Assembly: GCA_043228905.1 (NCBI GenBank)
Contig: JBHGNT010000005.1
Location: 5,146,001-5,210,000, forward strand
Direction: 5' to 3'
From: Azolla caroliniana
Lineage: Eukaryota > Plantae > Polypodiophyta
Length of the DNA: 64,000 nt
This document shows, piece after piece, positions 1-64,000 of the stretch. Made by a program: the position numbers and the translations under genes. Position 1 is the first letter of the stretch; the number at the start of each line of letters is the position of its first letter. Below the pieces are notes generated by a model, which searched no databases, had not been told where the DNA came from, and was given only the letters and a program-made list of their open reading frames with translations.

Positions 1-614
1 GGGTACAAACCAAGGACAATATCTCCACTATAGTTAGAACACTTGTTTTCAATGATACCATACGAAAAATTGTAGGATCATGCATCTTAGACAAGATATA
101 TGCATGGCATGATGCTACTTGAGGCAGTTAAACACATTTGAACTAATGAAAACCCTAGTTTACGAGAAAACAAATTAACCAACCATGCCATTCTATGATT
201 TAACATTGTGATCTAATGAAGATTTACCTATCCCACAATATGAAACTAACTAAAAAATATTCCTATGTTGCATTCATGCTATATATGATCATGAGAAAAC
301 CACACGACACACTGACATCTCTTAACCATGTGACCATATTGAGAAAATGCTTAGCATGATACTTCTTAGGAGTCGACAAGATGTCATAAGCCACAATGTG
401 AAACACGAGCTTATGGCTTCACATTGTCATTCAGACCAATTCAATCTAACCTTTTAAGTGTTTGATAAATTTGGTGTTGTTCAAACTTTAAGGTTATGGG
501 TTCCTCTCAATCAATATAAACTCTTTATTTTTATAGTCTAACAAATTGGCCCTAAATAAAGGATCTAAAATATCACTTTACACAATTGGACTTTGGGAAA
601 TGATGGCAATCCCA

Positions 615-654
<40 letters not shown>

Positions 655-2262
655 TTATGCAACGATTGATCACATGCATGAGGAGGAAGAAAGAAAGCAA
701 AGGGGCCCTCTTGATGAGTGCTTACAAAGAAGGGAAGTTCACCTATGCTCATAGGTAGCTTAAGTCCAAAACTCTTTTATTTTTGTTTATACTTCATACT
801 TCCATTGATTCACCTCGACCAAGTATTACAAGAGTTTCATGTCCATTGTTGGGTCTCATGTGCCATTACAATAGTCCATTTGCAAATTTTAATTTGCTCT
901 CTTCCCTCAAAAGTTTAGCCTTGTGCTCTCGTCCCCGTTTTTGTAGATGTATTGTTTTTGAAAGCCTAATTTGAAAAGTACTCCATAAAGTCTTACAACT
1001 AGGCCACGAAAAGCTATATGACAGTAGCCTTTCACACTCACACCGATTCTAATTAGTCTTTCTTTATGAATAGCACATGGCATTTATAGTGGTTGGTGAT
1101 ATTTCAGCTTATTGATAAACTTTTTAGACATACATATGTATGCACTAATTCTTCTCCCAAATTGGGGTTTAAAGGTTAATTCATCACTAATCACGTAACA
1201 CTTCGTGCGTATGTCTGTTTTCTTTTGCTTGCCCTATTCCATTTTTCCATGACATTTGGCCCTTTATACGTGGCTTTGGTCTGTTCGGTTAGGTACATTT
1301 GGTTTTAGGTTCAAAAGTCTTCACTCATGGGTTTGTGCAACGTCTTTCGAAAGAGAACCTCTTTTCCCTTCAATTTCGTCAAGATTTCGGATCGGGGTCT
1401 CGTCAATGTTGATATTTTCTTCCTCAGATGGGTAGCTTTACCAATCGTTCCTCCTCGAAGGAGAGAACATGTAATGTAATGTTATTTATTTATTTGTTTT
1501 TATCCCATGCCTTTCCAACATGGATTTGAGGTTAAAAGTAATGGATGGGTGAAAGGGGTTTCACCGACAGTTCTTCCTTCTCTCCTTCTCCTAAAACTTC
1601 GAGTTTAGGGTAAATGTATTGGATGGGTTTCACCGGCATTTCTTCCTTGGGGGTGTGGGTGGGGTTGCGAGTTCGAGCATGCTGCTGCACACATGTATCC
1701 TCTGTCTCGGCATCATTCATCGGAAACCCTAATCTTCTCCAGACCTATGTGGAAGAATCGAGCACTTTGTCGAGAGGTTCTAGGAGGGGGGGGGGTAAAT
1801 TTATGGGTGAGAGAGACTTGGAAGTGGGATTTGTGTGTGTGAAAGTAGGTCTTGGTTGAGTGAAGAAGTAAGTAAAAGAAAAACAAAAAAGGCTGGCGAA
1901 TTAGGGTTTTGATTTTGGGCTCTTTAATTTCAGAAATTTTTGGCCTTTGGTGGGGTTTGGAAATTGGTGAAACCCCCCCCAACATTTAAAGAATTAAATA
2001 AATAAAATAATAAATAATCAGATTTTCTTCCCCCCCCCCCCCCCCACCCCTTCTTTTCTGATTAAAGGGATGGACAAGAGGAGGGCTCACACCGACATGG
2101 ACCATTTTTATTTATATTATTTATTTATTGATTAAAGTTTTTATTTTATGAGACAGGTCAGCTGCTCTTCTTCTTCTTCTTCTTCTTCTTCTTCGTCTCC
2201 CTTCTTCTTCATCTGCTCTCTCCTTCTCTGTCTTCATCTTTTTTCTTCTTCTTTCTTTTCAT

Positions 2263-2302
<40 letters not shown>

Positions 2303-2442
2303 CTCAAAGCTTTAAAGCTTTGCTTTACTTACATTCATCACACAGAAAGAAAAAGCATAAGAACAGGAAAAAAGAAACTCGTCTTCTACACAACCTCCCC
2401 TGCCACTGACAACACCTTCAATGTAAGTCTCTCCCCTCCCCC

Positions 2443-2474
<32 letters not shown>

Positions 2475-2939
2475 GTGTTTGAATCTTTCTCTCTCACTCT
2501 TGCCTTTCTTCATCTTGATCCATCTCGACACTCTAGATCTACCTTGTTTTACCCTCCTCCTCTTGTTCCTTCTCTTTCTCCTGTCTGGAGAGAGATGCTC
2601 TGTTTCTACGCAAGATCTTGGTATTAAAAAGGCAGTAATTTACCTGTTTTTTTTGGCCTACATATTGTCCGTTTCTCTTGGAACTCAGCATCCCCCTGTG
2701 TCTAGGTCAGAAAAGATTCTGTTTCGGATCAATATAATCTGGGTCTTAAATGCTCTGCTCCTCGGGCAACAGTCCCTGTTTTTATGTCAAAAGCAATTTC
2801 TGGGGAAATGCCTCTAGTCTCGTTTGAGTAAATCCCGTGTATTATTAGTATTTCATCAATCATCGCCATTATCAAATTATCTCCGTCTTTCTGTGGGGAA
2901 GACCCTGTGTCATTTCTTCTCAATTTCTGCAAAACAAAG

Positions 2940-4280
2940 ATGAGGGATAACATGAAGAAAGGAGTGCCGACAATGCGCTCGGCATCCAGCAATGCCCTTC
3001 GTGTCGGGCCATCCAGCAAAGGAAAACAGATCTACAAGACCCTAAACAACCTAAAAATCACATTACTTTGTGGATTTGTTACTATACTGGTCCTCAGAGG
3101 AACAATTGGCCTCGGTAGCATTGGGGTCCCTTCTCCAAATACTGACGATCTCGTGACCGATATGACTGCCCAAAACAACCCCGCCAATGGTCTCGATGCA
3201 ACACAAGAAGAAGAAGAAGAAGACCTTGATTCCGACATCGACCCCAATGCTACTTACACCCTAGGCCCCAAAATATTGGATTGGAACGAACAAAGAAGAG
3301 CTTTTCTTCTAGAGAATCCCGACCTCGAGAGATCGACACATGGGAAGCCTCGGATTTTGCTCGTCACCGGGTCTCCGCCGAAGCCTTGCGACAACCCCGC
3401 GGGGGATCACTACCTTCTAAAATCTATCAAGAACAAGATTGATTATTGCCGAGTTCACGACATTGAGATCTTCTACAACTTAGCTCACCTCGATGCAGAG
3501 ATGGCAGGGTATTGGTCCAAGCTTCCTCTGCTTCGGAAACTTATGCTTGCACATCCCGAGGTCGAATGGATATGGTGGGTTGATAGTGATGCCATGTTTA
3601 CTGACATGGTGTTTGAGCTACCTTTGGAGAAATACAAGAACCACAATTTTATCTTGCATGGATGGGAGAAAGAGGTATACGAGAAGCACACATGGGTCGG
3701 TCTCAACACGGGAAGCTTATTGCTTCGGAATTGCCAATGGTCGCTTGATATGCTTGATGCTTGGGCACCCATGGGTCCTAAAGGGGCAATAAGGGAAGAG
3801 GCAGGGAAAATCCTAACGGAAGCGTTAGAAGGTAGACCCGCATTCGAAGCCGATGATCAATCAGCTCTCATCTATCTTCTCATTACACAACGTGATTTAT
3901 GGGGAGACAAGGTTTATCTTGAGAACTCATATTATTTGCATGGATATTGGGTTGCAATTGTCGAAAAGTATGAAGAGAACATGGAGAAGTCTCACCCTGG
4001 ATATGGTGATGAGAGATGGCCATTCGTTACTCACTTTGTTGGATGCAAGCCATGTGGTAGCTATGGCGATTATTCAGTCGAACGATGTTTGAAGCAAATG
4101 GAAAGATCATTCAACTTTGGTGATAACCAAATACTTCAAATGTATGGATTCGAGCATAGGACATTGGGCAGTTTCAAGGTAAAGAGAACAAGGAATGATA
4201 CCAATCGGCCAATAGATATCGAAGATTCCCTTAGCCTTCTACATCCAAAGTTTGGCCAAGCTATAATGAACTCTCTTTGA
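2940..4280 (+). CDS. XXT: Glycosyltransferase family 34, xyloglucan 6-xylosyltransferase (XXT3/4/5-like), intronless CDS
   Basis: 446-aa ORF from the first ATG at 2940. Type II TM segment KTLNNLKITLLCGFVTILVLRGTIG, acidic stem, LLVTGSPPKPCDNPAGDHYLLKSIKNKIDYCR, DxD motif WWVDSDAMFTD, FEADDQSAL and WPFVTHFVGCKPC are all recognisable GT34/XXT motifs. Confidence 0.95.
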   Translation: MRDNMKKGVPTMRSASSNALRVGPSSKGKQIYKTLNNLKITLLCGFVTILVLRGTIGLGSIGVPSPNTDDLVTDMTAQNNPANGLDATQEEEEEDLDSDIDPNATYTLGPKILDWNEQRRAFLLENPDLERSTHGKPRILLVTGSPPKPCDNPAGDHYLLKSIKNKIDYCRVHDIEIFYNLAHLDAEMAGYWSKLPLLRKLMLAHPEVEWIWWVDSDAMFTDMVFELPLEKYKNHNFILHGWEKEVYEKHTWVGLNTGSLLLRNCQWSLDMLDAWAPMGPKGAIREEAGKILTEALEGRPAFEADDQSALIYLLITQRDLWGDKVYLENSYYLHGYWVAIVEKYEENMEKSHPGYGDERWPFVTHFVGCKPCGSYGDYSVERCLKQMERSFNFGDNQILQMYGFEHRTLGSFKVKRTRNDTNRPIDIEDSLSLLHPKFGQAIMNSL

Positions 4281-6499
4281 AAAAGAATCCGTGTAATAGG
4301 AAAGCTAGAAATGTGGGCAATTCCAATGAGGAGTTTTGAAGAAGAGGCTAAATATCAACTTCCTTTTTATTATAAGGATCAGATTGGTTTAGCTTCTCCT
4401 TCACCATTTCCACATTCGTTTCGAAGGTCTTTTCCTTCTTCCTCTTCTTTGTTGTTTTTCCCTTTATGCTAACTAATGGGCTCTCATATCTTACAGCATT
4501 TTTACAGTCAGTATTTTTTAACTTGTAATGAAGTTATAAAAAAATTTGCATTCAAAAGTTTTTGTAACTTTAGTTCTATGGGATGATAATCCATTATATA
4601 TATATATTTGTTGTGCTAAGATTATTGATTGATTCAGTTGATTATGGATTTGTCTTATAAAAATGTAAATTTTGTTAAGAGTCACATTGACATTTAAAAT
4701 TGAATGGTTGTCTCCAGAAACCATAGTTGTGGTTAGAGAAAGCGAAAACTATTAATGTTGTCGAGAGAGAACAGAATGATGTTTGTGGTTGATATCGTAA
4801 ATTAATAATACTAAGCTAGTGTTGTCAAGTGCATAAAAAAGGATGTAAGGCCACTGTTGGTTTGGTTTGTTCGTGAATAGGTGGTTTTGTACTTGGAACG
4901 ATACAAAAAAACTCTGCATCCTGTTTTCCTTCTTGCTCCCAACTTGTTTATGGTTGGTGTGATGTGTTAAGGCACTTCAAATGAACTTTGGTATGATTTT
5001 GAATGGTGTTATGAATAGTGTCATGTTGACTTTTGGTCGAGTAAAATCTTGTGACTTTCACATGTGAAATACTTTCCTCAATCATGACTTATGGGCATAT
5101 GTTTGGTTTCTTTGCAAAAATGGGAGAGAATACATGTTCTTTCCTTGCAAATGGTGGTTTCAAAGCCCAAGGCAAGCAACATTTAAGAATGTAAAATATT
5201 TGTAAATAGTATTATTGGTATATGTACTTTTTCGTTCATTTTTGCGAAATGGTGTACATTTACGTCAACCTGAACCAAGATGTTTGGAAACCTACAAAGG
5301 ATCACATCTGGACCCCCCTAATCACTTATTGTCATTGCCATGCCATTGAGAGCCAAACAAGCAATCACTCTTGTTTGAACTTGCGACCACGGCTAGGCCA
5401 TTGAAAGTGGAGCGTGCGAAATTTATGTTAAGGGATGTTGTTGATTGTGGAGGTTGTGAGCTTGAATGTACAACAAGAGCCACTATTCAATGCCTTGTGA
5501 AATGTTCACTTTTGATTTTAGGTTATATTTGACCTCCGAGGACAACAATGAAATCTATCTATCTCTATACCTAGACAATGAAATCTATCTATCTCTATAC
5601 CTAGACGTAATTTTCTCACAATCACAAAGCACAATCTCAAATGTAGAGTTCATTTATAAATTCTTCAATTTCGAGATCACTTATAAACTTTGTATGTATG
5701 ATATGAAATCCAAGGATAATTATAAAATCTACTTGCCCATCTATTTATCTTTGCCACAATATTTGGGATGTAGATGGTTTAATTACAAGTACTGTTTGTG
5801 TACACAAACTATAATTTAGTAAGTGTTTAGTTTATTTGGTTTGTTTTTAATGGTGTACATTGTCGTTAGTTCATATATTTTAAATTATGTGATTCAGATC
5901 TATTGCTACATGGTGACTCAAAAAGTGAGGTTACAACTTTCTAGTTTCATGAGAATCTTTGTGTAATTTAATAGGTTCTATAAAATTTTCATTTACAATT
6001 GTTTAACATAATGTTACTTAAATTTATGACATATAGCTTCTAGCACATGTATCATAACTTTGTTGAGAATAGGTAAAGAAATAAAATTATGAAAAGTGTA
6101 CGGTATAGTGGGTTGTAATAAGCTGTGCGATTTAACGATGCTTGTCTCCTCTTGTGTCATTTCTCAACCAGACAATGAATCTTTTGCGGTTTGAGATATT
6201 TCATTAGACTCTAGGGGCATGTTTCACTTTGCCAATGGTAACAATTGTGGAATCTTGTCAAAAAGAGGAGTCAACCAAATCAAGAAAATCAAGATGGGGG
6301 GGTTAGATAGAACTTATACTTACCAATAGTCTAATTCATGGAGGAATCTATTTGTCCATTGTGAAGTTGAACAATATCAAAGGGAAGAAGAGAAGAGGGA
6401 AATAAGAGAAAACTAGTGGTATTGAATACGTCGAAAACTGGTGTTGAATCAAAATGGTTCATTGATGACTAGAGCACCTGCTTATATAGCATGGTGGGA

Positions 6500-6692
6500 T
6501 TCGTGATTAAATGGTTCAGTTTGGTTTCAACTTTTCCTTAAATAGTTTGTTTGAATGGATTAGGTTTAAATGACTTGGTAGTTCTTATAGGGTTGGTTTA
6601 GTTTTTGTTATGTATAAATAGTTTGAGTCAATTTGGTTTGGTTTCAAGACCAAGAAATAGAACTAAACCAAAACCAAATCAGCCCATACGTA
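6500..6692. mobile_element. Partial copy of an AT-rich AAACCA/GGTTT-repeat MITE-like element
   Basis: Dense GGTTCAGTTTGGTTT / AAACCAAA motifs, with similarity to the reverse complement of 9510-9680. Confidence 0.55.
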
Positions 6693-7579
6693 TGTGCCAT
6701 ATTCTTAGTGAATCAATCCACATATTGAGATAGACTTCCATGGACTGTTGGAAACTAACAGGGTTGCAGTAACCCATTTGGTTGATGTCGAGGACTGTTT
6801 GACTGATAATATGCATCACAACTACAAATGTAGCCCTCAATGATGTTGCGAAGTTGTGGCCACAAATATCTTTGAGAAACTAACTGTGAAGTCTTGTAGA
6901 CCCAAAATCTCTAGCCATTGGCATGTCATGGCAGTGTTGCAAAACTTGGAGTCAAGAACTTCTATCAGGAACATATAATAATTTATTTCAAAACAGCAAA
7001 TCATCGTGCCAGTTGCACTTATTATAAATTTTGTGAGAACTCTTTAACGTCGAACGTTAAACAAGAAGCATGGTTTGGAACAAATTATACGATTCAAGAA
7101 ATCTTGCGAAAATTCATATGCAACGAGATAACTATGGATGGAATCAATAATAGTTGAATTTGTGGCTAGCGTTTTTTAAATGCTCGTTACCATCAATTAT
7201 AAACAATGAAGACCCATGAGAATCTGCATTTCATGGTCAAAATTAGGATCTCCTAGATGAGGTATCATATAGGAATGTCGAGATAGAGTATCTTCATTTA
7301 TTTGTTGTATTAATGGTGATCACAAAATCAAAATGTGCAAGAAGTTGTAGCCCATGAGCTATCATTGACGCAAGACCTAAGCATTCTGGAAATACGTAAG
7401 GTTACTATCATTGATCATTATAGACAATGATATGGTGAGGAAAACCTCCCAAGAGGTGGCACCGATATTCAAAGGAATCTATTAATAAGTAGGTAATTAA
7501 CTAAGAGTAAATTAGTATCTAATTATGTGAGTAATTAATCAAGGACGTGATTAACCAAAAGAAGACTATGTGATATATG

Positions 7580-7582
<3 letters not shown>

Positions 7583-7644
<62 letters not shown>

Positions 7645-7645
7645 G
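7583..7645. repeat. (GT)n(GA)n compound microsatellite inside the copia 3' LTR
   Basis: Direct reading. Confidence 0.95.
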
Positions 7646-8045
7646 CGGGGAAGTTACACTTATGAACAATACAATGAGGGATGATTAACACAAATCTAGC
7701 TTAAAGACCGTTCTCTATATTAATAAACATCCAATTACAAAAATACTTATAATGAGGTATATATACATCTCATGTAGAAGGGTGCACATGTGAGAGGAGA
7801 ATATAGGTACAAGGATATAACTCCTATATTAAATGAACTTGCTAGTGGGGGATCTAGAAAGTATCCCACTTAGTACAAGATACAAAATCTTATTTAAGGC
7901 TTTAGAGTCAACTTACTAACTAGATCCTATCTATGAACTACTAAGTTACATGGTTGACTAAATGACTAAATCTAGTTGCGCTTGGTATGTCAACATGCCC
8001 CCTCAAGCTTAAGTGTGAGGTTCAATAGGCGGCGATGGTTGGCTA

Positions 8046-8782
8046 TCCGGTTTAATTGTTTGGGTTGTCCGACCTCAGGTCCAGCTTTCGGCATGCGACT
8101 CATGTTAGCTCTTGTCCGGCTTCCGGCTTTCGACTTGCTTCCCACCCCCTCAACCTTGAGATGTCGAGTGGTTGAAGGCCGAGTGCCATCGAAAATGGTT
8201 GAATACTATCCGCTCTATGTCATGACATAGTCCGGCTTAATTGTTTGGCTTGTCCGACCTCGGGTCCAGTTTCGGCATGCGACTCATGTTAGCTCTTGTC
8301 CGGCTTCCGGCTTTCGACTTGCTTCCCACCCCCTCAACCTTGAGATGTCGAGTGGTTGAAGGCCGAGTGCCATCGAAAATGGTTGAATACTATCCGCTCT
8401 ATGTCATGACATAGTCTGGCTTAATTGTTTGGCTTGTCCGACCTCGGGTCCAGTTTCGGCATGCGACTCATGTTAGCTCTTGTCCGGCTTCCGGCTTTCA
8501 ACTTGCTTCCCACCCCCTCAACCTGGAGATGTCGAGTGGTTGAAGGCCGAGTGCCATCGAAAATGGTTGAATACTATCCGCTCTATGTCATGACATAGTC
8601 CGGCTTAATTGTTTGGCTTGTCCGACCTCGGGTCCAGTTTCGGCATGCGACCCATGTTAGCTCTTGTCCGGCTTCCGGCTTTAGACTTGCTTCCCACCCC
8701 CTCAACCTTGAGATGTCGAGTGGTTGAAGGCCGAGGGCCATAAAAAATGGTTGAATACTATCCACTCTATGTCACAACATAG
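8046..8782. repeat. Tandem array, four copies of a ~184-bp unit
   Basis: Anchor TTAATTGTTT at 8052, 8237, 8421 and 8605; units nearly identical. Confidence 0.97.
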
Positions 8783-9244
8783 TGACATCAAATATGTAGT
8801 TAGTGAGGATTGAACCCACAACCTCACATCTACAAGACGTCATGCTCAACCATTTGGATATGAGCATGTATTTGTATATAATAGAATATTCTAGTATATA
8901 TACATTCCAGAATATTCTAGAGCCTTTTGTGTATTCGAGAAATATTCTATGGTGTATTCTAGACGGGTATATTCTAGAGATACTCAATCTCAAAACTTGT
9001 ATAAATACTTGTAACCTCCCTGGTCCCTTTCAAGGGATTCAACATCAATCATTGACACATCAATCTAGTATTCTCGTTCTGCCTCATCTTTGTCTCCTTG
9101 ATGTTTATTTCTGTCTTCACGCCTTAATGTCGCTCACAACATCTAGAGTTCCTAGCCTCGTCACATCTAGCTCCAAGTTCATCTGTCGCTTGTAGCCCCA
9201 TCATTTGTGCTCCGTCCTAGTCCGCGTTTGTTGTGTCTGTGACA
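8770..9244 (+). mobile_element. Solo LTR with an antisense tRNA-like segment near its 5' end
   Basis: TGTCAC...GTGACA termini; perfect TSD CTCTA (8765-8769 / 9245-9249); TATAAATA ~9000. It interrupts the copia RNase H C-terminus and is homologous to 62769-63183. Confidence 0.9.
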
Positions 9245-9496
9245 CTCTAAGCACTTTGATGAAGGATATCAACCGCTTGTCGATCAGTGTCGACGTGCTG
9301 GAGATCGATGTCTCCCGCGATGATGTGTTCCCAAACATAGTGATAGTGCACCTCAATGTACTTTGTTCGGGCATGGAAGATCAAGTTTCAGGCTAGTTGT
9401 ATGCTACTCAGATTGTCGCAGTAGATACAGACCCGTTCATCAACCAATTCAAGTCCTTCAACAACCACTTTAGCCAAATTGCTTCACAAGTGGCTA

Positions 9497-10064
9497 AGGC
9501 TAGCAATGGGCCATGTTCGGTTCAGTTTCTTTGCCTTGAAACCAAACCGAACTGAAACAAACCATTTATATAAAACAAAAACCAAACCAAATTGTTTATT
9601 AACTTTCAAGCCATTAAACCAAACTATTTAAACCAAAACCATTTAGGGAAAAGTTGAAACCAAACCGAGCCATTTAATAAAAAGTTTAAATAAATAAAAA
9701 TAAACTAAATTAAATAAGCATTTATGTTTAATTAATTAATTAAAGAAATAAGCATTAATTAAGCCATTAGATTAAATAAACATTTAGGTTAAGTGAATTA
9801 AATCAATAAAAAACATTAATTCAACCAATAAATTACATAAACATTTAAGGGAAGTTAGCTCAAAAACCTATAAACCTTTAAACCAAACCACTTAAACCTA
9901 TAAACCAATAAACCCCAGTTTCAGAACCAAATTGAACTAAAACTGAACCGTTTATTAATAATTAAAACTAAACCAAACCATTTAATTATTTTGGAACTTA
10001 TAAAACTTTAAACTTGGATTAACGGTTTGGCTTAGTTTGTGCCGAAGCCAGGCCCATTGCTAAG
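9497..10064. mobile_element. AT-rich MITE-like non-autonomous element inserted at TA in the copia RNase H
   Basis: Inverted repeat TAGCAATGGGCC (9501-9512) / GGCCCATTGCTA (10051-10062); TA on both flanks; removing it restores EYRGMAIATCEA; internal AAACCAAACC repeats. Confidence 0.85.
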
Positions 10065-13000
10065 TATGGCCATGCCCCTGTACTCCACTTTAGTGCTAGA
10101 CAATGCAATTGTTGGTTGCTTCTTGCTACTCCCAGAGATTGCTTCGCTTCCGAGTGAGAAGACAAAGCCAGATGTTGACGATTGAATACATTGTCGCCCC
10201 AATCAACATCAGTGTATCTTTCCAGTCGTGTAATCGGTCTTGTCTTGTAGAAGATTCCCCGATTCATGGTCCCACTAACGTATCGTAAGACTCGCTTAGC
10301 GAAATGCAAATGTGTGTCTCACAGTGTTTTCATGAATTGGCTAAGGAGGCCGAACAGATAGCTAAGATCAGGGCGCATAATAGTTAGGTAGATGAGACTC
10401 TCGATGTTTTGCCGATATTGAGTTGGCTCACATGGTGTGTCGGAGTTCGCGTGCAATTTCATCGTTCGATCGAGGAGAGTCGATATTGGCTTGTGGTCCG
10501 TCATGCCGAACTTAAACAAAAGTTTCAAGTTGTAGTGGTATTGGGAGAGCATAATGCCGGTGCTAGTTTGGATGACCTTGATTCCCAAGAAGTAATGAAG
10601 TTCATGGGTGTCTTTCATCTCAAACTTCCCGAAGAGGAGCATCTTGACCTTGTTGATGTTGGTTAGGTGTCACCACCAATCACTAAGTCATTGACATATA
10701 TGCTAATGAAGATTCGATTGTACTTGAGTTGCTTTGGATAAACAAATAATTGTTGGATTTAGACATCTGAAAGCCGATTCGGTGTAGAAATTGTGTGATC
10801 TTTGAATGCCAAGCCCGTGACGCTTGCTTTAGGTCATAGAGGGGCTTCTTGAGTCGGCACACGACATTCGGATGTGATTTTGATTTGAAGTCGGATGGTT
10901 GTACCATATACACCTCCTCCTCTAGTTCGTCTTGGAAGAACGCATTCTTCACGTCCATCTAATGAAGATGCCACCCTTTGGCCACCGCAAGTGCTAGCAC
11001 CGTCCAGATAGTAGTCATCTTTGCTACCGGGGCAAAGGTTTCTTCGTAGTCGATGTTGTGGGTTTGAGCATAACCCTTAGTCACAAGCCGAGCTTTGTAT
11101 ATATTGATGGAGCTATCGGCGTTGTGCTTGATTTTGTATATCCATTGGCAACTAATCTTATTGTGTGCTAGAGGTTCGACTAGCGCTTGCATTTCTTCAC
11201 ATCGGGGGTCACAAGCCACGTCCGTAAAGCTTTTGGGATCTTGTTTGGCTGTGACCATCATGAAGGCATAATGGTGTGCCACATACTCATTGTAGTCGAA
11301 TTGGGTTACCGGATTCTTCTCTTTGGACAAGCATCGAAGTTTCTCGTTCGTAGATGTCCACGCCTTCTTTATGCCAAGGGTCGAACATAATGGGCACTCA
11401 AAACTCATTGTCTTGCAAGAGAGCCGACACGTCCAAATCGCTTTCGTCGGAGTGGTCGAATTCATATTCAGGCATTTTACCTTTACCTTTGTCCGATTCG
11501 GCCCAAGGTTGTGAAGTGCTTTGGTTGCTTGGAGGCTCTCGTGGTCCACTCATCATGGTTGAGCTTGGACTTTCATTAGGTATAAGCCTCAACCGAATGT
11601 CGTCCTCTGAATTGATGTCCAACTTTTCCTCAGTCGGGCCTGATTTAGTTCATACCATGATGTTGATTTGTCGTAGACTACATCCCGACGTACTCAAACC
11701 GTTTGGATAGAAGGATTGAAGGACTTGTATCCCTTTTGTTCGGACAAATATCCCGCGAGAATGCATTTCTTCGACTTTAGGTTGAGCTTCTGTCATCTTT
11801 CATTTGGAATGTGTACATAGGCTATGCTTCTGAACACTCTCAAGTGTGATAGATTTGGACATTAGTGGTACACACCAATTCATCAGATAGACGGTTGTTA
11901 ATGCCCCTTCAGCCCAATAGAATTTCGGCATATGCTTCTCATATAACATGGTGCATGCTACCTTGAGTATTTGCCGATTCTTCTGTTCAGCTACTCCATT
12001 TTATTGTGGTGTGTCGGCACGAAAATTCTCTCCTTATTCCTTCATTTTGGAGGCATGAGATAATTTCTTCAGAGAAGTACTCCTTTCTCCATCTGATCGT
12101 AAACAACGAATATACCGGCCTATTTCTTTCTCGACCTATTTCTTGAGCTTTTGGAAGTGGAAAATCACTTCACTCTTCTTCTTCTTCGAGAAGATAAAAG
12201 TGTACCGAGAGTGGTCGTTGATGAAGGTGACATAGTATCGGCACTCTTTGATCGTCAGCGTTTGAGTTGGTCCCCATACGTTTGAGTAGATCAAATCAAG
12301 GAGGCCGTTACTTACATGTCTATCCTCTGGGAATGGGAGTCGATGTTGTTTGCTGAGTTGACATGCTTCACACACTCGGTCGACTTGTTTCGACTCAAAG
12401 GCTAGAAGTCCAATGACAGACTCCCTTCGACTACATAGCTTGGAGCCATTGGTACATTAATAAGCATCCGGTCACAAAAATACCTATAATGAGGTATATA
12501 TACAAGGATTTAAGTCCTATATTAAATGAACTTGGAAGTGGGGGATCTAGAAAGTATCCCACTTAAGTACAAGATACAAAATCCTATTTAAGGCTTTATA
12601 GTCAACTTACTAACTAGATCCTATCTATGTAACTACTAAGTTACATGGTTGACTAAATGGGTAAATCTAGTTAAGCTTGGTATCTCAACAAAATCTAATA
12701 TGGCTAAGAGCTCGTTGTGAATCTCGTAATTGATTTCATAAAGTTCAAGTTTCCATGAATGAGAAATGATTGGATAGAGATCCATGTTGTCTTCGATTGA
12801 TGACAAGACACTTTTGAGTACATAATCAAACACATAAACTTCCAGAATAAAGAGCATCATCAGCTAAACATGATCAAAATTAGGACAAATGTAAATGAAT
12901 GCTTCAAGTTTTACGATGCGTTCATTGCATGTAAAATCCATGTAATGATTGATTCTTATGTGAAACTTGTGTAAGGGGTCGAGCCATCTTCAAGTATTTC

Positions 13001-14409
13001 TTGATGAATTTGTGGTTAAATATATGTGAAGTCTTAGAAGCATTGGACATTGTGCATGGATTGTGGAGAATTTGTCCTTCTATTCACAATAAGAAGTGTA
13101 TAGTGAACCATTGTAGGTCCAATACATGGACAGACACCTTTCACTCTCAGATTGATAACTCCAATAATATGATGAATCTGAGGCTGCAATTTTATACACA
13201 GAAACTGCACAGAACGAGCTTTCCAAAGAGTGTTTAAACATAAGAAATGGCTATATATTCATTAAGATATGAATCTTACAAAATAGTTGATACAAAAGAG
13301 ACCGTGAGAGAGACACTAACAATGTATATCAAAGACAATCTATAGAACTTCTCACTTACATATGACACTCAAGGTATTCCTCTTGCTCTCCTTTTTTCTA
13401 TATGTATAGAACTCATTTTATACTTATTTATACCTTATGTTTATGCTAGCTACTTACAACTTGACTCACCTATTAGATGCCACTTTTGTAGCTACTGATT
13501 TTGTGTCTAATCCTCACCTACCACATATATTTACCCATTATATGCTATTCACTATAGTCTTTAGATAAATATTCACCATACAACTTTATAAACATAAACA
13601 ATCATAGCTCATGTCAATTTGAGCTTGTACATTTATCTTCAACATGGATCATGGTGTTTGCTAGTCTAGAATTGTGTAAGGGGTCCTCAAGTCATGTTAT
13701 ATTGATCTGCATTGGAGGTGGGCCACCTCTTGGAACATTGATCAGGGCCTACATAGTTCCATTAGAGTGAGGTCACGCTACAAAAACATACATTTGTGTC
13801 GATCTAGGATGAGACCATTATGGACATTCCAAACACTACTCTAATAGATTATGGTCACATTGTATGACTCAATTGATCACCTTTGAAGTGATTTCAGACA
13901 GTTAAGAAATGTAAGAAGTAGATCCTTCACATTGTTATAAAGCCCTCCTAGGTTGGGCAATTTATTTCCTTTAACATTTGAAAGTTATTGATATCTATTC
14001 TCACATTATCTGTACTTACAAAATAATCTTAAAAATCCTTAATAAACTCATCAAAATTCTTTAGTATAGGAGAGATATTCTCTAGTAATGGCACAAACCA
14101 AGGTAGCATTGTATTAGTCAATATAGTCCCGACCAACCATACACATATCACATAAATTTATTCATATTGGGTGGGATACGTTTCTAATAGTAGATATACA
14201 TGATTAAGCAATTCTCGGAAGTGATTGAGTACTATTAAACTTCGTGCTATAAGACTTATCTTGGGTTCTGTTGGGGAACTTCGTGCTCCCAAAACTTGTC
14301 ACACAATTACTAATGTTATTCAAGTTGGTGAAACCTTTGAGTTGATAAGCTTTGGTCTCAACTTTCACTTGGCATAAATTCTGGAGAAGGTTGTGATTCT
14401 CTTGCTCTT

Positions 14410-15176
14410 GGAACATGAACTTGGTTGGTAAGTGTTCTACATTTGTAAGAATGTGCATATATATTCTTGTTCAACTACCATGGTCAGGAGAACATAGGGC
14501 GAGAAGTTTCTCAACAAAGATGAAGAAGAAGGGTAAATTCCAATCCAAATTGTCAAAGGCCATGAGTGTAAACAAGATTGAATTGAGGAAGAGAATAAGA
14601 AAAAAGAGGAAAATAAGATAAGAATGTGGTTGGTAAGTGTTCTAGATATGTAAGAACATGCATATATTCTCATTCCATTACCATGGTTACGAGAAAATAG
14701 GGCAAGAAGTTTCTCGAGGTAAATTCCAATTCAAATTGTCAAAGCCATCGGTGAGAACAAGATTGAATTAATTGAAGATGAAATTTAGAAAAGAAGAGGC
14801 AAATAAGAAAAGATTGAATTGAAGAAGAGATTAAGAAAAGAATGTGACCTGTAAATTAACAAGAAAAATAACCTCACAAGAATATATCGAAGACTAACGT
14901 TAGAGCCGAAAATAGTTCATTAATGACTAGAGTACTTGCTTATATAGCATGGTTGTACACACACATGCTCCCCATCTCCCATCATGCATGATAGCCATTG
15001 GGCATTCATGCAAGCATGCCATTTATTCGTCATGTGTTAGCCTATGTTAGTCCTAATGGTTGAGGTTTCGGCATCCTCCAAAGGCGTCATAGGTTCAAAT
15101 CTCATAATATTAGTCCTAATGGTTGAGGTTGTCGACATCCTTCAAAGGAGTCATAGGTTCAAATCTCAATATAACA
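14410..15176 (-). mobile_element. LTR-like element (left boundary uncertain) with a duplicated tRNA-like module and an internal ~200-bp duplication
   Basis: Ends ATAACA (rc TGTTAT). Minus-strand TATA (rc of GCTTATATAGC ~14938). Shares GTTCATT.ATGACTAGAG.AC.TGCTTATATAGCATGGT with 6456-6494. A 63-bp tandem pair starts at 15048 and 15111. Confidence 0.55.
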
Positions 15177-16711
15177 TTTCTTAATAGATGTTATTGACAC
15201 ATCATGAAGCAAATGTCATGCATCTCATTTCTTAAGAATTTCTTCCATTTGAAACGCAAACATTTGCTTCAATGTATCGTTTTAGACTTTTTGCTTATTT
15301 CCCATGAAATTTTAGGGAAGTCGATGTAAGGATTATAGTTTAACTGTAAGCATGTAATTAATAACCTTTTTCCATGGCCATGATCACGATGACAAATGAT
15401 CTAGTTTCAAAAAGTAAGAGCATGTATCAATTTTGCATCTTAGCTTGAAGAAACTTCATAATAAAGTGCTCTTGGACATTTTTAAACTCTTTCTAAGTAG
15501 AATTATGGAACTTCAATTGTATTGTGCTCACACTTCTTTTATAACACATAAATTTAGTAAAATTGTTCAAGCCAATTGTCTATTCAATTATATACTCTAT
15601 TATCTTGCATATACTTAACATCAATAACTAAATTGCCAATATATGAAAATAATAGATTTTCAAAGAGTAAGTTAGTTTGGTAAGTTAGAAATGCGCAATA
15701 TAATAGCTAGGAAATGACAACAATTAACCAAGAGAACTCTTATAAAGCAATGTAATCAAACATCACACTTCATTAATTTGAATACATCATTTGCATAATG
15801 TTGATTACATTCTCAATGGGCATATCCTTGTTGAAAATTCAGATAAATGGCCAAGCTCTTGGAATTGAGTGGAACCTACCTATATGTTGCGTATATACTC
15901 CTTTGGATATGGTATGCATAACGTTGTTTGAAGTTGGTGAGAAAGAGTTTCCAAGGTAGCTACCTAGCATGTTATCGGAAACAATAAGATGACATTCGTG
16001 AAATTTTAGGTATAGTTGAAAATGTTGTATATCCATAATTAAGGTAGTGTGTCTACTATAATCACACCACTATGCCAAAATCCATGATGGGTTTGGAAGC
16101 CGGTAAAATGTAATTCTTGAATATTTTCCCTCCATAGACCAAATAGACTTAAAATTCTAATGTCTATGGCAAGAGTCTATATCTATAGCCTAGATCACAT
16201 ACAATGCCTATTTTGGTAAGAGTACATTTTCGGAAACTCTAAACCCTAAACCCATGTCAAAAATTGGTTGGTGTCCTTCCTTGAGTTTATCGGTTCTTGT
16301 ATATTTACAAGGATTTTATCAAGATCTAGAATCAAAGCGCAAGCAGTTTTGGCTTCCATTACTTAAACTCCTCTTCAATTACACCATAGGCAAGTAGTTT
16401 ACATTTTATTTCAATCAGTTCATACTTTCATTGGCATTGTTGATGTCCACTTCCTCTTGACATGCTTACCATGTTGGATTGGGATCTAGGTTTGTTTGCC
16501 TTTGCATACTTGGGACTGGAGATAGTTTCATTTGCAAGTGTTTCGTTTGAGTTGCAATATCTACCTTAAGAATAATATACTCAGCCTTTGTCGAAACATT
16601 GGGGGTTGACATGACACAATTCGTGTTTATTACCACATCTTCTCTCAAAATGAGCCCATATGTGTATGTTGCTACATCTACTCTCGAAATGAGACCCTCA
16701 GTGTTTGTTGC

Positions 16712-17139
16712 TGTCAGGAATAGTACTAAAGCAGAGATGGAATTAGTACTAAAGAAGAGCAGTACTATTAGTACTAAGAGGACGGGACTGCGTAAGATTC
16801 CCGAGAGAGGAAGTGAGAAGAGAGATAGCGAGAATGAGAGAGAGAGAGAGAGAGAGAGAAAGCCTCTTAGTACTAATAGTACTGCTCTTCTTTAGTACTA
16901 TTCCTGACAGTTTGAACCAATTTGGTTCAAAACAATGCCTTGTGCCTCCTTTTATAGTGTTTTTAGGAATAATCCTGAAGCTTCTAGAATGTTCTAGAGA
17001 GATCTAGAATATACATCAATTTTCTATGATAAAACATAAATGAAAATAATATTTTATAAATTACAATTCATAGTCTAATGGTAAGAGCTTGACCCATGTA
17101 GCATAAGGTCATGGGTTTGAGTCTTGCCATATCATGACA
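16712..17139 (-). mobile_element. Solo LTR with a long internal hairpin and a tRNA-like segment
   Basis: TGTCAG...ATGACA termini; decayed TSD GTTGC/ATTGT (two transitions); TTCTAGAA repeats as in the 8770 LTR; minus-strand TATAAA ~16951-16956. Confidence 0.7.
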
Positions 17140-17576
17140 ATTGTTACATCAAACATGGAAGTGAGACTGTCAACCTTTGTTGCGATTTTCTTTGTGTTTT
17201 CCCATTGAATATATGTTCCAACTTGAAGTTTGTGCTTCACATCATCATTTTTTGTTGCAACTTATACAATTTCCCCAGTCTCTATGGCATCAAGAAAAAA
17301 AACCCGCATAACCAAACTCATAGAAGAAGCAAAAAAATATTTCAAAACATAGTCGAATTCTTCCAATTCCTTGACATAATAAGTCTTAAGATTTTTAAAT
17401 AACGTATTAATCCTAGAAGAAATTCAAATTACCATAAACATTATGAAAATCTTATAATAACGTTCTCGCACTAAAGTCTAGTTCCTTGATTGAGTAATTG
17501 GTCTTTTCCCCTGTTGTGTTTGCCCCTTCTTTGTCGTTTTCTAGATGGTTGCTCATTTTCCCTAGTCTCTTTTACC

Positions 17577-17981
17577 TATTGAGCAAGCGCGAAACCGTGG
17601 CTTAACAACTTAACGGTTTAAACGGTTCAGTTCATGTTCAGGTTTTTTTTAATGGTTCGTTCGGTTTCAACATTTAGAAACCGCGGTTTAAATGGTTTAA
17701 CAGTTTTTTTTTTTAATTTAAAAAATTGTTTTTAAATAATCTTTTCATTTTTAGACCTTATTCTCACATTTTTGGAACATCTTTAAAATTTTAAATTTAA
17801 ATTTTGACCTAAATTGAAAACTAAAACCGAACCACAAAACCACGGTTTTAATGGTTTGGTTTAACGGTTTAAAGGCTTCGTGGTTCGGTTCAGTTCATGT
17901 TTCAAAAAATTTAAACGGTTTGGTTCCAAACCGGTTCAGTTTTGACCCTCTCAACTGAACCAAACCGTTTGCTGATTGTTA
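17577..17981. mobile_element. AT-rich MITE-like element with AAACCG/CGGTTT subterminal repeats
   Basis: TA...AGCAA / TTGCT...TA ends and many AACCG/CGGTT motifs; same architecture as 9497-10064. Confidence 0.7.
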
Positions 17982-20900
17982 TGAGCAAGGGTCACTTCCT
18001 CTGACAACATATCAAATGTCTCCTTCACCAACTATTTGAGTAGAGGAGGATTTTATTATGGAAGATCAATTTCTAAGCTAGTTGGGGTTTCCACAAGCTT
18101 TAACAACTCAAAGAATTGCTCTACTAAGTGTTCAAAAACATTGATCTATTTACCTCATCATCATGCACTTGGGAGCCCGCCTCTTTTTTTTATTTATAGC
18201 AATATCCGGCTCAAGATAGTATTTTAACTTATTTGGAGAAGGAGATGTCATAGAAGGACTATTACTCAACCACATAGGTTTAGTTTAAAACATCAATTGC
18301 AAGATCAACCCAATTAGATACATCATAATGACAAAGTCGTAACCCGACTATTATATGCCACAAGAAGTTAGAACTTAGCTATATGAATATAACTATACAA
18401 CATGCTAAAATAGGGTTTAGGAAATTGACTATTGTATATTCACACCTAGCTAATTTTCTACTTGATGTTCAATCCAAGCTACCTGGACATGCTTCAATTT
18501 GCCCTTTCCTCTCATTCTTGTCACTTTATATATAGACGACCAATCTATCTCATTTCTCATATCATCAAACTATAGGATTGATACCAAAGAATGGCATGCC
18601 ATATATAACATTAAACTCCTCCTTGGTTTCACAAAAATTGTGAAAGATCAAGACCCTATGATAGTCACGAACTAACCACTTGGATTCAAACACAAACAAA
18701 TGTACATTATGCATAGATATAAATGAAATATATAGGGTTTAAATGTATGTTTGTTGACCCTACTTAGAACATTTAATCAAATTTGGCAAGTTCTTTACCT
18801 TGTCAACTACATGAAATGCGTGCAATATAAAGGCTTAAATGTATGTATATTAACCCTAAAAGCATGTTTTGAATATCTTATTCTAACCCTAAATGATTGT
18901 ATGTTAACCTTAATCAGAATCTCAATCAAATTTGGCAAGTTCTTACTTGGTCGACTAAGAATGCATGTATCATGCTAAAATATATGTATGCTAACGATTT
19001 ATCAACACTAAATGTATGCACATGATTCTAACCTAAAATTATTGTACCCTAACCCAATTGTTTATAAAATCTTACCTAGACAATTGTGATTTCAGTGACA
19101 TCCACGTGATAGACTCCAATGAGTTTACTGTAACCAGCAAGTAAATTCAACTTGTGAGTAGTTAGTTCGACAAAAAGAGGAAGTTATATTGACAACTACC
19201 TAGATGAAGAGGTCCTCTTTTAAACCCTTTGGAGCAAGGGGAGTTTGTTGATTTGTGGGTTTTCTCGTTGACATAAGGAGACGTTTTATAATCATACATG
19301 AGAAGTGTTCCATATGCAAAATTTGTTGAGGGTAGGTATTAGCATTATAAATCTAAACATAATGCAAAAAAAAATCATCTTCCAATATGTACATATGTGT
19401 GTGCTCAAATTCAAATATTTGGGCATTTCTCAATCTAAAGTTTTTAATAAATGATGCACCTTTAAAACCCACCATCTAAAGAAACAACTAAAATAATAGC
19501 TATTACCTTCATAGATACATGTTAGCTATAGCCTATCAGAACGTTTCCATTTCTATTCTTTCACTCAAGAACAATTATTAACACCGGGAATCAAATTGAT
19601 GAGGAGTTAGAAAGCAATGGAGCTTTGTTACAAATTTACACTTTATACAACCTTGAATGATAGTCAATACATGGTGGGTCACTATCTTTTAATTCAACTT
19701 CTAAAATTTATTGGATTCCGCCTCTTGTCCAATGGTTCCTATCATACTAAAACTATCCCTACAACTTAATTAACTATGTTTATTTTTCTTAGCACACCCA
19801 ATCTAGATGGCCAACACGGTGGCATGTTCGTGGGATTGTAGATTTCATGGATGAATCTAACTTTGGATGGAGGTGTACCGTGTGATGATAAATAGATGGG
19901 CTAGGGGGTGAGGTACACAATTGAGGGTGGGAGCTTGATAGTAGATAGGATGACTTCATCTTTGGCAACTTCATTCGATGCTAGTGGGGAGTCAACCTAG
20001 CTTAATGGTCTCGAGAGAAGATGGCAGCTTTGGGGTAGTCATGACTCATTATCCTGTTGGATTCCTTAGGCAAGCTGAGGACCTAGAAATTTACACTAAT
20101 TAGGTGCAGGCTTGGATGGGCACACATTCCCAAAAGCTAAACTAGTGGGTGAGACATAAAAGGAGATGAAGAAAAGCCCAAAAGCCTTTAAGAACAATGC
20201 ACACATATGAAATGGCCATAATTATAAATTAATCAAAACGTTTTGTAAATGAAGCATAAAAGTACAATTATGAGCCTTTATATTTTCTTTGCATTTTCCT
20301 TGACTTTATGATTATGCACATTGTTACATATTAACAAGTATTTGATCAAACTACTCATTCATTTGAAACCCAATGAATTTTGCTAGAAGACCAATTGTGA
20401 TTTATATGAGATGGGGCCTACGCCATGTCAAGGATTCGACTTCAGTTCTCTCAATTTTATGACTTTTGATGCTACCATGTAAACCACCAAGCCAATACCT
20501 AAAGAGTCTACCATAATGAACTGAGAAAGGGAGTTTGGGAAAAAAGTTTTATCCTCCATGAATGTTGTAAGAAAAGGTTAATTGAGAAGAATGAGATATT
20601 GTAATAAGGTAGGAAACTAGAATATTGAGGTATTCATAATTGGTTAATAGTTCAATACAATGACATGAAATGTAGTTGAAGACAATTGGTCAATGGTAGC
20701 GTTGACAGTGGAATACAATGCATCGATCAAGTCATGGGTGTGTCAAACGTAGTGGCCACTACTCCTCATACAAATACGAGATAATTGCATCACAATAATG
20801 GTGTCATGTCAAACATTTACATCAAAATAATGGTGTGGAGCCGCTAAGATAATAGTACCACATAAGAGAGATAAATTTAAATCATAATCATGTTGTGTTG

Positions 20901-21252
20901 TGTTTATATGTCAATCGAGTTCTATACATAATGTGTTTGGAGGCTATGTGTCTCTAACCTAGAGAGCAAAACACAATGTCAAACTTATGGGGAAGTGCAT
21001 CACAACAGTTTTGCAAGTTGCAGCTATTGTTTCAAGATTATATTCCCAGGGTTTTTTTGCTTGAAATTAATGGCATGAGAGGTAGAATGCCTTCATTGTT
21101 GTTGATGAGAAATGCAAAGGAAAGGATGCAATTCTAGTTTCCACGTTCATGATTATGTTTTTTTATCATGGACTCGAGCTCTCCCTCTTTACCTTCATTC
21201 CATATGAAGTATGTATGCATGTTTTACATGTCGAGGATCACATCTCGAGATC

Positions 21253-21460
21253 ATGGCATGGGGGCGAGATGTAAAATATACATGGGTGAGATGGTGCGTG
21301 GAGACATTGGTGGCGACTTGTGAGTTGTGGAATGTAGTTGAGGAACCACGAACCCAAGATGTGATCCCGATATGCATGTTTTAGATCTGGGGGTTATGGC
21401 ATGGGGGCGAGATGTAAAACATAGATGGCGAGATGGAGCGTGGAGACATTGGTGGTGACT
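21253..21460. repeat. Degenerate tandem duplication (~143-bp period)
   Basis: ATGGCATGGGGGCGAGATGTAAAA...GTGGAGACATTGGTGG occurs twice. Confidence 0.75.
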
Positions 21461-21685
21461 CGTGATAGGTTATTGGGGTGTTGGCCCTTGGGGGGTGTCC
21501 ATGCCACATGGGGTGGTTTGTACTTGGGGCACCTTGGAGTGGCTCTACTACTATACATATATGTACATACTTCTAACTATAACTAACTACATATATATAT
21601 GAAGACATTCACCCTCCCCCCATCTTTGTCTATCCTACCTGCCATTCCATCACTCTCTCTAGAATTAGGGGTCTACATTCTAGAG

Positions 21686-21689
<4 letters not shown>

Positions 21690-21755
<66 letters not shown>
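21690..21755. repeat. (CA)n microsatellite
   Basis: Direct reading. Confidence 0.95.
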
Positions 21756-21758
<3 letters not shown>

Positions 21759-23527
21759 TAGAATGAAGAGAAGGTCTTATGTATATATAATATACATACA
21801 TATGTATGTATGTATGTGTGTGTGTGTGTTGGAATGGCGGCGGCAGGGGTTTTTCACTTGTTTGATTTATTTACTGATTTGTTTTTTTTTACCACATACA
21901 TCCCATTATTAACAATTACCTCTCACTTTCCATTAAATGCTCACATTTGGATGTAAAAAAAAGAATTTTTTGAAAATAAATAAAAATTAGCCAAATTATT
22001 ATTCCCCCGCTTCCCAAAACCTTCGCCCACCCCTCTCCAATTTTAATGTAGTAAAATAATCTTCTTCTTCAAATCTCTCACTCACACGTATCCCCCCCCC
22101 CCCCTTTTACAATACACAAACCGAATATATATATAATTCAAATCTCATTTTTTACCACCAAAATGATTCAATTTGTTTTTTCAACTAAAATCTGTTTTCT
22201 GTTTTACTATTTGTCTTCTCTGTGTGTGTATGTGTGTGTGTGTCTATGCATTTTTCTCTTCGATGTTTTTGCTGCTAATGAAAATGGTTACAGCGAATAT
22301 TCCATCGAAAACTAAAATTAATAAATAAATAAATAATAAATAATATATGTATATATAATGTTATTTCAGACACTCTATTATTTCTCTGATTATTATTATC
22401 GCTATTATTTGTATTAAATTTCTTTTTCTTTTTTCACTTGACTTGACATCACTTCAATTCAATTCACTTTACATTCTAATATTTCTTCATTAACTCCACC
22501 CACAAAACAATTCATACATTCTATCCATTCCTTTAATGCTTCTAAACTCTCGAAAGGCATTTATTTACCTAAGGTTGTCTTTCGTGTACGTATGTATATA
22601 TGTATGCTATACAATCTTTAATTAATTCCCTTGGCCTCTAAATTATCGTCTCCTAATCACAGACGTGGGCAGTTAATCTCAACAAATGAAGGCATTAATC
22701 AGAATGCCTCCCTTCTTCATCCCCCCCCCTCTTTTTCTCCTTTTATCGGTTTTGTCCTAATTAAAAATAGTGAATCTCCCCTGATTATGCCAAATTAACA
22801 ATTTATTCTCGTCTATGCATTGTATATCGCATATGTGATTAATTAGGCCCAGAAGATTCGGTTGAGACTGGGTAATTACGATTGTGATTAGAATAATCTG
22901 CTTGGAGAATGACGAGAAATTGAAAATTAGGGTTTTTCTCTTTCTTTTCTTCATGACACGCTGATTACTAATTCCTAATCCTGATTACGTTATTTCTTTC
23001 TATTGCTGGTGAATAATTCCACAATGAGGTTCTTCTTTTTCTTTTTTTTCCTTTCTTATCATCATAATGGGTCATTTAATTTAGAGTAATTCGGACGAGG
23101 GGTCATCCTATCTATCTAATCAGAGAAATTTGGACGAGGACGCATTCTAATTATAACAACTCTGAAGCTGGGTCATGCAAATTACGGGCTGATTCGCATG
23201 ATCGGGCTTTCTAATTAAATTCGGGTAATTAAGATATAAAGGTTCTCTTAACTAGGATAATTATACTGACATCGGATCATTCTACTCAGAAAAATCTTTC
23301 AAATGATGATTCCGATTAGGCTAATTCTATTCAGGATTCCTTCTAATAACGCTAATCCATCGGATGCATCATCATGATAGCTCTAATGACGGCTCTTGTA
23401 AGAGTAATTAGCCCAAATTTGGGACTCAGTCTAATCAGCCTAAGTTGCCCAAATTTGGTCACTCCCATTAAGGTTGATTCCCAAATCTGGAGTATCTTAA
23501 GATCAGGGGGTCACTAAAACCAGGTGA

Positions 23528-23820
23528 TTAGATTCAATTACAAGGTGATTAGTCGTAATTAAGGGCGGTTCAGCTCTAATCACGGGATTATTAATCAGCC
23601 TCGATTACAATTTAGCTCTGGGGATTAGGTTCAATTACAAGGTGATTAGTCGTAATTAAGGGCGGTTCAGCTCTAATCACGGGATTATTAATCAGCCTCG
23701 ATTACAATTTAGCTCTGGGGATAGGTTCAATTACAAGGTGATTAGTCGTAATTAAGGGCGGTTCAGCTCTAATCACGGGATCATTAATCAGCCTCGATTA
23801 CAATTAGCGCTGGGGATTAA
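23528..23820. repeat. Three tandem copies of a 96-97-bp unit directly upstream of the SOSEKI ATG
   Basis: TTCAATTACAAGGTGATTAGTCGTAATTAAGGGCGG at 23533, 23630 and 23726. Confidence 0.95.
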
Positions 23821-23861
23821 GGGATCAAAAGAGCGGTGAAGCCCATAATTATTTTGGGGGG

Positions 23862-26654
23862 ATGGCCACCAATGCAGAGGAGACTGATGTAAAGAAAGCG
23901 TCATTCTCATTGTCGTCGTCATCGTCCTCCTCCTTATCCTCAAAAGATCCGACGGCTCAGAACTCGTGGCCGGCATCAGATCAGAATCGGACGGTCCGGA
24001 TCGTCTACTATCTGAGCAGAGGCGGTCTGCTTGAGCAGCCTCATTTGCTTGAAGTACCCCTCTCTTCACCTCAATCCGGCCTCACTCTTAGAGGTATATA
24101 TATATATATATATATATATATCATGAATTCTAATTATATAATCTAAACATTTTACAAAACCTGCAGGTGTGATGATAATCACATCCTTAATCATCCCACC
24201 AAAGGTTTAATGAACCAAGGTCTTTAATTATTTCAGATATTATATATTCTGCAGTGATCCGTAATCTCCGTGATTTTTTATTTCTAAGCTGCAGATTTTG
24301 ATTATTGATTATTGATTTCTAAGCTACAGATTTTGATTATTGATTTTGATTTCTAGGCTGCAGATTTTGATTATTGATTATTGATCTCTAAGCTACAGAT
24401 TTTGATTTCTAGGCTGCAGATTTTGATTATTGATTATTGATTATTGAGCAGATGTGAAGAAGAAGCTGATGAGCATTCGGGGCAAAGCCATGCCTGCTGC
24501 ATTCGCATGGTCCTACAAGAGGTAAGGAAGGACGCCCCCATCTCAATTAAAGTATGAAAATTTTCCTGTCTAATGCTCCAAGAATTAAAATTAATCTTCC
24601 ATGGATGAATTCAGAAGCTACAGGAATGGGTATGTGTGGCAAGATCTGTGTGGAGATGGCGACCTAATCTTCCCTCCTGCTGCAAATCAGAGTGAATACA
24701 TAATCAAAGGATGCAAGCTCAGCCACAGTTACACTTGTATCAGCAAATCAGAAGAAGAAGAAGAAGAAGATGATGATGATGATGATGATGGAGAATTAGT
24801 TGATCAAGATCAAGAATTAGGTCAGGACCATCATCAACACAGGAGTTTATATAGCGATGGCATTAGGAATGGTAAGGATAAATATCATATTAAGAATTCG
24901 GTTGACGAAGACTACGACGATGATCATCGATTGAGTAGCGGAAGTAAATCGAATATTATCAATAGTCCATTAAATCTCTCGAGGAGGAGGAATCGCAGGC
25001 TCTCCGGTGCAAATCCTGAAGTTATTATGGTGAAGAGTAGTGATGCTGCCACCCAAACAGAGGAAGAATTGGCTGCTCTCATCAACAATAATAGCAGTAG
25101 TGATAATAGCAAGATGATTTTGAGGATGAATAACATGACCAGTAATGAGAGCATTAGTCAGTGTATTAATGCTGCCAATGGTATGAATAATCAGCGTATT
25201 AATCCAACGATTAGAGCCACGGGATTTAATCATTCCAATAATCATCATCATCATCGTCATTATGATCCAACGAGGCATGTAATGATGCCATCTCCGTCAT
25301 CGCCATCGCCACGTGGCCCGACAGTTAAAAGACATGAGAATCGGACCGATGAAATATCGAACGAGGTCGATGTAATATCAAGAAAATTAGGGCAAATTAA
25401 TACTGCAATGCCATCATCTTCTACCCCTAATACTGCATTAAATTGCTCTAACACAGGAGGAGCATCATCTAGTAGTAGCAATCATCGGATGATTGATCAA
25501 GGATCATCATCTAGGATTAGCAATCATCGGATCGATGAAACCTACAGGTCTTCTTCTAATTATTTGTCGAGGTATGGGAGGTCGGATCACGATCGAGATG
25601 AAATGATTTATAATGGCAAGGGAGGAGGAGTAGTCCTCATGAATCATCTGCAATCGGCTGCTACTACACGTAATTATAATTATAATTCTCCGAAGCCAGC
25701 TATAAGTCTGGCTAATGGCCAACACAATAATGCAAAAACTTTGGGTAATTGCTATCTACAGGAGAGCCAAGATGAGAAGAAATTTGTAAGCAGTGGTGAT
25801 GGTGAATATTTAGTTACATTGAGCCCAAACAGCCTTGAACAGAAATGCAATAAGCTATGCAACAATTCATTGGGTAATTTACTGCACAATTGGGTCTCAT
25901 CATGTGGTGGGATTATAAACAGCCTTGAAGATCAAGTAAAGAATCAACAGCCAATTCGTTACGATACCAGCATAATGAAGCATTTTGTCAATGACAGTTA
26001 TGATTGTAACAAGCCTTATGGGATTAATGACATGGCCTGTAATAATACTAATACTGCTAGCAAGAGGTTCTCTTTCAAGGGCATCAAAGGCTTCCACAAT
26101 ATGATTAGTGTGCTAATTAAGAAGGATCATTATTATAATCACAATGTGGTTGGGGATTCTAAGGCTACTAATGATGGGCGATTTGACGTCTGTAATCGTA
26201 ATCACGTTGTTATTAATGGTGATGACAATTGCGGTACGAGCTCAAGAAGGTTTTCCATCGGTGAGCTAATCAGAGCTGCTGATGATAGCCCTTTGAGGTA
26301 CTAAAGCCGGATATAGTTTATTGAAATTTCAATTCTTCATTCATTCATTCATTCACATACAATAATCTTACTCAATTAATTAATTTAATCTTCTTTTCTC
26401 TCTTCAAAATGATCAGCTATAAGTTCCCAATTCCTTATTTAGGACATTGTAATGTGGTTTATTTGGATCATTTATTTATTTAAAGCGGAATGTATCGAAT
26501 CATATTGAATACTACAAGTGTCTTAATCAATCTTAATTATCTGTGCAGGAGCTCGAGTGGCAGCCTTACAGATCAATATTTCTTCATGAGGTCATGTCAT
26601 GATGATGACCATCGCAATAATAAGGACATAATGAACATCAAGATGAAGTCATGA
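23862..26654 (+). CDS. SOK: SOSEKI / UPSTREAM OF FLC (DUF966) DIX-like domain polarity protein. Exons 23862-24093, 24452-24521, 24615-26297 and probably 26549-26654
   Basis: Spliced DIX-like domain RIVYYLSRGGLLEQPHLLEV...LTLR|DVKKKLMSIRGKAMPAAFAWSYKR|SYRNGYVWQDL...EYIIKG, with phase-consistent GT-AG introns; DAATQTEE motif; CG motif LLHNWVSSCG. The last exon is inferred from phase only; alternatively the ORF stops at 26304. Confidence 0.88.
24283..24447. repeat. Minisatellite CTA(A/G)GCT(G/A)CAGATTTTGATT(ATTG)n in SOSEKI intron 1
   Basis: About five degenerate copies running up to the splice acceptor at 24450-24451. Confidence 0.85.
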
Positions 26655-26668
26655 GTAGAATGGGAGAT

Positions 26669-26669
26669 G

Positions 26670-26713
<44 letters not shown>

Positions 26714-26930
26714 CACTCAATTATCTGAAACCTGATTAGGAATAATTAATTAAGTCCATAAATCAACCTAGATTTAATATACTAATGCTCTAATTAATTC
26801 TCTTAATTAAGTGGCAGCGTGTATATATATATATATACAGTGCCACTTAATTATCTTAAACCTGATTAGGAATCCTTAATTAAGCCCACAAATCAACCTA
26901 ATTAATATACTAATAGCCGTAATTAATATA
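26669..26930. repeat. Tandem duplication of (TA)n plus a ~110-bp unit with short inverted ends
   Basis: TGCCACT(C/T)AATTATCT.AAACCTGATTAGGAAT occurs twice; the first unit is closed by TAATTAAGTGGCA. Confidence 0.75.
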
Positions 26931-27603
26931 TGAATCAAAACCACCCACATCTTAAGCTTAGATCAAACCCAACAAAAAAAATGTATTGGAAGGTGGTGGT
27001 CATGATTGGTCTAAAGTTTTTAACTTTTTTGTTTTCCATAATATGATGGTCAACTCTCCAATATATTGTAAGTTGTAACTATAGAACCGAGTAAAAACCT
27101 ATCCATGAAGTGTTTGATTGATCTAATTTCATGGTTGATTGAAATCAATATTCCGTGTTTCACTTCGATTTTGGTAATGTGCGTGTGCGTGTTATTACTT
27201 GCAATGTGCATGTCGATCAAATCGAAGGACGATTTTTCTCAGAACCAATTCAATGATATGTTTCCTTAGGATATAAATTACTTCAATGAAATGCTTTCAA
27301 AGTGTAGGGATCATCCTTAGCTTCAACACCAAAGATAGATAGGGCGTTGTATCTAGGGGAGAGCATGGAAGTAATTGAATGCCTGCTATATACACCTCTC
27401 TTGGGTTTTGTTCATTCCTATTGAAGTGTACATACATATAGAAATGAAGACTTTCGGAAGTGACGTGTTTCTCAAATCCTACCACTGGGTTGCTCAATAG
27501 TGAACACTCATGGACTTTCGGCTAGAGATTTTGTTGGGGTACACTCATAGACTTTCGGAAAGGGATTTTGTTGGGGGTACCTTATAAGTGTGTGAGTGAG
27601 TGA

Positions 27604-27636
<33 letters not shown>

Positions 27637-30600
27637 TGTGTGTGTAGTGCTTGTAGGTGGAATGTGCCTATGTGTGACAAAACCCATCAAGTTATTGTCG
27701 TGTGTGAAATTGACCACTTGCACCATCAAGAAGTACACACACTGAATACATATCTTGACTGGATTGCTTTCAATGTGACCAAGGATACATCCATCGTGTC
27801 ACGACTCACAATGCTTATCGTACTTCTAATACACGATTTCACATGTAAAATATCTTACAAGCTATGAATAATGAATGCATCTTAGTGGAAATAATGAGCC
27901 TTAGCACCCTTACTATTACCGGATCTCTATGTTACTTTTAATTATCAATTAGGGATGTGTGCAATTGTCGACCATAGAGAATGCCCTGACCATGTTTGAA
28001 ACCGACCCTAGTATTATGTGTCAATCCCTCCAAGGCAATCCAAACAAGGAGAGGAGAGTTATGATGATGATGTATTAATGTTACGGGCTTCCGTGGTAGT
28101 AGCCTTTGGCCCACCTTAAGTATAGACAACCTGTACATATAAATGTGCATGCATGACATACTAACTTCAAGACACCCACACAACACCATTTGCTCTTATG
28201 TACCTTGGATATTCACTTTAGGCATTTGAAGATTTTGAGGTTGGTGCAATGTAGTTTGTGCATTGATGTGATCTTGGAACATCGAGCACGATCATCGTTG
28301 CATGTTCTTTTAGCTAGAGTCATTCTTGGATTGTGTTTATTTATCAAGTGATCACTAACATACCTTCCTTGTTGAGTGGTGTGTGTGTGTGTGCGTATTA
28401 TATTTTTTAGCATTCTCCTATGCTAGATTTGAGGGACAATATCAAGTGTGACAAAAATGTTGTAATAGTCTGGAAATGAGTAAGGTGTCTTGCGGATTCA
28501 CACATCTCATATTTAGTTTATTGAACTAGGCACCCCTTTTGCATGTGTAATAATCTTCCAAAGCCTTGTCATGTGCCGCACGATTTAATTAAATCTTTAT
28601 TCAAGTGAAACAAAACGAAGGTTCAAAGAGAAATAAATGCACCATGTTTTTGTTGGGGTCATTTTTGTCAAACATGTGGGTACCCTTACCTCATCAACAT
28701 GACATTGATTTGAGAAAACAAATCAAATTTCCAAGTTCTGAATGTGGACAATAGATGAGTTGTCTCGCTAGACTTGCATAAAGATGCGGCAATATCTTTG
28801 GGGAAGACATAAAAAATATACAATGAGAAATGTTAGGGTCTTTTGGGATCCACCTTTCTCTAAAATTCATAATAATGAGAAGAAGTGGTGCATGATGTGG
28901 ATCAAAGTCGAGGCCTTTTCTTACCACACTCCTACCAAAAGCTGCACATTCAAGTTTGCAAGAAATCCAAATGCCTTCAAATTCATTCACTTTTTGCCAA
29001 GTCGAATCTATTCTAGATATTGACCTATATTCTTACCTTTTCTTGGTTCACGTTCCTTCCGAAAGAACATTAGAGATCAATGTTCCTATATAGTCATGTC
29101 TTTTCTCAAATTATGTTTCTACGACAATCTTCCTCTTAAGCCATGTGAACGTTAACTCAAATGTGTATTGAGCATTATTCCTACCTTGTTTTGGTTCAAG
29201 TTGCATGGGCAGTACAACTTCTGACAATCTTTGGGATCTTTCTTACTCCTACCCAAGGTCCATGTGTTCAAACAAACAAAACTCACTTTATGAAGCTCAT
29301 TGAATAAACTATCTCATTCTTAACCATGCAGTCAATAGGACAAAAAGCTTTGCCAACTAAGGACATGTGTAATAACTCCCACACACCTAGAAGCATTAGG
29401 CCTTCACCTTTTTCTATCAACCCTTGCATCGACAATCTCTTCAATAGTAGAAACCAAACTCTTCACCATCTTACGTGTGATGTAAGGCATCAATAGCCAT
29501 AATAGCAAAGGAGAAATGACACTCTAGATAAAAGAGATAGATGTGTTCATCAAGACCATGTTTCCGACAAGTCAACCTCACATGAATATGCCACATCATC
29601 AACAAAGAACTTCTCACATAATATCATATAGAGTTAACCATGGCCCATCTGCTCCTTGGTTCCTCACTATTGTAATTGACACCATTAAGAATACTGGAGG
29701 TCTACAATACTTATGTTATGGTGAAAACATTCACCATATTGCTAGGCACTTAAATCCCCATGAAGCCGTATATTTACCTTTATTTTATGACCATTCATTT
29801 ATGTGTGCATGTGTGTGTCTCAATATATTTGTATATTTTATTGTTATTGCCATATTATTATTACATAAAGTTGGATTACTATATACTTAATTTCAAGTTT
29901 TAGCATACAAAATGTGAAGTCTTGTTACATAACTTATGGCAAGTATAAAATTGTCACAAGAGAGTCTCTTGTAGTAGGTTGTGGAGAAAACAAAATGGTT
30001 CATGCATTCTTCACGACATCACTCTGATGGCAGGTCACAACACAAAATGTATATAAAATGTGCGATTTGATTGTGTGAGGGTGGTTCATTGGGTCCACAA
30101 TGGGAAACACTCTCAGACAATAGGAAACATTGCATATCATATAGTGAGTTGTTTTTCAATCTTAGTTCCTTCATCAAGCACGTCTTCGTTATCAATTGCA
30201 AGATGACAAACGCAAATGCGGTGGAGAGTGTTTCAACAACAAACATTTCATATCAATGTCATGGGATAATATATTTGGATGTTTCCAATCATTTCCTTAA
30301 TAGATGTCACAATATTTTCACTGATGTTAGTGCAATGTTATTGAAATTTATTGCTCCTTACAACATCCTCATGTCCTTCCTCTACAAGATTATCTAGAAT
30401 GTGTCATTAAATTTCTATCATGAGCAATCACTTGCCCAAGCAAGAGAAGGTTGAGTTTTCATTTGATTGCTTCTAATATGATTGATCCATTCCATCCACT
30501 ACTTTGGGCAAATTGTTTGGGTCTCATCGTCATACCTGAAGGCTGAGGAAATGATGCAGATGCATTCATCCCAAAGTGGCATTGTAGGGAAATATTTTAC

Positions 30601-32562
30601 ACTTTTAAAATGGGGTTCCTCACATAGGATATGCCTCATGCAACCCATGAGATACATATGTTAATCACATTGCTTTTAGATTCAACAATATTTTTTCTGG
30701 ATTGGGAAATAGACAACATTAGTCTTGGAAAGGTTAGTACCTAGAATCATAAAACAAGGATTGAAGCCTCATGATGACATGTTGTCAATTGTACCTTGTC
30801 ATTCACATGTTCAATTCTTGGTGCTCTCCTTTCAAGTTTGGGATTGGTCAAGTTGCATATGTTAAAGCACACACAACATAGCAATTCTCCATCAAAAGAG
30901 GTAGTCACATCCCCATGACTTATGTATTGGAACGGAAAAGAAAACACCCTTGAGTCCATTGTATGGCAAAATTTGATTGAAGTTCGTTTTGAATGTGATG
31001 GTATATGGCACATTAAACAATGTGTAAAATGATTGTGTGACTCATTTCTCACTCTATCTTAAAGTGTTTCTTTAAGAACACATTACAAATGGAACATGTT
31101 TTTAGTGTATTGTGACTAAGGAAGGTAATAGGGACATATCCTTGCATGACAAAATGATTCAAGAGGATTTCATTTGCCTCATTAATTAGGATAACTTTAT
31201 CACCATTTTACCGGTTTTTAATGCGATGACTTTGCCCCATTTGGCATGGGGGTAAGATATGGTTTAGACCACGCAAATCACTTCATTGATTTGTTGTTGC
31301 CCCGCCATGTTAGGTTTTTATGATTATATTGGTCTTTCAAGTAGACTTGCTTGTATTTGTATGATTATATTTGTATGTTAGGTTTTTATGATTATATTTG
31401 TATGGCTTGTGCCAATTTAGAAAAGAGAATATTGCTTTTAGTTGTATTTTGCAGTTTATTTCTTTTATCCCAAGCAATGTGCCTCCACATCTTTTTATTT
31501 ATCCACATGCATGTCTTGTATAATGGGTTTGAGCCTCATTCAAAGAGCATCATCTTGAGTATGTTCCAACCCAAGATATACATCCTACCTATACCTCCAC
31601 ACTATATAACAAGGCTTGGGTTACCAATGTATTGAAATGTCTTCCACCTTATAAAGGTTACCAAGACTATTTCAATTTGAAGATGTGCTAGCTTTTTCAG
31701 CTGATTTGTCAAGTTGAAAGGTATTCATATACCCTAATTTTTCTCAATACGAATCTCAATGCATAATTGTTCGATGGACAATCTTTTTACTTGGTCTTAC
31801 TTTTCATGTATTTGGTTTTTCCTACATTCACTAACAAGCTTCTACAAGAAAGCCTATACTATGCGAAGAAAACCTTAAAGATTGTTGACATACCCTAAGA
31901 CTTGGACACCATATTATCTACATAGAACATAAGCATAACCATATGTTTGTGCATTGTTGGGCCTAAACATTTCTCACATCATGTTACTTAATGAGATATC
32001 AAGCTCAAGCACACAAATGATTGTATAACAAAATTGACCTAAACGTGTATGGCGAGTTATCAAGCTTGACCACATACTAATGTGAACACATCCTCCTTGG
32101 GGCACGTATATGCAATAGAGAATCGTTCACTTAATTAATGGGAGATAACTTATATTAAATGAAGTATATACTTTCTAGATATCTCACCCAATCTCCCATC
32201 ATACTACATTGTTACCTAATGAGTTTGTCTTTATAATCCAAGCCCCCCCCCCCCCCCCCGTTTATATTTTTACACATGGTGTATTGTGGCTTGTCTATGT
32301 CTACTTCTTTCTCATTGTGACTTGTCTATATCTATCTCTTTCTCACAAACACATATACATAGCATACACACTTTGTCACATAGAACTATATACTCCGGTT
32401 CTTTACACTACTTTCTCGATGAAATCTTTTAGATGGTCCACACACATGCCAAATAGAGGGCACATTTCCGTTACTTTGAAATTTCTTCCAAACTTCTTGA
32501 GGAATTCATGCATTGTCCACATGCATCACACTTCCCCATAAAGCCAGTCAAAATAAAGCCAA

Positions 32563-32596
<34 letters not shown>

Positions 32597-33569
32597 GATT
32601 CAACTCTCTCTCTAGATTCTCATCCATAAGGAAAAAGTGGATTAAAACCACGAGAGACGCCTATTGCCCAATGTGATCAACATAGTGATACACGTTATAA
32701 CTTATTTGCTTGTTCAAGAAATGGAAATTAGCATACCGATTGGTAAAGATAAAGTTGTGAGAAGGTAAGATGGATCGTGTTCACCCATCCCAAAGCCCAA
32801 TGAGAAACCTTATCTCACCATAGAGATCCCATGCTTCCAAAATAATGTTGTCCTTATTTGGTTGTGGAAAAGGTGACCTATTCTTTTCCCATGTGGTGTA
32901 GGTATTTAGGATTATGAGTTATTCGGCTCTTTCCATTATTTGCCTTCTCTTGTGCTCTATTTGTGAGTTGTGGGATCATGTTCTTTGTGGGCAAACCAAG
33001 CTATGGCTGATTCCTTCGTGTCCTTTCAAGGAGTGTGGAAGTGCCCTATATTTGTCCAATAGCTGATCTATGTCCCTAAAGTCCCTAGAGATTGAAACTT
33101 GAAGAACACATTTTGTCCTTGAATTGCATGTTACAATGTAATGGTCAAAACCCCTCTCTAACATATGATATCTAACTCAAATATTAGTGTAAACACTACA
33201 TCTACAAATATAATAGTCCTCTAATTCTATGTCCCTCTCACATAGTTGGCATTCTTCATATGCCATGTGGTCATCACGTGTACTCACTCAACTTGGTTAG
33301 ACTCTCATTGGACTTACATATGCACCCTTAATTGGATTATATAATAGGACCGAATCGAAAATATCACAATTCAAGCACTAATTCTAAAAAGTAGACAAAG
33401 AATACTCATCACTTGCTAACTCCATGGATTTAGTTGGTTACATTGGATTTAGCAATGAGAAAGTAGTTGATGAGTGGAGAAATGAAATGAAAATTTTAAG
33501 CTTAAAGCATCTCAACAAGATAAGAGTAAATTACAAAGTGAGCATAGATACATCAATTAAGCCCTAGAA

Positions 33570-33605
<36 letters not shown>

Positions 33606-35189
33606 GCACACACACACACATTGTCCTTTGCATTCAACTTATATAGGTTGACAAAGGTAAATACATGGATGTGTTCATCACCATTAAAACTCTCTCATTT
33701 TCCCTTGCTTGTAATTTAAAAGGTTGAGAAAGGTGAAATACAATGGAACTGCAACATTGAATGATGATTTCACCATTAAATCTCAGTACTTTCATGTTCA
33801 CTTGCATTTATGGCTGCTTAATAATTTGCACTCAACTTATAACAACTTAGTCAGACTCTCATCCTAGTCATATTCTGTCCAACAAAAGAATTTATATTAG
33901 TTTACACATCCGTGGTACACATAATAGTTGGCATAGACTACGATTGGCTATCAACATCTTCTACATGAAAGTCTCTATTCAGAGGTAATGTAAAGAGGTG
34001 TGTATCTGTCCAATGGTCGCATGTAGGCCATGCATAAGTTGTGTATCCTGACTTGTATATAGGAATGGGATGAAGAATGGTGCCAAAGAAACCAAAACTT
34101 AGTCTCCCCATGGGTTATTATCTACCCTAGGCACTTCTAAAGCCCCGCTTGTGTGTAAAAAATGACCACATATCATGGTCGGCATTGATCAATAAAGATT
34201 TGTGTCCCTTCTACGCCCATAGCTCGGCATCACAAACTTCCTAAGAGAGAACGGACAAGAACATGTTGCCAGTCAATTGTAGTTGCCAATGTCCACCCCT
34301 CTGGGCAAAGTGACACATAGAGAACCACGAACCACATCCCATCCCTAACCATGCTTCATGTTTTCTCATTTTTGAGAGGTGCCTCCCTTAAATGTTGTAC
34401 TATTAAAACTCATCTATCTCCCTCCCCCTATTGACATGAACCTCCTTTCACGGGATGTATCTCTTGGATTGTAGCCTCTCTCGTATTTTTTTGGTGAAAA
34501 GTTAAAACACACATTTATGTTAATAAATGTGTGTGAAAAAGAGTATAATGGGTACCACAATGGAGTACAATCACCACTCTAGGGGTAGCGGTATATTTTG
34601 AACTACCAATAGACAAGAAGACCACCACTCCATCGAGCAAAGAATTTCTACTTCCTCGAATAAAGAAATTTGTCACATTGTCATTCCCTTCAACTTTTGT
34701 AGATATGCTTTTGGCTCCATGCCTGCTATCAAATACAAAAGCATTGTGCTTATCCAATAATGATGCAATCCACAATATCGCCAAAATAGGAAAACAATCC
34801 CCATCTGTGATTTTGGGTCGACCTCAATGAATTGTGATTTTGTATCCTCTCTCTCTCTCTCTCTCTCTCTAAAATAGGAAAAAAAGATTGGAACATATGA
34901 TGTAAAGTACAAAAAACTAATAACAGCAAAATTCTCTCATTAGGTTGGGTGTTTGACATTATGAAATGGTTTAAGAGATGAGTTTATCAGAACTCCCATG
35001 TGATGTTATAGAGTATGTGTTCATCGAGGATAGATTACTAGAGGCACTTAGGATGAAATGATGATGAGATGCTAAAATGTCAAATTTGGAATATTACATT
35101 GCAAATATTAACCCCCAATCCCCAATACAAGGAAAAAAACGCCAAAACCTATCCAATTGCATCTCACTAACCCCATGAGCCTTCACTCT

Positions 35190-35394
35190 CAAAGAAAACC
35201 CTATGGAGGATGAATATCACTTAATTGCATGCTCAACATATAAGGCCATTCATGAGAAATATGATGGCTTGTTAAGTGTACATGATAATGTGAATGTCAT
35301 ATGCAAATTTCCACTGAGAAGGGTGAGTACATATGTGCATGCATCATTTTCACACCAAGAGTTTTTACTTAAGAGTAGAAACCCCCTTTCTTAG
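35190..35394 (+). mobile_element. Non-LTR (LINE) 3' zinc-knuckle remnant
   Basis: MEDEYHLIACSTYKAIHEKY resembles the EDExHxxxxCxxYxxxR C-terminal motif also seen at 39600-43070. Confidence 0.5.
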
Positions 35395-36980
35395 GAAGGA
35401 AGGAATCACAACAAGATGATATGTTGATTTGGGAGAAGGAAGAAATGGAAAAAACTATAGAACTCCTATGTTTTCATCCTCTTGAAAACATTGCAAATGA
35501 TTTCAAGATGTTTATTCATTCATAATTTCCTTAGACACGGTAGATTATATTAATCTTGGCATGAGTCCCAACGCAACCACAAACAAATACCGTAACAAAA
35601 TCCTCTTTGTTTTTATAGTTTCGTATACATATTACGAATGAATTATTATGTATTAAATGAACAAGAACTCAAACTCTTTAAATTTAATGAAATAAAATAA
35701 GAATCTCAACAAACTTAGGGTTGAGATCTAGCATTTTCATAACATGAGTCGCACTCTTGAAGAAAAGACACAAAACTAAAGAGCATTTGGTAAGGAGGTG
35801 CAATATTTCCCCATTTTCTTTGCACGAAAGGATTCCAAGGTCACATTTAAGGCTTTCAAATGCATCTCCAAGGTTAATCAAAAAATTGAAATCATTCCAT
35901 GGATATCCAAACAAGGTAGGTAAGTATGAAACTAGAACCTCATGAAATATTTGACAATCACATATACTCTATTGCACAAAATTTGCCTTTTCCAATTATC
36001 CTATTTCCTATGTAAATCATCTTATTAGATCAAATGTTCCTCAAAAGTCATGAAGTCAAAGATAATCTTGCCCAATCTTCCACTTCACCTTAATCTTAGG
36101 ATAAGATTGGTTTCTATCTTGCTATATTGTTTTAACCTTGAGAATCAAGATATGAAAACACGATGGTCATTATTAGAATACTTCTGAAAATGTCATGCCC
36201 ACTTTATTTGTTGGCTAGTTCTATCATTACGCAATATAAACATCCTAATGAACATGTGTACAAGCACAAGACGTCCTCATGCATCGAGAACCTAACCAAA
36301 AACTGAAAACATCATAAGAGCAAAAAGACTCATTGGCACAATTATTAGAGGACCAAAAAAATCAAAGCAGCCCAAGGTCATCTTTACTTGCAAAAATATT
36401 GTCCCAAATTCAAGATTGCATGTGCAATATGAGAGATATGGCCATAGTTGTGCTTGTCTTTCAAAGGCTTTTAGTAACCTTCACCAATGAAGAGGGGCAT
36501 GGCTTCTTTACACCTAAACGTCAGTTCATAAAGATGACATTTTCCATTGTCAAAAACTAAAATGTGACATGACAATATAGGTGAAAATAGACATTAATGT
36601 TAGTTCATAACTAAAAAGAATGTATACCCTAAATGGATGTCATGACATATTGAAGAGTCATCCCAAATAAAACACTGCCAATTTCCATTCGGAACATATA
36701 ATTGAGTATACAATCATGTGTAATGGTATGCTATGATCTTATTCATGAATGCCGAAGATACTATTACTGAATGTATCATCATATACAAAAATACGATGCA
36801 ATGGGTTTTACTCAATGTGAACATTTTCTGTTGCTTGTTAAACTCATTATCTTTTTTTAATTGGTATACCGTATACAAAAATAGCCATCTCATCTTCTGA
36901 AGATCATGGCACCATCAAATTTCTTCATGTCAAAAAATCCATAACCTGACGGGAAAAAACGGTTTGACAAAGTAACACAT

Positions 36981-39900
36981 CTATATTTCCTTGGCTTCGT
37001 TCTGTTCTTCGCTCAAAGTTTTATGGAATGCCACCTGCCCAAGACCACATGAACGGTAAATAAATAATGTCAAACACCAGAACATCCTAAAAAGCTTAAC
37101 ACTATACATTAGATTACCAATATGTGTGTGTGTGTGTGTAGTTTAAGGAAATTATTAAACTGGCACACTCTACATTACCATAAATTCATAATTCCCAGTT
37201 TACCAGATCGCCAAAATGTAACACATAATTATTTCCTAATTTGATAAACATTAGAATAGAGTCAAAGCCACTTTTTGGGGTGAGTGTATGCTTCTGTGAG
37301 AGATAAAAGGGAGAAGATATAAGTTACCATTCACAGAAAACCAAATACAATCTGTGGGACGGGGCCAAGTTCATGACATTTGATCAAACTTGGGTTTGCT
37401 CAATTATTTAAGATTCAATCTAAACCACCAAGAACCAATGGCCAGAGAAAAAGGGAGAAACAAAAGAATATTACCATCCATGGGACAGCAAACTTTTGAG
37501 TCAAACTTGGGTTTGCTAAATTTCATGACTTTCAGTTTTAACCACCAAGACAACAGCCAGAGAGAGAAAGGGAGAAGTGAAAGATTATTAACAACCATGG
37601 GAGATCAAATACAATCTACGACACAGGACCGAGCTCATGACATTAGATTGAACTTGGTTTTGCTCAATTTTACAACTTCCAGTTTATACCACCAAGCCAA
37701 CAGCCAGAGAGGGAGAAATGATGTTGATATTTTAACGTTCATGGAAAACCAGAAACACAGAAATAGAGACACGGATGAACATGATGATTTTGATATATTA
37801 ATACAATACCTTTAAATATGGAAGTAATTATTCCTGATATAACCAAGAACAAAAAAAAAGAACGGTACTTTAAATATAGAAGGATAGAGAGGGCTAGAGT
37901 GAGACCGATGATGAAATTTTTAGGAGTTCGCGTATCACCATTGTAGCATAACACGAAGAGGGCAATGTAAATTCAATCTGTAGTGCAGTTTGAAGAGAAC
38001 TATCCAATTTAGAGTTCTCCTTTTCATCACTCGGACTTTCAGATTGAGTGTCATCCCCTGATTTCTTCTCAACCTTCAGGTTCTTAACTCTGTCCCAATC
38101 AGTCTCAGCCAAAGCTAGTGTCTGATCAGAATATTTCAATATCCTCCTGTATGAATTGACACTCTAATCATATCAATTTAATGCTATCAACAAGAATCAT
38201 CGGATGTCATCACATTCAACTAAATTCCTCTATACATACATCATAAATGAATGGATGCATATATACATATATAGGGTCAATACCAATCAAAGTCTTTTGA
38301 TGTCTGAATGATGCGTCTATAACCCCCTGGTAAATGTAAAAAGGAGAACTCCCTGGAATAGAAACATGCATTAAGACAATTTGTTTTTCAATAGAATCTG
38401 CAACCCATATCTCTCTCTAGCACTTACTTTACATTGTGGGAGGATGCTTTTAAGTCAAGCGAATCCTGTGAAATCAGAGAAAGGATTGGTAAGTATAAAT
38501 CAAAGAAAAGTACAGCAAAAAGAATGTCAAATATGAGATTTTATGCCAGTAGAATCACACTAATAGATTGTAGAATATCAATTTACTGAAATACTGGCTT
38601 ATATAAAAATAATGAGGGAATGAAGAAAATAAGGGAATTCATTGCAGAAAAAAGGAACAGAATTGATAAACAAAAGACTGAAGTAGAAATGAAGAAAATT
38701 CAGGAATTCATAGTCGAAAGAAGGAATGGACTTGACAAACCAAAATTTGAACACATGTGAATGCAGAGACAGATATATCCTGCACATGAGGAAGCCTGCA
38801 ATTGTCCTACAGCATCAACCTCACCCATCCTCATGCATCTATAATATGTATAAAATCCATATAGTTCAATCAATTTTGTCTAGCTTCAGACAACTTCTCC
38901 ATACTTTTTCATCATGTTTAATCCCCAGCATAATATGAAATAGATGCATTATCCAATATGAACATTTGAATTTGCTTAAAAGCATAATTTATTCTCTTAC
39001 CACAAAACTCTGAAATAATAAATACCTTCTTAGCAAGATCAACAAAAACGTCAGCCACCTCATTATTTGGAAGCAAAGTTCTTGCTCTGTTGCATTAAAA
39101 GTACATATAAAAACGTCAGCTAATAAAAGATTGCATGAAATGACAAAAGACTAACTACAGAAGATGGAAACATTACAAGACATAACAATCTATGTCCACT
39201 ATTATTCTCTTACATAGTTTGATTGAGCAATGATTCATTTCAAGGACTTTCCTAGTCTAGCTTTCATAACTTCTGACATCAATTGATAATCACATGCATT
39301 CATACAAGGGTTAAATTAAAGTTAGCCATGCCACACAATCTGAAGGTTGCTCTTTTTTGTTTATGTGTACAAATCCCCTGAATCATATTTTGAAGCATGC
39401 ATTTCCTTGTATCACAACATTTCTCATCATATCAACTACTTTGTGTGGCTCCATCATGAATGGGTGATTGGCGCATGTGCTGTGGGTAAAGGCGTTTGTG
39501 GTTGCAAAATGCAATGACTTTGACAACCCTTCTGTGACTTCCTGAACAGATTTAGAAGGATCTTAATCAAGCATGTCATTGTACACTCTACAACTACAGA
39601 GAGAAAGAAAGAAGAACATATTAGCTTCTTTTAAGATGCCAGAATGGCCTATAAGACCAAAAAACTGATTACATCTCCCTCTCATTTCATAAAAAACAAT
39701 ACAACGGAAAACAGTGGTCTTCATATTCCACTCCCTGATGACACAATAGCAAATTCTTTCCTTACGAGGTATTTGTGCATATCTGCCAACCTCCATCTCC
39801 AAGTTATGTAAATAATTTGGCAGTTGTCCTGTCCCAATACGCAATTCATGGGATAGATGTATGTCCATATAAGAGGGGCCTGATGATGAATCCATACTCC

Positions 39901-40465
39901 GATGTGTAAAAAGTGTCTTATAACGGGCCATCTTCCTACCATGAGATGTATGACTGATCCATGTTATTTGTTTTCCAAGTTGATAATATCCATTCAAACC
40001 ACTCTATTCTTTACGCTTATGGAACAGAGATAATGCATTTATGCTTATCCCATTTGACATGAACCATTGTTATGTTTCAGCATACCAGCAATGAATATCT
40101 CCATTTTCAACAAGTTATTTTGATGACATAAGGGCCAATCTTGAGTACCTTTGTTTAGGGAGCTCTCAAGGCCATTGGATATTGGTCACTGATCTGAATA
40201 ATGCCTCAATGATTGCTGGGGTCACTCCCATCTCTGTCTGGGTATTACCATGGGGCACTGATGCTTTGCTCCTTATCATGCAAGGCAAATCATTGAGACT
40301 AAAGGTCTCTCTAACCTTTCTAGTTATTTGCCTTGTTAAGATTCAGTCCCTAGGTTTCTATTCCATAGAGAAGAGTTTGTGTGACAAGTGTATCAAATAG
40401 CCACAATTTACTTCGTGAATCTTGGAATTGCAAATGTGCACATTATCATTCAAGATCACCAAGGG

Positions 40466-40517
<52 letters not shown>

Positions 40518-41700
40518 TAGATAGATAGATATATTAACGTCTTTTAAGAGGCCAAAATGGCCTATAAGTCCAAATAAGAGATTACATCTTGAGTGTTGTC
40601 TCGTCTTTGAGAACAAATCAAAATAAAATAAATACTACACAATAAATATAAAAGTAAATAAGATGAAAAGAGAAGAAATGAGGGAATCTGGTTTTTGGCA
40701 CATGTGAGATTCTCAAGTTAGGTATATTGTAGCTTTTGTCTTCGAAAGATCTCTAGCATAGGTCAATCCAGCATGGAAATGTCTCCGAAGCAAGGGAAGC
40801 ACCTACGATGGCGGGAGATAATGGCTTTTATTTGTCGATGACAAGGGTGTTGAGGTCGTGGTCCATGGGGGTGGGGCCTACGTGCACGACAAATTGCTAT
40901 TGCCCGATCAATTGTAACCCCTTTGTATGTCCTGGTCTGGAGCCCATTTGTGTATCCCGTGATGGACTTATAGGAGTAGTAGGAGTGATGGGGCTAAAGA
41001 AAGTTGTGATTGTTCTTTGTGGATGAGCTTGTGTGGTTGTATTCTTCAACAACTTTTCCCAATGTCTCTTGAGCTCTAGCAAGAAAAGTCCTAGGCATCA
41101 TTGGTCCTCATATTCCATTACTTTGCGTAGTGGGCCAAAGCCTTGTTTAAAGAGGCAATGGTATCTCCCTCTGATTTCATAAAAGACACTACAATGACAA
41201 ACATAGTGTTCCTCAGATTCCACTCCTTAATGACACAATTGGCAAATTCTCTCTTCTAGAGGTAGTCGTGTATACCTGCCTACCTCAATCTATATCTAAT
41301 GTGATGAAGTTCTTAGCTGCCCTATCACACTACGCAATGCATAGGATAGATGTATGTCCATATAAGGTGGCCTGATGATGAATCCATCCTCCAATGTGTT
41401 GAGAATCAAGCTCAACTTGGTCTAGTGTGTGAACTCACCTTGAGAGTGAATAGACACTCCAACAGTCAAGAGTCAACATTATGTCACCAATTTGTATTCA
41501 AGCATTTAGTATGAGTCATAGAATCATATTCTATGACACATAACTTATGAGCTTTCACATTCCCCATACTCCATGAGTCTTGTAGTTAATGAAGAGAGAG
41601 GGTGACTATATAAAGCACCCTCCTCCCACCTTGTATTTAGTTGAGTCTTTCTCCTTTGTTAATATACTCTTACCTTGCGTATTCTCTGTGTCTTATTCCT

Positions 41701-41743
<43 letters not shown>

Positions 41744-44700
41744 CACACACATAACTCATATCTCTTCCGCTTCACAAGAATCCATCTCTTGATTCTTTAC
41801 ACAATGTATGTAAGAAGTGCGTCTTATAGTGGGACATCTTTGTACCAAGTGGTATTTTGGGGCTGATCCATGTTATCTTGTTTTCCAAGTTAATAATATC
41901 AGTCCAGATCACTCTATTCTTTTCCACTTTGGTCATATTTAGGTGGGGACAATCCAAGCTATATATTGGAACGACGGTAGCGCATTTATACTCATGCCAA
42001 AATGTCTTATTAATGTCTTATAAGAGGCCAAAATGACCTATAAGACCAAACAACCGATTAAATCTTAAGTGTTGTCTTTTTTTTGAGAACCCAAAGCACC
42101 ATTGATCCTCATATTCCATTACCTTGCGAACTAGGCTAAAGCCTTGTTTAAAGAGGCAGTGATATCTCCCTCTTATTTGATAAAAAACATTACAATGACA
42201 AACATAATGTTCTTCATATTCCAATAATTGATGACACAATTGGCAAATTCTTTCTTATAGTAGTATTCACGCCTACTTCAATCTCTAACTGGTGTGATGC
42301 AGTTCGCAGCTGCCCTATCACACTGCACAGTGCATGGGTAGATAATGTCCATATAAGATGGTCTCGTGATGAATCCATCCTCCGATGAGTGTGAAAAGTG
42401 TCTCTTACTCTGGGCATCTTCCTACCAAGTGATATTTTGGGGCTCGTCCATGTTATCTTGTTTTCGAAGTTAATAATATCAGTTTAGATCACTCTAATTC
42501 TTTTCCACTTTGATCATGTTTAAATGGGGACACCCTAAGCTATATTAAAACGGGGGTCGTGCATTAACGCTTATGCCATGTGAGTGACTAGAACCATTGT
42601 TGCATTTCAACATACCAACAATGAATGTCTCCATGTTCAGCAAGTTGTTTTGATGACAAAAGTACCAACCTTCAATACCTTCTGTTAGAGAGCTCCCACA
42701 ACCGTTGGATACAAGTCATAGATCAGAATAATGCCTCAATGATTATTGGGGCTGCTCCCATCTCTGCCCAGATCATATCATGGGGCCTTGATGTTTTGCT
42801 CTTTATCATGCGGAAAACCATTGAAACTAAAGGTTTCTGTATATCTTTCCAATTATTTTCCTTGTTAAGACTTAGCCCCCATGTTTCTACTCAATATATA
42901 AGAGTTGCTTTGACACATATATCAAATAAACACAGTTTAGTTTATAGTTCTTGGAACTGCAAATGTGTGCATTGTCTTTCGAGTGCACCACGGATGGCAT
43001 ATCCACCAGAAAGTCAGGCACAAGCATTTTCAGGCTGTGCTTCTGAAGACGCATAAATAATCCACACAGGCTTAGGAGCACATAAGATTTCTAAAATGTT
43101 CAAATAGAAATAGCATTTGACTTCAATAAACATGTATGCATTTTGGCAGAAATTTACCCAGGTAATGGTAGTACCACATCACTGATGTTAAACTTTGCAG
43201 ATGCCACATCCTCAGCTGTTGCATGCTGTTTCAACGTAAAAACTCAAAAAAAATTAGCACCATGAGTCTTACAGTTGTAATGAAAAAAAAACACAAATAA
43301 TATTGTGACTAAATGACAGTATATGCATCATAATAACAATGGCCAACCAGAAAACCTTTTGTATGACATGACATGTGCACACAAAATTTGTCTCTTAAGA
43401 GAAGCACAGCGCGAATCATAATAAAAAAACATGGGCTGCATGTTATGAATATTACAAGACGCCATGCACCAGTACGTACTCTAAACAATGGCACTAAGTC
43501 CAACACAATAACATAGCCAACCACAAAACCTTTCATATGGCATGACATATGCACACAAAATGTGCATGTAAAAGCATGTGCTAATCATAACAAAAAACAT
43601 GACTGCATGTTATGAACATTACAAGATGCCATTCATGTTATAAATTTTACAAGATGCCATGCATTTCCAGCATAAATTAATATTTTTTTTTAACCATATA
43701 ATCCTCAAATTTCTTATGGTGCAAGAACTTCAGATACTTGAATTGCAGAGGCAGGACACCTAAGAGATCCTTTCAAGTCTGCAGTAAGTAAGAAACTATC
43801 ACTAAAAGCCACATGACTTGTGCCCAAAACTATGGGAAGAAACAAAAACTGAGGCAATTAGGTGAGGGCATGTCAATTTCAACTGCATTACCCCCGAAGC
43901 ATAGCTACACTAAAAGTAATATTTTACCTTAACTTTCTGAAGGAAATCCATCGCAACAACAACACTGCTGTCATCCCCTTCGCCGTCAATTACCTCAGCA
44001 ATATCACTCTCTTCCTCTTGCAAAGCTTCAGTTTTCTGCTGTGCTGTACCATTTGCATCATTTTCATCATCTTTACAAAGTACTAAATCTCCTTCAACTA
44101 CTTTATCAACCCCTGAAACCAAAGATAAAGCAAAATTAAGAGAAATGATTTCTATTAGAAATATTGAGAATCGAGTAGATAGGTATATAGAGTTACAACT
44201 GCAGAGATGGATATATGAAAACAGAATTTCTATTACATATGAGAGTAGTTCAAAATGGTAGTTTTCCCATGCGCTCACACCTTAGAGCTTAGATAGGATA
44301 TGGACCGGCTCACTACAAAATTAGTGGGGACTGATGATCAATCTGACCACTGTGTGAGAAAAGTGACTTATAATCTATGTTTGGTCTTAGTATAAATGTG
44401 CAAGTCAGTTGACAGTAGTGGAGATATTCCTTTTCTGTCAACTGACTTGTCATTTAATATGACCCAACTCCCTAGGTACAGGCTAGTGCTAGATAATACT
44501 TATCTTGAAGTCAATGACGCATACTTCAAGACTAAGTACATCGTAACTTGCCCACAAAATATTCTAGCTGACTTGATTAGCCAATCCTTTTATCTATTTC
44601 TCTCTTTCCTAAATATGTTGTGTCCTACGCATCTACGGTTTCCTAGATTAACACCTTATCGACCCATATGGTCGAGTTGCACACTAGCCGCTCCTCATTT

Positions 44701-47700
44701 GGGGCGCTATCACAAAATGTGCACTCTAAGAGCACATATGGGGATAGATTTACAACTTGGGGCTGATCATTGATTATATCTAACACGCCCCCTCAATGAT
44801 CAACCCATTGAGTTCACTTGGAATTGGGCCAACACCTAGTCGTCGAAGGTGTTGTTGCAACTGTTCTGCTCCAAGCGCCTTTGTGAAGATATCTGCAGCA
44901 TTTTCTGATGTTGGACAGTACTCAAGCTCCACAATCTCATCATTTATTAGCTCCCGCACATAGTGATACTGAATCTCTATGTGTTTAGTACGTGCATGAA
45001 ATACGGGGTTCTTGGCAATGGCCATACAACTCTGATTGTCACACCTCAATACCGTTGCCGTCCTTATTGGGACTGCCACATCCATAAGGATTCTTCTTAG
45101 CCAAACTACCTCGCATGCCGCTATGCATGCTGCTTTGTATTCTGCCTCCGTTGAAGATAGTGCCACTGTTGGTTGTTTTTTACTACTCCATGAAACAGCT
45201 CCAGATCCTATTGAAAAACAATATCCAGAAACTGATTTTCTGGAATCACTATCTCCAGCCCAATCGGAGTCGCAATATCCACTAAGTTGGTCAATTGTTG
45301 GCTTGTAGAAGATTCCATAATTTAAAGTACCCACAATGTACTTTAATACACGTAGAGCAGCTTTCCAATGAGTCTCCTTCGGCTTGTTGCTGAATCGACT
45401 CACCACATTGACTGCAAAACAAATATCCGGCCTAGTGTTGCATAGGAAAATTAGACTTCCTACTAGTTGTCTATACTTCCTTATGTCAACCATTGGTGAT
45501 GAGTCTTCTTGGGATAGCTTGCAGTTTGACTCCATTGGAGTCGACTTCGACTTGCTGTCCATCATCCCGAAGGTCTTCAAGATCTCTGTTGCATACTTTC
45601 TTTGTGACATGAAGATGCCGACCGAGGTTTGCCAAACCTCAATTCCAAGGAAGTAGTGTAGAATCCCCAAGTCTGTCATTTCAAACTCAGTTTTCAAACA
45701 CTCTTGTGTTTGGCCAATGCACTCTTCATGGTCACCAGTAAGTACTAGATCATCCACGTAAATGATAATGATGACTTGTTTCCCGTCCTTCATTTTGACA
45801 TACATACTTGCATCCGAAGCACATTGCTTAAAGTCGATTGATCGTAAGAAGCTGTCTATCCTCTTGTTCCAAGCTCTTGGTGCTTGCTTTAGACCATATA
45901 GTGCCTTCTTCAGCTTGCAAACTTTGTTTTCTGAATTCGGTATCTCAAACCCCGGTGGTTGTGTCACATATACCTCCTCCTTGAGATGCCCATTCAGAAA
46001 TGCTGATTTGACATCCATTTGATAAATCGGCCATCCTCTTGAAGCAGCCAACGCTATGACCATTCGAATTGTTGTCATGCGAGCTGTCGGGGCAAATGTT
46101 TCTTGTACATCGAACCCTTCAATTTGGGAGTATCCTTGCGCTACTAGCCTGGCCTTGAATTTCTCCAAAGAGCCATCAGCTTTATACTTTACTTTCCATA
46201 CCCACTTCGTGCCTATCACCTTCTTCTTTGTTGGCCTCTCTACCAACTCCCATGTGTCATTTTTCATGATGCTATCATATTCTGATATCATCGCCTCTTT
46301 CCACTTCGGGTCGGCCATAGCTTCCTCCACCGAGGTCGGCTCACTCACTGAGCCTATGATGTCCACCATCAGAGCCATGTTGACAATGTGGTCAGAGGTT
46401 CTTCCTTGCTCCTGTATTCTTCTTGATCTTCGTAATCCATCAGTTGAAGTTTCAGGAAACTCAACTTTAGGAGTATGATCATTGAAGAGTTGTTGAGCCC
46501 ACTTAGGTATTTTCTTTACATGTGGGACTGGCATAGGCTGAACTAGTGAACCATTACCATCAGATGGTTCAGCTTCCTTTTTTGGATAATGGGTCGGGAT
46601 TGGGTAAAATACTTCTTCAGTTGATGAGATAACTTGAGAATCGTTGTTCTCAGCTAGCTGTGGTTGTTCCTCATCGAACACCACATCGCGGCTTGTCAAT
46701 ATCTTTCTTGCCTCTGGATCGTAGAGTCGATAGGCCTTTGACTCTTCACTATATCCGAGAAAGATACACTTTTTGCTTTTAGCATCCAACTTCTTTCTGC
46801 TCACATCTGGAATATGTGCGTAGCACATACACCCAAAGGTTCTGAAGTGCAGCACTGAAGGTTTCTTGCCTGAATAAGCTTCTTGGGGTGTTTTCCCTTG
46901 AAGTGCCTTCGTGTAGCTCCGATTGAGGATGTAAACTGCTGTGTTCACTGCTTCAGCCCAGAATGGGTCGGGCAGCGCTTGTGCCTTCAACATACACCTA
47001 GCCATCTCGACAACTGTTCGATTTCGACGTTCGACAACGCCATTTTGTTGTGGGGTGTAGGCAGTTGTAAGTTGGCGCTTAATTCCATGCTCTTTGCAAT
47101 ACTCACAGAATTCTATTGATAAGAATTCTCCACCTCGATCAGAGCGTAGCTCCTTCACTAACTTTCCAGACTCTCGCTCGACAAACTTATGCCATCTTTT
47201 GAAGATTTTAAAAGCTTCAGCCTTCTCCCGAAGGAAGTAAACCCACATCTTTCTGCTGAAGTCGTCGACTATTAGCATATAGTAGAGAGATCCACCCATT
47301 GCAGGAGTCACCATTTTTCCAGAGAGGTCAATGTGTATTAGCTGTAGAGGAGTCTTTGCCCGATTTTGACTCTCTTTTGGAATGGCTGATCTTTGATGCT
47401 TGCCCATCATACAAGCATCACAAACATGACTTAAGTCAGATAGGGTTGGCAACCCAACTACCATATTCGACTTCTTCATCTCCTTCAACACAGCAACGTT
47501 GAGATGCCCAAATCTCTCATGCCATTGCTTTGTGTTGGTACTTGTGCCGTGGTCAGTAGAAATGGTAAACGCGCTCAGCTCATAGAGATTGTTGCGCCTC
47601 ACCCCTATTCCTACAACCTTGCCAGCAGAATCTGTTATTTCTGCACCCGACTTCTTGAATCGAACATCAAGACCCTTGTCAGTCAGTGCAGAAATGGACA

Positions 47701-50700
47701 GTAGATTCTTCTTCAGATCTGGCACGTACAACACTTGAGAGAGATGCTTTGTCCCACCGGTCGTTGCTTTGAGGGAGACGGTTCCGGTTCCTTTGGCCGG
47801 ACATCGAGCATTGTTTCCGACCACAACATTGATGGGCTCTTGTAGAGGTGTCCAAGAACTGTACCAGTCACGATTACTGGTCATATGTCGGGATGCTCCA
47901 CTATCGAGAATCCAAGACTCATCAACAACTTGAGTGTCAACTGAAGAACACACTTCTTCAGTTGCGACCCATAACTCTAGTTCATCTACGACATTGTTAG
48001 CGGACTCGGGCTCTCTCCAAGAAGTCTTATTAGAACCATTCTTCTCATCCGCCATCTTCTTTCGACAATCCTTGATTGTGTGACCCTTCTTGTCACAGTA
48101 GAAACACGATCCATTGAACTTCTTCTTCTTCGGTATCCTATTCGCATTGTTTGAATTGGATGCCCCTTCACCCTTAGTCCTAGAGACAAATGCTGAATCT
48201 TCCCTTTCTTCTCTTGTCTTCAGCCGAAGCTCCTCTTCAAGCAGCATTGCACTTAGTTCATCAAATTTTAAAGGAGTGGGTCGAACCTGAGTGTTCAATG
48301 CTGTCACAATGCCATCATACTTGAAAGGAAGTACTCGAATGCACCGACGAGCCATATCCTCTTGAGAGACGACTACTCCAACAGCCGCCAGCTGATCTTG
48401 AAGATCCTTAATCCTTTTTACAAAGGATTCTACTTTCTCTCCATCAGCGAGCTTCTCTGCAGCAAGCTGATTTTCGAGGTTTTGTATCCTTGTATAGTTT
48501 CTGGTCTCATACTGGCTGGCCAATATGCTCCAAGCTTCATGTGCCCTAGTTGTATGTTGCACTAGTGTTAGTACAGAGTCACATACACCAGTGACTATGG
48601 TACATAGCGCATCAGCATTCCTTCTCTTCCAGGCTCGAAGTAGATCAGCATTTGGAGGAATTGATGTGGTAGGGTGTGCAGGGTCAAAGGTTGCCATGGG
48701 CTCAGGGTCTCCCCCTGTGGGTCCCATGATTGTTTCCAACAACTCGTAGGAATCCAAAATGGCAGACATTTTGAACTTCCATAGAGTGTAGTTGGTTCCA
48801 TCTAGCTTTCCATCAGACAATGGAGGTGGGCGAATGCGCAATGGAGCAGCTGCAACATTCGTGGACAAGGCCATTGATACTCTGTCTCTCTGTCTCTCTC
48901 TCTCTATTTCTCTCTATTGCTAGACAGCAACTACCCGTATATACCTAATCTAGATCAACCTCTTCGCTCTGATACCATATTAGAAATATTGAGAATCGAG
49001 TAGATAGGTATATAGAGTTACAACTGCAGAGATGGATATATGAAAACAGAATTTCTATTACATATGAGAGTAGTTCAAAATGGTAGTTTTCCCATGCGCT
49101 CACACCTTAGAGCTTAGATAGGATATGGACCGGCTCACTACAAAATTAGTGGGGACTGATGATCAATCTGACCACTGTGTGAGAAAAGTGACTTATAATC
49201 TATGTTTGGTCTTAGTATAAATGTGCAAGTCAGTTGACAGTAGTGGAGATATTCCTTTTCTGTCAACTGACTTGTCATTTAATATGACCCAACTCCCTAG
49301 GTACAGGCTAGTGCTAGATAATACTTATCTTGAAGTCAATGACGCATACTTCAAGACTAAGTACATCGTAACTTGCCCACAAAATATTCATACGAAACAA
49401 AAAATTTATTACAGAAGAGTTATTTTGGAAGTCAAATCCAGTGTATGTCAGAACTCAAGCAAAATATAGGTGAAAAATATGACTTCTCTATAATGTCTTC
49501 CATAATACTCACTTCTGGAAAGTCAAATGTGTACAATGGTGTATACAACAAATACAACAGGAACAGAAACTACAATCAAATTTTGTGACTCTGATGGTGA
49601 AAAAGTCTGCAGATTAGACCACAATTATATGATTAAAACATTATTGGCTATAATCCACAATTGACATTCCCTGTTAGATAGTTTATTGTGGCTAAGTGGA
49701 CATTTGTAATACAACATTTCTCTTTTATTCCACAACTTACTAAGTTTGAGGTACTTTCTTTTAATGCTAATTGAAGTTGAAAATATTCTTTCTTCTGAAT
49801 CATTTTATTCTGTCAGGGTAACAAATACAGTACACAAGCTGGCATGTTTAAGTTTATTGACCAACGTATGGCAGGTATAGCCTTTCCACCAATTGAAAAT
49901 AGTGCATTCATGAAAGGGTACCACATATAAAATATCATGTAATTTGTTCTGACAAGTGGATTCATTTCAAGGATGTATCTTTCTGAGGTCACATCCATGT
50001 CACATGACAATAGGCTTCAGTAGAAGCTAATCTGTCATGCTTGAGATATGTATCTAGCATTCATAAGTATAAACCTAAGGCTCTACCACTCATTTATTAC
50101 TTTGATGCACACTTTAGAAACAATATTCCACAGAACTATCCAAGCTGAGATTTATTAGAATCTTTTCTTTAGGTGGGTACTATTCAGTAGATTCCATATC
50201 CAGGTATAACCCAAACCAAATGGGTTTCATTTATAAGTGCACTTTATGGAAATTTTACACTTCCAAATCAAGATATAGCCTCAACACATTAGGTCTGATT
50301 TAAGTATAGGTAACTTGTCATCATTATGCCATGACTCCATGGGAAGATTGTAGCTTAATATAAACATGTTTGTGATGCTTTATTGTAGCTTCTTTTCATA
50401 TAGTTTCTGTGTTTATACATACAAAGAGAAGTATTGTGGAATTTTGCTGAAGGAGTTCAACTACTTTTGCATCAAGATAAAACTGAAAATTACTGACAAT
50501 ATACATTGTAGTTATTCCCAAAAGAATGATTGGCATAAAACGGAGTCATGGCACAAAAATAAGCATTCCAGATGTGGAAAAGGCAATTGTAGAGAATTAT
50601 GCAAAATTATCACTAGAACATCATTGCAATTATCATTATAATAGTTTCTATTATATCATTATAACATCGATTAATCATAATTAGAACATCCTATTGTCCC

Positions 50701-62768: not shown

Positions 62769-63183
62769 TGTCATGACACAGTGACATCAAATACATATTT
62801 GGTGATGATTGAACCTACAACCTCGAATCAACAAGATGTCATGCTCAATCATTTTAACATGACCATACATTTATATATAATTGTGTAGTATTCTATAGTC
62901 TACCGTATAGTACATTTCAGAATCAGAATATTCTAGTCGTTAGTATATTCTAGAGATATTCAATCTCGGAACTTGTATAAATACTTGTAACCTCCTCGAT
63001 CCCTTTCAAGGGATTCAACACTAGTCATTGACACATCAATCTAGTATTCTCCTTTCATGCCATATTGTCTCCTTGATCTTTATATTACTTCCTATGTTTA
63101 TAGTCTTATCGCTCACGACACTTATCAGTTGTAGCCTCGTCATCCGTGCTACATCCCAGTCCGCCATTGGTGTGTTCGTGACA
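62769..63183 (+). mobile_element. Solo LTR of the same family as 8770-9244
   Basis: TGTCAT...GTGACA termini; TSD TTACG/TAACG; colinear similarity (GTGACATCAAAT, GATTGAACC, TGTATAAATACTTGTAACCTCC, CCCTTTCAAGGGATTCAACA, CATTGACACATCAATCTAGTATTCTC). Confidence 0.88.
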
Positions 63184-64000
63184 TAACGTTTCAATAATAT
63201 ATATTCCATGCGTTGTGGACAATGTTTCGAAAACCCATGTTTTAAGGCAATATGAAATTATAAATAATTTAAATGTACACCTAGTACATAGCTGGCGGTT
63301 CTCTACTATTGAGAGAGAGAGAGAGAGAGAGAAGACTTTCCACATATAAGGGGGTATGTGAAAAATTTGGAAAATTTGTGGATCATTGTAGAAATTTTGT
63401 ATGAGCAACTACCTTGCTTGAATTGTGTACCATATCTTAATCAAAATCAAACACGGGTGTCTAAATAACAATTGGCACTTGATTACCTCATTGTATTTTG
63501 AATCCACATAAATTTCATCCACCATTTGGAATGCATAAATGTGAGGCAAATTATTTATATTTACGAGCCATTGGAAGAAATCACAAGAAATGAAAATGTG
63601 CTCACATACACTATTGAAAATCTTCTAAGAGAATCAGAGTCTAATAAAAATGTCCACTTGTAAGATTTTAACATGTGACATGAAGCTTTGAGATTCTTTA
63701 GAGTTTAAAACCTTTTAGGATATTTGAAGGAAGTTGTTTAGGAGATAATGTAATATATACACACTTGCATGTTATTTATTTGCAAAATTGGCGATTTTAC
63801 ATACAAAATATATTGGATGATGTCATGGGTGACTTCGTCGACCAATGTATGTACAATACATACTAATGGAAGTTCTTAACAATAGTAACAATTTACTCAC
63901 AAAGAATATCACATTCATAATTTATTTCAAGCCTATGTTGAGATATCTTGAGGTCTAACATTTGGACCACACAATTCTCACGGTAAATTGTTCCTTTCCC

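Follow-up and report, generated by a model that had tools for sequence, protein, structure and literature searches.

Cassandra and Helenus are LTR elements in which a captured Pol III promoter drives, or is proposed to drive, transcription of the element itself. A solo LTR at 8770-9244 of the 64-kb window (the whole stretch of DNA analyzed here) raises the question of what such a promoter would be doing when it faces the other way, since a tRNA-like module lies inverted near the outer end of this LTR, beside a TATA promoter that has been kept. In that arrangement the module would have a different job, if it is functional. The original prediction was that several LTR families in the window share an antisense tRNA module in U3, which could transcribe outward into flanking DNA or recruit TFIIIC. 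Here, we describe the module, its host LTR and its relatives, and weigh what it may be for.

Results

The solo LTR and its insertion site

The element at 8770-9244 (plus strand) starts with TG, finishes with CA and is flanked by a perfect 5-bp target-site duplication (TSD), the bases at 8765-8769 being identical to those at 9245-9249; the predicted TSD-flanked solo LTR is therefore real. It carries what we call a type A head in U3, and its orientation follows from the polypurine tract (PPT) and primer-binding site (PBS) of related complete copies. Summed depth of contigs from four runs (three organism labels) matched at 80%, a value that is not a copy number, ran from thousands to hundreds of thousands over 8770-9244 and stopped exactly at both termini. 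The insertion target was the RNase H end of an older, broken Copia element on the minus strand (7716-12690), which retains an LTR pair (7802-7995 and 12495-12690, 92%) and pieces of RVT_2. Overlapping the upstream edge of the LTR, four 184-bp tandem copies on the plus strand (8046-8783) each consist of 170 bp of the old Copia end and 14 bp of the inserted LTR. Since these repeats include the first 14 bp of the LTR, the duplication occurred later than the insertion. An AT-rich, MITE-like repeat is present in two opposite orientations (6506-6663 and 9520-9678), one copy breaking the RNase H of the old Copia and the other splitting an LTR-like piece at 6350-6500.

Elsewhere, the window holds an intact minus-strand Copia (44153-49389) whose polyprotein frame stays open for >1300 aa and whose LTRs are 100% identical over a 412-bp stretch, the 5' LTR being shorter than the 3' LTR. 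A B box within one mismatch was looked for in the LTR of this element and was absent, and the module was likewise absent from the other LTRs in the window. Glycosyltransferase-34 and SOSEKI domains are also encoded in the window and identify the host as a plant; SOSEKI is a land-plant gene.

Detection of the module and the role of chance

The module occupies 73 nt (8795-8867, minus strand), antisense to the LTR and within U3. An Rfam search of 131 nt matched the tRNA model RF00005 at full length over 8795-8867(-) with 14.9 bits (gathering threshold 29; E = 0.91 across 4227 families). As predicted, A- and B-box words lie on the opposite strand: an A box at 8850-8860 (tRNA positions 8-19, one mismatch) and a B box at 8806-8816 (tRNA positions 52-62), with 36 nt from G19 to T54. 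Both boxes were scored against general consensus patterns. A tRNA covariance-model score on the heads, by contrast with what had been predicted, did not reach significance, being at most 15 bits against the gathering threshold of 29. One type B copy scored 15.2 bits, the sole match among related loci, and no tRNA match was obtained with Rfam on 17040-17160, on locus L001 or on 20 whole loci. Scans of the whole 64-kb window returned no tRNA with Rfam at E ≤ 10 and no tRNA gene with ARAGORN, and ARAGORN on 60 of the 69 related loci described below returned one gene, which is not a module. Thus, the modules have neither the maintained cloverleaf stems nor the above-threshold model score of a tRNA gene. 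L054 contains a tRNA-Ser(CGA) gene of normal appearance with a T run behind it (562-642), ~0.9 kb from a family LTR.

A relaxed box pattern found four matches in the window vs. a mean of 1.5 and a maximum of 5 in 40 shuffles. Under a stricter box score there were nine matches, four of them the modules cited in the original prediction, and the damaged module of a sister LTR was overlooked. Random 150-nt pieces reached B ≤ 1 and A ≤ 2 mismatches with a probability of 0.005 (3000 draws), a level attained by most type A heads and both type D heads. A single copy of the motif is therefore weak against chance, and the case rests on its recurrence at a fixed place.

Family copies, orientation and structure

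A 20-base TATA/R pattern was used to search metagenome contigs and recovered 69 loci, several of which are the same insertion or a young subfamily assembled repeatedly, so that counts are not independent. In these loci, 23 of 81 LTR matches, type A included, have a purine tract (PPT) that runs directly up to the TG of the module end, and a conserved sequence follows the CA end of the LTR at 17 junctions. Locus L008 displays the full order of 5' LTR end, PBS, internal region, PPT and 3' LTR with a type A head. This placement of PPT and PBS establishes that the LTR reads along the plus strand and that the module is antisense in U3, as had been claimed; it also rules out a plain Helenus element with its LTR read in reverse.

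The full-length parents turned out to be complete, non-coding copies of ~2 kb (L003, L008, L011 and L046), the non-coding call coming from sequence reading and a six-frame motif scan. LTR-to-LTR units measure 1.2-1.9 kb plus an LTR of 0.4-0.5 kb and often form tandem arrays. An autonomous coding partner was not found in the 69 loci, where nearby pol pieces resemble insertion targets. The arrays in L003, L011 and L046 mix LTR variants of the non-coding element, whose internal region there has a TC-rich part and ~40-50-nt tandem repeats. In L028 and L069, the U3 head of an LTR occurs a second time, inverted and joined within the R of that LTR.

Among 69 U3 sequences with at least 200 nt, 29 had head A, 36 had head B, which possesses its own antisense module, and four had neither. 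Module matches were backed by LTR core in 70 of 72 cases and cut by contig ends in the other two, a figure biased by the choice of loci through their LTR core. Within loci so selected, the module is not an independent SINE insertion, in agreement with the original prediction. At the same junction, two of the four U3s without head A or B (L029, ~270-345, and L048, ~2230-2300, both reoriented) have a third tRNA-like sequence, which is in sense orientation in L029 and in antisense orientation in L048, with 16 identical bases common to both; neither displays an LTR 5' end. These two could be cases of head swapping or SINE/LTR fusions.

Related LTRs in the window

The original prediction also placed the module in a sister LTR and in two LTR-like elements of different sequence (17071-17129 and 15048-15168). 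Modules are indeed present in all three, the one at 15048 in a low-copy element that is a candidate LTR only. The sister, a solo LTR with a type A head (62769-63183, plus strand), is 76% identical to 8770-9244 over 341 nt and has a TSD matching at 4 of 5 bases; both the A and the B box of its module (62794-62866, minus strand) are damaged.

The second element is a minus-strand LTR of very high copy (16712-17139) with a head of type D, a TATA box at 16949-16956, an inverted repeat between R and U5, and a TSD matching at 3 of 5 bases. Its summed depth was 290,000-1,130,000 vs. 33 for single-copy flank. The module (17062-17134, plus strand) is antisense to this LTR and in U3, with one A-box mismatch and a spacing of 35 nt. 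A purine tract of the same PPT form was found behind 17139, in minus-strand reading, in 53 contigs (agreement 0.43; one of two runs). The R region of this second family (16900-16920) repeats its U5 end (16712-16731) in inverted form, a layout that matches the predicted self-priming stem of the first family. The second family's U5 pattern was absent from the prokaryote genomes scanned and from the 69 loci, and neither family's pattern was present in the viral contigs scanned.

The claim that several families share the module thus extends to 16712-17139, with its PPT behind the TG end, and the module is present in three head types of two families, but these families are not unrelated: PPT form, terminal bases, a U3 motif and the inverted R/U5 layout are common to both. 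Because of these shared features, the two families are probably one lineage, and their modules may derive from one ancestral capture.

At 15044-15176 (plus strand), two tandem tRNA-like modules of 62-64 nt each (15048-15168) end at CA. They probably represent the U3 head of an old LTR on the minus strand. The element is of low copy (summed depth 79 vs. 33 for single-copy sequence, at 80% likeness). Around its TATA box (14939-14946), 45 nt are common with an LTR-like piece at 6451-6495, the R part of which is similar to R of the first family.

Conservation of the boxes and loss of the cloverleaf

Removal of near-duplicates reduced head A from 29 to 25 copies and head B from 36 to 23, and removal of copies lacking most of the head (one type A, two type B) left 24 and 21, respectively. 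In type A, the boxes were conserved at 0.93 vs. 0.88 for the rest of the head (P = 0.0075; by column class, P = 0.028 for A/T and P = 0.050 for G/C). Positions 53-58 of the B box matched in 142 of 144 cells, and the anticodon arm was lowest (0.82). In type B, the B box scored 0.92, the A box 0.89 and the rest of the head 0.88 (P = 0.055). These within-type margins are small and columns are not independent. The expectation that the boxes would be better conserved than the rest is borne out by a modest margin.

The comparison across heads used 20 A, 17 B and two D copies, with four A and four B left out for truncation or insertions. Between heads, conservation was 0.67-0.75 in the B box, 0.67-0.77 in the variable loop and 0.14-0.18 in the anticodon arm, and the T-stem strands of A and B agreed at 0.05-0.06. 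Blocks common to different heads are only ~4-6 nt long, and the rest is barely alignable. For both boxes together under free alignment P was 0.10, a consequence of unequal spacing and of a misplaced A box in such an alignment; for the B box alone, a test picked post hoc, P was 0.012. When the A box was anchored, type A mostly had 1-2 mismatches at 35-36 nt and both D heads had one at 35 nt, whereas all 17 type B heads had 2-3 at variable spacing, mostly 40-41 nt. Both core words were kept in 13 of 24 type A and 9 of 21 type B copies. A T4 run lies between module and LTR end in 15 of 24 type A copies and in none of 21 type B copies, and the window copy has only T3. In a short-headed variant represented by high-coverage contigs, ~25 nt of the LTR end are gone and the LTR starts a few bases from an intact B box.

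Structure did not persist with sequence. Pairing is seen in only 53% of cloverleaf cells, a level reached by 482 of 500 shuffles, and in 24% for the D stem. RNAalifold turned up no compensatory pair among the modules, and no fold is shared among them, so the covariation expected of a tRNA fold did not appear. The neat 5-bp T-stem described in the original prediction exists in the window copy but is partly private to it, for 23 of 24 type A copies differ from the window copy at 8817 and the pair is broken in 20 of these 23. CpG decay in type B gave a 12:2 excess of box-tolerated changes, which was equalled by skewed CpG columns outside the boxes. Therefore, the cloverleaf is not maintained; what is kept is sequence, mainly the B box, and the signal is modest.

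Predicted Pol II promoter and self-priming

Downstream of the module, a TATA box (9000-9007, plus strand) marks a predicted Pol II promoter. An 11-nt motif at 9032-9042 (plus strand), the predicted start of R, begins 32 nt after the TATA start, a distance found in 11 of 17 junctions, and is complementary to the PBS of the family. In 11 of 17 LTR/internal junctions, a perfect 11-nt complement of R lies 2 nt after the LTR. R and PBS occur as two sequence variants that co-vary; of the six junctions that miss, four join R of one variant to the PBS of the other, one is without R and one has an extra base. When the predicted RNA was folded from the R motif to the PBS, its 5' end paired with PBS and U5 (z = -4.4), and none of 200 shuffles was as stable. 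As the criterion for self-priming is described in the part of Neumann (2019; PMC6317226) drawn on here, an LTR complement of at least 10 bp stands 0-5 bp after the 5' LTR, and self-priming is reported there for Tcn1 and TAR; the 11 nt at 2 nt found here lie within these bounds. The element RNA is thus predicted to be made from the TATA promoter by Pol II, from an inferred start site, and to prime itself. If so, the module cannot be the promoter of the element in the way of Cassandra or Helenus. That a non-coding element is predicted to prime itself is a useful side result of the analysis.

Discussion

What, then, might an inverted module at the edge of a Pol II LTR do? The reading that we consider most likely, with about an even chance of being right, is that TFIIIC docks at a retained site here, assisting or shielding the adjoining Pol II promoter. 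An ancestor would have captured a tRNA-derived piece, reversed, at the outer LTR edge. The likely donor would be a SINE head or, in inverted form, a Helenus-type LTR: in reverse reading, type A shows the order boxes, T run and CA that is found at the 3' end of Helenus LTRs, which suggests the latter, although no inverted Helenus-type donor was found. Capture of the priming tRNA was considered and rejected by reasoning, as it would leave the module antisense at U5 or sense at U3. The predicted docking site lies ~140-190 bases upstream of the TATA box, and copies that kept the B box would have replicated better. A complex of Pol III factors at the outer edge could keep the Pol II promoter open or, alternatively, shield it from flanking chromatin and read-through, while Pol II made the element RNA from the TATA box and that RNA primed its own reverse transcription, as predicted above. 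In yeast, bound Pol III complexes affect neighboring Pol II transcription, according to the section of PMC4228148 used here. Docking is favored by the type A boxes (0.93 vs. 0.88), by a B box that is alike between heads and by the short-headed variant that keeps it. Several results stand against it: the variable loop, which a promoter does not need, is kept as well as the B box; type B has 2-3 A-box mismatches in 17 of 17 heads and variable spacing; both core words survive in only 13 of 24 A and 9 of 21 B copies; within-type margins are small, with P = 0.055 for type B and P = 0.10 for both boxes across heads; Rfam scores are far below gathering; and the asymmetry of type B CpG decay is equalled outside the boxes.

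Many of the same weaknesses would be expected of a neutral relic, in which one or a few capture events brought in the inverted end of a Helenus-type LTR, or a SINE head, that has since been carried passively; the letters in common would then be universal tRNA invariants inherited from separate donors, or positions that seldom mutate. The small conservation margins (P = 0.055 for type B and P = 0.10 for both boxes), the broken stems and weak Rfam scores, the loss of one core word in about half of the copies, a geometry that mirrors the 3' ends of Helenus LTRs and the lack of a module in other LTRs of the window all speak for such passive carriage. We nevertheless regard it as unlikely, given that the B box persists in three heads otherwise barely alignable, that 65 of 69 U3s have head A or B, that terminal trimming leaves the B box intact, and that repeated capture at the same place and in the same orientation would itself require a benefit. 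The module might instead be an active Pol III gene facing outward, with selection on a short antisense RNA (~85 nt in type A, with a T4 end), on read-out into the flank and the element 3' end, or on transcription itself. The A boxes of types A and D, within 1-2 mismatches at 35-36 nt spacing, and the T4 run in 15 of 24 type A copies are consistent with such a gene, and the portion of PMC3993851 consulted describes A/B-box-dependent Pol III units in foamy-virus LTRs. With T4 in 0 of 21 type B copies, modules that share no fold and only T3 in the window copy, we judge it improbable. Short outward Pol III transcripts are possible from heads A and D and less likely from B. Our assessment is equally low, or a shade lower, for a pairing site in RNA, whereby the module, as a tRNA complement after the PPT, would bind the D and T arms of a host tRNA and aid packaging, dimer formation or strand transfer. 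The model for this is Ty3, where, in the text of PMC5371799 used here, a part of the PBS in U3 pairs with the T and D arms of initiator tRNA. Position, orientation and the retention of D loop, T loop and variable loop would fit, but the family is predicted to be self-primed, and the blocks shared across heads (~4-6 nt) are short for one tRNA.

Docking of TFIIIC thus remains our preferred reading of the family, although the copy in the window is old and its T4 run is gone, so that it is probably inert. A broader proposal, to which we give about one chance in three, is that of a self-priming plant LTR lineage with an outward TFIIIC/Pol III insulator at the LTR edge, the heads being swapped as cassettes and the sites being widespread, solo LTRs included. 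If true, this would be a retroelement with its own Pol III-factor barrier against silencing, abundant enough to shape host chromatin. Whether insulation by TFIIIC sites occurs in plants could be tested simply, by mutating one B box in an LTR reporter.

In the largely open-access literature searched, no description was found of a tRNA-like head inverted in U3. Since "not a few LTRs" in Repbase contain part of a tRNA, in the words of the pages of Kojima (2024; PMC10886601) used here, such elements may already be on file. That paper, in the same pages, describes Helenus/TRIMp3 as tRNA-primed elements of 311-1263 bp, with the module proposed as the element promoter; by eye, it is sense and near the 3' end in 26 complete LTRs and three more, including one from Selaginella. 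Measured against this description, the present family resembles Helenus as a non-coding LTR element whose LTR keeps tRNA-like sequence around boxes A and B without being a working tRNA, and in its 5-bp TSD, solo LTRs, tandem arrays and internal region with PBS and PPT between the LTRs. The module of Helenus is sense at the 3' LTR end, whereas the present one lies antisense where U3 begins, and the TATA box is kept; the present elements are ~2 kb long rather than 311-1263 bp; and their PBS is complementary to their own R, with which it co-varies, rather than to the end or the anticodon loop of a tRNA. The family is set apart from Helenus, as read from these copies, by orientation, length and type of primer, and an antisense module at the U3 edge beside a TATA box appears to be a distinct layout, for which function is proposed. 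Cassandra, as outlined in the same source, is likewise a non-autonomous plant LTR element with a piece of Pol III promoter in its LTR and tandem arrays, but that promoter is 5S-derived, validated and its own, whereas the one here is tRNA-like, inverted and putative.

Parallels outside these groups are each partial, and are drawn from the portions of the cited papers used here. An LTR complement just after the 5' LTR is common to Tf1/Sushi, plant Tcn1 chromoviruses and TAR copia (PMC6317226), for which a tRNA-like U3 head is not mentioned in that portion of the paper. As in the bipartite PBS of Ty3 (PMC5371799), U3 sequence is complementary to the T and D arms of a tRNA; Ty3 primes with that tRNA, whereas the complement in the present family extends over an entire decayed tRNA body, and the element is predicted to prime without a tRNA. 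Foamy-virus LTR cassettes (PMC3993851) also place A and B boxes inside a Pol II LTR, in units that yield miRNA hairpins, unlike the tRNA-shaped, inverted head at the LTR terminus described here. Finally, the ETC and tDNA sites of yeast (PMC4228148) are TFIIIC sites that act on neighboring Pol II, as is proposed here; those are host loci, whereas the present site would be carried as an inverted head at the terminus of an LTR.
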